From the NCBI GenBank assembly GCA_027482685.1, contig JAIXVU010000008.1, forward strand, positions 68,652 to 132,651: a stretch of DNA of 64,000 bases, written 5' to 3'. The number at the start of each line of letters is the position of its first letter. Positions within the stretch are counted from its first letter, which is position 1. Shown one piece after another: positions 1 to 64,000 of the stretch. Below the pieces are notes generated by a model, which saw only the letters and a list, made by a program, of their open reading frames with translations, had not been told where the DNA came from and did no database searches. The translations under genes were made by a program, and so were the position numbers. Source of the DNA: a bacterium (GTDB taxonomy: Bacteria; Patescibacteriota; Minisyncoccia; Phycocordibacterales; UBA5272).

Positions 1-1
1 C

Positions 2-652
2 TGTTACCAAGCACTCGGTGTGATACATGGACTCTATCGTCCAGTACCAGGGAGATTCAAGGATTATATCGCTGTTCCTAAGCCTAATGGTTATAGATCA
101 CTACATACTACAATCTTTTCTGGATATGGTAATACTCTTGAGATACAGATACGTACACAAGATATGCATCGTGAGGCAGAATACGGTATCGCATCCCATC
201 TTTCATATAAAGAGCTAGGTAAACATGCAAGCAAAGAAGAGCTCATCAAAAAAACTGGCTGGACCAAAGAGCTCTTAGAGTGGCAAAAAGATGTAGAGCA
301 TCATCAAGATTTCATGAATAATCTAAAAACTGACTTCTTCCAAAGTCGTGTATTTGTACTCACTCCAAAAGGTGACGTGATAGATCTGCCTGAAGGGTCA
401 ACACCGATTGACTTTGCATATGCTGTTCACTCTGACATCGGTGATCATATCGCTTCAGCAAAAGTAAATGGCAAGTTAGTCCCCCTTAATACACAACTCA
501 AAAACCGCGACGTGATAGAGATAGAAGTAAAAGGAAGCGCATCTCCAAAACGTAAGTGGCTAGACATTACAAAGACGACACTTGCGAAACGTCGCATCAG
601 AGCGTATATCAAAGAACACGGAACAGCGCTTGATAAATTACTCACAAGGTAA
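2..652 (+). CDS. RelA/SpoT-family (p)ppGpp synthetase, C-terminal part; the 5' end lies upstream of the window. It ends about 40 aa after the TGS domain, with no ACT/RRM domain.
   Basis: Synthetase motif RFKDYIAVPKPNGYRSLHTTI. TGS-like segment VFVLTPKGDVIDLPEGSTPIDFAYAVHSDIGDHIASAKVNGKLVPLNTQLKNRDVIEIEV. The frame is open to the window edge. Confidence 0.85.
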   Translation, partial: CYQALGVIHGLYRPVPGRFKDYIAVPKPNGYRSLHTTIFSGYGNTLEIQIRTQDMHREAEYGIASHLSYKELGKHASKEELIKKTGWTKELLEWQKDVEHHQDFMNNLKTDFFQSRVFVLTPKGDVIDLPEGSTPIDFAYAVHSDIGDHIASAKVNGKLVPLNTQLKNRDVIEIEVKGSASPKRKWLDITKTTLAKRRIRAYIKEHGTALDKLLTR

Positions 653-803
653 ATAAATGTAGTGCGTAGCTGGTGGCGTGTAGACAGATAATCTACTAAA
701 GAAGACATGCTTCACGCGCCACTATACTGTCATTTTATATAGATTCTTTTTTCTTCATATAATACAAAGGCAAGTTGTATATACTTTTTCGGCACTTAAT
801 GAT

Positions 804-1124
804 ATGATGCACATCAGATCTTTATCCATACCACTGGAACGTACTGGAAATAAAATGGCAATTACCACAACGGTTACCCCGCCTGTAATTATCAACAACA
901 TCTCTAGTTTAATCGCGTACACGATTTCAACTGGGAAGAAACCTGATCCAGATGTGATCAAACGTGTCTTAGGAAACAATTCAAAAGATGACCCCATCTT
1001 TAAAGCCATGGCAATACTACAGGATGTTGTTGGCAGTAAACATATTGCACAAATGCTCGCATCTGACCGTGGTGCGCTTGCACTACGATGCATTTTTGAT
1101 GAAATGAACAAAGCACATTCTTAA
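804..1124 (+). CDS. hypothetical protein (106 aa)
   Basis: An ORF followed by a plus-strand hairpin terminator at 1145-1176. The antisense ORF 755-1111 has no terminator. Confidence 0.4.
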   Translation: MMHIRSLSIPLERTGNKMAITTTVTPPVIINNISSLIAYTISTGKKPDPDVIKRVLGNNSKDDPIFKAMAILQDVVGSKHIAQMLASDRGALALRCIFDEMNKAHS

Positions 1125-1144
1125 CCGTTTAACCTTATGCACAG

Positions 1145-1180
1145 AACCGCTTGAATGCAAATGCATTCAAGCGGTTTTCA
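1145..1180 (+). terminator. rho-independent terminator hairpin (AACCGCTTGAATGCA/TGCATTCAAGCGGTT)
   Basis: A perfect 15-bp inverted repeat followed by TTTTCA. Confidence 0.55.
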
Positions 1181-1372
1181 CTTATTCACTCATAATTAAT
1201 TCACAATCTAATGGCGGTATATATCCTTTTGTCATGAGATAACTATAGTAAAAGACGTACATAATTTATGAATAACATTTAAGTAGAAAAACTTTACTTT
1301 TATAAAAAATATGTTATTATGTAAAAGGTAGTCCTAGCTTCACTTCAACTTCCTTGAAAGGAAACCCTGATA

Positions 1373-1690
1373 ATGAACACTCTCTATACCCCCGTGAACC
1401 CAAAAGCTGTTGTGGACATCAAAAAACGTCTGACTGGAGACGGTCTGATGGACATCTTTCGGGAGTACCTTGCGAGGGAAGAACTCCCTGACTGGTGCAA
1501 GAAGCCAGACGGTAGCATTTTCCTCGCTGAAGTAGTGCCGAGCGGAATCGAGGAGGTCATCACAGCGATGCGAAAAAAGTACCCCAGTGAAGATGTGGTC
1601 CAGGCTCTCTTGAGCGAGCGCGCGGCGCGGTTCATGCGAATGATCATTCATCAGCTCGAGGTGAATCCTCGAGTAGACACCGAGGTCTAG
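1373..1690 (+). CDS. hypothetical protein (105 aa) in a sharply GC-rich islet
   Basis: AAAGGA lies 8 nt upstream of the ATG. A terminator hairpin sits at 1717-1754. GC is about 55% against about 35% in the flanks. Confidence 0.5.
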   Translation: MNTLYTPVNPKAVVDIKKRLTGDGLMDIFREYLAREELPDWCKKPDGSIFLAEVVPSGIEEVITAMRKKYPSEDVVQALLSERAARFMRMIIHQLEVNPRVDTEV

Positions 1691-1716
1691 GACAAGCGGA
1701 AGACCTCATATGCAAA

Positions 1717-1754
1717 GGCGTAGATACCATCTGGGTATCTACGCCTTTTGTTTT
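1717..1754 (+). terminator. rho-independent terminator (GGCGTAGATACC-atct-GGTATCTACGCC + TTTTGTTTT)
   Basis: A 12-bp perfect stem followed by a T-run. Confidence 0.7.
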
Positions 1755-1770
1755 GTGCACATTAGAATTT

Positions 1771-3042
1771 TTATACTGTAAACTTAGAAATATTATAGAG
1801 GTCTTCGTTCTGCTCATCGCTCTTTACTTCATCAATCGATCTATCATCCCCACCAAAGGCTCCAGTATCATCGTCGCTTTCCATAATATCTATGTTCTCT
1901 GGATCTACGTTATCAAGCTCTATCGCTTCGCTAGAAGTTTGTATCGGCATCTCACTTGTAACTACAAGAGAACCCTGAACTGTTTCTTTTGGGATCTCAT
2001 GTACTATTTCTTGATGTCCAAGATGAGTGAACTCCATTGCGGTAACTGGTTTAACAGCTCGCGGACTTCCTCCTACCTCTTGTAATGTCTTCATGTCTTC
2101 ATCTTTTAACGTATCGAACATCCCCTTGTGAGTCTTCTGCTCTCCACCTTTTCTGATAGCAATAGATAGTGCGAGCAATTCCTCATGTGAAAAGTAGTCA
2201 ATCCAAATACGCCCACCTCGTTCTCGTGGCTCTATCTGTACGCGTGTGCCAAGTGTCTCTGCTAACTTCTCCTCCATATCGACAACCTCTGGTGTCATGA
2301 AGAGATCCTTCTTGCGAACTTTTTCAAATGCTATACGTCGTGCTATCTGCTCTGCCTCACGTACAGTCATCTTGCGCACCATCATTTCCTTAAAGAGTGT
2401 CATTTGTTCCTGTGGGCGATCAATGAGCATAAGCAGTGGTCGTGTATGTCCCTCTGTTATCTGACGCTTTGATAGTGCATCCAGTATATCTTGTGGAAGC
2501 ATGAGTATACGCACAGTGTTAGATACGTACTCACGACTCTTACCAACTTTTTTGCCAACTTCTGTCCAGTTGAGCTTGAACTCATCTGCAAGACGTTGGA
2601 ATGACTGTGCACGCTCTACAGCATTCAAGTCCTCACGTTGTAGATTCTCAATGATAGCAAGCTCAAGCTTCGCACGACTATCATCCCCCGTACGCACAAC
2701 GACAGGTACTTGGCTGATACCTGCGAGTTTAGAAGCACGCAATCTACGCTCTCCGGCAATGAGTTCATACTCTACTTTTATACTACCGTCAGGTAGATGC
2801 GTCTCTTGACGAGATACAACAAGTGGCTGTAGTACTCCGTACTGACGGATACTGTCTGATAGCTCGCGTAGTCTATCCTCGTCAAATTCTCGCCGTGGTT
2901 GATACGGGTTAGGTACTATCTTATCTGTCTCTATCCAAAAAATTGATGTTTCTACTTGTCCCATGATGTTTCTACTTCTTATGTTAGATGAGTATAGCAT
3001 GTGAGAACTATAACGCTGTAGATAAATAGTTGCGCGTGACAA
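1771..3042 (-). CDS. parB: ParB/Spo0J-family partition protein with a long acidic C-terminal tail; no ParA nearby. An alternative start is at 2964 (MGQVE).
   Basis: ParB N-domain motifs IVPNPYQPRREF and VLQPLVVSR. ELIAGERRLRASKLAGISQVPVVVR. HTH region KSREYVSNTVRILMLP. Confidence 0.85.
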   Translation of the reverse strand: MSRATIYLQRYSSHMLYSSNIRSRNIMGQVETSIFWIETDKIVPNPYQPRREFDEDRLRELSDSIRQYGVLQPLVVSRQETHLPDGSIKVEYELIAGERRLRASKLAGISQVPVVVRTGDDSRAKLELAIIENLQREDLNAVERAQSFQRLADEFKLNWTEVGKKVGKSREYVSNTVRILMLPQDILDALSKRQITEGHTRPLLMLIDRPQEQMTLFKEMMVRKMTVREAEQIARRIAFEKVRKKDLFMTPEVVDMEEKLAETLGTRVQIEPRERGGRIWIDYFSHEELLALSIAIRKGGEQKTHKGMFDTLKDEDMKTLQEVGGSPRAVKPVTAMEFTHLGHQEIVHEIPKETVQGSLVVTSEMPIQTSSEAIELDNVDPENIDIMESDDDTGAFGGDDRSIDEVKSDEQNEDLYNISKFTV

Positions 3043-3169
3043 GCGTGGCTTTCTGAACTATATAGATACTCACCTTATATTAAGAATATGTATAGAAAGA
3101 CTTGAACAAGTTGTTTAAATATAAAAAGAAAACTGCCCGAAGGAAGTTTCCTTTCAGACAGAGTCAATT

Positions 3170-3490
3170 CTAGAACTTCTTATTCCAAACCTTGATTGGT
3201 GGAGTAATCAATCGCGGAGATCCATGCCGATCAACAAGATCTCTACGAAGGATGCGCATATCGAGCACAATGGAATTTGGGTACCACAACTCAGCACCTT
3301 CACAGGTATCTCTAGTCATTCCAAGAATTACACAAGAGCCGATTGAATACTCAAAGTAAGAAATAAGCTTCGTATCCCCTTCGATTTGAGCTCCATCTTT
3401 CCAGACATCTTTTTTGGGGCAAAATGAAAGCTCTCTCGGAAAAACATTTATATCGCCTAGAAAAACGTGATCCCAAGTATCGGTAAGCAA
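3170..3490 (-). CDS. hypothetical protein. It overlaps other minus-strand ORFs in different frames at 3351-3669, so it may be a frameshifted or decaying gene.
   Basis: An ORF only. Three overlapping minus-strand frames cover 3170-3669. Confidence 0.25.
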   Translation of the reverse strand: MLTDTWDHVFLGDINVFPRELSFCPKKDVWKDGAQIEGDTKLISYFEYSIGSCVILGMTRDTCEGAELWYPNSIVLDMRILRRDLVDRHGSPRLITPPIKVWNKKF

Positions 3491-3746
3491 AAAGCTGCCA
3501 GAGGAAGCGGTTGGCCAAGGCTACGGCAATTGGACGACGTTGTGAAGTTGAGGTATTCATAACACTCTCCGTAAAGGACAAAGTTACGTTGCGTAGCGTT
3601 AAGCAATACGAACGATGTATCAACATTGACACATATACTCATACTACAATTTAAAACAGTTAGTGTCAATTTAAAAGTTCTGAAAACTTTCCTTGTTAAA
3701 AATTAAAAGTAAAATTTATTTTACCTAACAAGGCTTTCATTTCAAG

Positions 3747-3827
3747 TGCCGGAGGTGGGACTTGAACCCACACACCTTGTGATACGCGATTTTGAGTCGC
3801 GCGCGTCTACCATTCCGCCACTCCGGC
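3747..3827 (-). tRNA. tRNA-Leu(CAA), type II with a long variable arm
   Basis: Reverse complement GCCGGAGTGGCGGAATGGTAGACGCGCGCGACTCAAAATCGCG...GGGTTCAAGTCCCACCTCCGGCA. Anticodon stem CGCGA/TCGCG, loop CTCAAAA, T-loop TTCAAGT, 7-bp acceptor stem. Confidence 0.85.
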
Positions 3828-3925
3828 ATTTTTTGTGTGTATCGATTATAACACATCATTTACACATTCGCATTTATGTAGTAATGTAATCTTGGTTGTA
3901 CATATCTACTTTAGGAGTATTCTTA

Positions 3926-4263
3926 TGAAGAGAAATCTCATGCAAGTTCAATCCCCAAAAAAAGATGATGGGCATATCATCCTTCTCTTGATTACTTGTG
4001 TACATGAGTACTCAAGGTTTGCAAAGGGATTAAAAGCCCCGACCGTTGATGAAGTTCGTAACCTACTGTCGTCAGTGTATCAACGAAACATTTCTCCAAG
4101 AGGTATGAATCTTTTGATACGGCTTGCTGTTCGAAATGACCTAGTAGAAGTAGATAATGAGGAAATAATCCTAACAACAAAGGGTGCACTGCACTTCGTT
4201 TTCTCCAGTAAATATGTCATCCCGCCACAAACATCAGCATCACCGAAAGGAATATCAACGTGA
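3926..4263 (+). CDS. hypothetical protein (112 aa, start MKRNLMQVQ)
   Basis: AGGAG 8 nt upstream of the ATG at 3926. A hairpin at 4318-4348 lies downstream. Confidence 0.45.
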
Positions 4264-4413
4264 GCGGAGTCCTTAAACAGCTCTCTGCTTTAAATCAAAA
4301 GATATACCTTCCTGCAACCGACCCGCGCTTCGTGCGGGTTTTCCTTTACCTTAAACATACTTCATGGTAGAGTAATGTTCTCCATTTTCGGAGTAATTAA
4401 GGAGATCCTTACA

Positions 4414-4776
4414 ATGGGTAAAAAGAGGAACGCGGTAGAGTACCGGCTTGGCACAATTCTTGTGCTCAAGCCTGACATCAACCGTGAGAAGCTTGCAACG
4501 GTTCGCGGCCGACTCGGAGCAGATCCGACGACCACCGATGAAGAGCTCATGCGGATGACCTTCATCGTCGTTGCGCCACCGACAGACACCCAAAGAAATC
4601 CACTTGGCGGTGATGGCGTGTGGGTGAAAGGGATGGCGGAAGGACGTCGCTACAATGCGGTCAATATCTGCCACAGGTATCTGACACCCGAAAAGAAGCC
4701 AGAGAAGAAGTCGATCGCCGAGAATGCTGACAGCATCTTCAGGCAAGAGACCGAGATCTCAAGCGCTGTCTCATAA
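4414..4776 (+). CDS. hypothetical protein (120 aa) in a second GC-rich islet
   Basis: Strong SD AAGGAG 9 nt upstream of the ATG. Terminator hairpin GGACTGG...CCAGTCC + TTTTT at 4828-4861. GC is about 57%. Confidence 0.5.
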   Translation: MGKKRNAVEYRLGTILVLKPDINREKLATVRGRLGADPTTTDEELMRMTFIVVAPPTDTQRNPLGGDGVWVKGMAEGRRYNAVNICHRYLTPEKKPEKKSIAENADSIFRQETEISSAVS

Positions 4777-4827
4777 CCCTCAACACTGCGTAGCATATCA
4801 AGGCTATGCAAGATTTTTAGAACAAGA

Positions 4828-4861
4828 GGACTGGTACTCTCGATGAGCCCAGTCCTTTTTC
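4828..4861 (+). terminator. rho-independent terminator
   Basis: GGACTGG / CCAGTCC stem followed by TTTTTC. Confidence 0.6.
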
Positions 4862-4905
4862 ATATCTCTATAGAAACATTTCTTTTAGATAATCGGTATA
4901 ATCCT

Positions 4906-5136
4906 CTAGAACGCATGCTCGCTTGCATAGTCAATGATTGCATCTGACTCGCCCATGGCAACATTTGCACTTGTGTCTACAAGAAACGGCATTGTGCGTG
5001 CATTATGTGACTGCACTTCTTTTAAAAACTCTGGATTCTTTATATTTCTTTCTTCATAGACAACACTACGTTCATGAAAAACATTTTTCACCTTCGCACA
5101 ATACTCACAATTGTCTTTTGTATAAAGTAACAACAT
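4906..5136 (-). CDS. glutaredoxin/NrdH-like small redoxin (77 aa from MLLLYTKDNCEYC)
   Basis: CxxC motif (CEYC) in a thioredoxin-fold context: LYTKDNCEYCAKVKNVF ... MPFLVDTSANVAMGESDAI. Confidence 0.65.
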   Translation of the reverse strand: MLLLYTKDNCEYCAKVKNVFHERSVVYEERNIKNPEFLKEVQSHNARTMPFLVDTSANVAMGESDAIIDYASEHAF

Positions 5137-5177
5137 GTATTTGGAATAATTACTAATTACCCTGTAGTATATACCAT

Positions 5178-6053
5178 ATGAAAGAAGACTCTCAACCACT
5201 ACCATCTATAATCGTAGTTATTGGACCAACAGCAAGTGGTAAAAGCGACTTTGCGGTAGATCTAGCGCTACAACATAACGGAGAGATTATCTCCGCTGAT
5301 TCTCGTCAAGTATATAAAGGGTTAGATATAGGCACAGGGAAAATCACGCAACAAGAGATGAAAGGAATACCCCACCATATGATAGATGTATGTGATGTAG
5401 CAGATGTATTCTCTGTAGCTCGATATAAAAAAATCGCATCCCCTCTTATTGATGAGATACTTGCCCGTGGCAAAACACCGATTATTTGTGGAGGTACAGG
5501 GCAATACATTGATGCACTTATCTTTACTAATACATTTGCAGAAGTGCCACCAAATAGTAAACTTCGTGCAGAGCTAGAGAAAAAGAGTACACAAGAATTG
5601 TTTAATGAATTGCTCACACGTGATAAACATCGTGCAGAGGATATCGATCATAACAATAGAGTACGCCTCATACGTGCTCTTGAGATAATAGATACTCTTG
5701 GTGTTGTGCCCCGACTAACTCACCCTATTCTACGTTATAACGTTACTATGTACATCATGTCTCCAACAAAAGAACAGTTACGAATGCGCATACATACACG
5801 ATTAGAAAAAAGATTAGAAAGTAATATGTTAGACGAGGCGCGCGCCCTTCGGTCGCGCGCCATCCCGGACACTCGTATGACATCTCTTGGGCTCGAATAT
5901 GCATGGATGAATATGTATCTCAAGAATGAAATAACGTACGAGGTAATGAAAGAAAAATTATTCACTGCGATTTGGCGTTATGCAAAGAGACAGATAACCT
6001 GGAATAAAAAGTATGAATCTCTATTATTCACTCAAAAAGTTTCTTTAAAATAG
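5178..6053 (+). CDS. miaA: tRNA dimethylallyltransferase
   Basis: P-loop GPTASGKS. IISADSRQVYKGLDIGTGKIT. MiaA-typical length. Confidence 0.9.
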   Translation: MKEDSQPLPSIIVVIGPTASGKSDFAVDLALQHNGEIISADSRQVYKGLDIGTGKITQQEMKGIPHHMIDVCDVADVFSVARYKKIASPLIDEILARGKTPIICGGTGQYIDALIFTNTFAEVPPNSKLRAELEKKSTQELFNELLTRDKHRAEDIDHNNRVRLIRALEIIDTLGVVPRLTHPILRYNVTMYIMSPTKEQLRMRIHTRLEKRLESNMLDEARALRSRAIPDTRMTSLGLEYAWMNMYLKNEITYEVMKEKLFTAIWRYAKRQITWNKKYESLLFTQKVSLK

Positions 6054-6056
6054 TAA

Positions 6057-6084
6057 AAGCCCGGCCGCAAGCGGCCGGGCTTCG
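6057..6084. terminator. bidirectional GC-hairpin terminator (GCCCGGCCGC-aagc-GGCCGGGC)
   Basis: A perfect 10-bp GC stem. The T-run is on the minus side (TTTTACTATTTT). It serves the minus gene at 6103-6747 and possibly miaA. Confidence 0.6.
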
Positions 6085-6102
6085 CCCTCTGGAAGACTGT
6101 GT

Positions 6103-6747
6103 TCAAAGGGTGCCTTTAGCAATCATCTGTGCGATTGCTCTGCGTGATTCGATTACTTTTTTCTCTTCCCCGATGAAATCCCAGAGACGAGACAGGATTG
6201 TTTCATCCCACTCAGGGTGAGCATTGATGAGGGCCACAACCTTCTTCTTGAGTCTTTCTACATCCTCCGGACGGATGCGTGGATTCTTTGCATACCACTT
6301 GCAAGAGAGAGCAACTGTTGCATCAGTCACTAGGCTCCGCTCTCGAATTGACATGAAGCATTGGTGTGCAAACCCATAACACTTCGCTTGCGTGAAGATA
6401 CTTCCAAGCACATCAAGCTCTGTGGGGCTGAAATAACTCCACACCTTTCTTGGCGAAAAAATCGTGTAGAAGAACTTTCCCCAGAAAGTAAGCAAAGTAA
6501 AGACAAGCGCCCCACCACCTCCGACGAGAATCAGAAGTAGCCTCTTGATCCCTTTCGTCTCACGCACAGCATATCCGCATGCAGAATAGAAAGAACTTGC
6601 CGTGGAAAGACATGCTTCGGTCCATTGGAACCTACAGACATAGAACAGAAATCGCCCGAGGGCGAGGATAAAAACGAGAGGGTAACGATTCGCCCAGGTT
6701 GCAAGGAACAAACGACCGCCGTGGGTCTTTTTTGCATCATTGTCCAT
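6103..6747 (-). CDS. hypothetical membrane protein (two predicted TM helices)
   Basis: Hydrophobic segments LVFILALGRFLFYV and LLLILVGGGGALVFTLLTFW. GC is moderately elevated. Confidence 0.5.
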   Translation of the reverse strand: MDNDAKKTHGGRLFLATWANRYPLVFILALGRFLFYVCRFQWTEACLSTASSFYSACGYAVRETKGIKRLLLILVGGGGALVFTLLTFWGKFFYTIFSPRKVWSYFSPTELDVLGSIFTQAKCYGFAHQCFMSIRERSLVTDATVALSCKWYAKNPRIRPEDVERLKKKVVALINAHPEWDETILSRLWDFIGEEKKVIESRRAIAQMIAKGTL

Positions 6748-6859
6748 GAAAAGTCTCCTTGCCTTTGCAGTTTTGGACTATCCAAAACATTCTCAAAGAC
6801 ACCTTAATTTATTATACAACTATTTAACATATATGTCAAACGGTGTTAGAATATAATAC

Positions 6860-8305
6860 ATGTCAAAATACCTCACTACCATAGGACTAGAAGTCCATGC
6901 CGAACTCCACACTAACTCTAAGATGTGGTGTGGTTGTAAGAACGACCCACGAGAGAATCGCCCTAACGTTAACATTTGCGAGGTATGTATGGCTCACCCT
7001 GGCACTCTTCCCGTAGCTAATAAGGAAGCTATTAAGAAAGTGATAACTGTAGGTACTGCGGTTGGTGCTACCATCGCAGACTTTACAGAATTTGATCGCA
7101 AAAACTACTTTTATCCAGATATTCCGAAAGGCTACCAACTATCACAATATAAACTCCCTATCGTATCTGGTGGCTCCATCAACGGGGTAGAGCTTACTCG
7201 TATCCACCTCGAAGAAGATACAGCAAGCTCATCGCATGATAATGGCACAACACTCGTTAACTATAACCGAGCTGGAGTGCCACTTATGGAACTCGTAACA
7301 GAACCTGTAGTACATTCTGCAGAGCAAGCGGGAGACTTTGCTCGTGAGTTACAACGTATCCTCCGCTATGTCGGTGCATCAGAGGCTAACATGGAAATGG
7401 GTCAGATGCGTATAGAAGCCAATATCTCTGTATCAACCGACCCGAACAAGTTCGGTACAAAAGTAGAAGTGAAGAACATCAATTCATTCGCTGCAGTTGA
7501 AAGTGCTATCAAGTACGAGGTTGAGCGTCACATAGACTTGATTGAGTCAGGAGGAAAAGTTGTACAAGAGACTCGTGGATGGGACGAGAACAAGCAAGAA
7601 ACATTCAGTCAGCGTAAAAAAGAAAATGCTCATGACTATCGTTATTTCCCAGATCCAGATTTGCCAAAATTGTATCTAAGTAAACTTTTTGATATCGAGT
7701 CAATTAAGAATTCGCTTCCAGAGTTACCGAGCGCAAAAAAAGCTCGCTATCTCTCATACAACTTAAAAGATGACGTTGTTGAAATATTGATTGATAACGT
7801 AGCGCTTGCAAGATATTTTGATAACACTATCACACACTTTGATATGTGGGATAAAGATGGCTTAAAAGAAGTATCAAAGGCTCATGTACAAGCAGCTGCT
7901 AACTATCTTATCAGTGATGTTTTAGGCCTACTTAAAAAAGAAAATAAAGAATTATCAGAGAGTACACTCCCGGCTCCAAGAACATTCTCTGTTCTCATCA
8001 ATATGACCCTAGATGGTGAACTTTCATCTCGTGGCGCGAAAGATCTTCTTCCATATGTTATGAATGGCCAAGAGATTGATATCAAAAAGCTAGCTGAAGA
8101 AAAAGGCTTGATCCAAAAAAATGACCCAGAGCTACTGAAGAAAATCGTAGCAGAAGTCCTTGCAGAAAGTGAGAAGCAAGTAGCAGAATACAAGAGTGGA
8201 AAAGAAAGTATGTTCATGTACTTCGTTGGACAGTGTATGAAGAAGAGTAAAGGCGCGGGTAACCCATCACTGTTCCAACAGTTATTAAAAGAAGCTCTCA
8301 CCTAG
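6860..8305 (+). CDS. gatB: Asp-tRNA(Asn)/Glu-tRNA(Gln) amidotransferase subunit B
   Basis: N-terminus MSKYLTTIGLEVHAEL...WCGC...CEVCMAHPGTLP. Length 481 aa. A possible -10 TATAAT lies immediately upstream, so the transcript may be leaderless. Confidence 0.93.
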   Translation: MSKYLTTIGLEVHAELHTNSKMWCGCKNDPRENRPNVNICEVCMAHPGTLPVANKEAIKKVITVGTAVGATIADFTEFDRKNYFYPDIPKGYQLSQYKLPIVSGGSINGVELTRIHLEEDTASSSHDNGTTLVNYNRAGVPLMELVTEPVVHSAEQAGDFARELQRILRYVGASEANMEMGQMRIEANISVSTDPNKFGTKVEVKNINSFAAVESAIKYEVERHIDLIESGGKVVQETRGWDENKQETFSQRKKENAHDYRYFPDPDLPKLYLSKLFDIESIKNSLPELPSAKKARYLSYNLKDDVVEILIDNVALARYFDNTITHFDMWDKDGLKEVSKAHVQAAANYLISDVLGLLKKENKELSESTLPAPRTFSVLINMTLDGELSSRGAKDLLPYVMNGQEIDIKKLAEEKGLIQKNDPELLKKIVAEVLAESEKQVAEYKSGKESMFMYFVGQCMKKSKGAGNPSLFQQLLKEALT

Positions 8306-8323
8306 TTGTATACTATAGAGACG

Positions 8324-8941
8324 ATGGAAGAACAGAATCCTTCACCAACATTCCTTAAGCGACTATTCACGAAAAGATTTACTAAAGACTTAGTATTTAG
8401 TCTTATATTCCTGTCTTTCTTTTATATGCTTACACACAACCCAATAGTACGCCCTATGTCAGAACTACCTAATGGAGTATGGAGTATAGAAATTATGCAA
8501 CATCCTCTAGTGTTTGGGCTTGCAGGACACAACTACTTGGTGTTACGAAACAGTGACCGAACTATTGTGCGTGAGTTGCATGGATTAGCCACTGATAGAG
8601 AGAAAGGTACGTGGAAGTATATTGGTGCAAAAAGTACTGACGTGCTGCAAGTATGGGAGTTTGATAGCCCGCGTAACTATCAAGCAGAGAAACGCTTCCC
8701 TCGTATCATTCTTGCACAAGGTAGCGAGCAAGCGATGTATGCTCTTTGGGCGCAAGCAGGAAGTTGTAAGGATAGAATCAATACAAAGAACACCCCCTAC
8801 CCACCACTTGGATTCTCATTGCGTAATGAGACAGAGAACTCTAACTCTGTAGCGTACACGCTTGCAAAATGCATGGGGCAAGAAGTGGAACATTTGGGAC
8901 TATTTACTCCTGGGTCAAAAACAGATTTGTTACAAAAATAA
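8324..8941 (+). CDS. hypothetical protein with an N-terminal TM helix. It starts directly after the gatB stop and may be co-transcribed. A TTG start at 8306 is also possible.
   Basis: An ORF. Hydrophobic N-terminus LVFSLIFLSFFYML. Confidence 0.45.
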   Translation: MEEQNPSPTFLKRLFTKRFTKDLVFSLIFLSFFYMLTHNPIVRPMSELPNGVWSIEIMQHPLVFGLAGHNYLVLRNSDRTIVRELHGLATDREKGTWKYIGAKSTDVLQVWEFDSPRNYQAEKRFPRIILAQGSEQAMYALWAQAGSCKDRINTKNTPYPPLGFSLRNETENSNSVAYTLAKCMGQEVEHLGLFTPGSKTDLLQK

Positions 8942-8973
8942 CTGTTCGAAAAATTGCAAATACATTTACCTGA

Positions 8974-9948
8974 CTACTTTGCATTCTTAAGTGATGCAGT
9001 AAGCACATCACCAAATAGCTTGATAGTTTCATCTTCATACAAAGATAGTGTATAAACAACTTTTGCTTTTGAGGCTTTCTTTAATTCTTTTACTTTCTTT
9101 TCTACTTCACTTGTATCTATCGTATCAGTCTTTGAAAGAACAACGATCTCATCTTTCGTAAGAAGCTTTTTATCATATGCACCGAGTTCGTTACGAATAG
9201 TCGTATACACTGCTCCAACATCATCATTCTCCGCAGATACAAGATGCACGAGCGCATGAGTGCGTGTAATATGTCGCAAGAACTTATGCCCGAGTCCCTT
9301 ACCGTCACTTGCGCCTTCAATAAGTCCTGGGATATCCGCAAGAACGTACCCGAAGTACGCACCCAAGTTAGGTTCAAGTGTTGTAAACGGATAATCTCCA
9401 ATCTTTGCTCCTGCTCGAGTAAGCGCGTTTAGAAGAGAAGACTTTCCAGCATTCGGTAATCCAATAACACCAACATCCGCGATGAGTTTAAGTTCAATAT
9501 CAAATGTTGCGAATTCTCCTTTCTCACCTTTTGTAAACTCTTCTGGTGTACGATTAGTGGAGGACTTAAAGTTCTCATTCCCTAGGCCGCCTTTTCCACC
9601 ACGCAAAATAAGGAAGTCTCCTTCTTCTGTATACTCTTTTGTAATATCATACTCACGATTATGCACCACTGATCCAATCGGTATCTGTAAGTAAAGATCC
9701 TTTGCGTCACTTCCATGCATACTACGCTTTTGCCCTGCCTCACCTTCATCTGCTGTCCAGTCTTTTTTATGTTTATACACTGCAAGTGCTTGGATATCAC
9801 GTATAACGCGAAAGTATATATCTCCTCCACGTCCACCATCTCCTCCTGCTGGTCCGCCATACGGAACACCCTTCTCGCGTCTCCAACGGACGACACCATC
9901 ACCACCTTTCCCTGCAGAGATATTGAGAGTTACGTGATCGATTAACAT
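8974..9948 (-). CDS. obg: GTPase Obg (short form, 324 aa, without the C-terminal OCT domain)
   Basis: Gly-rich Obg fold AGKGGDGVVRWRREKGVPYGGPAGGDGGRGGDIYF. G1 GLPNAGKSSLLNA. G3 DIPGLIEGA. Confidence 0.9.
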   Translation of the reverse strand: MLIDHVTLNISAGKGGDGVVRWRREKGVPYGGPAGGDGGRGGDIYFRVIRDIQALAVYKHKKDWTADEGEAGQKRSMHGSDAKDLYLQIPIGSVVHNREYDITKEYTEEGDFLILRGGKGGLGNENFKSSTNRTPEEFTKGEKGEFATFDIELKLIADVGVIGLPNAGKSSLLNALTRAGAKIGDYPFTTLEPNLGAYFGYVLADIPGLIEGASDGKGLGHKFLRHITRTHALVHLVSAENDDVGAVYTTIRNELGAYDKKLLTKDEIVVLSKTDTIDTSEVEKKVKELKKASKAKVVYTLSLYEDETIKLFGDVLTASLKNAK

Positions 9949-10044
9949 GGGCTATATAATACCACATTTCCCTTTATTTTGCAAGGTTTTTATTAACTTT
10001 CTAAAAGCTTGCGAAGTTGTAGAAAAAGATTATAATGACCGTAT

Positions 10045-10506
10045 ATGAAAACATATATTGCAACACTAGGGGTATCGATTGCTTTATTCTTTGGGTTTTT
10101 CTCAACTGCTTCCGCATACTATACAGAGTCATATCCGTATACATATAATAATTACTCTTACTATAATACTAATGCTAACTACAATAATAGTTATAATGCT
10201 AATTATGTAGTATCTCAGCCTCAGAGTTATACCTACACCAGCGGATGTTATACCTATTACTATAATGGATATACTCGCACAACGTCAGTTGTAAGTTATA
10301 ACTGCACAACTACATATAATTACCCATCATATCAATATCAGACGTACTATACACAACCAACATATAGTTACTATGTCGCACCAGCTAGTCAATATCAGAC
10401 ATATAGATACAATCGCGATATAGGTGGATGGTACCCAGGAAACTACATTTTTAACGATAATAACAATACATGTTACTGGTATGGAGGATACCAAGTTTGT
10501 AACTAA
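10045..10506 (+). CDS. secreted Tyr/Asn/Thr-rich low-complexity protein (153 aa) with a signal peptide and 4 Cys
   Basis: Signal peptide MKTYIATLGVSIALFFGFFSTASA. The mature part is very Y-rich (YTYNNYSYYNTNANYNNSYNANY...). Confidence 0.6.
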   Translation: MKTYIATLGVSIALFFGFFSTASAYYTESYPYTYNNYSYYNTNANYNNSYNANYVVSQPQSYTYTSGCYTYYYNGYTRTTSVVSYNCTTTYNYPSYQYQTYYTQPTYSYYVAPASQYQTYRYNRDIGGWYPGNYIFNDNNNTCYWYGGYQVCN

Positions 10507-10539
10507 CCAGTTAATAGTTAATAGTTGAAACCCAGATAC

Positions 10540-10575
10540 AAATGTATAACAAAAGAGCGACGCTGACAGGCGTCG
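10540..10575. terminator. bidirectional terminator (AGAGCGACGC-tgacag-GCGTCGCTCT). The same 26-nt palindrome recurs at 28178-28203.
   Basis: A perfect 10-bp stem with A/T runs on both sides. It sits between convergent genes 10045-10506 (+) and rpoD (-). Confidence 0.7.
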
Positions 10576-10607
10576 CTCTTTTCTATCATTACAATTTTGT
10601 TAGTTTC

Positions 10608-12014
10608 TTAATAATTTCTTAATCGTTCTGCTTTATCGTGACTTCGTATTTTTTCATGTACTTTTGCCTCAATCTGTCTGATACGCTCGCGTGTAACACC
10701 GAACTCCGCACCTACCTCTTCTAGTGTATGCATCACACCATCAAACTCACCTAATCCATTACGCATTTCTACTATCTTGCGTTCCTTCGGTGAAAGATCA
10801 TCTAGTATCTCGTTAATCTGATCTGCAAGTATTCGATGTGACGCTTCGGCGTCTGGTGAGAGTATCTTATCATCTGCGATAAATTCACCAAGTGTTGACT
10901 TGTCATCATCATCACCGATTGGCTTCTCAAGAGAAACAGTATCTTGGTTGATATTTTCTATAACGTGTATCTTCTCTACATCCACTCCCATCTCCATCGC
11001 AATTTCTTCTGCAAGCGGGTCGCGTCCAAGGTCCTGTGAGAGACGACGAACGACTTGCTTGTACTTAGCAATAGTTTCTACCATGTGCACAGGGATACGG
11101 ATAGTACGTGACTGATCAGCGAGTGCTCGTGTGATAGCTTGTCTAATCCACCATGTCGCATAGGTTGAGAACTTGAACCCCTTGTTCCAGTCGAACTTTT
11201 CTACTGCCTTAAATAGGCCGAGATTACCCTCTTGAATAAGATCAAGTAGTGTTAAGTCAGAACTACGTCCAACATATTTCTTTGCAATGGAAACAACAAG
11301 ACGAAGGTTAGCCTTTGCAAGTAATGCTGTTGCCTCTGGATCACCTTTTTCGATACGGACAGCAAGCTCACGCTCGTTATCCCCTGAGATGAGTGGGTAC
11401 TGACCAATCTCACGAAGGTACATCTGGATACTATCATGAGTACTATCACTGCCAGCAAGTTTGGTAAGGTCATCATCCATATCCAGAAGGTTACCTCCTT
11501 CTAGAATATCTATACCTGCACTTGATATCTTTTCATATAATTCTTCTAGATATAAAATATCCGTCTCGATTGTTGGAAAATAACGAATAATCTCATCATA
11601 TGTGATGAAACCACGCTCCTTACCTTTTGCAAGGAGTTCTTCTTCGTTCTGATCTCTTGTAAGAACTTTCTTAGTCTTTACTTCGGCTTTTGGCTTACTT
11701 GGGCCAGTCTTTATGGTAAATGCCTTTGGCTTGTACTTAGGCTTTACTTCAACCTTTGGAGAAACTTTCTTGACTGGTTGTTTCTTGGTTACAGCTTTCT
11801 TGGTTGTAACTGTTTTAGATTTTGATATGACTTTCGTTGTCTTCTTTGAGGATACCTTTGTCACAGCTTGTGACTTCTTGGTGAGAGGGGTAGAGGTTGA
11901 CTTTGTTTTTTTGACTACCTTTACCGCCTTCTTAGCTTTTGCTTTTGTTGCTACGCTTTTCGCTGTAGTTTTTTTCTGTACACTCTTTGATTTTGAAGAA
12001 ACTTTTTTCGCCAT
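10608..12014 (-). CDS. rpoD: RNA polymerase sigma-70 factor with a ~110-aa Lys/Ala-rich histone-H1-like N-terminal extension
   Basis: Region 2 [18 protein letters not shown]...[16 protein letters not shown]. Region 4 [21 protein letters not shown]-terminus [29 protein letters not shown]. Confidence 0.92.
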
Positions 12015-12056
12015 AGGACGTGTACACGGGATTATACTACAAAGAACCCTAAAAGT

Positions 12057-13694
12057 CTAGGCCTGTTGTCCACTTTTTATGTGAGCATCTAATTCTTTCA
12101 AAATTGATTCATGGTTTGCAGAGGGGTCACGTAGAGATTGCTTGAGCTCTTCTGTTTTTTCTTTATGTACTTCACGTTTACATGTTGCAAGGAGATCGTC
12201 AAAATATTTTGCCTTATCACCTACAACCTTTTCCTCAAGACTAAACATTTCTTCTTGAATAATAGCTTCTGGGAACTGATGTATATCTATGCCAAGCTGT
12301 ATAAGTCTCTCATCGTTAAGAGCGTCAATAAGTGTCGCAAGAGCTACTATCTCACGGGCTAGCCGTTCTTTCTTTGGGACATATACAGTAGTTGCTTGTT
12401 CTTCTTCTCTTGCTACCGTTTGACCACGAAGTAACTCTTCTGTAAGAATAGTCTCAGGAATAGAAGCGCGCGATGCGATGACTTTTATGAAATGAGCTTT
12501 ATCTATTGGAGACTGAAGAGCACGAACAAATGGGAGTACGTCGGATACAATCTTCTGTCCTTGGATGCGTGTGTCAGCCTCTGTCTCTATTATTTTTGCA
12601 AGCATCAGCTCTATTACATGACGCTTGTTCTTTACAGCATCTATCCATGCATTCGGATTTTCTTTAATTAAATCTGCTGGGTCCTTCGTTCCGATGTCAC
12701 CGACGACATAGACATCAAGCCCACCAAGGAGGCACAGTAACGCAGTCTTCTTAAGAGCGTTTTGTCCTGCTGTATCTGTATCAAATGAAAGTATAACCGT
12801 ATCGCAAAAACGTTTAATAATATGTATGTGTTCATCAGTAAACGCCGTACCTGAAACTGCAACAGTATTATGAACACCTGCTTGATAGCTCATACAGAGA
12901 TCCATCTGCCCTTCTACCACAATAACTGCCTTGCTCTGTGACATTTCTTTCTTTGCAGTATCATAACCAAATAATATCTTGGACTTATGGTAAAGCGCAG
13001 TCTCTGGTGTGTTAACATACTTCCCTTGCGCAACCGTCGGGTCAACGAATTGTGGCATGATACGACCTGAATATCCAACTGTTGCGCCGGATACATTTCG
13101 TATCGGGAACATGATACGCCCGCGAAATCTATCATACCAACCTTTAACCTTTCCTTGTGCATCAAGTGCTTGTATCATCACGCCGGACAATTCCATCTCC
13201 TCTGGGGTATACCCCTTCCCTGCCAGATATGTGAATAGATCTCGCCATTCATTACGAGCATATCCTATGTGGAATGTCTTAATAGTTTCTTCTGTTAGTC
13301 CACGATCAATCAGATACTGTTTCGCTTCTGGGCTTTTGACGAGATTATTTTCAAAATGCTCTGTTGCGTCTTTTAGAAGTGTGATGAGTCTCGTGTCTTC
13401 TTTATTCTTCTGTGAGTCTATAAGCGAGACCCCTGCACGATCTGCTAGTATCTTGAGTGCTTCATAGAACGGAATGTTTTCAATTTTCTCCACGAAAGAA
13501 AAGATGTCACCGGACGCTTGGCATCCGAAACAATGAAAACTCTTTCGTTCAGGTGAAACATAAAATGATGGCGTACGTTCGTTATGGAATGGACACCTCG
13601 CACGAAATTGCGCTCCTGACTTCTCAAGCCTGATATACGTAGATACAACATCAACAATAGAGAGATTTTCCTTCACCTGGTCCTTGGGGTTCAT
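12057..13694 (-). CDS. dnaG: DNA primase
   Basis: Zinc-binding CPFHNERTPSFYV...FHCFGCQASGD. TOPRIM VIVVEGQMD. Classic dnaG-rpoD adjacency. Confidence 0.9.
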   Translation of the reverse strand: MNPKDQVKENLSIVDVVSTYIRLEKSGAQFRARCPFHNERTPSFYVSPERKSFHCFGCQASGDIFSFVEKIENIPFYEALKILADRAGVSLIDSQKNKEDTRLITLLKDATEHFENNLVKSPEAKQYLIDRGLTEETIKTFHIGYARNEWRDLFTYLAGKGYTPEEMELSGVMIQALDAQGKVKGWYDRFRGRIMFPIRNVSGATVGYSGRIMPQFVDPTVAQGKYVNTPETALYHKSKILFGYDTAKKEMSQSKAVIVVEGQMDLCMSYQAGVHNTVAVSGTAFTDEHIHIIKRFCDTVILSFDTDTAGQNALKKTALLCLLGGLDVYVVGDIGTKDPADLIKENPNAWIDAVKNKRHVIELMLAKIIETEADTRIQGQKIVSDVLPFVRALQSPIDKAHFIKVIASRASIPETILTEELLRGQTVAREEEQATTVYVPKKERLAREIVALATLIDALNDERLIQLGIDIHQFPEAIIQEEMFSLEEKVVGDKAKYFDDLLATCKREVHKEKTEELKQSLRDPSANHESILKELDAHIKSGQQA

Positions 13695-13805
13695 GTAGAC
13701 AGTGTATAGTTTATGGTCAATAGTTGCTAGTTGACAAAATTTCTATTCTAAAGCAAAAAGCCAACCTTGCAAGTCGGCTTTTCAAAGTAATGCGACATGT
13801 ACACA

Positions 13806-14003
13806 TTACTCGTGCTTCTTATATACACGGCATGCATAGCCTTTGTATTTCTTTTTTGCATCTGGTGACGCAATCTTTCGTTCACCAGCTGTCACGCACG
13901 CAGCATGAGACTTGAGCCCTGCCACGGTCTCGTAATGAAGCGTCACCATCGGGCCAGACTCAGCATGGAGACTATAGAGCAGTACCAAAACAATTACTTG
14001 CAT
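13806..14003 (-). CDS. small hypothetical protein (65 aa) with a basic C-terminus
   Basis: GGAG 7 nt upstream of the ATG. Sits between the rpoC terminator and the dnaG upstream region. No recognisable family. Confidence 0.25.
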   Translation of the reverse strand: MQVIVLVLLYSLHAESGPMVTLHYETVAGLKSHAACVTAGERKIASPDAKKKYKGYACRVYKKHE

Positions 14004-14066
14004 AAAGAACTCCAGTTAGTTGGCCAAGACACATCTATAGAATATTCCTTGTTTTTTAAAAATGCA

Positions 14067-14098
14067 AAAGTGGCGCCTACGGCGCCACTTTTGTTTTC
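14067..14098. terminator. GC-palindrome terminator (AAAGTGGCGCC-tac-GGCGCCACTTT), probably ending rpoBC
   Basis: A perfect stem. TTTTGCATTTTT on the minus side. Its core GGCGCCTACGGCGCC is identical to the hairpin at 57296-57324. Confidence 0.7.
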
Positions 14099-14118
14099 TA
14101 TTTGTATTTCAGTAAACG

Positions 14119-14243
14119 TCAGCCGGTTTCAAAATTGTTTTAGATGCGAGGAGCTTAAAAATTTTTGCACGAGACGTACTAGGTTGTACGTTGAGTGCAA
14201 AAATTTCGTAGCGACAAAGCAGATGAAATAATTTTGAAAGCGG
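14119..14243 (-). ncRNA. conserved structured 3'-trailer element, copy 1, immediately after the rpoC stop; its paralog is at 28225-28357
   Basis: About 125 nt alignable to the second copy. Nested inverted repeats AAATTTTTGCAC/GTGCAAAAATTT and ACGTAC/GTACGT. A compensatory change in the outer stem between copies. Confidence 0.45.
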
Positions 14244-17200
14244 TTATGCTTTCTTGTTACGAAGACCTGTACCAGCTGGAATAAGGCGTCCAATAATAAC
14301 ATTCTCCTTCAGCCCTCGTAGCTGATCAACCTGTCCACGAGTTGATGCTGTGATGAGCACTCTGGTCGTGTTCTGGAATGATGCACTTGATAGCCATGAG
14401 TCAGTTGATAGAGCAACATCGGTGATACCAAGTACAAGATGTCTACCTTTTGCTTCTGTTTGACCAAGAGCTTTTACACGAGAGTTTTCAGCGCGGAAGG
14501 TTGACACTTCAACAACATCTGACTGAGTAAAACGTGTATCTCCTGGATTAGTTATCTTCACACGTCCAAACATTTGCTTGATGATAACTTCGACGTGCTT
14601 ACGAGAGATAGACGCACCTTGAAGTTCGTAGACTTTGTTGATTTCAGCTACAATGTACTCTTCTGCAACTTCCTTACCAGCAAAGTTGAAGAGCTCATCA
14701 ATATCTGCTGATCCATCTGTTAACATCTGACCCTTCTTAACCTTATCTCCAATCTTTACGATTGATTGACGACGGAATGGTACCGTGTACTCAACTTGCT
14801 TACCACTCTTATTACCCTTTGATCCATCATCATCTGCTAGTAGTACAATAACTTTTTCTTTCCCTTCATCACGCATACCGATTATCTCTCCACTTTCGTG
14901 AGCAATAATTGCTGGGTTCTTAGGCATACGACGCTCGAAGATTTCTTCGACACGAGGAAGACCTTGTGTAATGTCTGCTCCTGCAACACCTCCTGAGTGG
15001 AAGGTACGCATCGTAAGCTGTGTTCCTGGTTCTCCGATTGCTTGCGCTGCAACGATACCGACTGCCTCACCTAGATCTACCTTCTTGTTACGCCCCATAT
15101 CAAGACCATAACACTTCTGACAGATTCCATGTAGTGACTGACACATAAGTGGAGAAAATACATTAACCTCGACAATACCCGCTCCTTCTATTGCAAGCGC
15201 ATCGTCTTTACTGAGAAGGTGATTCTTCTTAAAGAGCACTTCGCCATTAACATTGATATCATCAGCGATAACACGTCCACGAATATTCTTAGAGATTGGC
15301 ACCTCAATACCGAGAGCATTCTCTTTACGAATAAGCTTGCTTTCTTTTGTTCCACAATCAATTTCAGTAATGATTGCATCTTGTGCCACATCCACGAGAC
15401 GTCGTGTAAGATATCCTGCTTGCGCTGTCTTAAGCGCGGTATCTGAGTTACCCTTACGAGCACCATAAGTAGTGATGAAGTACTCAAGTGGAGTTAGTCC
15501 TTCCTTGTATGATGAGATAACTGGGAAGTCCAAGTTACGTCCTGAGTTGTTAACGATAATACCCTTCATACCAGCCATCTGAATAATCTGTGCCATTGTT
15601 CCACGGGCACCGGATGTGATGAGGTCATACACTGAACCATGTTTAGCTATTGTTGCAGGAAGAGCCTTCTCGATACGTGCACGCACTCCTTGCCATACTT
15701 CAATAACTTTTTCATAACGTTCTTCTTGTGAAAGAAGACCCTCTTCATAATCACTTTCAATACGCGCAGCTTTTGACCAACCTTCAGCAACAAGTTCTTT
15801 CTTCTCTTTAGGAATGGTTACAGCGTCGATATTCCATGTTGTACCTGATACTGTCGCATACTTATACCCGAAGGCTTTTATCTTATCTATAACAGAAGGC
15901 GCAGTCTCAAGACCGTAAGTCAAGATAACTTCATCAATAATCGCTGTCATCTTTTTGATTGTTACTTCTTCATTAATATATGGGAAGTCACTTGGGAAGA
16001 CAGAGTTGAAAAGTAGCCGTCCAACGGTTGTCTCGAAACGCTCACCATTAAACTTCGCATACTTCTCCTTATCAGTTGGCATGACAGAAATCTTGGCACG
16101 GAAAGAAACAACACCGAAGTCATACGCTGTGATAGCTTCATTAGGTGCTTCAAAATATTTTCCTTCACCTTTCTCTCCATCAATCTGCTTAGTCATCCAG
16201 TACGCACCGAGCACCATATCCATACGAGGGTTAACAATAGAATCTCCTGATCCAGGCTTAAGGAGGTTACGGTTAGCTGCCATTAGTGTACGAGCTTCCT
16301 CTTGTGCTGCAACTGAAAGTGGTAAGTGTACTGCCATCTGGTCACCATCGAAGTCCGCGTTAAACGCCTGACATACAAGCGGATGAAGCTGGATAGCGTT
16401 ACCTTCGATAAGCTTCGGATTAAATGCTTGGATACCAAGGCGGTGGAGTGTAGGAGCACGGTTAAGAAGTACATATTTTCCGTCAATACATTCTTCAAGA
16501 ATTGCCCACACTTCAGGTATTCCGTCTTCAATCAATTTGTTGGCACCACGAATGTTAAACGCCAGCTCTCTTTCAAGAAGCTTAGAAATAACAAACGGCT
16601 TGAAGAGCTCAAGTGCCATATGCTTAGGTAGACCACACTCATTAAGTGAGAGCGATGGACCAACCACAATAACAGAACGTGCTGAATAATCTACACGCTT
16701 ACCGAGTAGGTTACCACGGAGAAGCCCTTGCTTACCTTTCAAGTTATCAGAGAGTGACTTGAGTTGACGCTTCTGTGATTGACTCATAACAGCATCTTGC
16801 CCATGACGTGCTGAGTTATCAATAAGCGCATCAACTGCTTCTTGCAAGATACGCTTCTCGTTACGGAGAATAACATCAGGCGCACCAATTTCCATCAACT
16901 TCTTAAGACGATTGTTACGATTAATCACTCGACGATAAAGATCGTTCACATCTGATGCTGCATAGCGTCCACCTTCAAGAGCAACCATAGGGCGAATACC
17001 TGGAGGAATAACTGGAATAACAGTCATAAACATCCACTCAGGACGAATACCTGCATTTTGGAAAGCACGCACAAGTGAGAGTCTCTTCTCAGCCTTCTCA
17101 CGCTCAAGAGCTCCAGCTTTCTCAAGTTGAACAACTATCTTTCCTTCAAGATCTTTAAGATCAATTGTCTTGAATATCTCATAGATAGCCTCTGCTCCGA

Positions 17201-17837
17201 TACCTGCTTCGAAACATGTCCCATACTTCATTGCAAAGCGGTGATAGGTAAGCTCATCGAAAATCTTCCATGGTTTGATCTCTTCTATCTCTTTCTTTGT
17301 TGCAGTGAGGAGTTCGCGGAGCTTATCCTGAGTTTTTTCATCACTTGCTGACTTTACCTTTGCCTTAAACTCACTGTCTAGATTAGCAAGTATCTCTTCC
17401 TTGGCAGCTTGGTTAACTGACTTGATAACATATCCAGCAAAGTAAATAACTTTCTCAACATCTCCAACTGGCTGAGCGAGGATAAGAGCGATACGTGATG
17501 GTACGGTACGAAGGAACCAAATATGAGCAACAGGAGACGCAAGTTCAATATGCCCCATACGTTCACGACGAACGATAGATTTTGTTACTTCTACACCACA
17601 CTTCTCACAGATGATACCCTTGTAACGAATACGCTTGTACTTTCCACAGTAACATTCGAAATCCTTTTCTGGACCGAATATTCTTTCATCAAAAAGACCG
17701 TAACGCTCGGAACGTCCTGTACGGTAGTTGATAGTCTCTGGCTTTGTAACTTCACCGTATGACCAAGAACGAACTGCTTCTGGAGATGCAATTTTAATCG
17801 CGAGGCTATCAAAATTATTTGTATCGATTGTTTTCAT
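14244..17837 (-). CDS. rpoC: DNA-directed RNA polymerase subunit beta'
   Basis: 1197 aa. Catalytic NADFDGDQMAVH. Zinc-binding CYCGKYKRIRYKGIICEKCGVEV. Confidence 0.97.
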   Translation of the reverse strand: MKTIDTNNFDSLAIKIASPEAVRSWSYGEVTKPETINYRTGRSERYGLFDERIFGPEKDFECYCGKYKRIRYKGIICEKCGVEVTKSIVRRERMGHIELASPVAHIWFLRTVPSRIALILAQPVGDVEKVIYFAGYVIKSVNQAAKEEILANLDSEFKAKVKSASDEKTQDKLRELLTATKKEIEEIKPWKIFDELTYHRFAMKYGTCFEAGIGAEAIYEIFKTIDLKDLEGKIVVQLEKAGALEREKAEKRLSLVRAFQNAGIRPEWMFMTVIPVIPPGIRPMVALEGGRYAASDVNDLYRRVINRNNRLKKLMEIGAPDVILRNEKRILQEAVDALIDNSARHGQDAVMSQSQKRQLKSLSDNLKGKQGLLRGNLLGKRVDYSARSVIVVGPSLSLNECGLPKHMALELFKPFVISKLLERELAFNIRGANKLIEDGIPEVWAILEECIDGKYVLLNRAPTLHRLGIQAFNPKLIEGNAIQLHPLVCQAFNADFDGDQMAVHLPLSVAAQEEARTLMAANRNLLKPGSGDSIVNPRMDMVLGAYWMTKQIDGEKGEGKYFEAPNEAITAYDFGVVSFRAKISVMPTDKEKYAKFNGERFETTVGRLLFNSVFPSDFPYINEEVTIKKMTAIIDEVILTYGLETAPSVIDKIKAFGYKYATVSGTTWNIDAVTIPKEKKELVAEGWSKAARIESDYEEGLLSQEERYEKVIEVWQGVRARIEKALPATIAKHGSVYDLITSGARGTMAQIIQMAGMKGIIVNNSGRNLDFPVISSYKEGLTPLEYFITTYGARKGNSDTALKTAQAGYLTRRLVDVAQDAIITEIDCGTKESKLIRKENALGIEVPISKNIRGRVIADDINVNGEVLFKKNHLLSKDDALAIEGAGIVEVNVFSPLMCQSLHGICQKCYGLDMGRNKKVDLGEAVGIVAAQAIGEPGTQLTMRTFHSGGVAGADITQGLPRVEEIFERRMPKNPAIIAHESGEIIGMRDEGKEKVIVLLADDDGSKGNKSGKQVEYTVPFRRQSIVKIGDKVKKGQMLTDGSADIDELFNFAGKEVAEEYIVAEINKVYELQGASISRKHVEVIIKQMFGRVKITNPGDTRFTQSDVVEVSTFRAENSRVKALGQTEAKGRHLVLGITDVALSTDSWLSSASFQNTTRVLITASTRGQVDQLRGLKENVIIGRLIPAGTGLRNKKA

Positions 17838-17855
17838 AGTAGTTTGGTTACGAAA

Positions 17856-20800
17856 TTATAGAGACGTCTCACCTAGTAATTGTTCTGTGTATCCCTCTGG
17901 CTTAACAGGGTCTACATCAAGCGATAGTCCACGGAGTGTATTTAACATCACTGTAAACGACGCTGGTGTGTTAGGCTCTTGAACATCTTCACCTTTTATA
18001 ATGCTATCAAATGCAGCAGAGCGTCCTACGATGTCGTCTGACTTTACTGTTAGCATCTCACGTAAGATATGTGATGCGCCGTATCCTTCAAGCGCCCATA
18101 CTTCCATTTCCCCAAAGCGCTGACCTCCACCTTGAGCCTTTCCACCAAGTGGTTGCTGAGTGATAAGTGAGTATGGACCAATCGAACGCATGTGAATCTT
18201 ATCTTCAACCATGTGGTGAAGTTTCATAATATACATCACACCAACTGCAGTCTCTTGATTAAACGCTTCACCTGTTCGTCCATCATAGAGCTGAATAGTT
18301 CCTGATGCTGAATACCCTGCTTTTACAAGTTCTTCTTTTATTTCAGCATCACTTGCTCCTTGGAATGATGGAACAATAGCTTGATATCCAAGAGAATCTG
18401 CTGCAAGACCGAGGTGCATCTCGAGAATCTGTCCAAGGTTCATACGTGATGGCACACCAAGCGGTGTAAGAATGATATCTATAGGAGTCCCATCTGCTGC
18501 AAACGGCATTTCTTCTACTGGGAGGATTGTTGAGATAACACCTTTGTTACCGTGACGGCCTGCAAGCTTATCTCCAACTGAGATGTTACGCACTTGCGCA
18601 ACTTCAATATGAATACGCTTGATGATACCACTTTCAAGGTGATCCCCTCGTTCACGAGAAAATACTTTTACTCCGATGATACGTCCACGCTTACCATGAT
18701 CAAGACGAAGTGATGAGTCCTTCACATCACGCACCTTCTCACCGAAGATTGAACGAAGAAGTCTCTCTTCTGGGGTAAGTTCTGTCTCACCCTTTGGTGT
18801 AATCTTACCTACGAGAATATCTCCTGGGCGAACTTCTGCTCCGATACGGATAATACCGTCCTCATCTAAGTTCTTAAGCTTATTCTCTCCAACGTTTGGA
18901 ATATCATGTGTTGTGACTTCTGCTCCTAACTTCGTATCACGTACATTACATACGAACTCTTCGATGTGAATAGATGAAAACTTACTTTCCTTAACGAGTC
19001 TCTCTGAGAGAATGATCGCATCTTCGTAGTTCGCACCATTCCATGACATGAATGCCACACGAATGTTATGCCCAAGTGCAATCTGTCCATTATCTGATGT
19101 TGCAGCGTCCGCTAGTACTTGGCCTTTCTTTACTTTATCACCAAGTGACACAATAGGTCTCTGGTGGAAAAGGTTAAAGGCGTTTGTTCGAGCAAAGTTA
19201 ATGAGTGGGTACTCATATTCTTTTTTATCAGCCTTAAGTACTATCTTCTTAGCATCGACATACTTAATCTCTCCTGCTTCATCAGCTATAACAAGACGTC
19301 CAATATGCTTTGCAGCAACCCCTTCCATACCTGTAGCTACAAGAGGCGCTTCTGGGCACATAAGTGGAACTGCTTGCTTTTGCATGTTTGAACCCATGAG
19401 TGCACGTGATGCGTCATCGTGCTCGAGGAATGGAATCATAGAGGTTGCAACAGAGAATGCTTGGTTAGTTGCTACGTCGATGAACTCGACTTCACTCTTA
19501 GGTGCAAGTCCTGGCTGACCAACACGACGGATCTCAATTTCATCCCCTAGTAGATTTCCTTTCTCGTCATACTTATTCCCAGCATGCGCGATAATGTGAC
19601 GCTCTTCTTCAAGTGCGTTCATGTATACTATCTCTTTTGTAATCTTTCCGTCCTTTACTTTTACATATGGAGTCTCGATGATACCGAAATCATTGATACG
19701 CGCATAGTTAGAAAGACGAAGGATAAGACCGATGTTCGGACCTTCTGGGGTGTGGATAGGACATACACGACCATAGTGTGATGTGTGCACGTCACGAACT
19801 TCAAATCCAGCACGCTCACGTGTAAGACCTCCAGGACCAAGGGCAGAGAGAGTACGAAGGTGTTCAACTTCAGCGAGCAAGTTCTCTTGGTTCATGAACT
19901 GTGAGAGCTGGTTAGTAGTAAAGAACTCTTTGATACGAGCCTGTAGTGGACGCTGGTTGATGATAGCAATAGGAAGCGTGGTATCTGTATCAATAACAGA
20001 CATCTTGTCTTGGATGTTACGCTTCATCTGCATCATACCTGTACGAATCTTCTGTGCCATCATTTCACCTACATAACGAACGCGACGTGATCCAAGGTGG
20101 TCAATATCATCCTCTTCTGCGTTAGGATCATTGTTTAGTTCAACAATGTGTTTAATGATATCCACCATATCTTCCTTAGATAGTGTTCGGCGTTGTGCTT
20201 CTTTATCTTTAGGGTCAATAGACTTACCAAAACGCTTGTTGAAACGAAAACGCCCAACAGGAGAAAGGTCATAACGCTCAGGAGACACGATAGAGTCAAT
20301 GTATTCCTTTGCGTTTTCTGGAGTAGCGAGATCACCATCACGAAGTCTCTTGTAGATCTCTATATATGCATCATGAAGTGTCTTTACTTCATCACGCTCA
20401 ACTAAAGCAGAAATAATTGGTGAAGCTACTTCATGATCATTAAACGCTGCTTTTATTTGTTCATCAGTAGTGAATCCAAGCACGCGAAGAAGTGCAACGA
20501 CAGAGAACTTACGCTTCTTGTCGATACGAACATATACTCCACCGTCAGCTTCTGTCCCAAGTTCAATCCATACACCACGAGATGGAATGATTTTTGCACC
20601 GAAGTATCTTTTTCCTTTTGATTCTTCTGAGTCAAAGAATACACCGAATGATCGAGCAAGTTGTGGTACAACTACACGCTCAACACCGTTAATGATGAAT
20701 GTTCCATGAATAGTCATCAGTGGAAAATCCGCCATGAATATTTCCTGCTCTTTTGTAGTATTTAATATTTTGTTGGTGAGCTTCACACGAGCACGTAGTG

Positions 20801-21074
20801 GTGCCTCATAGGTAAGCTTGTTCTCCTTTGCGTACACTTCATCGTACTTTGGAGCTGAGAGTTCAAAAGAGATGAACTCGAGATCGAATTTCTTCTCAGA
20901 GTAATCACGAAGTGGTGAGAACTCACGGAAAATTTCTACTATGCCTTTTTCTGTAAGGTCCTTGTATGAAAGAATCTGGTTTTCAACTAAGTTAGGAATA
21001 TCAGTCAGTGGTGTACTGTACTTTGCAAACGTTTTTTGTGGGCGAGCACCGGCGGTTAGATATGTTTTTGGCAT
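17856..21074 (-). CDS. rpoB: DNA-directed RNA polymerase subunit beta. Start taken as MPKTY (ATG at 21074); the ORF extends to a GTG at 21092.
   Basis: About 1072 aa. N-terminus ...IPNLVENQILSY. Conserved beta-subunit blocks throughout. rpoB-rpoC order. Confidence 0.97.
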   Translation of the reverse strand: MPKTYLTAGARPQKTFAKYSTPLTDIPNLVENQILSYKDLTEKGIVEIFREFSPLRDYSEKKFDLEFISFELSAPKYDEVYAKENKLTYEAPLRARVKLTNKILNTTKEQEIFMADFPLMTIHGTFIINGVERVVVPQLARSFGVFFDSEESKGKRYFGAKIIPSRGVWIELGTEADGGVYVRIDKKRKFSVVALLRVLGFTTDEQIKAAFNDHEVASPIISALVERDEVKTLHDAYIEIYKRLRDGDLATPENAKEYIDSIVSPERYDLSPVGRFRFNKRFGKSIDPKDKEAQRRTLSKEDMVDIIKHIVELNNDPNAEEDDIDHLGSRRVRYVGEMMAQKIRTGMMQMKRNIQDKMSVIDTDTTLPIAIINQRPLQARIKEFFTTNQLSQFMNQENLLAEVEHLRTLSALGPGGLTRERAGFEVRDVHTSHYGRVCPIHTPEGPNIGLILRLSNYARINDFGIIETPYVKVKDGKITKEIVYMNALEEERHIIAHAGNKYDEKGNLLGDEIEIRRVGQPGLAPKSEVEFIDVATNQAFSVATSMIPFLEHDDASRALMGSNMQKQAVPLMCPEAPLVATGMEGVAAKHIGRLVIADEAGEIKYVDAKKIVLKADKKEYEYPLINFARTNAFNLFHQRPIVSLGDKVKKGQVLADAATSDNGQIALGHNIRVAFMSWNGANYEDAIILSERLVKESKFSSIHIEEFVCNVRDTKLGAEVTTHDIPNVGENKLKNLDEDGIIRIGAEVRPGDILVGKITPKGETELTPEERLLRSIFGEKVRDVKDSSLRLDHGKRGRIIGVKVFSRERGDHLESGIIKRIHIEVAQVRNISVGDKLAGRHGNKGVISTILPVEEMPFAADGTPIDIILTPLGVPSRMNLGQILEMHLGLAADSLGYQAIVPSFQGASDAEIKEELVKAGYSASGTIQLYDGRTGEAFNQETAVGVMYIMKLHHMVEDKIHMRSIGPYSLITQQPLGGKAQGGGQRFGEMEVWALEGYGASHILREMLTVKSDDIVGRSAAFDSIIKGEDVQEPNTPASFTVMLNTLRGLSLDVDPVKPEGYTEQLLGETSL

Positions 21075-21336
21075 AAAGACAGATGTTGCCACACGGCTCT
21101 CTATATCCGTGTGACGTTACGTTACAATAAACTTTTATAAAAATTTTCTCTCATTCCCCAGTTGGTTCGAATAACCCAAAGTATTCGATACGTATGCAAA
21201 CCTTTCTCTCTATTTTTCGTAACTTAATCGTGGGTCAATAGTTGGATTATAATACCAGTAAATGAAGAAAATAGCAAATTCTATTAAAGACAATTATTAT
21301 TTTAATACGATAATATTTTATATGGGGTTTTGTAGG

Positions 21337-21526
21337 ACGATACGACAGATCTTTCGTATTAAATTTTTAAGTTTTTTCTTTTTAACCCCGCCCTTTCAAA
21401 GCACGGTACTTTTTTGCTAAAAAGTACCTCTGTTCCGCGCCGTCGCGCTTCCACGCGGCTTTAAAATGGCGGGGTTGGGTGTGGTGGATACAAAAGAGAA
21501 AGCCCGCCGAAGCGGGCTTTCTCTTA
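21337..21526 (-). ncRNA. conserved ~185-nt structured element, copy 1, upstream of rpoB. It begins with a bidirectional terminator palindrome. Its paralog is at 29929-30114.
   Basis: About 90% identical to the second copy. Three helices show compensatory changes between copies. A G-U wobble is tolerated only on the minus-strand transcript. Confidence 0.5.
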
Positions 21527-21531
21527 TCAAG

Positions 21532-22218
21532 CTAATCAATTTTATATATTGCAGTACGAATCTTTGCGTTTTCCTTACCCTCTCTATTCTCTGGTTTAAA
21601 TATGGAAGCAGTAATTGTTTTAGTGCCTTCATCAAAAGTGAAATCATAAGTGCTTCCAAATCCTCCGAGCTTGACGTATGTTTCTGTTCTTGGGTTAAGC
21701 TCTGACTTTGTAATTGTAACTATATCAGTTGAGCCTTTTTTATAATAAAGTATAAGAGTGTCATATACGACTACAATATAATTATCTGTTTCAACAAAAT
21801 TACCAAATAAAGTCATTCCAAGAGGGTTTTTGTCTAGCCGGTTAAGAGTGTTTACATCATATATACTTATATCAAGCCCAGCCTTGCCATTTAAGACAGC
21901 AAATGCGACAGTTTTATCGTCTCTATATTTTATTAGAATTGTTGACTTTGCTTGTGATGCATTATTATTATAGCTTTCAAGTATTGGTGTGTATACATCC
22001 GAATACTTTTCCGTATATCGATCAATGACTGCTTTATCTGCTACTGAAAGTTTATCGTATGGATACTCTTGAGTGGGTTGAACCGGAGCAGTAGTAGTGG
22101 TAGTAGCTGACTGAGTAGTATCATCCGTTATAATCGTCGTTTCTTTACTTTGGTAGAAAAAGGCTGCCAAACCAAAAAGTACAAACAAAATGATTATAAT
22201 TATATACGTTTTTTTCAT
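21532..22218 (-). CDS. hypothetical membrane-anchored/secreted protein (228 aa)
   Basis: N-terminal TM helix IIIIILFVLFGLAAFFY, then a Thr-rich linker. Confidence 0.5.
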   Translation of the reverse strand: MKKTYIIIIILFVLFGLAAFFYQSKETTIITDDTTQSATTTTTAPVQPTQEYPYDKLSVADKAVIDRYTEKYSDVYTPILESYNNNASQAKSTILIKYRDDKTVAFAVLNGKAGLDISIYDVNTLNRLDKNPLGMTLFGNFVETDNYIVVVYDTLILYYKKGSTDIVTITKSELNPRTETYVKLGGFGSTYDFTFDEGTKTITASIFKPENREGKENAKIRTAIYKID

Positions 22219-22284
22219 AAGAGCTTGATTATAACATAAAAAACCGAACTTTTTAGAGTTCGGTTAAAGACACTTGAAAACTGA

Positions 22285-24114
22285 TTAGAAACGACAACCA
22301 CTCAACCACAGACAAAAGCTGGGAGTGCCGTTGATATTTGCAAGGTAATCGAGAACTCCCGTTGCGCCGTTGTACCCATAAGGGTCAACAGTCGCATAGC
22401 TGTTTGGCTGATAATCATTGCTGTAACCACTTCGCAGCTTAAGAGTTTCGAAATGAAGATGTTGACCAACAGGCTTAGTTGGTGGAGATATATTTCCTGA
22501 CAAACCAATTTGTTGACCATCGACAACAGCTTGACCTGGGACAACGTCAATTCTGCTTAAGTGAAGATACTGACTGATAAACCCATTTCCGTGGTCGATA
22601 CCAATTGCTCCCCACGCAGCACATCCCTCGCTAATACCTTTCGGCACACAACCGCCGTTCTGATTGACAACCACACCACTTGCCGCCGCTCTCACTACAG
22701 TTCCAGTAATCGCGCTATAGTCATAGCCAGGATGAGCGTCATAGTTCAAGGCTGTGCCTGAGGTGCAGTTTTTAACACCGGTTCCCGATGTTCCCACATA
22801 AAGACTTGCCAAGAAACCTGACCATGACCCTGACTTTATCGGGTAACACGGAGAAGCTGCAGACATGGGGTAAGCCGGAGTTGCCTCAAACTCTTCGCCT
22901 GTGAAAGAAACAATTTTCCCTTCCTTTGAATAAAGGGTGGACATATAGTGATCAAGAATCGAAGTTATTCTTTGAGGTGTATAGGCCCCGAGAGGATAGT
23001 TGGCAGTTTGGATAGGGAACCGCATGATCATCCCCATCGTGTTGTCAATGAACTTTACGTCGTCGATCTTGAAAGATACTGCTTCACTTGAAGTGATAAT
23101 GAAACCACCCATATCAGCTGTACTACCACCCAAAATGGCGCTGAGCGGAATCATGGCCCGATACCATTTGCCGGGTGTTGCAGTCGTTGCAGAGGGTACG
23201 ATGTAATTTTCGAGATTTACAACTGAACCAACGACAGTATTGGTGTGATCAACCAGTTGACCATTTAGCCTCTGAGTTGAGGTGGTCTTTTGGAAATTAA
23301 CCGCTACGTGCGTATAGCTTGCTGAAGGCATCGTCCACCCTGCATAGATCTCATGAACCTGAATACCTCCGTATGCACTTGTTGGAGTGAAATCGATCCA
23401 GTAATTATCTGGTGTACCACCGATTGTTGGCGTAGGCCCACCCCAGGAAAACAAATAAGTTCCTGGACCTTTGGTACCAGCAACACCTTCAAACAGAGTC
23501 GTGTTGATATCGAACCGAAGTTCATCAACAAAGATTGTTGCCGACCCTGTCGGATCTTCAATTGCCACCCATTTTATCTGCGGATTTGGCCCCAAATTCA
23601 AGTGAGAAATCGGAATACGAAACCATGTCCACTTTCCAGTTGGGATAGTATTGGTTTCGCTGTAGCTTGTCAAAAGCAGATCAGTTCCTGAGCCGGCGGA
23701 TGTGCCTGCAATGAAGTGGAGCGAACTGCCGCCACTCACGTTGTAAATGGCGAGATTAAGCTCCTTGTAGCCGACGGTACTGAAATATCCGCTTCCACCC
23801 ACAACTCCTGGGGAAAATGCTCCCCAGGGAGCGTTGAACACAATCTTCGCAGCCTTCTGCCCTTTGAATAGGGTTGGGGGTGTTTCGAGTGTTGGTGTTG
23901 CAATACCCCAAGACCAGCTGTTCCAACCGAAGCCAAGCGAAGTGACTGGTGGGTACACGGTGTTGTCCGTGGTTAAGTTTTCGTCGAACATCGCTGACGA
24001 GACTTGGGCGTTCACACCCAAAGAAGCGACAAGCGCAAAGAGCGCTGCCAGCAATCTGATTAGTTTATTCACAGCAAACCTTTCGTAGTTGAGAAAGAAC
24101 ATCAACTTACGCAA
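22285..24114 (-). CDS. large secreted protein with a C-terminal M23 (LytM-type) peptidase domain
   Basis: Signal peptide LLAALFALVASLGVNAQ. M23 motifs HPGYDY...HGNGFISQYLHL...GQHLHFE. GC is elevated (about 50%). Confidence 0.75.
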   Translation of the reverse strand: MRKLMFFLNYERFAVNKLIRLLAALFALVASLGVNAQVSSAMFDENLTTDNTVYPPVTSLGFGWNSWSWGIATPTLETPPTLFKGQKAAKIVFNAPWGAFSPGVVGGSGYFSTVGYKELNLAIYNVSGGSSLHFIAGTSAGSGTDLLLTSYSETNTIPTGKWTWFRIPISHLNLGPNPQIKWVAIEDPTGSATIFVDELRFDINTTLFEGVAGTKGPGTYLFSWGGPTPTIGGTPDNYWIDFTPTSAYGGIQVHEIYAGWTMPSASYTHVAVNFQKTTSTQRLNGQLVDHTNTVVGSVVNLENYIVPSATTATPGKWYRAMIPLSAILGGSTADMGGFIITSSEAVSFKIDDVKFIDNTMGMIMRFPIQTANYPLGAYTPQRITSILDHYMSTLYSKEGKIVSFTGEEFEATPAYPMSAASPCYPIKSGSWSGFLASLYVGTSGTGVKNCTSGTALNYDAHPGYDYSAITGTVVRAAASGVVVNQNGGCVPKGISEGCAAWGAIGIDHGNGFISQYLHLSRIDVVPGQAVVDGQQIGLSGNISPPTKPVGQHLHFETLKLRSGYSNDYQPNSYATVDPYGYNGATGVLDYLANINGTPSFCLWLSGCRF

Positions 24115-24239
24115 AATTACGTAAGTTATCTCAGCATAGCATTTAATTTACAACTATTGTTGTTCATAGTAGAAAATAAGTGATTCACCAGCTTATATCC
24201 CCTCCTCAGTATAAACAATTCACTATATACTAAAAAGTA

Positions 24240-24836
24240 ATGAAAATACTTATAGTAACAGGACATCCGAGAAAAGAAAATCATACAGAACGGATTGCTA
24301 CAACATATAGAAATGAAGTTGAACGACTGGGACATACGGCGAATGTAATCAATGTCTACGATACAAAATACGAACTACCTTACATGAATTTTGAAAAAGA
24401 TTCGTTAAGTGAAGATGACCAGAAGAAAATTAAGAAGATGCAAGAGATGATCACGTGGGCAGACGAGCTTGTGTTCGTACATCCTATTTGGTGGGCGTCA
24501 ATGCCAGCTGGAATGAAAAACTGGGTAGATGCAATGTTTGCACCCCACTTTGCATACAAGTATAACGAGAAAGGAAAAGCAGAGCCCTTACTAATAGGTA
24601 AAATTGCAAAGGTGTTCTGTACAGCTGGATCATATGCATTTTATTATCGTATTCCTTGTATTAGATTCTTTACGCCCATCAATCTTATCTGGCGATATGC
24701 AATACTTGGATTTGCAGGCATTGAACTAGTTGATATCAAGATATGCGATAGAATGAATGTAAATAATGGTCTTCCGCCTAAAGGACGCTTTGAATCTTTT
24801 CTGAAAACTATCAAAAAATCAGCTGCACATCACTAG
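24240..24836 (+). CDS. flavodoxin-fold NAD(P)H-dependent oxidoreductase (NAD(P)H dehydrogenase (quinone)/YwrO-like)
   Basis: MKILIVTGHPRKEN...ADELVFVHPIWWASMPAGMKNWVDAMF, typical of the Flavodoxin_2 family. Confidence 0.7.
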   Translation: MKILIVTGHPRKENHTERIATTYRNEVERLGHTANVINVYDTKYELPYMNFEKDSLSEDDQKKIKKMQEMITWADELVFVHPIWWASMPAGMKNWVDAMFAPHFAYKYNEKGKAEPLLIGKIAKVFCTAGSYAFYYRIPCIRFFTPINLIWRYAILGFAGIELVDIKICDRMNVNNGLPPKGRFESFLKTIKKSAAHH

Positions 24837-24884
24837 ACTAGGTGTTAAATAGTTAGGAACTAGGGACTAGAAAATACAAAAGAA

Positions 24885-24915
24885 AAAGCGCGACCGTTGG
24901 TCGCGCTTCAGAGAT
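24885..24915. terminator. terminator hairpin AAGCGCGACC-gttg-GTCGCGCTT
   Basis: A perfect 10-bp stem preceded by AAAA on the plus strand. Confidence 0.55.
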
Positions 24916-25180
24916 GTACCACCGTCCCATCGCACAAGCGATGATCGAGTGAATCATGCTCAAGATGGTGAGTATCGTAGTTTTCAAAAAGTGGATGCTC
25001 ACGATACGCACACCCGCACAGGTGGCAAACCCTTCCACCACTTGCACGTCGCCACGTAGGGTCATCATCTTGATGAAGTGGTTGAAATGGTCGCTGACTG
25101 GACTCACGAAAGAGTAATCGGGTTAAACGACTCATCCCATGAGGTCGTCCCATACTCACATCTTCTAGATCATCATTCAT
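24908..25180 (-). CDS. hypothetical small Cys/His-rich protein (90 aa)
   Basis: CHLCGC...HHLEHDSLDHRLC. Overlaps the upstream ORF by 8 nt. GC is elevated. Confidence 0.3.
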   Translation of the reverse strand: MNDDLEDVSMGRPHGMSRLTRLLFRESSQRPFQPLHQDDDPTWRRASGGRVCHLCGCAYREHPLFENYDTHHLEHDSLDHRLCDGTVVHL

Positions 25181-25466
25181 TTGACAACCCTTTCAGTATT
25201 TGTATAAGTTGTTTTTGTCTCTCTGTATCTATCGTAAGAGATGTGATACTTTTGTGCGCGGATCTTCGCACCTCTTCATCTGGTGACATAAGATCCTGTG
25301 CGTAGCTTTCGTATAGACTACGCTGGATGATTTTCGCATTTTCGGTAATAGCAAACCCAGCGAGCACAACAGATCTCACGCCTGAAAGTTCGTGCTCAAA
25401 GACAATGGCAACATGAGTCCCCTCTGGGCATTCTGGAGGGAAATCGTTGTAGATAACTTTATACAT
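25173..25466 (-). CDS. hypothetical protein (97 aa)
   Basis: An ORF, translationally coupled to 24908-25180. Confidence 0.35.
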   Translation of the reverse strand: MYKVIYNDFPPECPEGTHVAIVFEHELSGVRSVVLAGFAITENAKIIQRSLYESYAQDLMSPDEEVRRSAHKSITSLTIDTERQKQLIQILKGLSNE

Positions 25467-25528
25467 TAGAAAACCTCCTGTATATCTAGCTACAGCAGAA
25501 CACCTCTCTTTAGACTACCATATCTATA

Positions 25529-26149
25529 TCATTTGAGATATTTTAGAATATTCTTAACATCTTCAAAGAGCACTTGCCTCATACTTCCATTATAGAGCGC
25601 AACCGCTGGATGATAGAGCGGAAGTAGTGTCGCCTCCCCCCATTCAAACATTCCCTTATATACCTGACCGTGCATTTGGCCAATTGGTTGCAATTCATTT
25701 GCAACACCACCTTTTGTAAAGAGGTACTTCATACTAATACGCCCCAGCATCACAATTACCTTTGGTTGTATAATTGCCAGTTGTCTATCAAGAAATGGTG
25801 CGTAGAGCGCTATCTCATCATCTGTCGGATCACGATTTTCAGGCGGTCTGTCTTTCACGAGATTAGTAATATAGACCACCTCTCTGCTTAGATGAATAGA
25901 TGTGAGCATCTCATCAAGTAATGTACCTGACCTTCCACAGAATGGTCTACCACTCTTTGCCTCCTTCTCCCCCGGAGCTTCACCAACAAAAACAATTGAC
26001 GCATCAAGCGATCCTTCACCAAGTACAGGAATATAGTTATTAATCGTGCGGTACGAATAAAGCGGTGAATGTGTAAGAGCGACTATATCATCATGTAACT
26101 GTTGCATCGCAGTAATCTTTTTGTCACGAGTTTTCATGTATATAAGCAT
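25529..26149 (-). CDS. uracil-DNA glycosylase, family 4
   Basis: GEAPGEKEAKSGRPFCGRSGTLL and HPAVALYN, as in family-4 UDGs. Confidence 0.8.
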   Translation of the reverse strand: MLIYMKTRDKKITAMQQLHDDIVALTHSPLYSYRTINNYIPVLGEGSLDASIVFVGEAPGEKEAKSGRPFCGRSGTLLDEMLTSIHLSREVVYITNLVKDRPPENRDPTDDEIALYAPFLDRQLAIIQPKVIVMLGRISMKYLFTKGGVANELQPIGQMHGQVYKGMFEWGEATLLPLYHPAVALYNGSMRQVLFEDVKNILKYLK

Positions 26150-26238
26150 AGCAAAAAGTTATCAACACAGACCCTTTACAAAAGTAGTAATAATTAGTAA
26201 TATAATTATGTCCAACTACATATGAAAGGAGGTCGGAC

Positions 26239-26595
26239 ATGAAGCTCTTTCACGGCATCAAAACGTGGTCCGTCGCAATGGTCGCTGTGCTCTGCACGCC
26301 GGCCGCCTACGCCAGTTCCTGCAACGGCATCACCGACTACGTCGGCGCCATGTGGCAACGTGAGATGGGGCACTTGTCCTATCACGCAGACATGTTCGGA
26401 ACGATGATCCTGACCGGTGATTACCGACTGTTCTGGGTCATGCAAGTGTGCTCGACCAAGAGCATCCTGTCGACGCTGTTCTTCAGCGTTCCGGGCTGGA
26501 TTGTCCTCGGACTGATGATCGTCTTGGCTCCGCGAGGATGGCGTCTGCTCAAGCGACATTCGCAGCTCCTGCGGCCTCGTCTCGCACGAATCTGA
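26239..26595 (+). CDS. hypothetical small membrane/secreted protein in a third GC-rich islet (about 60% GC)
   Basis: AAGGAGG 7 nt upstream of the ATG. Signal-like N-terminus. Terminator GCTCAAC...GTTGAGC + TTTTTTT at 26636-26668. Confidence 0.5.
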   Translation: MKLFHGIKTWSVAMVAVLCTPAAYASSCNGITDYVGAMWQREMGHLSYHADMFGTMILTGDYRLFWVMQVCSTKSILSTLFFSVPGWIVLGLMIVLAPRGWRLLKRHSQLLRPRLARI

Positions 26596-26635
26596 GAACC
26601 TCCTCGACTGTTACAGTCCCCACCGTCACAGTCTT

Positions 26636-26668
26636 CCCGCTCAACCCCACAAGTTGAGCTTTTTTTAT
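26636..26668 (+). terminator. rho-independent terminator
   Basis: GCTCAAC-ccacaa-GTTGAGC followed by TTTTTTTATT. Confidence 0.7.
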
Positions 26669-26684
26669 TGTATACTTTTATCTA

Positions 26685-27008
26685 ATGGACATACCTAATA
26701 TTAAAAACTTTATACATTACAAGACAAGAAAAAAATATCTAGCTCTAGATGTAGAACACCCTCTTGCAAATGCAGAATATTATCAGAATGATGATGAATC
26801 CTTTTCAATAGGTTTGTATACAATTGACGGGCAAGATCTTTTCATTGCTTGGGGTCCAAAAGGTAACTGTACACACCATGCGTTACTATTTACAAATCCA
26901 CCTATTACTGGAGAAGGTTGTGTTGATTTTAGTATTTATGGAAACAAAATTCTTTTTCGTGAAGAAGATAAAGACTACACGTATATAATTCCGAAAGTTA
27001 CAAATTAG
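26685..27008 (+). CDS. hypothetical protein (107 aa)
   Basis: An ORF only. Confidence 0.4.
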   Translation: MDIPNIKNFIHYKTRKKYLALDVEHPLANAEYYQNDDESFSIGLYTIDGQDLFIAWGPKGNCTHHALLFTNPPITGEGCVDFSIYGNKILFREEDKDYTYIIPKVTN

Positions 27009-27014
27009 AAACTA

Positions 27015-27371
27015 CTACTTCATCTCACGCAACCAATTCTTCATATACATTATTTCGTTTGATTGAGATACGATGATGTCACTTGCGAGTTTCTTTAATT
27101 TCTCATCCTTGGTAATCTCAAGTAACTCTTTTGACATTGTTACAGCAGATTTATGGTGAAGGATCATCTCTTCTAAGAATTGTTTATCGCTTGTAATAGG
27201 TGGATGCTCATCATGCATTGAAAACATCGCATCACCCTTAGACATAGAGGAACTACTATGCATATACCCATCACGCCATGTGACTACACCAAATGTAACC
27301 ACAACACCTACTAAGATACCGAAAAGGAGTACAGCTCCTTGAGATTGCTTGGTCGCTACTTTATGTTTCAT
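27015..27371 (-). CDS. DUF305-family (ferritin-like) secreted protein
   Basis: FLEEMILHHKSAVTMSKELL...KLKKLASDIIVSQSNEIMYMKNWL matches the DUF305 HH...M...W pattern. N-terminal TM/signal. Confidence 0.6.
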   Translation of the reverse strand: MKHKVATKQSQGAVLLFGILVGVVVTFGVVTWRDGYMHSSSSMSKGDAMFSMHDEHPPITSDKQFLEEMILHHKSAVTMSKELLEITKDEKLKKLASDIIVSQSNEIMYMKNWLREMK

Positions 27372-27484
27372 ATCAAAAAGTGTACCACACACTCTAATAA
27401 AAACTACTCCACATATGTGGAGTAGTTTTTGTATATATTTTTTGACCTACAAGAAACTATCTAGCGACACGCACCTGTGGCGAC

Positions 27485-28024
27485 TTAGTTAGACTTGAGA
27501 TACGCGAGCATGGTATCAGCGTCTGATACTTCAAACGGGTCGTTTGGAACATTATCACCAAATCCTGGCTCTACGAAGAGTTTCTTGATAACCCCGTCTT
27601 CTACTACCATAGAGTATCTCCATGATCTGTCTCCGAAGCCTAGGTTTTCTTTCTTAACAAGCATACCCATACCTTTTGTAAACTCGCCATTTCCGTCTGG
27701 AAGAAAATGAACTTTTTCAAGTCCTAGATTCTTCTTCCACTGGAACATAACGAATGCATCGTTAACTGAGAGACATATAACTTCATCTACTCCGAGTGCT
27801 TTTATCTCGTCATACTTTGCTTCATACCCTGGGGCATGTGTTGATGAACATGTTGGAGTAAAGGCTCCAGGAAGAGAAAATACTACGACTTTCTTTCCTT
27901 TGAAAATCTCATCTGTGGTAACATCTTGCCATCGGAATGGATTACCCCCTCCGATAGATTCATCACGCACGCGAGTCTTAAACGTAATCTGTGGAACTGA
28001 TGCTCCTTCTGTTAGTTGTGACAT
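27485..28024 (-). CDS. peroxiredoxin, Prx5-like subfamily
   Basis: [24 protein letters not shown] (peroxidatic Cys in a FTPTCS context). DAFVMFQW. Confidence 0.85.
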
Positions 28025-28177
28025 ATGTTGTAGTAATTAGTTATTAGTAATTGGTAATTAGAAAATACAAACTTCAAATTTCAATTCTATTCTTTTGCAG
28101 AACATTCATACCTGACAATTCTGCTATACATCTATAGTATCGTATCTTCTCGACACTTGCAAAAGAAATAGAGCGAC

Positions 28178-28203
28178 GCCTGTCAGCGTCGCTCTATTTC
28201 TTT
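28178..28203. terminator. GC-palindrome terminator, an exact inverted copy of the 10544-10569 element
   Basis: AGAGCGACGC-ctgtca-GCGTCGCTCT. Follows the helicase 3' element in minus orientation. Confidence 0.65.
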
Positions 28204-28224
28204 TGCATATTTACCAAATTCCTT

Positions 28225-28357
28225 CAGCGGTGGACGTTTCAAAAGATAAGAATTTTGGATGAGATGCGAGGCGAATAAAATTTTTGTGACTAAGGCGTAC
28301 ATCTAGTACGACGCATGGAACAAAAATTTTATTCAACGAAGCAGGTCACCAAAATTG
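28225..28357 (-). ncRNA. conserved structured 3'-trailer element, copy 2, immediately after the DEAD-box helicase stop
   Basis: Alignable to 14119-14243. Shared blocks GTTTCAAAA, GATGCGAGG, AAAATTTTTG, CGTAC..TAG..TACG, CAAAAATTT, AAGCAG. Confidence 0.45.
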
Positions 28358-29698
28358 TTATCTTTTTGGGACGAACGTAAGAGCATGGCCAAGTTTAGTC
28401 CCACGTCCTGTTCGCCCGATACGGTGAATATATGTCTCGTAGTTATTTGGAATATCGTAATTAACAACAAGAGATATATCGTTGATATCTAGTCCGCGCG
28501 CTGCAACATCAGTCGCAATCACAACTTGCACCTTACCAGAAGCGAGTGCCTTCACAGCACGCTCACGTTCACGATTATGCATATCACCATGTAGTGCGAG
28601 AGCCTTGAACCCACGTTTGGTAAGCTCATCAGTAAGTCCGTCAACATGACGCTTCATCTCACGGAAGATAAGAACCTTAGAGTATTCAGGCTTATTCAAA
28701 ATATCATGGAGAGCATCCACCTTTTCTGCATCAGTGGTTACACGTATTACATCCTGCATAACAGATGATGCGGTATCGCGTGACTTAATAGATACAGTCA
28801 CAGGGTCAACGAGGAAATCTGTACAGAGTCTCTTAATCTCTGGACTAAATGTTGCAGAGAAGAAAAGCCCTTGCTTGTCCTTTGGCATAGCACCTAAGAT
28901 TGAACGCATATCATCAATGAATCCCATGTCTAGCATACGGTCTGCTTCATCAAGTACGATACTATCGAAGAAACTCATGTTGATCTTCCTACGTTCGATA
29001 AGATCCTTCACACGTCCTGGTGTTCCGATAACGGCGTTAACGCCTAGCTCAAGCTCTTTTATCTGTCGCATGATTGGTGAACCACCAACACAAGATACAG
29101 AGAAGAGCTTCATCCCGCGTGTGAACGCTACGAACTCTGCCTCAACCTGCATAGCAAGTTCACGAGTTGGAGTAAGTACCATCATCTTGTGATCTTTATC
29201 AGCTACGAGCTTGTTGATGAGTGGAATTAAAAATGCTGCTGTCTTCCCTGTTCCGGTAGATGCAATACCTATCACATCTTTTCCTGTGAGTACTTGTGGG
29301 ATTGCTTGGTCTTGTATTGGAGATGGATTGATGAGACCTTTTGCAGTTAAGTTCGCAGAGAGTAGCTCATGAATGTTGAAATCCGTGAACTTGTGTGTTG
29401 GAGTGTAGTTGTTGGTTTCTGCGATACCAACCTCTTTGTTAATGAAAAGCTTCTCGTCGATATAGTCCTTCTTAAATGATCGCTTAGCGTTAAATGGGCG
29501 AGGTGATGAAGCGCCACGAGAAAATCCACCACGTGAACCTCCGCGTGGTGCATATCCTCCACGTGAGCCTCCGTCACGTGATGATGAACCGCGTGGTGAA
29601 TAGCCTCCTTCGCGAGGAGATGATGAGTAAGAACGAGGTGAACGTGTGCGAGAATCGGTACGTGAGTCAGAAGACCCACCAGTTGTTATGGTATACAT
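28358..29698 (-). CDS. DEAD-box ATP-dependent RNA helicase with an N-terminal RG/RS-rich disordered extension. The ORF extends to 29734.
   Basis: Q-motif through motif VI: GKDVIGIASTGTGKT, DEAD (VLDEADRML), SAT, HRIGRTGR. Confidence 0.9.
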   Translation of the reverse strand: MYTITTGGSSDSRTDSRTRSPRSYSSSPREGGYSPRGSSSRDGGSRGGYAPRGGSRGGFSRGASSPRPFNAKRSFKKDYIDEKLFINKEVGIAETNNYTPTHKFTDFNIHELLSANLTAKGLINPSPIQDQAIPQVLTGKDVIGIASTGTGKTAAFLIPLINKLVADKDHKMMVLTPTRELAMQVEAEFVAFTRGMKLFSVSCVGGSPIMRQIKELELGVNAVIGTPGRVKDLIERRKINMSFFDSIVLDEADRMLDMGFIDDMRSILGAMPKDKQGLFFSATFSPEIKRLCTDFLVDPVTVSIKSRDTASSVMQDVIRVTTDAEKVDALHDILNKPEYSKVLIFREMKRHVDGLTDELTKRGFKALALHGDMHNRERERAVKALASGKVQVVIATDVAARGLDINDISLVVNYDIPNNYETYIHRIGRTGRGTKLGHALTFVPKR

Positions 29699-29928
29699 AT
29701 GTATTTGTAGGCAAGAACACGCGAAATAACGCAATGATTCTTATTTAGTTAATTTCATTATTTGCGCTTACCTTCAGTAAAAAGAGAAGGGTTGTATGGT
29801 TAACCACAACGCGTCAAATCAGAAAAACCTTTTGCCTGACTACACAGTGATATCCATAAAGGAAATAATACAACTATTATAGCAAACTATAGACTTTTTG
29901 TCAAACAAACTTTAATTACCATAGTGGC

Positions 29929-30114
29929 ACGATACGTAAAATATTTTGTATTAAAATTTTTAAGTTTTTTCTATTACCCTCCACCCTTTCAAAGCACAGT
30001 ACTTTTTTGCTAAAAAGTACCTCTGTTCCGCGCCGTCGCGCTTCCACGCGGCTTTGAAATGGTGGAGTTGGTTTGGTTACTACAAATGAAAAAGCCCACC
30101 GAGGTGGCTTTTGA
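29929..30114 (-). ncRNA. conserved ~185-nt structured element, copy 2, upstream of the DEAD-box helicase
   Basis: See copy 1. Includes terminator palindrome AAAAGCCCACC-gag-GTGGGCTTTT. Confidence 0.5.
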
Positions 30115-30145
30115 TAATGAGTTATCAGCTCAGTCGTAAAAGAGC

Positions 30146-30892
30146 TTATTTTGTAAGGATTATAGTGCAGTCATGTCCGTAGGGATCTTTGAGGAATGAG
30201 TAATTTGTCCAGCCATTTTGGAGGGCGAGGTGTTCGATAGTTTCGCGTTGGGTGATGTCGAATTCAAGGTAGAGAGTACCGCTAGACTTTAAAAATTCTT
30301 TTGCGCGACTAAGGACCTGTTTATGGTAATAGTAACCGTCTTCTTTATCGAAAAATGAGAGTGGATCTTCGGCTCCTAATTCCTTCATTACCTCATCCTG
30401 CATCTGTGGTGGTACATATGGTGGAACTGCAAAGATATAATCATACGTACCAGAAGCACCTGTCCATGTGTCCCCTGTTACGACTCGTGTGCGGGTTTTC
30501 TTGATATTATTTTTGGTGATTGAAATATTGATCTGCTTGGCAAGCTTCGGGTCAAACTCTATCATGTCGACTGTAGACTCTGGGATATTTTTAAGTATCG
30601 CAAGCCCGATGTTACCAGACCCTGAGAATAGGTCTAATACTCTTGTCGTAAACGCAGGTGGTGAGTTATGAATGTGTTCTAGTGCCTGCGCTACCCAGTG
30701 AGCGGTCTCAGGACGTGGGATCATAGGACGAAGTGACAGGTCGATTTTTGCACCGCAAAAATCGACTGTACCCATCAGATATTCAAAAGCCTCCCCTTCT
30801 GACATGGCCTTCACATCATTAAGAAACTCCACAGTCTCTATGCCTTTATACTTTTCTAGTCGTAATCGTGCGACTTTATCTTCGAACTTCAT
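30146..30892 (-). CDS. prmC: release-factor glutamine N5-methyltransferase PrmC/HemK-like; the catalytic NPPY is replaced by VPPY
   Basis: EYLMGTVDFCGAKIDLSLRPMIPRPETAHWV. SAM motif LDLFSGSGNIGLA. FAVPPYVP. Confidence 0.75.
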   Translation of the reverse strand: MKFEDKVARLRLEKYKGIETVEFLNDVKAMSEGEAFEYLMGTVDFCGAKIDLSLRPMIPRPETAHWVAQALEHIHNSPPAFTTRVLDLFSGSGNIGLAILKNIPESTVDMIEFDPKLAKQINISITKNNIKKTRTRVVTGDTWTGASGTYDYIFAVPPYVPPQMQDEVMKELGAEDPLSFFDKEDGYYYHKQVLSRAKEFLKSSGTLYLEFDITQRETIEHLALQNGWTNYSFLKDPYGHDCTIILTK

Positions 30893-30894
30893 AT

Positions 30895-31653
30895 CTACGA
30901 TACTACCACATATCTATCACGATAAGAGATAAACACCTCCGTTTCAAGACTTGCCTCACATTGCACACTGTGTTCTCCGGAGATTTTCCATGTAGCAACT
31001 AGGTCAGCAACATAGACAGCGGGATTAATAAACATCCCAGCCCACCCCAACCGCGCAGAGACATCAATAAACATTGTATGAACTAACGGATAGTGTGTGC
31101 ATGCGTAGAGGATATGTGTTGCATGCATTTCTTTTGCATATAGTATTGCCTTTTCTATACTTTTCATAATTGCAATCGTATCACCTTTTTCTATCTCACC
31201 AGCAAGAGTGGTTAGTGTATATGTTCTATGAGGAATAATTTTCTCACTTAGTATGGATTGATACACACGAGATGAAATTGTAGCTTCTGTTCCGATAATC
31301 AGTACATTTGCCCCGTCAAGTAATCCAATAGCTCGAACACCATCTATCATATCAATATATGTATCCCGTGTAATACCAATCTCTTCGAGAAGTTCTTCAG
31401 TTGTAGTAACAGACATACTATTACACGCACTTACGAAATGTGTTACACCTTGTGATTTGAGGTATACAAGAATGTTTTTTATGTATACAGTTATTTCTTC
31501 TTTAGACTTGTTGCCATATGGTGCATTCGCGCAATCACCGTAGTATAGAATATTTGCAGGTGTTACTTTCTGTAGTTCTTGAAGCACCGAAAATCCCCCT
31601 ACACCAGAATCAAACACTCCAAGAAGTGGTTCACCTTTCATTGTATTAGCCAC
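30895..31653 (-). CDS. murI: glutamate racemase
   Basis: GVFDSGVGGFSVL. YYGDCANAPYG. VSACNSMS. ACTHYPL. Confidence 0.85.
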   Translation of the reverse strand: MANTMKGEPLLGVFDSGVGGFSVLQELQKVTPANILYYGDCANAPYGNKSKEEITVYIKNILVYLKSQGVTHFVSACNSMSVTTTEELLEEIGITRDTYIDMIDGVRAIGLLDGANVLIIGTEATISSRVYQSILSEKIIPHRTYTLTTLAGEIEKGDTIAIMKSIEKAILYAKEMHATHILYACTHYPLVHTMFIDVSARLGWAGMFINPAVYVADLVATWKISGEHSVQCEASLETEVFISYRDRYVVVS

Positions 31654-32548
31654 GTATCCTCTGAACTACGCGCGCGGTTGAATGCTCACACTTCTCACTA
31701 CAAAACCCAGGACCCTCAGCTGACATACATGACGGACAAATGAGAAAGAGCATGTTACATTCGGCATTTGCACAATTCTGATACTTCTCCGTCTTGTCAT
31801 CACAACGTTTACATCTACCGATTATCTCGCGCTCACCGCCAAAGTCCATAACGAGCCGTTCATCGAAGGTATAGAGAGTACCGAGGAAATCCTTCCCAGG
31901 ATATTTCTCCATATAACTATGCATACCTCCATCTAGCTGATGGACATCTTTGAAACCTTTCTCAAGAAGCAGCGCTGACATTTTTTCACACCTAACACCC
32001 CCAGTACATACTGTAAGTACGGTCTTATCTTTAATATCAGGAATTTGTTTTTCTATCACATCTAATTTTTCTGGAAGCTCTCGAGACGCGGTCATGCCGG
32101 GGTCAATTGAGTTCTTGAAGTGTCCCGACTCATACTCGTATGAGTTGCGCATATCTATCACAACAAAATCTTTCTGTGACTCGTACCATGTACGAAGTTC
32201 ATCAGGCGATAGATGTGGGGCAGTTTTTGTACGAGGGTCAATACTTTTAGGAAACTTGGTTGCAACTATCTCATCACGAACTTTAACCGATAGCTTTGGG
32301 AATGATACTCCAGTTCCTGCGCTACGCTTTATCTGCATATCGGAAAAACGAGTGTCAGTTAGAAACTCTTTTAAGAAACTCTCAGTATCATCATGCAATC
32401 CTTCAAGTGTAGAGTTAATACCCTCCTCTGCAATGATGATACGACCTTTGAGGTTATACTTTTCACACAACATTCTATATGTACGCTTGAGCTCTTCAGG
32501 ATTGTCAATTGTGATATATTTATAAAACAAAAGCACTTGATATGTCAT
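31646..32548 (-). CDS. trhO: rhodanese-domain protein of the YceA/TrhO (UPF0176) family with a Cys-rich C-terminal tail
   Basis: VLLFYKYITIDNPEEL...EEGINSTLEG. Rhodanese CTGGVRCEK. C-terminal CKRCD...CANAECN...CPSC. Confidence 0.7.
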   Translation of the reverse strand: MTYQVLLFYKYITIDNPEELKRTYRMLCEKYNLKGRIIIAEEGINSTLEGLHDDTESFLKEFLTDTRFSDMQIKRSAGTGVSFPKLSVKVRDEIVATKFPKSIDPRTKTAPHLSPDELRTWYESQKDFVVIDMRNSYEYESGHFKNSIDPGMTASRELPEKLDVIEKQIPDIKDKTVLTVCTGGVRCEKMSALLLEKGFKDVHQLDGGMHSYMEKYPGKDFLGTLYTFDERLVMDFGGEREIIGRCKRCDDKTEKYQNCANAECNMLFLICPSCMSAEGPGFCSEKCEHSTARVVQRIRG

Positions 32549-32644
32549 AAAAAATATTCTAACAGAAAGAGTGCTGATAGCAAAACAAAAACTAATTGTA
32601 AGCATAATAGAGGTTTTGTAGACAAAGTGTTTTTTTGTAGTAGT

Positions 32645-33091
32645 ATGAAGACCACTATCGACCTGTGTACCGATCGATATCGTGCCTTACGTGGCAACCT
32701 GTTCATTGAGAAAACCGGAGAATCGCACATGACAAATGCTATGACAGAATCCGATATCTCACCGTTTCTAAACTACGAAGATGCTGTTGCCGTTGCAATA
32801 GCAACACTAAGCTCATCTGTTGCTCTTTCCTGTGACAGGAATACGGTAAAGCTCACAGTGTTCGAAGCATACGTGCCAGCTAACAAAAAACTAGATACCG
32901 GCACCAACTGGGCAAAGGCTATCATTGTTTTCACAAGTGCCACAGCAGGCATTCATCGTGTCGCTGTAGTTTCGCATGCAGTTGACGGTGGCTGGAGCAA
33001 ATGGGAGCATGTTCTGCTTAAGTACAGTCCCTTCTTCCGCGCGCAGGAGGGCGTGATAACACCCACGCCAAAAAGACTGCTTGCTGCCTAG
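32645..33091 (+). CDS. hypothetical protein (148 aa, start MKTTIDL) with elevated GC
   Basis: An ORF followed by terminator hairpin AGAGTGGTA...TACCACTCT + T-run at 33117-33160. The longer annotated ORF from 32393 overlaps trhO and is unlikely. Confidence 0.35.
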   Translation: MKTTIDLCTDRYRALRGNLFIEKTGESHMTNAMTESDISPFLNYEDAVAVAIATLSSSVALSCDRNTVKLTVFEAYVPANKKLDTGTNWAKAIIVFTSATAGIHRVAVVSHAVDGGWSKWEHVLLKYSPFFRAQEGVITPTPKRLLAA

Positions 33092-33116
33092 TGATACAAG
33101 TGAGACGCCCTGATAC

Positions 33117-33160
33117 AAGAGTGGTAGCCGTTAAGGTTACCACTCTTTCTGTTTATTTTT
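33117..33160. terminator. bidirectional terminator hairpin
   Basis: AGAGTGGTAGCC-gttaag-GTTACCACTCT followed by TTCTGTTTATTTTTTATT. Confidence 0.6.
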
Positions 33161-34706
33161 TATTATCAAGCGCTTTAATCAAGTCTCCCTTTGTGCCATC
33201 TACTTTCTTACGTGGATTGAGGATCTTTTCCGGATCGAAGAGATGTTTTATTGTTTCAAAAACACCATATAACTCTTCACCATAAAAATCTTTAACAAAT
33301 GGTGTACGGATAATCCCGTCACTATGATCTGCACACATATTTCCACCTAACTTTTTAATAAGAGTAAAAACATCATGGGTAAGAGCAATAATCTTCTCTC
33401 CAACATTAGCATCATTAAAATCAAATAGTGGAATAATGCGAAGCGATCCGTCCCCAATATGCCCGTGATACGCATACTTGATACCATGACCTTCAAGTAT
33501 CGGAATAAGTTCTTGTACGAATGTCTCAAACTGATCAAGTGGAAGTATGACGTCTTCAATGCACGGCACTGCTCGTATGCCATCTTTATTATGATCTCTA
33601 ACAAGAGTGAAGGAGTTACGACGTATCTGCCAGAGATTCTCACGAGTTGTAGTATCAGTAACATGAGTTGCGCGGACATTATGTTCGTGTAATAAACGGA
33701 GACAATCCTCAAGTACAACAGATGTCTTATCATCATTTTCTTCACTAAACTGAGCAAGCACCATGGCTTTCGTTGATGATGTGATAAATGGCTCAACAGT
33801 ATCAGCAATTTCTTTTAAGTGAATACGAGCCTGCTCAAAGGTATGAATGTCAAATGTCTCTACACATTCTGGATTATGCTCTTTTACTTTAGTAAGAATA
33901 AAAGGAAGATCGTGAAGTGAGTCAATAGTAATTGCGATAAGTTCTGTATGCTGTGGAATAGGTACGAGACGAAGTTTTGCAGAAACGATTATCCCAAGTG
34001 TTCCCTGTGCTCCGACAAAGAGTGGAGTCATGTCGAAGATTTCATCATGAATAACTTTATCTAATCGATACCCTGATGCGACTTTTGTAACACGACCCAT
34101 TCTTTCTTTAAGATGTGCGCCGTACTTGGTATGTAGCGCTGCGACTTCTTGTTCTTGTGCTGTTGTGAGAGCTTTGAGTGACTTTGGTTCTGTTATTATT
34201 ACACTCCCATCAGCAAGGACTACTGTAACAGAAAGTACGTTATTGATAGTTGCTCCGAAACGTACACTTTTCTCACCTGATGCGTTGTTACCTATCATCC
34301 CTCCTATTCCACACATTTTGCGAGATGATGGATATGGTGCAAACATGATACCAAGCGGCTCGGTCAATGCCTCAATATCACGAAAATACGCCCCCATCTC
34401 TACCGTTGCTGTCATTGTATCTTTATCGACATGGATTGCATTCATATAACGTGTCATGTTAAGCATGTACCCGTCATTAAGAGATCCAGCTGACATGCAT
34501 GTTCCACCAGCACGCACTGAAAGATTGATATTAGGATTAGTTTTTTTCTCTTCTGCTACATGCTTCACAACTGCGATAACATCATTAATGTTCTTCGGGT
34601 AGACAATTGTGCTAGGCATCACCATAAACGCACTTGCATCTCGTGCATGTGCTAGTCGCGCCTCATCTGTTGTATCGATATCACCGGTGAAATTTTGTAT
34701 TGTCAT
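33153..34706 (-). CDS. FAD-linked oxidase (GlcD/D-lactate dehydrogenase-like, PCMH-type FAD-binding domain)
   Basis: VVKHVAEEKK...NLSVRAGGTCMSAGS in the FAD-binding domain. C-terminal oxidase domain. 517 aa. Confidence 0.8.
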   Translation of the reverse strand: MTIQNFTGDIDTTDEARLAHARDASAFMVMPSTIVYPKNINDVIAVVKHVAEEKKTNPNINLSVRAGGTCMSAGSLNDGYMLNMTRYMNAIHVDKDTMTATVEMGAYFRDIEALTEPLGIMFAPYPSSRKMCGIGGMIGNNASGEKSVRFGATINNVLSVTVVLADGSVIITEPKSLKALTTAQEQEVAALHTKYGAHLKERMGRVTKVASGYRLDKVIHDEIFDMTPLFVGAQGTLGIIVSAKLRLVPIPQHTELIAITIDSLHDLPFILTKVKEHNPECVETFDIHTFEQARIHLKEIADTVEPFITSSTKAMVLAQFSEENDDKTSVVLEDCLRLLHEHNVRATHVTDTTTRENLWQIRRNSFTLVRDHNKDGIRAVPCIEDVILPLDQFETFVQELIPILEGHGIKYAYHGHIGDGSLRIIPLFDFNDANVGEKIIALTHDVFTLIKKLGGNMCADHSDGIIRTPFVKDFYGEELYGVFETIKHLFDPEKILNPRKKVDGTKGDLIKALDNKK

Positions 34707-34972
34707 AATACTTATGAGTATACATTGAAATATGGAATAGGTGTGTGGAAGGAGAATTTTATACCTAATATTATAAGTTTCGTTCTAACACTGTGACCCT
34801 TCAAATCTCAACGTAACTCAATATAGGCTGGTTAATTCAACCCTACAAAATATTAAATCCCGAAACTTTATGTTTCGCGATTTAATATTTTGCACACACT
34901 GATGGATGAAGTAAGAACTAGAATTATGAATTGAAATTAAAAACTTTTAACTCCATTCAACTTATTAAATAA

Positions 34973-35896
34973 CTATACAATTTTAATTACAACACTACCC
35001 TTTTTACGACCTGTATCGACATATATATTAGCCTCTACAATTTCCTCCAACTTAAATGTCCTGTCAATAGTAGCCTTTAATTTACCGTCATCGAACATAC
35101 TAGCAAGCTCTTCCAAATTTAATGACATCTCTTTTGCTACATCAAAACCATTAACAGTTATATATTGACCATTAACTGCTATAAGGTGCTTAACTTTAGC
35201 TTTTGAAATTTTACCAACTGCATCAAAAACTATATCAAATTTTCCTTCAATCTCGCTAAGGTCTGTAACTTGGTAATCATAGACTTTGTCAGCTCCAAGA
35301 GTTTTCGTTAAGTCTAATCCATCTTTACTGCACACAGCAGTAACACTGCAGCCCAAGTATTTTGCAACTTGTACAGCCACTGACCCAACAGCACCAGTCG
35401 ATCCGTAGATTAATACTTCCTTATTTTTACTGGCACCTGCTTTACGTAAAAAGTATAATGCGGTGCTGCCCACGAAAGGTAACGCACTAGCTTCTTCAAA
35501 ACTAGCTAGCTTAGGCTTTAGCGCAATTGCTTCTCTAATAGGCAGAGCACAATACTCACCATAAGCTCCAAAATTAAATCCTGTCATTGCAAACACTTCG
35601 TCACCAATTTTAAACTTATCTACACCTTCACCAAGCTCTACTATTTCGCCTGCTAATACGACACCAGGCACACGTCTTGGTTTTACTATACCTAGTAAAA
35701 AACGTATAACAATTTTTGCAATGAAACCTTTAAGTCCTGGACCTGCATCCAATGATCTCATTCTTACATCTGCCGAATTCACAGAAGCTGCTTTAACTTT
35801 AATTAAAACCTCCCCCTTCCTAGGTTCTGGCTTCTCAATATCTTGAATACTTAAGACATCAGGCCCTCCATAGCCACTTGCAATCACTGCTTTCAT
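34973..35896 (-). CDS. NADPH:quinone oxidoreductase / zinc-type alcohol dehydrogenase superfamily (MDR) protein. Start taken as MKAVIAS.
   Basis: MKAVIASGYGGPDVLSIQDIEKPEPRKGEVLIKVKAASVN. Rossmann motif GSTGAVGSVAVQVAK. Confidence 0.8.
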   Translation of the reverse strand: MKAVIASGYGGPDVLSIQDIEKPEPRKGEVLIKVKAASVNSADVRMRSLDAGPGLKGFIAKIVIRFLLGIVKPRRVPGVVLAGEIVELGEGVDKFKIGDEVFAMTGFNFGAYGEYCALPIREAIALKPKLASFEEASALPFVGSTALYFLRKAGASKNKEVLIYGSTGAVGSVAVQVAKYLGCSVTAVCSKDGLDLTKTLGADKVYDYQVTDLSEIEGKFDIVFDAVGKISKAKVKHLIAVNGQYITVNGFDVAKEMSLNLEELASMFDDGKLKATIDRTFKLEEIVEANIYVDTGRKKGSVVIKIV

Positions 35897-36007
35897 ATTT
35901 TTATTTAATATTTTTTTATAGTAAGGAATTTTACTTTTACAGTATACCTTTTCTGTGTCCATTGCACTCGTAACAAAAGAATCATATTTCTATTACCATT
36001 TTTCTAG

Positions 36008-36035
36008 ATGCGGTCGATGGGATTTGGTCACAAAT
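36008..36035 (-). repeat. partial copy of the tRNA-Asp 3' end (CGATGGGATTTG + GTCACAAA), repeat 1
   Basis: GCGGTCGATGGGATTTGgtcacaaa matches the T-arm/acceptor 3' half of the tRNA at 36282-36355. Confidence 0.6.
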
Positions 36036-36117
36036 TTATCTTACTTTTATATTCATGGGTTTAGCTATAAGTTTCGTTTCGTCGCCACTCAACGAACTCG
36101 CAGTCCATCGCTTGCGA

Positions 36118-36143
36118 TTCTCGATGGGATTTGGTCACAAAAC
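36118..36143 (-). repeat. partial copy of the tRNA-Asp 3' end, repeat 2
   Basis: CTCGATGGGATTTGGTCACAAAA, the same junction as repeat 1. Confidence 0.6.
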
Positions 36144-36281
36144 TTCTCCTCGCAAGCTCGTCGATAAAGTTTCGCGACCCCTATTCAAATCCCAACGCCC
36201 ATGACGCAGGTCATGGACTTCTATCTCGTCACGAAAAGTAAAAAGTACCGATTTATTAAAATCGATACTTTTTACTTTTTG

Positions 36282-36355
36282 CGCGGTCGATGGGATTTGA
36301 ACCCACGACCCCTGCCGTGACAGGGCAGTGCTCTAACCAGCTGAGCTACGACCGC
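36282..36355 (-). tRNA. tRNA-Asp(GTC)
   Basis: Reverse complement GCGGTCGTAGCTCAGCTGGTTAGAGCACTGCCCTGTCACGGCAGGGGTCGTGGGTTCAAATCCCATCGACCGCG. Anticodon loop CTGTCAC. Confidence 0.85.
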
Positions 36356-36526
36356 ATCTTTTATTTTTTACTTGCAAATCTTCTAAAACATTTGCAGTTA
36401 CAACATTCTACCATATTTATAGGAACATTCAAGACAACTTTCAAGACAACTTTACTGTGATACACTAATCAAATTATCTTTATACCCCAACTAGTTACTA
36501 ACAACTAATTACTAATAACTATCCCT

Positions 36527-37756
36527 ATGGCTTCATTTTCTCCTAAAAAATACTTCAAAAAAATTGGCACACCCTCACTTATCACTAAGTACTATAATAC
36601 ACATGGACTAGAGGTGCTATTCCCAATTTCCGAAGGAACGCCAAGAAAACAAATTATAGACATGCTCATCGAAAGTCATAAGAACTTATCACCAGAAAAA
36701 AAGATTCTTATTTCACAAGAGCTTGCCGTACTTGACACAGTGTCAAATAAACAAACTGTACTCTTATTACCAAGTATTTTCAAGGAGCACAGGGTTGCAA
36801 GAAATGAAGAGATTGAATGCCAAACAGATGCTGACAAAATATTACACATATACATCTACCATGATGATATTTTTAAAGAAATACTTTTCTTAAACGATTT
36901 TTACAAAAATCGTTCATATATGATCTATGAAGCGCCAGAGATTGATATCAAAGCAGCAGAGTATAATCTCACTGAGCTTTCAAAAGAGCTAACGCGAATA
37001 TTAAACACTGAGGAACGGGTAACTGATTGTGATGTAACAGGAAAGATACTCAATAACATTCTCTATGTAAGTGCTGTATTTGATGGTCTGCCTGAGATTA
37101 TACCAATACGAAATAATGAAACTGGAGAATTAGATAGAAGTAATACTCGTAGAAAAGTAGAGCAGATACGTTTCGTATACCTGCCTCAAGACAAAGAAGT
37201 ACTACTAGCATACAAAGGAAACAAAGAAGAGAAAAATATTCTTCTTGATACTTTCCTTAGGATAGTATGTAAAGGTAATGGTTTTGAAGATAAGATTGAA
37301 TCATTTGATTTAGAAAAAATTAAAAACAAAAACTTTGACTTTTTAACTAATAAGAAAAACATTCCTTTGCTTACATGGAAAATAAAAGCGCTTACGCTTA
37401 GCTTTGGTGGAGATGAGAAGTTTAAGAAAAAGCTACGCATCACTCTACCTAGTTCTGTCCATTCTCACGGACTAACACCATTATATGAAGCACTTGAGGA
37501 AATAAAGCTTTCTTCCGACCTTGAATCTTTTGAAATAGAAAATGTTTCTTTTATGTTTTCATTTACTGATAAAACGACACCAGACGCTACTATCAGTACA
37601 GCGTGTACCGTATCACTTCTAAAGTCCTCTCTATGTCCCCTCTTTGAGTATGAACGCCTCGCAAGATCACTCCTTAAGCAGTCAGGGATTGACGAAGGAT
37701 TTGTAGAACAAGCAGTAAAAGAAAAAGATGAAGTGACGAAGAAGTGGGAAATATAG
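36527..37756 (+). CDS. hypothetical protein (409 aa), no recognisable domain; an isolated plus-strand gene between tRNA-Asp and tRNA-Met
   Basis: A long ORF, AT-rich. Upstream motif AACTAATTACTAATAACTA shared with two other genes. Confidence 0.55.
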   Translation: MASFSPKKYFKKIGTPSLITKYYNTHGLEVLFPISEGTPRKQIIDMLIESHKNLSPEKKILISQELAVLDTVSNKQTVLLLPSIFKEHRVARNEEIECQTDADKILHIYIYHDDIFKEILFLNDFYKNRSYMIYEAPEIDIKAAEYNLTELSKELTRILNTEERVTDCDVTGKILNNILYVSAVFDGLPEIIPIRNNETGELDRSNTRRKVEQIRFVYLPQDKEVLLAYKGNKEEKNILLDTFLRIVCKGNGFEDKIESFDLEKIKNKNFDFLTNKKNIPLLTWKIKALTLSFGGDEKFKKKLRITLPSSVHSHGLTPLYEALEEIKLSSDLESFEIENVSFMFSFTDKTTPDATISTACTVSLLKSSLCPLFEYERLARSLLKQSGIDEGFVEQAVKEKDEVTKKWEI

Positions 37757-37893
37757 CGAGGGGTGGGAATGCCTGCAAGTTCCATGTCATCGACGCTCTA
37801 TGGACTTGCAGGCTGTTGCTCGCAATTCAGGCCTCTACCCTCACAACGCTCCGCCGGTTGTTCCTACCACAAAAGTAAACACTGACTTTCTCA

Positions 37894-37951
37894 CCGACAC
37901 AAAATACAAAAAGTTAAGTCAGATGACTTAACTTTTTGTATTTTGTGTCGG
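37894..37951. repeat. 27-bp perfect inverted repeat with a 4-nt loop, whose right arm overlaps the 3' acceptor end of the minus-strand tRNA-Met
   Basis: CCGACACAAAATACAAAAAGTTAAGTC-agat-GACTTAACTTTTTGTATTTTGTGTCGG. Confidence 0.8.
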
Positions 37952-38019
37952 CGGGTGGGAACGATCCACCGACCTTGGGCTTATGAGTCCCACGCTCTAA
38001 CCAACTGAGCTACGCCGAC
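37946..38019 (-). tRNA. tRNA with a CAT anticodon (elongator Met or Ile2-lysidine type); unusual T-loop ATCGTTC
   Basis: Reverse complement GTCGGCGTAGCTCAGTTGGTTAGAGCGTGGGACTCATAAGCCCAAGGTCGGTGGATCGTTCCCACCCGCCGAC. Perfect 7-bp acceptor stem. Loop CTCATAA. Confidence 0.7.
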
Positions 38020-38342
38020 ATATGTATTGATTGTAACCATGCTCATAAGCTCATTAATCAATTGCGCTTATGGTTCCATGTCTCATAACAGCCGAGCTAT
38101 GCGACATACATTACTTGTTAAGTTTGTTTGCACATTTCTAACAATGTAGTACATATACTACTATAAAAAATATACTTTTTCAATATGTACTCTTGTAAAA
38201 AAACAATACTTGTGGTACTATGTTTTAACTTAGGGTAAGTATAGCTTACGCTAAACAAATGCATAAAAGAAGAATGCAGAGGTAACTCACAAGAGACAAA
38301 TAGCTCTCATAACCTCCGAGGTTATTGATACTCGTTAAAATA

Positions 38343-38413
38343 ATCAAGATAGTAAATATATAGCGGGGTAGAGTAGAGGTAACTCACGAGGCTCATAACC
38401 TCGGGACACAGGT
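38343..38413 (+). tRNA. tRNA with a CAT anticodon and initiator-like features: 1-72 mismatch (A-A), G2-C71/C3-G70/G4-C69, A11:U24, discriminator A
   Basis: AGCGGGGTAGAGTAGAGGTAACTCACGAGGCTCATAACCTCGGGACACAGGTTCGATTCCTGTCCCCGCAA. T-loop TTCGATT. Confidence 0.65.
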
Positions 38414-38463
38414 TCGATTCCTGTCCCCGCAACAAGAATAATAAATGACGTACTGCAATCAGT
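38414..38463. repeat. 18-bp perfect inverted repeat (CAAGAATAATAAATGACG / CGTCATTTATTATTCTTG) starting at the tRNA 3' end
   Basis: A perfect hairpin with a 14-nt loop, right after the 38343-38413 tRNA. Confidence 0.75.
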
Positions 38464-38579
38464 GCGTCATTTATTATTCTTGTTCGCATTAGAAGCATGT
38501 GACCTGCGTCACATGCGGCAGGAATCGAATACGAGGTCGCGAGACTTTATCGAGGAGCTTGCGACGAGAAGTCTTGTGA

Positions 38580-38602
38580 CCGATTCTGTCCCCGCAACAA
38601 GT
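38580..38602 (+). repeat. direct repeat of the 3' end of the tRNA at 38343-38413 (GATTC-TGTCCCCGCAACAAG)
   Basis: ACCGATTCTGTCCCCGCAACAAG against the tRNA's TCGATTCCTGTCCCCGCAACAAG. A 5'-half fragment, AGAGGTAACTCAC...CTCATAACCTCCGAGG, also lies upstream at 38275-38330. Confidence 0.6.
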
Positions 38603-38605
38603 AAA

Positions 38606-38643
38606 AGAAAAGCGACATCTTCAGGTGTCGCTTTTCTTTTACT
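38606..38643. terminator. bidirectional terminator AGCGACA-tcttcagg-TGTCGCT + TTTTCTTTT
   Basis: A perfect 7-bp stem with a T-run. Confidence 0.6.
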
Positions 38644-40054
38644 TAATCGCCTTCAATTCTCTAAACACCGACTCAAAAAGAGTAAATGCTCTCTTGGCTT
38701 CTCTGTCTGTTAATACAAAATCAGAACCTTCATGAGCAACTCTATTACGAATTTTATGCGCATCCCATGCGAGGTCAATAGTCTTGAAACTTGCGCCCTT
38801 TAATTTTTCACCTACACCCTCACCTTGATAGCCTTTTTTATCAAGTACTTCAAGTAACATATTATCAGCTTCCATAATACCAATCCTCCATAGCGCCTCG
38901 CTATCACTACTCATGTACCCTTGAATGATTGCAAAGCGTGGATGGTCGTTAAAGTCTTCCACAGTCGGCGGGGCAGCAGGCGCATCATCAAACACCGGTA
39001 GATTAGCAATACCTGCTGGATAGGTATCTACTTGCTCATCTTTCTTGCTGCTTGTATCTTGTACAACATGGTATCCACCATGCGAAGTTGCACCATGTCC
39101 ATCATGCCCGCCATGTCCATGTGAGAAGTGCTCTTCATAATCATTAAGAGCGCTATCAAATGTAAAATACCATTTAAGAACTGTGTACACAAGAAATACA
39201 ATTCCAACTAACGCAACGATTGACAGTAGATCAGCAAAGAGTGCAAGCACAGGGTTCTGTATAGAAAAATGCAGCCCAGTTTTCTCAAAATCAAACGGCG
39301 CAATCTGACCAATATTCTCAGCATCAAGTGGATAGGAATCAAACCCGTCAGGTATCCCATCACCATCTGAGTCTTTATTATTTATATCTGTCCCCATATA
39401 ACTCTCTGCTCTATCGCTTACTCCATCACCATCTATATCAACCGTAAGAGCGGATATTGTAGGATCAAGTGGCGCTTCATCACGCCCATCTATCACTCCA
39501 TCACTATCTGTATCATTATTAAGCGGATTAGTCCCCTCCGCGAGCTCACGTCCATCAAGCGAGCCATCTCTGTCACTATCGGGATTGTTTGGATCCATAC
39601 CGTGTGTAAGTTCATAGCTATCTGGAACACCATCTTTATCTGTATCTTTTGGACCAAATCCGAAAAAATCTCGCACTTTATCCCATATTGTATAATCTGC
39701 CTCATAACGCTCTTTTAATTCTGCGCTAGTTAAATTCTGAGAATCATTCGGACTATCATCTGATACATCTGGTATGCCATCGCCATCACTATCAGGAAAT
39801 GTATATCCAAAAGCCTGCAAAATCTTCTGCCATAATGTAAGTTGTATATCAGCAGGCGGAACTACAGCGTCTTTTGCAGCAAAGTATTCATTAAACCATC
39901 CGCGATCACGAAGACCATCCCATGTACTATCTTTGCGTGCCTCTATGTATTCTTCTGGGCTAGTTCTCCAAATAACAAACAACCAAAAATACTTTATCCA
40001 AAGTAGTACATCATACACGCGGTTGAAAATATAATCAATGGATAGAGAATACAT
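38639..40054 (-). CDS. membrane protein with six thrombospondin-type-3-like Ca-binding Asp repeats (DxDxDGxxD), a central TM helix, a His/Gly-rich segment and a C-terminal soluble domain
   Basis: DSDGDGIPD, DTDKDGVPD, DSDRDGSLD, DTDSDGVID, DIDGDGVSD, DSDGDGIPD. TM helix LLSIVALVGIVFLVYTVL. HFSHGHGGHDGHGATSHGGYH. Confidence 0.55.
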   Translation of the reverse strand: MYSLSIDYIFNRVYDVLLWIKYFWLFVIWRTSPEEYIEARKDSTWDGLRDRGWFNEYFAAKDAVVPPADIQLTLWQKILQAFGYTFPDSDGDGIPDVSDDSPNDSQNLTSAELKERYEADYTIWDKVRDFFGFGPKDTDKDGVPDSYELTHGMDPNNPDSDRDGSLDGRELAEGTNPLNNDTDSDGVIDGRDEAPLDPTISALTVDIDGDGVSDRAESYMGTDINNKDSDGDGIPDGFDSYPLDAENIGQIAPFDFEKTGLHFSIQNPVLALFADLLSIVALVGIVFLVYTVLKWYFTFDSALNDYEEHFSHGHGGHDGHGATSHGGYHVVQDTSSKKDEQVDTYPAGIANLPVFDDAPAAPPTVEDFNDHPRFAIIQGYMSSDSEALWRIGIMEADNMLLEVLDKKGYQGEGVGEKLKGASFKTIDLAWDAHKIRNRVAHEGSDFVLTDREAKRAFTLFESVFRELKAIK

Positions 40055-40139
40055 ACACTAGTTGGTAGTCAATAGTTATTAGTTAATAGTACCATAAAAA
40101 ACCTTCGGTTTTTTGTGTATTAAGTTTATTAACCGCTAA

Positions 40140-41552
<1,413 letters not shown>

Positions 41553-41587
41553 TGTATTTGTGTATTTCTAGTCCCTACTTCTAGCCC

Positions 41588-41872
41588 CTACTTAAGTACT
41601 TGCATTACTTCCACATATCCATCCTGTGTTGCTGGAGCGTTCGCTAATATCGCATCAGTCTTCTCGCCGGTTCCATTGGTAACAATATCCTCACGTACGA
41701 CATTATATGTTGTGTGGTCAGCTGTTGTAGCATCGCCTGTAACGTCATTTATCTCAGACACATAACCAAGTATCGCCTGCATATCAGCAAGCATTTTGTC
41801 TTTCTCTTCTGGAGCGATATTGATACGCGCAAGCGTTGAAAGGTTATCTAAATCAGAGATGGTTAATTGCAT
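41588..41872 (-). CDS. gatC: amidotransferase subunit C
   Basis: 94 aa; LARINIAPEEKDKMLADMQAILGYV is typical of GatC. Immediately upstream of gatA. Confidence 0.8.
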   Translation of the reverse strand: MQLTISDLDNLSTLARINIAPEEKDKMLADMQAILGYVSEINDVTGDATTADHTTYNVVREDIVTNGTGEKTDAILANAPATQDGYVEVMQVLK

Positions 41873-41882
41873 AATATGTAGA

Positions 41883-43895
41883 TTATATCATATCCTTGAG
41901 ACCTTCTTCAGATAGTATTGTTACCCCTAATTTTTGAGCATCAGATAGTTTACTTCCTGCGCTTTCACCAGCTAAGAGATAGTTTGTTTTGGCAGATACA
42001 CTACTTGATACTTTACCACCGTGCTTTTCTATCAATTCCTTCGCCTCATCACGAGAAAGTGTTGGAAGAGTACCGGTGATTACAAATGTAAGACCAGAAA
42101 GTTTACTACTGCCAACTTTTTGTTCGTGGATTATTGTTACTTCTTTGAGTAGCCTGTCTACGAGGTTAGCGTTTTTTGCGTTAGCAAAAAACGCTACGAG
42201 CTCAGCACCAACTTTATCTCCAACACCATCAACCGAAGTAAGCTCTTCAAATGTCGCCGTGCGAATCTTTTGTATGTCGCCAAAATGTTTCGCAATATCC
42301 TTCGCAGTCTGCTCACCAACATGACGAATACCGAGCGAGTAGAGGAAGCGGTTAAGTGGTACTGTGCGTGATGCATTGATGGACGTGATGATATTATCTG
42401 CAGACTTTTCTCCGAAGCCTTCAAGCCCATCAATATCAGATTTTTTAAGATGATAAATAGACACAACATCACTTATAAGACCGATATCATGGAATGTTTC
42501 TATAATCTTTTCTCCAAGCCCTTCTATATTCATCCCTTTCTTGCTTACAAAATGTATTAACCCTTCAATATGCTGTGCGGGACATTCACTATTACGACAA
42601 TATAACGCTGCAGATAACTCCTTGCCGATAGAAACTCGTGATAATTCTGTAGCACACGATGGGCAATGTGTCGGCATAGTGAACTTCTTAGCAGTCTTTG
42701 ATCGCAGTTCTTTTACAACATCAAATATTTCTGGGATAACATCCCCTGCTTTCCGCAACATAACAGTATCACCTACTCGCACATCTAACCTTTCTATCTC
42801 ATCAGCGTTATGCAGTGTTGCTCGTGCCACCGTTGATCCTGCAAGAAGTACTGGGGTAAGCTCCGCAACTGGAGTAATAGCTCCTGTGCGACCAACTTGA
42901 ACTGTTACTGCAACTAACTTTGTAGTTACTTCTTCTGCAGGAAACTTATATGCAATACCCCCGCGTGGTGACTTTGCTGTGTACCCAAGGACATCCCACA
43001 GATTTCGCTCGTTGATTTTTATGACTAATCCATCAATACCATAATCTTGTTCACTACGCTTGTCTATCCATGTATCATAAAATTGCTGAACATCTTTTAG
43101 AGTCTTACATACTTTTCTATCTGGATTTACAAGGAAACCAAACTTCTCTAGGGCATTTAATTCTTCTTCTTGCGTTGTAAAGGCTCCCCCTTCAATATCA
43201 TACGAGTATATCTGAATATTACGCCGTGCGACGACTTTTGGATCAAGTTGACGTAGTGTACCAGCAGCTAGATTGCGTGTATTAGCGTAGAGAGGCAACT
43301 CTTCCTTTGCACGTTCGTTGTTGATTATATCTAAATCTTTTTTCTTTATCCATGCTTCACCGATGACAGTAATGGTAAGAGGTTGAGGTAAAACAAGCGG
43401 GATAGATTTTACTGTACGAATATTCTCTGTAATATCTTCACCCACCTCACCATTACCTCGTGTTGCAGCACGCGTAAGTACTCCATCAACATAGGTCATG
43501 ATAACTTTTAGTCCATCTATCTTCATTTCTGCAACATAGGATGGTTTTTCCGTTATACCGTTTTTAATCAGTAGTGTAATATTACGGTCTTCCCACTCTG
43601 TTAACTCATCAAATGAAAATACATTATCAAAACTCCACTGCTTGATATCATGGGTAACTTTTTGGAATGCATCTATTGGGTCTCCTCCTACACGCTTTGT
43701 AGGTGAGACTTGTGAGTCATACTCTGGGTATGCTTGTTCAAGCTCTGCGAGCTCTTTCATTAAACTATCATACACAGTATCAGATACTTCTGGGGTATCA
43801 TAAACATGATACAAGATACGATGACCCTCAAGCAGTTTACGCAAATCTACTATTCTTTGATGTACACGCTTGGGGGTATTGCTATCAGCCTTCAT
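41883..43895 (-). CDS. ligA: NAD-dependent DNA ligase
   Basis: Adenylation motif AEMKIDGLKV. Zn-finger CPSCATEL...CRNSECPAQ. HhH repeats. C-terminal BRCT. Confidence 0.92.
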   Translation of the reverse strand: MKADSNTPKRVHQRIVDLRKLLEGHRILYHVYDTPEVSDTVYDSLMKELAELEQAYPEYDSQVSPTKRVGGDPIDAFQKVTHDIKQWSFDNVFSFDELTEWEDRNITLLIKNGITEKPSYVAEMKIDGLKVIMTYVDGVLTRAATRGNGEVGEDITENIRTVKSIPLVLPQPLTITVIGEAWIKKKDLDIINNERAKEELPLYANTRNLAAGTLRQLDPKVVARRNIQIYSYDIEGGAFTTQEEELNALEKFGFLVNPDRKVCKTLKDVQQFYDTWIDKRSEQDYGIDGLVIKINERNLWDVLGYTAKSPRGGIAYKFPAEEVTTKLVAVTVQVGRTGAITPVAELTPVLLAGSTVARATLHNADEIERLDVRVGDTVMLRKAGDVIPEIFDVVKELRSKTAKKFTMPTHCPSCATELSRVSIGKELSAALYCRNSECPAQHIEGLIHFVSKKGMNIEGLGEKIIETFHDIGLISDVVSIYHLKKSDIDGLEGFGEKSADNIITSINASRTVPLNRFLYSLGIRHVGEQTAKDIAKHFGDIQKIRTATFEELTSVDGVGDKVGAELVAFFANAKNANLVDRLLKEVTIIHEQKVGSSKLSGLTFVITGTLPTLSRDEAKELIEKHGGKVSSSVSAKTNYLLAGESAGSKLSDAQKLGVTILSEEGLKDMI

Positions 43896-43945
43896 ATACA
43901 GGCTAGTATACTATATAGAAAAATCTTGTTCTGTATAGCGTATTT

Positions 43946-44638
43946 TTATTGTATTTCTGTTGTATTAACTACTGCACGTTCTACACTTTGCTTCAAATTT
44001 TGCTGACATGTGGCAAAACCACGAGAAATTATCTGACGGTAGTTTGCGGTTTTATTAACCGTAACTCTTGCACAACGGTAATTACCATCGCCTATCGCCA
44101 TTCGCATGGTAAATGATGTTGTATAGCCATTTTCTGTTACACCTTGTGAATTTAGTCTAGAAAATGCAGTGAACGTGGTGTTTGAGGTATCGGGGTCTAT
44201 GTCAAATATTGGTGAGGTGGCACACTTAAGATCGGTTAAAGTAAGCGTAGAAAGATTCCTCACTTGGCGGGCTAAATTAACCTGTTCTAACGTATTTGCG
44301 ATAGCAGTTGTTGGTTCAACAAGCGGGTCATGCGGGAAAATACCGTATCCAGTATCTGGATCGTAATACTTGTCATCAATCATTACAGTACATGCAACAC
44401 CATTATCTGCAGAATAATACGCAATCTGACTAAGTTTTGATAATTTTGAAAAATATAACTGCTTAGAAAGTATCACGGTAATACCGGAAGAAATAAGAAG
44501 CACGATAGTACAAATTAGCATTGTAAGTGGCAGAATAAAACCTTTTGAGACATGATAGTCCCTAGAGATATACTTTGTGATATTGGTAATAGATGATCTA
44601 GTCATAGGTATATTATGAGCGTGAGTGTAGGAAGTCAA
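43946..44638 (-). CDS. minor pilin/pseudopilin-like protein (hydrophobic N-terminal helix without Glu5)
   Basis: SKGFILPLTMLICTIVLLISSG. Position in the pilin operon. Confidence 0.45.
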   Translation of the reverse strand: MTSYTHAHNIPMTRSSITNITKYISRDYHVSKGFILPLTMLICTIVLLISSGITVILSKQLYFSKLSKLSQIAYYSADNGVACTVMIDDKYYDPDTGYGIFPHDPLVEPTTAIANTLEQVNLARQVRNLSTLTLTDLKCATSPIFDIDPDTSNTTFTAFSRLNSQGVTENGYTTSFTMRMAIGDGNYRCARVTVNKTANYRQIISRGFATCQQNLKQSVERAVVNTTEIQ

Positions 44639-45311
44639 CGAATTTTATTTCTCGTGAGAAGCCGCTTGGTCTACGAAATGTAACTGTTGATATGACGCGG
44701 AGATCGTCATTATAGTCAGCATCAGGTCCACTAAACGTTTGCAGTGATTGTATCTGTATACTTCTTGTGAATCGTCTATCTCCAGTACCTCCAATATCAC
44801 GTACACCAGCACATACATAGAGCGAGTCTGCTTCTCGCAATGAAAGATTGCCACAAAATGTAGCGTTACTTAGATATTTAATTGGCGGCTGATCAATATC
44901 ACTAGACATGTCAAGAAAATCATATGAACAGCCAGACGGATTATCGCTTACATAACATGACACACCTCCATTAGTAAAACTGAGCCGTTCGCGAAATAAT
45001 CGCCACGCTGCCTCACTTGGCGTTTCTGCATTTTGAAGCACGCAGTCTGTTCCAGACTCCTGCGTACATCTAATATATAGCGAGTCTTGTTGTTGGCGCA
45101 ATAACTCAACAGCTTCTTCAGCAAGATACGTCGCTATCATTGAATCTTTGGTAAGTCTTGCATATGATGTAGCATCAAGAGCAACAGTCAGTGGACCTAG
45201 TACAACAGATGTAATAACAAATGCACTCACAAGAGCTTCTATGAGAGTAAATCCTTTTAATGGCACGCATGTTGTTTTTTTCAGAAAAGCGAACTTCATA
45301 AAAATATACAT
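44613..45311 (-). CDS. type IV pseudopilin (prepilin-type N-terminal cleavage/methylation domain)
   Basis: LKG|FTLIEALVSAFVI. Confidence 0.65.
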   Translation of the reverse strand: MYIFMKFAFLKKTTCVPLKGFTLIEALVSAFVITSVVLGPLTVALDATSYARLTKDSMIATYLAEEAVELLRQQQDSLYIRCTQESGTDCVLQNAETPSEAAWRLFRERLSFTNGGVSCYVSDNPSGCSYDFLDMSSDIDQPPIKYLSNATFCGNLSLREADSLYVCAGVRDIGGTGDRRFTRSIQIQSLQTFSGPDADYNDDLRVISTVTFRRPSGFSREIKFVDFLHSRS

Positions 45312-46018
45312 TAATTATCTATTCCTCTAGGTACAGCCGATGCCTGCAAATTGAACTTTACTGGGTCTCTAGTTGGTTTAGTAGGAATTGTTATTCCTGC
45401 TATTGTAAATGTGATGATTGGTTGATCGAGATCGCTAACACTCAAAACATCTATTGCTCCAGTTGTAGAATTTGCCCCAGATACATAAAATACAAGGGTT
45501 TGTATATTTACATCAGTTGGTGTTATCTGATAACGTCTAGAAGGTGCGCCAAATGGAAATTCTTCTTTATATATTACTCCAATCGTCTGACCATTTATTG
45601 TAGCTTCATCAATATGATACATAACTCTATCTTGTGTTGCATCAGTTGACCCTACTAAAGGACTACCTGGTCTAAAAACAAGTGCAGTAGCACCATCTGG
45701 GAAAGCACAACTACGACGTGATGATGTTGCTAGGATTGGTTGACTTTCACAATGAAAATCAGTTCCGTAACGCATATCACGGCCCATAACTTCAGTAGCT
45801 AGATTAACCCCATCAAGAATTATCTGTGTTTCTTGAATTTTTGTATTAATGGCTTGAGCAGAAAACAATGCACCAACTGCAATGATAAGCACAGAGCTAA
45901 AAATAGAACTAGCCACAAGTAGTTCAACAAGTGTAAACCCTCGCACAGATGTGCGGGTACATGTTTGGAATCGTAGATTGCGTAGTAGTGTTTGCATATA
46001 CTTATAATTGCGCATCAC
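45311..46018 (-). CDS. type IV pseudopilin
   Basis: VRG|FTLVELLVASSIF. Confidence 0.65.
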   Translation of the reverse strand: MMRNYKYMQTLLRNLRFQTCTRTSVRGFTLVELLVASSIFSSVLIIAVGALFSAQAINTKIQETQIILDGVNLATEVMGRDMRYGTDFHCESQPILATSSRRSCAFPDGATALVFRPGSPLVGSTDATQDRVMYHIDEATINGQTIGVIYKEEFPFGAPSRRYQITPTDVNIQTLVFYVSGANSTTGAIDVLSVSDLDQPIITFTIAGITIPTKPTRDPVKFNLQASAVPRGIDN

Positions 46019-46733
46019 ATCCGGTAGCTGATGATCGTATCATGCCAGAACTAAACACCTGAACAGATCGAACATGACCTGCAACAAGTATACCATTCTG
46101 AATTGCTTTATTTGAACGCATCTCTATACACGCCCCCATAACTCTGGTGGTGGTATTATTAAGATAAATAGAAGGAAGTGGGCTAGGTCTGGTGAAAGAA
46201 ATTGTGAGTGATGTTACTTGGGGGGTGTTGTTTGCTCCACAACTGAATGGGTATGATGTACCTACACATATCTTTGATATAAATGAAGTTGAAGATGTAG
46301 CAAATATTGTAACAGTCTGAGCCTCATTAAATGGAGTGGTTGCGGAGTATAGCCCATCACCTATAGGTAGTCCGTTTGAAGTCCCGGCAGAAGCATCTAC
46401 AGTATCTCCAAAAAGAATTACTCTCCGTGGGGTAGAAGCGTCAAAATACACTCCATACCCCCCAAGAGAGTTATTGACAGAGTCTACTGCACTACCACGT
46501 ATCTGAGCTTCTCTAAGTGCTAGTGCGATAGTTTGATTATTGTTAGCGAGATTAAGCCTGACTGATGTTTCTGGATATCGATATATGAGTGTTGTCGATA
46601 TTACCGTCATAACCGAAAGAGATACCAAGAGTTCTAGCAAGGTAAATCCTTTATATCTCGGTAAAAAGAAAATGTTAGATTTTCCTTTTTGATTATTGTC
46701 TTTGTGTTTGATAATGAACTCTAAGATTTTCAT
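46002..46733 (-). CDS. type IV pseudopilin
   Basis: YKG|FTLLELLVSLSVM. Confidence 0.65.
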   Translation of the reverse strand: MKILEFIIKHKDNNQKGKSNIFFLPRYKGFTLLELLVSLSVMTVISTTLIYRYPETSVRLNLANNNQTIALALREAQIRGSAVDSVNNSLGGYGVYFDASTPRRVILFGDTVDASAGTSNGLPIGDGLYSATTPFNEAQTVTIFATSSTSFISKICVGTSYPFSCGANNTPQVTSLTISFTRPSPLPSIYLNNTTTRVMGACIEMRSNKAIQNGILVAGHVRSVQVFSSGMIRSSATGCDAQL

Positions 46734-46736
46734 TCC

Positions 46737-47579
46737 TTAATAGTACCACCTAGAAAGTAGGTTTGCGATGGAGAAGATATCTATATCTGTGAACAGTACG
46801 ATTAGAAAAGCAATAACAATAAAAGGTACAAATGGTATTGCTTTAGACACAAACGCAACATGGTTGGTTTTCGTTTTGTATTGCTTATCCAGAATATATA
46901 AGATTACCCCGACAATTGCTCCAAGCCAAACTGATATCATTAGTACTGCCATACTTTGCTCTATACCAAAAAATGCGCCGACACCGAAAAAAAGAATCAC
47001 ATCTCCAAAACCAACACCTCTTCCACGAGTAATGATAAAAAGTGTTAGAAACGGCAACGCGGCTACGACAGGGCTAAGCAGGAAGAGACTCTTTGATTCA
47101 TCTGGGGTCATTCCAAGATAACGATAACAAAACATTGCGAGTGTTAGTCCAATAAACGCTAACAAAAAGCGAGCTGGTATGAACGAATGCCTTTTGTCAT
47201 ACAGTGCTATAACCCCAAGAACTATAAACAGTATTGTGTAGTATAGTCCGTATCCGATTTTATGCGTTATGTCGATTTGACTTGCGATAATAGTTCCATA
47301 CAGAATTACAAAAACTGTTCCATAGAATATTTCTACAAGCAAACTTTCCACTCCATATACAGATTTACAGTACCTACACTTACCTTTAAGCCAAAGATAC
47401 GAAATAATAGGAATAAGGTCAGAAACGCGAAGTGCCTCTCCGCAGGAGAGGCACTTACTACGACTTTTAATGATAGGAGCAACGTACAAACGTGATACTA
47501 CTACCTGTACGAAACTTCCTATTGCTGCACCGAAGATAAATGATACAAGATACGCCACGATGAACGGTATACTATACAA
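46737..47579 (-). CDS. pilD: prepilin peptidase (A24 family)
   Basis: N-terminal CxxC...CxxC zinc module (CLSCGE...CRYCKS), polytopic membrane body, ~280 aa. Confidence 0.85.
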   Translation of the reverse strand: MYSIPFIVAYLVSFIFGAAIGSFVQVVVSRLYVAPIIKSRSKCLSCGEALRVSDLIPIISYLWLKGKCRYCKSVYGVESLLVEIFYGTVFVILYGTIIASQIDITHKIGYGLYYTILFIVLGVIALYDKRHSFIPARFLLAFIGLTLAMFCYRYLGMTPDESKSLFLLSPVVAALPFLTLFIITRGRGVGFGDVILFFGVGAFFGIEQSMAVLMISVWLGAIVGVILYILDKQYKTKTNHVAFVSKAIPFVPFIVIAFLIVLFTDIDIFSIANLLSRWYY

Positions 47580-47594
47580 CTAGTGGAACAATTA

Positions 47595-48275
47595 CTACTG
47601 TTGAGCAGATACATCAAAGACACAATCAGTTGTCGCATTACATCTAGCAATGTCACCGTCAGAACCATCGTAGTCGTCATCGCTACCCGCAGTTGGAGAC
47701 GCACCAGAACCAGGGTTGGTAACTGGAGGCATCATACCTAATTGGTAATTAAGTGATCCTGTTGTTGTACTATATGAAGATAGAATTGTTGTACCTACTG
47801 CTGGGTAAAATGCACACGTACTTGTTCCAAGAATTGTTTCAAATGTTGCTGTGTTACCCGCCCCTAGACAATCACGATCGTTATCTAGACCTTGTGAATA
47901 TGTTTCAAGGTGAACCCCTAGGTGATAACCGAATGTTACAGGGTTTCCAATGTTTGCTCCTGATACTGTAAACGCAGTGTATCCGAACTTATCACGATTA
48001 GATATTGTTGTAAGTGTTGATGACGCAAATGATGGTAGAAGTGGTATAAATGTAGGACTAAGAGGAGCGAGTGAATAAGGATACTGTCCAGCGTTAGCCT
48101 CAGCGTACTGATCAAGCGCGAGCTGTACGGATTTAATTTCTGCTATCTTTTTCGCATCGCGAGCTTTCTTGCGCGCATTCTGAATTGGAGCAGCGATAAT
48201 TGTTGAGAGAAGTCCGATGATTGCAATAACCACGAGGAGCTCAATGAGCGTAAATCCTCGGAAACCTTTTTTCAT
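47595..48275 (-). CDS. pilA: type IV major pilin-like protein. The ORF extends to 48290.
   Basis: Classic leader MKKGFRG|FTLIELLVVIAIIGLL. Confidence 0.75.
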   Translation of the reverse strand: MKKGFRGFTLIELLVVIAIIGLLSTIIAAPIQNARKKARDAKKIAEIKSVQLALDQYAEANAGQYPYSLAPLSPTFIPLLPSFASSTLTTISNRDKFGYTAFTVSGANIGNPVTFGYHLGVHLETYSQGLDNDRDCLGAGNTATFETILGTSTCAFYPAVGTTILSSYSTTTGSLNYQLGMMPPVTNPGSGASPTAGSDDDYDGSDGDIARCNATTDCVFDVSAQQ

Positions 48276-48461
48276 AAAAGTGTGTATCATATATATTATT
48301 TATCTTTGTAGATACTTTTAGTATATTCCCCTTCCACGAAAGCACAAGTGACTAATCCCGTAGTCTGTGGATAAATGGAATTCTGGTAGTAGGCAGTACG
48401 AAGAAAGCAGTCAGGATGTACAGAAAATAAAGCACTACGATACCACTAACTACTCTAAGCT

Positions 48462-49709
48462 TTACGCTAGTCCAATCAAAGGAGCTATATACGTAATAGA
48501 ATCTGACAATGAGTACATAGGGAGAAGAACTGCAGACACGAGTATTCCAACACCAAGTCCGAGCCCAACAATCATCGCAGGTTCAATAAGCCCGATAACA
48601 TTATCAATAGCAGTATCAAGCTCACGTTTATAAAACACCGCCAAGTTCTTAAGGATATAGCCGAGCTCTCCCGTCTCCTCTCCAATGCCCACCATTTGGA
48701 CGAGGATATTTGGCACTTCAGGCTCTTCATAGAGAGCTTTTGAAAACGATGTACCTGTTTGGACTTTTTTTGCAACACGGCGCATTAGGTCTTTGTGGAC
48801 AGTATTTTCTATAAGATCTGCGGTAATTTCTATTGCTCTCACAATAGGCACTCCACTTGAAAGCATTGTGTTCATGTTATCTGATAGTCGAGTAAGGAAT
48901 ATCTGCCGGTAGAGTGACTTAAATACTGGTGTCTTAAGTTTAACTTCATCGACTTTGTGACGACCTTCGTCTGTCTGTGCCCATCGATAAAAAAGCCAAC
49001 CAAGTACAATAAGTGTAGGAAATGTAATCGGACCATATTTAACGAAAAGATCAGAAATAGCGAGAACGATACGCGTTACAAGAGGAAGTGTTGCCCCCTG
49101 CTCTGCGAAAAGTGCTGCCATTTTAGGGATAACAAATGTGAGCATACCCACCATAATGAGCACAAACGTTCCTATGACAAAGGATGGGTAGGTAAGAGCT
49201 TTCTTTATCTTCTGGTTAAGTTCATACTCACGATCCATAAAGTCTGCAAGATAGAGGAATACTTCGTTTAACTTACCTGTTTCTTCGCCGGACTTTACCA
49301 TGTTCACATAAAATGGTGAGAAAAGTAGTGGTCGTCTAGAAAGGGCATCTGACAGAGAAACACCAGACTCGATATCATTAGATACACCGACTAACTGCTC
49401 TTGTAGAGTTTTGTTTTCGTTTTCGGCAGCGAGCAAGCGAAATCCTTTTAAAGCAGAGACACCCGCCTCGAAAAGAGTTGCGATCTGCCGAGAGAAGATC
49501 ACCACATCTTTAGGTTTTATTTTTTGTTTGAGCGCATCATTGAGCATTCTCTGTGGATCAAGAGAGAACCCTTGACCTTTTTCAGCAATATCAATAACAC
49601 TAATAGAACGCTTCTGAAGTAGAGATACTGCATCATCAATAGAAAGTGCCTCTATTTCGGCTTCTACTTTTGTATTTTCTATTGTTACACCACGATAATG
49701 AAAGAGCAT
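48462..49709 (-). CDS. pilC: type IV pilus platform protein (GspF/PilC family)
   Basis: Two T2SSF repeats, three TM segments, 415 aa. Confidence 0.88.
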   Translation of the reverse strand: MLFHYRGVTIENTKVEAEIEALSIDDAVSLLQKRSISVIDIAEKGQGFSLDPQRMLNDALKQKIKPKDVVIFSRQIATLFEAGVSALKGFRLLAAENENKTLQEQLVGVSNDIESGVSLSDALSRRPLLFSPFYVNMVKSGEETGKLNEVFLYLADFMDREYELNQKIKKALTYPSFVIGTFVLIMVGMLTFVIPKMAALFAEQGATLPLVTRIVLAISDLFVKYGPITFPTLIVLGWLFYRWAQTDEGRHKVDEVKLKTPVFKSLYRQIFLTRLSDNMNTMLSSGVPIVRAIEITADLIENTVHKDLMRRVAKKVQTGTSFSKALYEEPEVPNILVQMVGIGEETGELGYILKNLAVFYKRELDTAIDNVIGLIEPAMIVGLGLGVGILVSAVLLPMYSLSDSITYIAPLIGLA

Positions 49710-49718
49710 GGTATATGA

Positions 49719-50801
49719 TTATAAAAGTCTATCAAAAAGATTTTGTCTACGAGCAAATGCGCGTGCATCCTCTCTTGTAACCTCACCACGACGAACAAGC
49801 TCTGCAAGGTATCTATCAAGGTCAATCATACCCTCCTGTGAACCTGTCTCTATGAGTACGTCAATTTCGTGAGAGCGTCGCTCACGTATGAGATTAGCAA
49901 CTGCGGGGGTGTTGATGAGTAGTTCAAAGGCAGGAATAAGCCCTCCTGAGATACGAGGCACTAGCCTCTGAGACATAATACCAATAAGAGACGATGCTAA
50001 CTGTACACGTATCTGATCCTGTTGATCAGCGGGGAAACTATCAATAATACGGTCAACTGTCTGTGCTGCAGAGTTAGCATGGAGTGTGGACAGTACTAAG
50101 TGCCCTGTCTCAGCTGCAGTTACCGCGGTTGAGATAGTCTCTTTATCACGCATCTCCCCTATCATAATCACATCTGCATCTTGTCTGAAGATATGCGTAA
50201 GTGCAGTATTAAAGTCCGCCGTATCAACACCAACTTCTCGCTGCTCAATGAGGGATTTATCTTGAACGAAACGAAATTCTATCGGATCTTCAACGGTAAC
50301 GATGTGACGCTTGGACTCACTGTTTATCATGCCTATCATTGATGATAAGGTGGTTGACTTTCCTTGCCCAACAGGACCAACGACCAGGAAGAACCCTTGT
50401 CGCTCACGAGCTATTTGTATCACTTGTTCTGGTAAGTTAAGCTCATGAATAGAGCGAACCTTTGGAATAAGACGTAGCGCTATAGAGATAAACCCTCTTT
50501 GAAACGAGGCGTTTCCACGCAAACGATATTCGCCTTTGTGTTCGTAAGAAAAATCAAGTTCCTGCGAAACAACGAACTTCGTGAGTGCTTTTTCACTTAT
50601 CATAACTTTAAGCAATCCTACTGTATCCTCAGGAGTAAGTTCCTTCTTGCGAGTAAGAGGTATGAGATCGCGATCCACACGTAGAGTTGGGAACGCGCCA
50701 ACTGAAAAGTGAAGGTCTGACCCCGACTCTTTGATCAGTGTCATGATAAGATCATCTAGTTCAATTTCGTAATTCATAAAATAAATTGGTAGATAGTACA
50801 A
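49719..50801 (-). CDS. pilT: type IV pilus retraction ATPase PilT/PilU
   Basis: Walker A GPVGQGKSTT. Asp box. Walker B MIGEMRD. His box LVLSTLHANSAAQT. Confidence 0.85.
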   Translation of the reverse strand: MYYLPIYFMNYEIELDDLIMTLIKESGSDLHFSVGAFPTLRVDRDLIPLTRKKELTPEDTVGLLKVMISEKALTKFVVSQELDFSYEHKGEYRLRGNASFQRGFISIALRLIPKVRSIHELNLPEQVIQIARERQGFFLVVGPVGQGKSTTLSSMIGMINSESKRHIVTVEDPIEFRFVQDKSLIEQREVGVDTADFNTALTHIFRQDADVIMIGEMRDKETISTAVTAAETGHLVLSTLHANSAAQTVDRIIDSFPADQQDQIRVQLASSLIGIMSQRLVPRISGGLIPAFELLINTPAVANLIRERRSHEIDVLIETGSQEGMIDLDRYLAELVRRGEVTREDARAFARRQNLFDRLL

Positions 50802-50882
50802 GTAATGTACTGATAATAATTAGAGTATAGCAAGAGAACGTGCAAGTACAATTATATAGCCGTGGATAAAAAAGTCTGAGTA

Positions 50883-52646
50883 CTAAAGCTCATTAATTTC
50901 AGGAAATGGAATTTTACCTGCAATACATTTTATCATTGCATCTTCTTTTAGAGTAACCATGCCTTTTTTACGAGCAAGCTGCCAAATTGCCTCCTCACCT
51001 TTACTTCGCAAAATTGCCTCTTCAATATCCTTGTCAAAGGTTAATATCTCAAACACCGGCACACGCCCCTTCATACCAGTCGGGTACTGAGCATTTGGAA
51101 CTGCAGTGTGAAAAGGTCTATCAAGTTTGTATTTTATCTTAAACTCAGGAGGAAGATCAGCAAATGTTGTATCGATAAGTTTAGTAAGAGAAGCATTCAT
51201 CTCCATCGGCTCTGCACAACCTTCAGCAATTGCTCGTGATAGACGTTGACCAATGGTTGCTATAATAGTTGGCGCAATAAGATACGGCTCTATACCCATA
51301 TCCAATAGACGTGTGATAACACCGATTGCCGTGTTGGTGTGAATTGTGGAGAACACTAAGTGTCCAGTGAGTGCTGCTTGGATAGCAAGCTGGGCAGTTT
51401 CTGCATCTCGAATCTCTCCCACCATGATTACATCAGGATCTTGACGAAGAATAGAACGAAGGCCGGAGGCAAACGTATACCCAATTTCTGGGAACACCTG
51501 TGATTGGTTCATCCCAGGTACGTTGTATTCGATAGGGTCTTCAAGAGACACCACATTTCTATGTTCACGGTCAATTTCGTTTAACATCGCGTATAGCGTT
51601 GTTGTTTTTCCTGACCCTGTAGGACCTGAGATAAGCACCACACCGTATGGACGACCGAGCATGTCTCTTAACTGCTCCATTTGATGTTCAGAAAATCCAA
51701 GAGTGTTGACGGGACGAACTCCACGGTAACTATCCAAGATACGGATTACCACCTTTTCTCCATAATACCCAGGAAATGTCGATACACGGTAGTCAATTTT
51801 GTGATCACCGAACTTTGTACTGAATCGCCCGTCTTGTGGCTTACGCTTCTCATCAAGCTTCATGGAACACAGAATTTTAATACGAGCAACTATCATCGGA
51901 TGTAACTTAGGTGGAAGAGACGTAACGATATCAAGACGTCCATCCATACGACAACGAGCTCGAACCGATGCTCCAACATGCTCAATGTGTATATCAGATG
52001 CCCCGTTATCAATAGCATAACGAAGTATAGTACTAAATATCTCAGGTACAGGTAGTTTTGCCAGATCTTTATCAAGGCCACTAGTTATTGATTCTAAGTC
52101 AATTTCTTTTGAGTCATCATCTTTTGAAACACCATCTTTTACAACATAGGAAAGTGTTGCAGCATCATCAATCTTAGTTGTAATACTTGCTTTTTCTCCT
52201 TCATCTGTGATCCCAAAGTGTTTTTTGTAACCGCTGTATGGAATTAAAAATACTTTATACGGTGTGTGGTCTGTTCCAAAAAGAAACTGAAGGCTATCGA
52301 GTACGTTTGCATGATCAGGGTCGACTATCCCAACAAGCAAAACTCCTTCTTTCATTTCAAGAGGGGTTGCGAGGAATTGTTTTGATTGAGCAACGCTTAC
52401 ATATTTAGTAAGGTCACTATTTTCTTTTATCTCATCTTTATATATCGGTAATCCGTAGAGAATATTACGAATATCAAGTATCTCGGCTTCTGTTATATTT
52501 TTCTTAAGTAAAACATCATCAATAACCGCATCTTCACGCGTTGCTAAATCAGCAGCTATTTCTTCTGCTTCTTTTTCTGTTAACTTATTTTGACTAACGA
52601 AGAGGTCGAGAAGAAGCATAAGGTAAGAATGGGTCCAAACGTCCAC
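50883..52646 (-). CDS. pilB: type IV pilus assembly ATPase PilB/GspE
   Basis: Walker A LISGPTGSGKTTTLYA. MVGEIRD. VFSTIHTN. 587 aa with an N-terminal GSPII domain. Confidence 0.9.
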   Translation of the reverse strand: MDVWTHSYLMLLLDLFVSQNKLTEKEAEEIAADLATREDAVIDDVLLKKNITEAEILDIRNILYGLPIYKDEIKENSDLTKYVSVAQSKQFLATPLEMKEGVLLVGIVDPDHANVLDSLQFLFGTDHTPYKVFLIPYSGYKKHFGITDEGEKASITTKIDDAATLSYVVKDGVSKDDDSKEIDLESITSGLDKDLAKLPVPEIFSTILRYAIDNGASDIHIEHVGASVRARCRMDGRLDIVTSLPPKLHPMIVARIKILCSMKLDEKRKPQDGRFSTKFGDHKIDYRVSTFPGYYGEKVVIRILDSYRGVRPVNTLGFSEHQMEQLRDMLGRPYGVVLISGPTGSGKTTTLYAMLNEIDREHRNVVSLEDPIEYNVPGMNQSQVFPEIGYTFASGLRSILRQDPDVIMVGEIRDAETAQLAIQAALTGHLVFSTIHTNTAIGVITRLLDMGIEPYLIAPTIIATIGQRLSRAIAEGCAEPMEMNASLTKLIDTTFADLPPEFKIKYKLDRPFHTAVPNAQYPTGMKGRVPVFEILTFDKDIEEAILRSKGEEAIWQLARKKGMVTLKEDAMIKCIAGKIPFPEINEL

Positions 52647-52932
52647 GAGTGGCGTTTGGAGATATTACCTCAGAGTAATCATCAAGCATTTCTACAAGAG
52701 GGGAGGACATAAATGAAACATCTTTAAACGAAATCTTTTCTCGTGAAGTAACATTGATGAAACTAATAAAATTAGCACTAAGTAATTTATCACCTCCAGT
52801 AACTGATATGGTGGTTGTCTCACCCAGAATAAACCTATCGTATAAGTAATACCCCCCAGCAAATACAGCAATAAGAATAAAAACTTCTATAATAATGGTC
52901 TTCTGTTTTGGTGAAATAGATGGTGTTGTCAT
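52594..52932 (-). CDS. small membrane-anchored protein in the PilP position (RDPF-like motif GRLDPF)
   Basis: N-terminal TM helix. RGRLDPFLPY near the C-terminus. Lies between pilO and pilB. Confidence 0.4.
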   Translation of the reverse strand: MTTPSISPKQKTIIIEVFILIAVFAGGYYLYDRFILGETTTISVTGGDKLLSANFISFINVTSREKISFKDVSFMSSPLVEMLDDYSEVISPNATRGRLDPFLPYASSRPLR

Positions 52933-52942
52933 ACTATGTTAT

Positions 52943-53494
52943 TTACTTTATATAAAAAGTGTTAAATCTTACTCTAAATTCTATAGAATCTGGATTTTTC
53001 TCTGAGGCTCCAAATGAGACAGATTCTATTTGAAAGAGCCTAAGATTGGTTTCAAATAGTCTTATAAGATCTTTAAATCTTGGATACGACGTCGTTACCG
53101 AAAAACCAACACCATAGACACCTGGTACTCCCGCTGCTGGTTTTGTAAGCTCTGAAACATTTAAGTCTTTAAGGGTAACATTAATAATATTTGCCATATT
53201 AACCATTTCACTTAAAAGACGAGTACGATCTATCGTGTCCGGAACCATTAGTTTTAGTTTTTCTTTGTCACTACCACTAATTTTTTCATAGTCTTTTTTT
53301 AGATCATCTGCTTGTTTTACTATTTCTTCTGCACGAATAATAGCTTGAACATACTGCTGTTTTTCTACTTTGAGTTTAGAGATACTTTTCGGTTGCCAAA
53401 GAGTACCCTCACCGCTATAAAGCGGATTAATGACAAAATAATACAGAGCTCCAGCTAATAGTAATAAAAGTGTAATAAGTAATTTAGGTGACAT
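52943..53494 (-). CDS. pilO: PilO-like pilus assembly protein
   Basis: N-terminal TM helix then coiled-coil. Operon position after the pilN-like gene. Confidence 0.65.
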   Translation of the reverse strand: MSPKLLITLLLLLAGALYYFVINPLYSGEGTLWQPKSISKLKVEKQQYVQAIIRAEEIVKQADDLKKDYEKISGSDKEKLKLMVPDTIDRTRLLSEMVNMANIINVTLKDLNVSELTKPAAGVPGVYGVGFSVTTSYPRFKDLIRLFETNLRLFQIESVSFGASEKNPDSIEFRVRFNTFYIK

Positions 53495-53496
53495 GG

Positions 53497-54153
53497 CTAC
53501 TGGGCTTGATTAACTGAAGGAACTTGTCGGGTTTCATTGTTTGTCTTAATAATAAACTCCTCAGGCAATATTTTCTTTATAAGAATAGTAGATTTTATAG
53601 AAAAATTTACCGTTCCTTTTTCGTCTGCACTAACACCACTAAACGTAAGATCAGGCATATAGTCTGAGTATGGCTTATTTTTAAGTGTTTCCTGTTGCTG
53701 AATAACCGTCTTATAGTCAGGTGACTTAGCAGCAATCACGATACTATAGCTTTCTTTTGTTTGCTCACGTTTAAAATCGAACTGAGAATACGTTATTGGA
53801 TGTTCTATGCTATCTTCTAAAATACGAAATGCTGTTGCAACTGACGCATGCTCTGTAACTAGTTTTTTTGCTACTTTCATGCGTGCTGATAACACTATCA
53901 TGTCGTTAATCGGCAAATCTTGTAATCGCGTATCATACTGTGCAAGCTTAGTTTGTTGTTCTGTTACATCCCTTTGGAGTTTCTGTTGATACAAAAACAA
54001 GACTAAAGATAGAACCAGAGTAACCCCAAAAACAACTGCTGCAAGAAACGTGAATAAGCTACTCTTTGATTCTTTGAAGCGATTGGTTAACCCCTCTGCC
54101 GAAAGAGTTGGTGGTGGTGTCGTATCTTGAGTTGGTTTAAATGAAAACGGCAT
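53497..54153 (-). CDS. pilN: PilN-like pilus assembly protein
   Basis: A single TM helix FTFLAAVVFGVTLVLSLVLFLY then coiled-coil. Follows pilM. Confidence 0.65.
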   Translation of the reverse strand: MPFSFKPTQDTTPPPTLSAEGLTNRFKESKSSLFTFLAAVVFGVTLVLSLVLFLYQQKLQRDVTEQQTKLAQYDTRLQDLPINDMIVLSARMKVAKKLVTEHASVATAFRILEDSIEHPITYSQFDFKREQTKESYSIVIAAKSPDYKTVIQQQETLKNKPYSDYMPDLTFSGVSADEKGTVNFSIKSTILIKKILPEEFIIKTNNETRQVPSVNQAQ

Positions 54154-54156
54154 GAA

Positions 54157-55245
54157 TTATTTTTGAGGAACTAGCTTCTTTAAGGCACATCCGATAGCTA
54201 CTGCATATGTTGGACCGACTTTTTGTATCATATCATGCAAAAAATCTGGCACGCTTATCTGGTCAAACGGTGTCGCTATCCTTCCTGGGATGTGCACCGT
54301 CTGATCATATGCACCGAGTAGCCCTGGGACTCTTGCTCCGCCTCCAACCAAAATTATTCCTTCTATCACTTGATTATACTTTTTTTCATACATCAAAGAT
54401 AGACGTGCGACCTCACCAAACAGTGGATAACTAGAAAGTTGCATCACATCCTTAAGATATGGATTAGATGCATCTCCTAAGTATCCGAAGCGACGTTTAG
54501 CTTCTTCAGCTGTTTCAATTGAAAGTGAAAGCGCCTTAGCTAGTTGTGCGGTGCTCTGTTGTGACCCCCTACTAATCACATGCATATCAAGTACAGTACT
54601 TTGGTATACAAGTGATAGTGTTGTAAACTGCGCTCCTATATCAACGTACAAAATCATTGCTTGTGTAAGTGGTGGACTGCTCCGCATAAGACTATATCCA
54701 GGTATTTCATAATCAACAGAAGTAAACTCAAGTTTTGTTGTTATTCTTTCGTAGAGATTAAGTGTATCGTTCTTAACAGCAGCGAGAACTACGTTCATCA
54801 TTCGTTCATCAACCTTTATCTCTGAACTATCCGGTATGTGCCACCAGTCCATCTGTACTTCGGTAAGCGGAACTGGAATATATTTCTTAGCTTCAAACGC
54901 CATCATTGTTTTTAGTTGAGTATCATCAACCTTTGGAACTTTAATGAGTGAGACGAATGCTCCTGACGGATCAATAGAAACAACTGCATTTTTTGCAGTT
55001 ATTTTTGCGGCAGCGAAAAGATCACGCATAACTTCTATGAACTTATCCTCCCCGAGGTGAGTGGTCTGGCCTGCAATAAGACCCATATAAGGACCGAGCT
55101 CAACCTCCCCATATGTGTCTAAAATAATCTTTTCTTTTTCGCGACGTAGCTGTACTACTTTTATAGATGACGAACCTATATCAATACCAATCGCTTGAGC
55201 AACATCCTCTTTTTTGAAAAAACTAAACATACTACTAGTATACAT
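54157..55245 (-). CDS. pilM: type IV pilus assembly ATPase-like protein PilM (actin fold)
   Basis: IGIDIGSSSIKVVQL at the N-terminus. 362 aa. Confidence 0.85.
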   Translation of the reverse strand: MYTSSMFSFFKKEDVAQAIGIDIGSSSIKVVQLRREKEKIILDTYGEVELGPYMGLIAGQTTHLGEDKFIEVMRDLFAAAKITAKNAVVSIDPSGAFVSLIKVPKVDDTQLKTMMAFEAKKYIPVPLTEVQMDWWHIPDSSEIKVDERMMNVVLAAVKNDTLNLYERITTKLEFTSVDYEIPGYSLMRSSPPLTQAMILYVDIGAQFTTLSLVYQSTVLDMHVISRGSQQSTAQLAKALSLSIETAEEAKRRFGYLGDASNPYLKDVMQLSSYPLFGEVARLSLMYEKKYNQVIEGIILVGGGARVPGLLGAYDQTVHIPGRIATPFDQISVPDFLHDMIQKVGPTYAVAIGCALKKLVPQK

Positions 55246-55283
55246 CGTTTAATGATATAGTTTATAGCGTATACACTTCTATT

Positions 55284-55913
55284 ATGTGGATGATACGTAA
55301 GACACTACAGTCACTAAGCAGCATACTCTTCCCACCTCTTTGCTATATATGTAAAAAAAGAGATGCGCTATTGTGTAGATCTTGCATCTCCTCACTTGCA
55401 CGCTCAATAGATACTGAGTCTTTATATATTTATAGTAGTTTTAGCTATCGTGACCCACATATAAAAAAAATTTTACACGCAATCAAGTACTTCCACAAAA
55501 AAGACTTACTTAATCCCCTAGCATTAGTACTTGCGGAAGATATGAAAAAACAAGGATACTCTGGACTACTAATTCCAGTGCCCATGTCTCCAGTGCGTAA
55601 ATACATACGTGGCTACAATCAAGCTGAAGAACTTACAAAAATACTCTCTCGTATAACTGGACTACCTTATGCTACCGGTATCCTTAAACGCTCACTCATA
55701 ACAAAACGGCAAGTAACAATGTCTACAAAGAAGGAAAGGCTACAAAATCCAAAGCGAACCTTTCACCTTACATCAAAAAAAGACATCTTAAAAAATAAAA
55801 ATATAATACTTGTTGATGATATAACAACAACAGGAGCAACACTTAGTGAAGCTCGTAGCATGTTACTTGGTGCGGGTGCGAAAAATGTGCAAGCAGTCAC
55901 GCTTGCACATTAA
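55284..55913 (+). CDS. comFC: ComF-family phosphoribosyltransferase (ComFC-like competence protein)
   Basis: Double zinc ribbon CYICKKRDALLCRSC. PRTase motif IILVDDITTTGATLSEA. Confidence 0.75.
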   Translation: MWMIRKTLQSLSSILFPPLCYICKKRDALLCRSCISSLARSIDTESLYIYSSFSYRDPHIKKILHAIKYFHKKDLLNPLALVLAEDMKKQGYSGLLIPVPMSPVRKYIRGYNQAEELTKILSRITGLPYATGILKRSLITKRQVTMSTKKERLQNPKRTFHLTSKKDILKNKNIILVDDITTTGATLSEARSMLLGAGAKNVQAVTLAH

Positions 55914-55938
55914 TCTGCATACTATTATTAACCCTCTC

Positions 55939-56601
55939 TTACTGCTGAACTTCCTGTACCTCTTTAGCCCCTAAGAAGACCCGCGCAACTGCACGCAGAA
56001 AGTCTGCCTGAATCCCAATCTGTGCTAGAAAAGACTCTTGCACGCCTTTATCTTCAAGTATTCTAGTTACATTATCAGTTGTCGTACCACTAAGAATACG
56101 TTGTACCAATCCTCTTTCACTGCCTTTATCATCTCGTCTTAGAACACCAGTGTTTGAGGTAGTGGTACCAGTGAGCGCTACAACCTTGGCCATGTACGTG
56201 TCACGGACTTTTTCTATCTCTTTTACCGCGTCTTGATGAAGAACAAGTAACTTCGCATTTAGTTCTTGATTACCAGTAACAACTGGGAGGCCGAGTAAAA
56301 TAGCATGCCCATCACGCCCACTTTTTGCATCTTCACTAGCTTTACCGGATGATACAGCTTGACCTTCTCGTTTCTCCATACGCTTATCCTGTGCGACTGT
56401 TGGACGTGGAGGAACTGCTGTGGTGCTTGCTTGAACGCGTGCTTCTCCATAACCCTTGATTGGTACAAGCTTAGTCTCAACTACTCCTCTTTGGCCTTCT
56501 TGTTGTGGCTCTTCGTGAGGAATACCAGTATCATGAGCAAATACTGATGATGCAACCAAAAAAACACTTAAAAATGCAGCATAAGATACTATTTTTTTCA
56601 T
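55939..56601 (-). CDS. hypothetical secreted protein
   Basis: Signal peptide MKKIVSYAAFLSVFLVASSVFA. Confidence 0.45.
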   Translation of the reverse strand: MKKIVSYAAFLSVFLVASSVFAHDTGIPHEEPQQEGQRGVVETKLVPIKGYGEARVQASTTAVPPRPTVAQDKRMEKREGQAVSSGKASEDAKSGRDGHAILLGLPVVTGNQELNAKLLVLHQDAVKEIEKVRDTYMAKVVALTGTTTSNTGVLRRDDKGSERGLVQRILSGTTTDNVTRILEDKGVQESFLAQIGIQADFLRAVARVFLGAKEVQEVQQ

Positions 56602-56751
56602 ATACCGAATAGTTTAGTATAAATACCTTAATTACGCTAGTTATACACCTAGTAGCCACATGACATATGGTAATTTCTTATAAATGTTCTACACTTATTA
56701 TTGTTAGGGGTATTTAATAGTTTGCATAATAACCTACAAGATAATAATCTT

Positions 56752-57264
56752 ATGGACAATACACATACACATAGTGAGCATGCTCACGGGGAGCATCATC
56801 ATACAAAAAAGAAATTAGTGCATCACGCAGAATCTCTTGAAACTTGGCTTGCTTCTATATTCAAAGATGCGCCACACATCCCAGATGGAGGGCGCAAAGT
56901 CATTGCGGATATATTACCTTGGCTTGCGGTAATATTTGGGGTTCTTGGCATCATAGCTCTCTTCTCTGCGGGAGTTGTCAGCCTTGTGCTATCTCCACTT
57001 ATTGTACTTAGTGGCGGAGCATACGGTATTTATCTCTTCATTAGTATTGTTTTAGGACTTGCATCATCTGTGCTTTCTTTCCTTTCATTTAATCCACTTC
57101 GTGAAATGAAGAAAAAAGGCTGGGATCTAACTTTTTATTCACTTATTATAAGTGCTATCTCAACCGTTGTATCACTTGTCTTTATGATGGGCGGACTAGG
57201 AGGGATACTTGGGGCTGTCATTGGTGCGTATCTCATCTTTGAAATTAGAGGAATGTACCACTAA
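56752..57264 (+). CDS. hypothetical membrane protein with a His-rich N-terminus (HTHSEHAHGEHHH)
   Basis: Three or four TM helices. The ORF extends to 56701. Confidence 0.5.
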   Translation: MDNTHTHSEHAHGEHHHTKKKLVHHAESLETWLASIFKDAPHIPDGGRKVIADILPWLAVIFGVLGIIALFSAGVVSLVLSPLIVLSGGAYGIYLFISIVLGLASSVLSFLSFNPLREMKKKGWDLTFYSLIISAISTVVSLVFMMGGLGGILGAVIGAYLIFEIRGMYH

Positions 57265-57295
57265 AGATATAGTTGACTATCTGTAACTAGGATGT

Positions 57296-57324
57296 AAAGA
57301 GCGGCGCCTACGGCGCCGCTCTTT
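57296..57324. terminator. GC-palindrome terminator AAAGAGCGGCGCC-tac-GGCGCCGCTCTTT between convergent genes
   Basis: Perfect stem. Shares the GGCGCCTACGGCGCC core with the element at 14067-14091. Confidence 0.7.
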
Positions 57325-57352
57325 ACCTTCACACTTCTACAACCAACCAGCA

Positions 57353-58297
57353 TTACTGCACTTCTATGTAGTAGTCTTTACTTCCGTAAAGTGTATATCC
57401 TTCCGCTGTTTTCTTCGCGTACACTTTTGCACGCGCACCAATTTTATTCTCAACTGATCCAAAATCAGGAATACCGGTAACACTTCCCACTATTGCTTGT
57501 GACCAGCCTATTGTAGTAACCACCTTCTTATCATCTACCGTGATACTGCATTCCCCATCTGCAAAACAAGCGGTCGAATATGCAGTGATAATACCTTCAA
57601 AACGTTCTTCAGGCGCTGATTGTGCTATTATTTTTTTATTCAACTCTTTTCTCGTTAATGGACCAACATACCCGGTTGGCGGTATTCCATTTGATCTTTG
57701 GAACATCTGCACAGAAGCATATGTAGCCCGTCCAAAATACCCGGTTGCAGGAGTCTTAAGATACCCTTCTTGTATAAGGATAGTTTGTAGAGCTATGACA
57801 TGCATACCTCGTGACCCTAGCCAGAGATTTCTTGTTATTTGAACATTAGTACCATTATTTCCACCGCTATCTCCTCTACTCTTTGTAACGAACTCTACAG
57901 ACAGACTCTGGTACTCATTTGTAGGGCACGGTGTTGTGATACATCTAATTGTATTATCTCGTTTATAGACTACTGTGTATGAAGTGTTCGGATTCAGATT
58001 GCCCACTGTCACTTCTGTACGACCGACTTCAGTTTTCTTAGGGAGACACGCCTCTGGTGTTGGGTAGATTGCGATGCATACTTTATTTGTTTCAAAATAT
58101 TCAAAGTAAACCCCGCTTCTTTCTTCTTGTGTGATATCTCCAAGCACCTGTGGTGAAAGTGAGAACGTAGCTCGTGTATCACCAACTTGAGATACAGTAG
58201 GCCCGTTGAAGTATCTTGCGGTCTCTTTTTGAGAAAATGCAGACGAAGTAGCAAGTGATAGTGCAATTCCTGCAATGATAACAACTAATTTTTTCAT
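57353..58297 (-). CDS. secreted protein with a peptidoglycan-binding (PG_binding_1-like) domain
   Basis: Signal peptide. LWLGSRGMHVIALQTILIQEGYL...GYFGRATYASVQMFQRSNGIPPTGYVGPLT. Confidence 0.6.
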   Translation of the reverse strand: MKKLVVIIAGIALSLATSSAFSQKETARYFNGPTVSQVGDTRATFSLSPQVLGDITQEERSGVYFEYFETNKVCIAIYPTPEACLPKKTEVGRTEVTVGNLNPNTSYTVVYKRDNTIRCITTPCPTNEYQSLSVEFVTKSRGDSGGNNGTNVQITRNLWLGSRGMHVIALQTILIQEGYLKTPATGYFGRATYASVQMFQRSNGIPPTGYVGPLTRKELNKKIIAQSAPEERFEGIITAYSTACFADGECSITVDDKKVVTTIGWSQAIVGSVTGIPDFGSVENKIGARAKVYAKKTAEGYTLYGSKDYYIEVQ

Positions 58298-58460
58298 GCG
58301 TTATATAGATAGTGTAAATAATAATGGAAAATAAACAGCCTAAAGATTATTTTAAGCCCTTTCATGTAGTATAACAATCTAGCTCTATTCTTGTGACACT
58401 CTTAGTCTAACTAGATATCTTCATCCTTACTAATTATTCCTCATAGACAAAAGATACCAA

Positions 58461-59966
58461 CTACGATAACGACCTTAAAAATATCACAGCTTTGTTTTTG
58501 TACTCATCTTTTTTCTCATTACTCATCTTGCCATATAGAACTCCAATAAATCCAAGCCTCCCCTCTTTTTGAAGTACCTCATAATGCTTCCCCACAAAAC
58601 TCCAAAAAAGTGCATCCCATACCTCTGACCAATCGCCTTTCTTGTAATCACTCATCTTTAGAATATAGTTTGAACCTGAGATATAGGGCTTCGTAGTAAT
58701 TATTCCTCCATCAGCATAGAGTGCCATACTATACACATTCGGTACCATCACCCAGTCATATGCATCAATATACATTTCCATGAACCACTTGTACACTTCA
58801 TGAGGCTTAAAACCACACAGATTCATAAAGTTCCCCATCACCATAAGTCGTTCAATATGATGTGAGTAGCCAGTATGTAGTACACCCTGTATCATATGAT
58901 CAATAGGTAGTATTCCTGTAGCCCCTGTCCAAAAACTTTTCGGAATATCTCGTGATGCACTAAAGTAATTCTTGCTACGTATAGTCTTCCCTTCGCGTAT
59001 ATAGATAGCACGCATGTATTCTCTCCATCCTATAATCTGCCTAATAAATCCTTCAAGCGATGCAATAGGCACATTATTATTTTGTGCATACTGTAATGTC
59101 TGTTGTACAACATACTCCGGTGTAAGTAACCCGATATTAAGTAATGGTGAGAGTACACTGTGAAATAGCAACCCGTGTTCTATAATCATTGCATCCTCAT
59201 ATGGCCCAAATGATGCGAGCTTCACTGAAAGAAACTCACTGAGCCACGCACGTGCTTCTGAATGTGTAACAGTGTAGAAGAATCCAGAGAGATCTCCATA
59301 GTTCTTGCTAAAATTTTTCTCTACATATTTTTTTGCTTCTATGACATGAGTAGTATCTGAAGGTTTTGGCAACTCTGGCAACAGTAACCCTTTCGGAACC
59401 TTTTTTCTATTCTCTGTGTCATAGCTCCAAGTACCACCAACAGGCGCACCATCCTTTTCTATTAAAATACCAAGTCGCTTACGTTGCCACTCATAAAAAT
59501 TTTTCATAAAGTACATACGTTTACCCTGCTCTCTATCAAAATATTCTGCAAGCATTGCCCTACTTGTTAGGAAAAGTGGTGTTTCCTCTATCGTGTACAA
59601 AATATTACTTTTACTGAGTGCCTGCGTGAGCCGTGTCTCTAACCAATCATCAACCACATCAAAAAAATGCACGTGCGTAATAGAATAACCTTCGAGAATC
59701 TTCACAATATCTCCAGTATTTTTTAATGCATGTGTCTCTATGTAATGAACTACATACCCTTGCGCTACAAGCATCTCTTCGTAGCACTTCATACTCGCAC
59801 GATGTAGTGTAAGTTTTTGTTTATGAAAAACATACTGCGTAAAAAACAACGGCTCCTCAATAAGAATAACCACTCGCTTAGGTGAAAGTAATATATTTTT
59901 CTCAAATAGCTGATGAGGGTAAATGAGAACTGCTTCCGTAATTCTTTCTATAGTACTCTTTGTCAT
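58461..59966 (-). CDS. cryptochrome/photolyase-family protein of the PhrB/FeS-BCP-related (COG3046-like) type, but with only 2 Cys, so no 4-Cys Fe-S ligand set
   Basis: 501 aa. FAD-domain analogues LSPLLNIGLL, IIGWREYMRAIY, HHIERLMVMGNF, IDAYDWVMVPNVYSMALYADGG. Confidence 0.65.
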   Translation of the reverse strand: MTKSTIERITEAVLIYPHQLFEKNILLSPKRVVILIEEPLFFTQYVFHKQKLTLHRASMKCYEEMLVAQGYVVHYIETHALKNTGDIVKILEGYSITHVHFFDVVDDWLETRLTQALSKSNILYTIEETPLFLTSRAMLAEYFDREQGKRMYFMKNFYEWQRKRLGILIEKDGAPVGGTWSYDTENRKKVPKGLLLPELPKPSDTTHVIEAKKYVEKNFSKNYGDLSGFFYTVTHSEARAWLSEFLSVKLASFGPYEDAMIIEHGLLFHSVLSPLLNIGLLTPEYVVQQTLQYAQNNNVPIASLEGFIRQIIGWREYMRAIYIREGKTIRSKNYFSASRDIPKSFWTGATGILPIDHMIQGVLHTGYSHHIERLMVMGNFMNLCGFKPHEVYKWFMEMYIDAYDWVMVPNVYSMALYADGGIITTKPYISGSNYILKMSDYKKGDWSEVWDALFWSFVGKHYEVLQKEGRLGFIGVLYGKMSNEKKDEYKNKAVIFLRSLS

Positions 59967-59972
59967 TTTTAT

Positions 59973-61100
59973 TTATAGATATAAATATGCTTCACATTTT
60001 TTCCAATACGACATAAATCCCCGTGGAACATGCGCAATCTCTGGAAACAGATACTCAGGTGAAGAGACTACACCTGGCCATCTTTCTAATGCAGGATGAC
60101 TTTTCCTGTATACACTTTTACCTATCGACCATTCCTTCAGTTCATCTAATGTACCAACCACAATATGAATGCTTGGTATATTCTTAGAAAGAGCACATAT
60201 AAATGCTATGCGTGCAGGGCTAACAGGAAACATAGTAAGTTCGTCTCTATCAATAAAAAGCACTTTTGTAGCTGGGGTATTTACAGGGTTCCATGTTGGG
60301 TCAAGTGTCCAGATGCTGTACAGCATATAACTATCTCCAGATAGCATATCTAAGGTACCTGTACTCTTAAATAACTCAAAATCCGTAGTAAGTGTAAACG
60401 GCACACCCTCCTCTAGCTCCTTAGGATCAAGCACCGTAAGGAGTGACGTGTCGACATCTAGATATGTATTGTTTTGGCGTACTGGAGAGAACTTATTGAT
60501 CATCTCTTGATTTGCAACATATTGTTTTGAACTAAATGTACCAGCAACCCATTGCCATGAGAGAGTGTTTGATGCCTTATCTCCATCTACAAGATAGTAG
60601 AACATATACCGACTCACATCCCACCAACTATAATGCCCGACATTTGTAGCGAGCATTGCTTGCCACATGCGAGCATGATTATGCATGTATCCAGTTGTAT
60701 AGAGACTCGCATACGCAGTATCTATTGCAATGATTCCTGTTGTAGCATCCACAAAAGCCTTCGGCACACCGTATCGCCTCACCCCAGTTTGCGGAGATTT
60801 AAGGTCTTTAAAAATTCTATCTTGCTCCTCAGTATACACCCTCTGAAAGAACTCTCTCCACGCAAGTTCAAAGATAAACGTATACGACTCTTTCACTGAG
60901 TACTTCTTAAGCACACTATCTCGCACATACGGAAGCGAGACAACCCCGTGTGTAAGATATGGTGAGATATGCGTGACGGCACCATCAATGTTATTTCTAC
61001 TTCGAGCGTAGTGTACTGGGTTGATAGATTCTAATCGTTCAATAATTTTCTGGTACTCTGTTGGGAAGGATGGAGGCATAATGACAAAATTAGTATACAC
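59973..61100 (-). CDS. photolyase FAD-binding-domain protein with atypical domain order: the canonical FAD domain is at the N-terminus, followed by a ~160-aa C-terminal alpha/beta-like domain. Starts at a GTG at 61100 or the ATG at 61079.
   Basis: HISPYLTHGVVS, ELAWREFF, TGIIAIDTAYASLYTTGYMHNHARMWQA, DGDKASNTLSWQWVAGT. There is no N-terminal photolyase alpha/beta domain. Confidence 0.65.
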   Translation of the reverse strand: MYTNFVIMPPSFPTEYQKIIERLESINPVHYARSRNNIDGAVTHISPYLTHGVVSLPYVRDSVLKKYSVKESYTFIFELAWREFFQRVYTEEQDRIFKDLKSPQTGVRRYGVPKAFVDATTGIIAIDTAYASLYTTGYMHNHARMWQAMLATNVGHYSWWDVSRYMFYYLVDGDKASNTLSWQWVAGTFSSKQYVANQEMINKFSPVRQNNTYLDVDTSLLTVLDPKELEEGVPFTLTTDFELFKSTGTLDMLSGDSYMLYSIWTLDPTWNPVNTPATKVLFIDRDELTMFPVSPARIAFICALSKNIPSIHIVVGTLDELKEWSIGKSVYRKSHPALERWPGVVSSPEYLFPEIAHVPRGFMSYWKKCEAYLYL

Positions 61101-61136
61101 AATTAAGGTAATAAATAAAAAACTACGATATATTTT

Positions 61137-62678
61137 TTAGTCTTCAGAAGTGGACATAGCTTCTTTCTTTAGCGTAGATATTTTTCTCGTTACCTTCGTA
61201 ACTCGTCTTTTTCGTGAACCATGTTTTATGTATACTTTTCTTGCTATTTCTTTACTCGAAGCTTTCTTGACTCCGAAGGTTTTAAGTTTGTGCAGTTTGC
61301 TGGCTTCTTTGAAGTTAACGATAGGACCTGGATATGCGCTTTGAGTTATTGTAAAAAGTGATACTTCCGGATATGCGAGGATATCCTCTATCTTTACATC
61401 TCGAAGTTCTGGTAGCCATTTTTTAACAAAGGTACAATTCGGATCTTGATCAAGAAGCTGCTTATGCGGACTATACACCCGTATTGTATTAATACCAATT
61501 ACCCCAGCTTGCATCTGCATCTGGCTCCAGTGGATACCAGGCTCATAATCCAAAAATATACTAGCAAGAAATCTCCCCACAAGACGCCAATCAAGATCAA
61601 GTCCAAACACTGCATAACTCACAAGAAGCGCCCTCATACGAAAATTAATAAATCCCGTTGTGCGCAAGCATCGTATACATGCATCAATAAGGACCTCTCC
61701 AGTCTGCCCAGCCATATACTTTTGGAAGAGCTCTTCATTATGTGTGTACTCTATCTGATTAAACTCACTATTAATAGCAGTAAGTGGCATCATACAATCA
61801 TCTTCAATACGCTGAACAAAATGCCCCCTCCAGTGAAGCCGCTCAGTAGCTGCAAGGAGTCCACTTTTCTTTTTCTTATCTTCGTGTACCTGTATCATGT
61901 TTGAAAATGTATGATGTATATATCTCACTGATAAGCTTCCGTAAGAAATAAACTGTGATAATCGTGACCCATGCAGAAGAGCACTATTTGGACTAGATAT
62001 GCCACCTCTATAGCCACCTACTCTTACATCAACAAATGATTGTAGAACCTTCATGCCACATTTTTCGGAGCATTTTTCGAGCTGATACTTTTTTCCTATG
62101 TTATTTTTTATACGTTCTAACGATGCTACTACGTTATCGACACCAAACTCTTTTGTAAGATCGATACTACTTACACTGCGTAGTCGTGGTATTGGCATTA
62201 TACTTGAGCTTAGGCACTCTCTTATAGACTGATTTCTTGTATCTCTGCTAGTAAGCCTCCTTACGATACCACTATGAGGAATTTGTATCCAAGATATAGC
62301 ATTCTCCTTGCAGAACCTTAGGATTCTTTTGTCTCTTCTATAGGTACCATATGTACCTGCTTCTTCATGACTTATGAGATATTGCACCTTTTCCTTGTTA
62401 TGTATTTTTTCTAAAAGATGTATAACACTTCCATGAAAAATAACTGGAGAAATACCATGGTGCATATAGTTATGATAAAGCGGCAGCATAGCACTCAAAA
62501 CTCCATACTGTTGAAACTCTGAGAATTCATACGATGTATCTTCGTTTTCTATGAGATCAGTCTCGAGTCCCATAATAGGAAGCATTGGCATATTTTCTTC
62601 TACACTTATGGCAACAGCTTTATGCAAAGCCTCATTATCATGAAGCCTAAAATCTCTTTTGTGAAAATAAATAATCAT
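61137..62678 (-). CDS. deoxyribodipyrimidine photolyase/cryptochrome-family protein (full length, N-terminal alpha/beta domain plus FAD domain) with a basic C-terminal tail
   Basis: MIIYFHKRDFRLHDNEAL. TGEVLIDACIRCLRTTGFINFRMRALLVSYAVFGL. DYEPGIHWSQMQMQAG. Confidence 0.75.
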   Translation of the reverse strand: MIIYFHKRDFRLHDNEALHKAVAISVEENMPMLPIMGLETDLIENEDTSYEFSEFQQYGVLSAMLPLYHNYMHHGISPVIFHGSVIHLLEKIHNKEKVQYLISHEEAGTYGTYRRDKRILRFCKENAISWIQIPHSGIVRRLTSRDTRNQSIRECLSSSIMPIPRLRSVSSIDLTKEFGVDNVVASLERIKNNIGKKYQLEKCSEKCGMKVLQSFVDVRVGGYRGGISSPNSALLHGSRLSQFISYGSLSVRYIHHTFSNMIQVHEDKKKKSGLLAATERLHWRGHFVQRIEDDCMMPLTAINSEFNQIEYTHNEELFQKYMAGQTGEVLIDACIRCLRTTGFINFRMRALLVSYAVFGLDLDWRLVGRFLASIFLDYEPGIHWSQMQMQAGVIGINTIRVYSPHKQLLDQDPNCTFVKKWLPELRDVKIEDILAYPEVSLFTITQSAYPGPIVNFKEASKLHKLKTFGVKKASSKEIARKVYIKHGSRKRRVTKVTRKISTLKKEAMSTSED

Positions 62679-62845
62679 AGCAATACTTATAATACTACCG
62701 TATCTTAAGCATAATGATAATCAAAAAAGACAGCTACTATACTAAGAAGTATATATAGAGAAGACAAGATTCTCTTATATATCACTCATCCACCGCTCAA
62801 CAAAAATGGCCACCTGGGTTCTAGGGTGGCGCATTTTTGTACAAG

Positions 62846-62932
62846 CGGAGAAAGTGGGATTCGAACCCACGGGGCTAATAAAAGCCCGACGGTTTAGTAA
62901 ACCGTTGATTTAAACCACTCATCCATTTCTCC
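62846..62932 (-). tRNA. type-II tRNA, Ser-like (G73 discriminator, long variable arm), with anticodon loop TTACTAA, i.e. apparent anticodon ACT
   Basis: Reverse complement GGAGAAATGGATGAGTGGTTTAAATCAACGGTTTACTAAACCGTCGGGCTTTTATTAGCCCCGTGGGTTCGAATCCCACTTTCTCCG. Confidence 0.6.
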
Positions 62933-63040
62933 AAAGTCATCGTAGTATACACGAAAACAAAGAACTTTTCCTCCCCATCATTTTTGCAAAAAAATACTCT
63001 TAACACCACAGCTACAGCTCTTATGCTACACTTTTATTAT

Positions 63041-63733
63041 ATGAAACAAAATAAAATATCGTACAGTCTTTACGCATTAATTGGTATTCTAAGTATTGCA
63101 GTTGGATATTATATCTACACTACAAGTACAAAAGAAAAAGTTACTTCCGGCGCTTCCCCTTCCATGTCATTTTTTATTACATCAGCAAACCCAGGCAGTG
63201 GCGCTAACCTAGGAGGACTCGCTGGTGCTGATATGTACTGCAAAACTCTCGCAGAGCGCTCTGGTCTTACAGGTAAGGAGTGGCGTGCATACTTAAGCAC
63301 TACAGCAAGTGGTAGTCAAAAGGCTGTGAACGCACGAGACAGAATCGGAAACGGTCCATGGTACAACTACAAAGGTGAACTCGTTGCGTCAAATCTAGAA
63401 GAGCTTCATTCTGAAAATAAAATTACGAAAATAACTGCTCTCACAGAAAAAGGAGAGATAGTTTCAGGGCGAGGTGATGCTGTTAACGTTCACGATATCT
63501 TAACCGGATCAAATGACAAAGGAATGCTCGTAGCAACATCAACCGATACAACATGTAGTAACTGGACATCCTCAGATAAAGGATCTGCATATGTTGGCCA
63601 TCATGACAGAATAGGTATCAACGACTCCCAAGCCATGAAGTCATGGAATTCATCCCATCTATCACGTGGCTGTAGTTTAGAAGGACTCAAGTCTACAGGT
63701 GGTGGTGGACTCTTCTACTGCTTTGCACAATAA
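63041..63733 (+). CDS. hypothetical membrane-anchored protein (start MKQNKISY)
   Basis: N-terminal TM helix YSLYALIGILSIAVGYYIY. Terminator AAAAAAGAGTCCGCATATGCGGACTCTTTTTT at 63815-63850. Confidence 0.5.
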   Translation: MKQNKISYSLYALIGILSIAVGYYIYTTSTKEKVTSGASPSMSFFITSANPGSGANLGGLAGADMYCKTLAERSGLTGKEWRAYLSTTASGSQKAVNARDRIGNGPWYNYKGELVASNLEELHSENKITKITALTEKGEIVSGRGDAVNVHDILTGSNDKGMLVATSTDTTCSNWTSSDKGSAYVGHHDRIGINDSQAMKSWNSSHLSRGCSLEGLKSTGGGGLFYCFAQ

Positions 63734-63814
63734 AAAATAGACTAGGCACTTACAACAACACGTCCCAAGAGACGATGATAATTTCACCGCAAAATCTTTC
63801 TCGTTGCCGCAAAA

Positions 63815-63850
63815 TAAAAAAGAGTCCGCATATGCGGACTCTTTTTTATT
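63815..63850 (+). terminator. rho-independent terminator
   Basis: GAGTCCGCA-t-ATGCGGACTC flanked by A- and T-runs. Confidence 0.75.
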
Positions 63851-63853
63851 TTG

Positions 63854-63941
63854 CGGAGACGATGAGATTCGAACTCATGAAGGTATTACTACCTTGCCTC
63901 GTTAGCAGTGAGGTGCCTTCGACCAGCTCAGCCACGTCTCC
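63854..63941 (-). tRNA. tRNA-Ser(GCT), type II
   Basis: Reverse complement GGAGACGTGGCTGAGCTGGTCGAAGGCACCTCACTGCTAACGAGGCAAGGTAGTAATACCTTCATGAGTTCGAATCTCATCGTCTCCG. Confidence 0.8.
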
Positions 63942-64000
63942 GTATTGATATTCTACTACCTACACACTTTTCTGCACGTTTGTATATCTGTGATCGACCA

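Follow-up and report, generated by a model that had tools for sequence, protein, structure and literature searches.

A class of short photolyases has been described twice, as NewPHL (Emmerich et al. 2020, NAR 48:12845, PMC7736829), with the members DsNewPHL (A8LJA9) and MmNewPHL (M7YZC8), and as the short photolyase-like (SPL) class (Xu et al. 2021, MBE 38:4505, PMC8476157), which is stated there to be the same as NewPHL. In these proteins the FAD domain lies near the N-terminus, with PF03441 at residues 78-212 in DsNewPHL and 76-212 in MmNewPHL, and the C-terminal Z-domain carries a "GFF motif plus one Trp" (PMC7736829). The equivalents of EcW359 and EcW382 are kept and that of EcW306 is lost (PMC7736829, PMC8476157). 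DsNewPHL and MmNewPHL have FAD as sole cofactor, and their light-dependent CPD repair is limited to ssDNA (PMC7736829). The inverted topology and a domain-swap scenario have already been discussed (PMC7736829, PMC8476157), and in Cyclobacterium marinum an SPL gene shares one operon with an FeS-BCP gene (PMC8476157).

Two further prokaryotic branches are relevant here. NewCRY, represented by VcCry2, is recognised by the missing EcE274 and EcN341 (PMC7736829). It apparently corresponds to the "DASH-like / prokaryote-specific group" of Xu et al., an equation that is drawn here and stated by neither paper. Overlap with NewPHL/SPL was put at 14% for NewCRY (PMC7736829) and at 36% for the DASH-like group (PMC8476157). 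The prokaryotic (6-4) photolyases, whose literature includes a 2022 study (NAR 50:5757), contain a subgroup M, with PromaPL as a member, that lacks the four cysteines (PMC9178010).

In the window, the whole 64,000-nucleotide stretch of DNA that was analysed, the minus strand carries three adjacent photolyase-family ORFs, g1, g2 and g3, at 58461-62678 (Table 1). Each has Pfam photolyase domains; a sequence-only reading had noticed FAD-domain motifs in all three. Very probably, they form a cluster for light-dependent DNA repair and photoreception, composed of three already described prokaryotic photolyase/cryptochrome branches. All three gene types, as well as the NewPHL/6-4-photolyase operon, are found in the 2020-2022 literature, and very little about them is new.

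Table 1. Features of the photolyase-family cluster and its upstream flank (positions in the window)
Feature	Position	Strand	Description
g1	61137..62678	-	513 aa; two-domain photolyase-family protein, putative NewCRY type; basic C-terminal tail
g2	59973..61079	-	368-aa short photolyase, assigned to NewPHL/SPL; likely start ATG 61079
g2 N-terminal domain and linker	60375..61079	-	residues 1-235 (ATG numbering); all-alpha, predicted FAD-binding/catalytic domain
g2 C-terminal "Z-domain"	59976..60374	-	residues 236-368; compact alpha/beta unit; G-F-M-S-Y-W at end
g3	58461..59966	-	501 aa; putative prokaryotic (6-4) photolyase, Fe-S-free type
Hairpin, T-runs flanking on both strands	62809..62830	.	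between upstream tRNA-Ser and g1; terminator-like, consensus match only

The middle gene, g2, has its FAD domain first and a folded alpha/beta C-terminus behind it, as had been read from the sequence. The accompanying claim that such a photolyase falls outside the described families does not hold, as it corresponds to NewPHL and SPL as portrayed in the cited parts of the 2020 and 2021 papers. Pfam detected only PF03441 in g2 (residues 75-212 in GTG numbering, 2.9e-21) and neither PF00875 nor PF04244. The antenna domain is absent, and the ~160 aa downstream of PF03441 had no Pfam match. The length of the protein also lies in the NewPHL/SPL range (about 250-405 aa). The maximal ORF, from GTG 61100, encodes 375 aa, and the shorter version from ATG 61079, with 368 aa, agrees with the database gene call and the homologs. 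The Ruegeria TM1040 protein WP_011536985.1 was a BLASTP match of g2 (246 aa aligned at 32% identity, E=3e-26). Its residues repeat the DsNewPHL fingerprint with an offset of +2, and at the position of the g2 motif it reads exactly GFF. Judged by the published defining features and this Ruegeria homolog, rather than by a tree containing the reference proteins, g2 is very probably a member of NewPHL/SPL.

A photolyase without an N-terminal domain, situated between two full-length paralogs, is a priori odd. This oddity is the only point in favour of reading g2 as a chimera of the assembly, as a pseudogene or as a piece of an adjacent gene cut off by a frameshift, and a frameshift at the 61100/61137 junction had been raised as a concern. 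The junction sequence, however, shows that g1 is complete, with a full-length C-terminus and a clean TAA, followed by a 57-nt spacer. Three independent Logan assemblies contain the identical g2 protein in the identical gene order. Furthermore, g2 has >5,800 homologs, which begin at the same point; the top 120 are 359-395 aa long with a query coverage of 94-99%, and some occur singly, with unrelated genes alongside. The FAD domains of g2 and g3 share only 23% identity, the comparison of g2 with g1 gave no significant match, and the AF2 model of the full g2 protein is of high confidence (pLDDT 96.1, pTM 0.93). The homologs, the assemblies and the junction rule out an artefact, to which we give practically no chance.

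The motifs WREFF, TGYMHNHARM and SWQWVAGT, already picked out by the sequence-only reading, are present in g2 and map onto catalytic residues of the E. coli photolyase. E71, W74, N134, R137, D165, N171 and W177 (ATG numbering) were kept in 60/60 homologs, and M138 and W175 in 59/60 each. These residues include the equivalents of EcE274, W277, N341, M345 and W384, which bind the CPD, and of R344, D372 and N378, which bind FAD. As in NewPHL/SPL, the CPD-binding residues are conserved and only the proximal and medial members of the Trp triad remain, W175 and W152 (the latter in 58/60 homologs), equivalent to EcW382 and EcW359. The distal one is absent, the EcW306 position being occupied by P96 and variable among homologs. 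Based on these residues, g2 should be an FAD-dependent CPD repair enzyme. Its N-terminal all-alpha domain would bind FAD, which would be photoreduced via the two-Trp chain (W175, W152), and the conserved E71/W74/N134/M138/W177 pocket would serve to split cyclobutane pyrimidine dimers. The only two cysteines of g2, C292 and C362, are both within the Z-domain and hence outside the region of the catalytic-domain four-Cys cluster, which places the protein outside the Cys-containing SPL subgroups C and Ac. The lack of this cluster is shared with the SPL subgroups A, Ba and Be, and the nearest subgroup is the Bacteroidetes "Ba" (CmSPL).

The alpha/beta segment that forms the C-terminus of g2, some 130-160 aa long, is folded, as indicated by a pLDDT of 94.1 for the AF2 model of the isolated domain. 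DSSP on the AF2 models assigned strands at 250-254, 271-277, 305-309 and 322-325, and helices at 278-283, 288-298, 311-317 and 355-363. The high pTM suggests that the domain packs on the catalytic domain. As in NewPHL, the models point to an ordered C-terminal domain (about 130-150 aa) that ends in (G/S)F(F/M)xxW. The third position is M in g2, giving GFM, unlike the GFF of the published NewPHL. F355 and W359 were invariant across 62 sequences, with the family consensus SF(F/M)S(Y/F)WKK. The subgroup-A member from Ruegeria has a C-terminal domain without detectable sequence similarity to the g2 Z-domain: a Z-domain HMM of the g2 family scored no better on the C-terminus of the Ruegeria TM1040 protein than on 2,000 shuffles.

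This segment had been likened to a PhrB-type N-domain, a resemblance that was not borne out. In a search of the PDB with Foldseek, the isolated Z-domain had no significant match, and photolyases were absent from the top 50. When a Z-domain profile was run against 1.84 billion representatives, all 150 matches listed were C-termini of ~355-460-aa (NewPHL-sized) proteins or fragments. The same results bear on how g2 arose. It could derive from a two-domain photolyase through circular permutation or a domain swap, with the Z-domain of this Bacteroidota/Patescibacteria-type protein as a strongly reduced, displaced remnant of the antenna (HUP/Rossmann-like). If true, NewPHL/SPL would have arisen by a domain swap from a two-domain photolyase. 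Beyond the missing fold match and the nature of the profile matches, a Pfam scan of the Z-domain relaxed to E<=10 returned nothing relevant, and Emmerich et al. note that the secondary-structure order does not fit a Rossmann fold (PMC7736829). The hhalign comparison of the Z-domain with the N-domain profiles of g1 and g3 also gave a probability of <1%, but with these shallow profiles the positive control, g1 against g3 N-domain, failed as well (0.7%), so that this test is powerless. In the view that both founding papers favour, the entire superfamily descends from NewPHL/SPL as a single-domain ancestor (PMC7736829, PMC8476157). Overall, we consider a displaced antenna remnant rather unlikely. 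A domain-swap origin of g2 is compatible with NewPHL membership.

The third gene, g3, had been compared with the PhrB/FeS-BCP type. The general affiliation is sound: Pfam detected PF04244 DPRP (8.4e-54) and, weakly, PF03441, and the alignments to SePhrB (8ijy, 6e-90) and PhrB (4dja, 1.4e-79) run end to end. What fails is a strict FeS-BCP assignment. The observation that g3 has only two cysteines and cannot bind an Fe-S cluster was right, because all four PhrB ligands are gone: C350 is replaced by P354, C438 and C441 are lost in a 10-residue deletion, C454 is replaced by E, and neither of the two cysteines is at a ligand position. The loss is common to its 120 closest homologs, in which the ligand columns are Cys-free (three fully tabulated, the fourth in at least 92/120) and the 10-residue deletion occurs in 115/120. 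We therefore reject an Fe-S-containing FeS-BCP. In an ungapped alignment to 4dja (offset +4), g3 keeps the catalytic His-His pair shared with PhrB and SePhrB (PhrB H365/H366, here H369/H370) and the lesion-site tyrosines (Y424 and Y430, here Y428 and Y434). PhrB W342 and W390 are also retained. Other changes are E403 to M407, a Met at this position being shared with SePhrB and most non-ABG members, and Y391 to F395, which like the lost cysteines departs from FeS-BCP/CryPro. Its features are consistent with an Fe-S-free prokaryotic (6-4) photolyase of subgroup M, as the PromaPL group is described.

Either g2 or g3, or both, could act mainly as blue-light photoreceptors or regulators rather than as repair enzymes. 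Xu et al. found RfSPL to be only weakly active and speculated that C-terminal extensions could confer cryptochrome-like roles (PMC8476157). In addition, the Ruegeria homolog of g2 adjoins PAS and response-regulator genes, and regulatory functions are known for RsCryB, which is related to g3 (PMC9178010). On the other hand, the near-invariance of the CPD-binding residues described above argues for selection on substrate binding in the g2 family, two NewPHLs and one SPL repaired CPDs in vitro (PMC7736829, PMC8476157), and g3 retains its His-His pair. A mainly regulatory role thus appears improbable.

The first gene, g1, had been called canonical. This is correct for its domain architecture, with PF00875 (2.8e-10) and PF03441 (3.9e-44), but not for its active site, where EcE274 is replaced by R280, N341 by F346, M345 by A350, N378 by H383, W382 by M387 and W384 by M389. 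The substitutions were nearly completely conserved in 57 homologs, with R280 and F346 invariant. The NCBIfam scores remain far below the curated cut-offs (TIGR03556, 108 versus 884.6; NF007955, 90.5 versus 506; TIGR02765, 116 versus 317). These scores and the substituted active site lead us to reject g1 as a working member of the class I CPD photolyases or of DASH, and it is probably not a CPD repair enzyme. With its two-domain architecture and the missing EcE274 and EcN341, it can be assigned to the NewCRY ("DASH-like", prokaryote-specific) type by the published criterion rather than by comparison with VcCry2. Like NewCRY, it is annotated as CPD photolyase by pipelines, and it co-occurs with NewPHL, as do NewCRY and the DASH-like group. 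The g1 type goes beyond the descriptions of these groups in the cited parts of the papers by N378 to H, W382 to M/I/L/V, W384 to M, and the motif DYEPGIHWSQMQMQAG. In other phyla, g1-like genes beside NewPHL carried the g1 signature at 11/11 mapped positions in seven loci and at 2/2 covered positions in locus L076; R280 was present in 8/8 of these syntenic genes and F346 in seven.

The adjacency of g2 to a prokaryotic 6-4 photolyase gene resembles the SPL operon of Cyclobacterium marinum; g3 starts 6 nt past the g2 stop codon. Among 80 related loci, 46 had a g3-like gene within <=5 kb, in 42 of them on the same strand. The hairpin upstream of g1 is likely a terminator, in which case the cluster would have a promoter of its own in 62679-62808. 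The number of sites in a promoter scan did not exceed that in shuffled sequence, so the operon structure that we infer for the three genes comes from their spacing only. In a scan of genome contigs, the best match had 54% identity and came from a Paceibacterota MAG; the species named in the NewPHL/SPL papers were not among the matches.

The Z-domain fold, unknown in 2020, now has a high-confidence predicted structure without a detectable relative in the PDB, and a structural comparison of this model could decide between an ancestral and a domain-swap origin of NewPHL/SPL. In several phyla a NewCRY-type gene recurs beside NewPHL, and its alternative active-site signature (R/F/H/M) is almost fixed. 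This recurrence ties a protein of unknown function to photorepair genes. Finally, the NewPHL/SPL class apparently also occurs in a compact three-gene cluster, probably in small-genome Patescibacteria, a phylum outside the lists in the cited parts of the founding papers. This suggests an investment in photorepair by these organisms.

Three photolyase-family genes, g1, g2 and g3 from upstream to downstream, lie in tandem on the minus strand, as the sequence-only reading had proposed. The open reading frames and the Pfam matches agree on this, with main-domain E-values for g1 and g3 ranging from 3.9e-44 to 8.4e-54. None of the three reached the curated cut-off of an NCBIfam photolyase/cryptochrome model, and no further photolyase-family gene was found within the window. 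All three proteins, and the pairing of NewPHL with 6-4 photolyase genes, are of kinds already described in 2020-2022.

Photolyase genes and flanking features, with window coordinates
Feature	Coordinates	Strand	Description
g1	61137-62678	-	ORF, 513 aa; Pfam PF00875 and PF03441
g2	59973-61100	-	ORF, 375 aa from GTG; Pfam PF03441 only
g3	58461-59966	-	ORF, 501 aa; Pfam PF04244 (DPRP) and weak PF03441
Hairpin	62809-62830		GC-rich, GCCACCTGGGTTCTAGGGTGGC; T-runs flank it on both strands; located between tRNA-Ser(ACU) and g1
tRNA-Ser	62845-62932	-	anticodon ACU (A at position 34); directly upstream of g1
Second tRNA-Ser	63853-63941	-	anticodon GCU

For the middle gene, g2, the sequence-only reading had proposed a check for a frameshift at its junction with g1 and for an assembly artefact. 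The junctions are clean: g1 stops at a TAA, after which 57 nt of AT-rich spacer lead to the g2 ATG, and 6 nt separate the g2 stop from the g3 ATG. Three assemblies made independently from separate sequencing runs contain the exact g2 protein (368 aa, called from ATG 61079) and an identical 513/368/501-aa gene order. More than 5,800 homologs are present in the database, the best 120 being 359-395 aa long with 94-99% query coverage, and some stand alone beside unrelated genes in other genomes. Together with the AlphaFold2 model (pLDDT 96.1, pTM 0.93, from a 62-sequence alignment), these results rule out that g2 is a pseudogene or the product of misassembly or a frameshift.

In g2, PF03441 matches residues 75-212 (E 2.9e-21), and about 160 C-terminal residues have no Pfam match. 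The sequence-only reading did not place such a FAD-domain-first photolyase in any described family, yet the class has been published. NewPHL, as defined in Emmerich et al. 2020 (PMC7736829), are bacterial photolyases as small as about 300 aa, whose catalytic FAD domain is N-terminal and which lack an antenna domain; for two members, CPD repair is described on ssDNA only. The short photolyases (SPL) of Xu et al. 2021 (PMC8476157), a paper which itself equates SPL with NewPHL, are divided there into subgroups A, C, Be, Ba and Ac, with four Fe-S cysteines in C and Ac only. The PF03441 coordinates of g2 compare with 78-212 and 76-212 in characterised NewPHL enzymes.

Numbered against E. coli K-12 photolyase (Ec), as was also done for g1, the g2 residues E71, W74, N134 and R137 (EcE274, W277, N341, R344) and D165, N171 and W177 (EcD372, N378, W384) are invariant in 60 homologs, and M138 (EcM345) is kept in 59 of them. 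The Trp triad has W175 as proximal and W152 as medial member, and mapping onto the E. coli enzyme found no Trp at the EcW306 position. A 410-aa Roseobacter-group homolog from the plasmid collection, Ruegeria sp. TM1040 WP_011536985.1, matches g2 over the FAD domain (E=3e-26), has its catalytic residues offset by exactly +2 from those of DsNewPHL, and carries a literal GFF close to its C-terminus. From the published defining features and this homolog, we conclude at the sequence level that g2 is a NewPHL/SPL nearest to the Bacteroidetes-type subgroup. Among named genomes, Paceibacterota and Nomurabacteria MAGs come closest (50-54% identity), ahead of many Bacteroidota (38-45%); g2 is probably encoded by a Patescibacterium.

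The C-terminal alpha/beta unit of g2 (Z-domain, residues 236-368 from the ATG) is predicted with confidence also in isolation (AlphaFold2 pLDDT 94.1); its four strands span 250-254, 271-277, 305-309 and 322-325, and its helices 278-283, 288-298, 311-317 and 355-363. It ends in G-F-M-S-Y-W, and F355 and W359 are invariant across the family. The unusual topology noticed by the sequence-only reading stands; the proposed resemblance to a PhrB-type N-domain is unsupported and retains a low probability. Foldseek against the PDB gave nothing significant (best E 0.22), and its 50 top hits included no photolyase; of the alpha/beta hits, only a universal stress protein and PPAT, with TM 0.33-0.37, were of note; no solved structure covers the domain. 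hhalign against the g1 and g3 N-domain profiles stayed below 1% probability, but the genuine N-domain control, g1 against g3, failed too, which makes this comparison uninformative. Pfam found no match inside the domain. A Z-domain-only profile matched 294 proteins among 1.84 billion cluster representatives, and all 150 listed were C-terminal matches in proteins of ~355-460 aa, or lay in fragments; never, among those 150, did it match the N-terminus of a photolyase-sized protein. That Z-domain profile did not detect the Ruegeria C-terminus, in line with the poor Z-domain conservation remarked on by Emmerich et al. 2020 (PMC7736829), where domain swapping is the less favoured of two origin scenarios.

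The downstream protein, g3, aligns end to end with the prokaryotic 6-4 photolyases SePhrB (8ijy, 6e-90) and PhrB (4dja, 1.4e-79), its catalytic core being ungapped against PhrB at an offset of +4. It keeps W342 (W346), H365/H366 (H369/H370), W390 (W394) and Y424/Y430 (Y428/Y434), with further changes at Y391 (F395) and E403 (M407). The earlier statement that g3 cannot bind an Fe-S cluster holds: the ligand C350 is replaced by P354 and C454 by Glu, and C438 and C441 fall inside a 10-residue deletion common to 115 of the 120 closest homologs. Among these 120, Cys is absent at the three fully tabulated ligand columns, and from at least 92 at the fourth. This type is already known: in Xu et al. 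2022 (PMC9178010), subgroup M of the prokaryotic 6-4 photolyases, to which P. marinus PromaPL belongs, is without the four cysteines. The same paper describes non-ABG subgroups as typically carrying Met at E403, with the electron-transfer chain incomplete.

The first gene, g1, had been read as having canonical domains; its domain architecture is canonical, and its active site is not. Relative to E. coli photolyase, EcE274 is R280, N341 F346, M345 A350, N378 H383, W382 M387 and W384 M389. In 57 homologs the R, F, H and W384-position M are invariant, with A or S at the M345 position and I/L/V/M at that of W382. Over residues 377-392 the family has DYEPGIHWSQMQMQAG in place of the FAD/substrate motif DGDLAANNGGWQWAAS. 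EcN378 faces FAD N5, and His here with Met at the W384 position also occurs in seven syntenic genes of other phyla. This pattern suggests a distinct, conserved flavin environment. E274 and N341 are likewise missing from NewCRY (representative VcCry2), once annotated as CPD photolyases, which Emmerich et al. 2020 (PMC7736829) define by this lack and for which they suggest a signalling role; by that definition g1 is of NewCRY type.

In 46 of 80 related reference-genome loci, a g3-like gene lies no more than 5 kb from the NewPHL gene, and in 42 of these it shares the strand; eight loci have a g1-like gene close by, and three have all three types. The R/F/H/M signature is complete in seven of the eight g1-like genes, whereas the one at L076 is a partial match covering the first two sites only; the hosts are Bacteroidota, Gracilibacteria and a gammaproteobacterial MAG. 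On a cultured Cytophagales plasmid, NewPHL is followed by a cryptochrome/photolyase-family gene, and a predicted operon common to SPL and FeS-BCP genes is described for Cyclobacterium marinum (PMC8476157). In the closest relatives, a DUF2256 (PF10013) gene of 48-68 aa lies between the NewPHL and DPRP genes, overlapping the DPRP start (L004 7127-7333; L005 4825-4971); no DUF2256 gene is present in the window, where g2 and g3 are 6 nt apart. A MAG labelled Synechococcus sp. UW140 (L039) carries g2-like (41% identity) and g3-like (47%) genes of Bacteroidota/Patescibacteria type, not of the Cys-containing cyanobacterial SPL subgroup; contamination during binning, or else horizontal transfer, may account for this. 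On the Ruegeria sp. TM1040 megaplasmid (L089 1110-5218), the subgroup-A type NewPHL gene, followed by an AarF/ABC1/UbiB kinase gene, diverges from an adjoining PAS-domain protein and two response regulators, which may hint at light-linked regulation.

Within the window, the hairpin is likely a bidirectional terminator dividing the tRNA from the photolyase cluster. To our knowledge, A34 is unusual in bacterial tRNAs other than tRNA-Arg(ACG). Judged by eye from their translations, the neighbouring genes at 54157-55913 appear to encode a type IV pilus assembly protein resembling PilM (362 aa) and a phosphoribosyltransferase resembling ComF (209 aa); these neighbours and the taxonomy of the nearest homologs fit a Patescibacteria genome.

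The increments over the published classes are few: a confident model of the Z-domain, for which no relative was detectable in the PDB, a probable Patescibacterial host, and the recurrent linkage of NewCRY to NewPHL.
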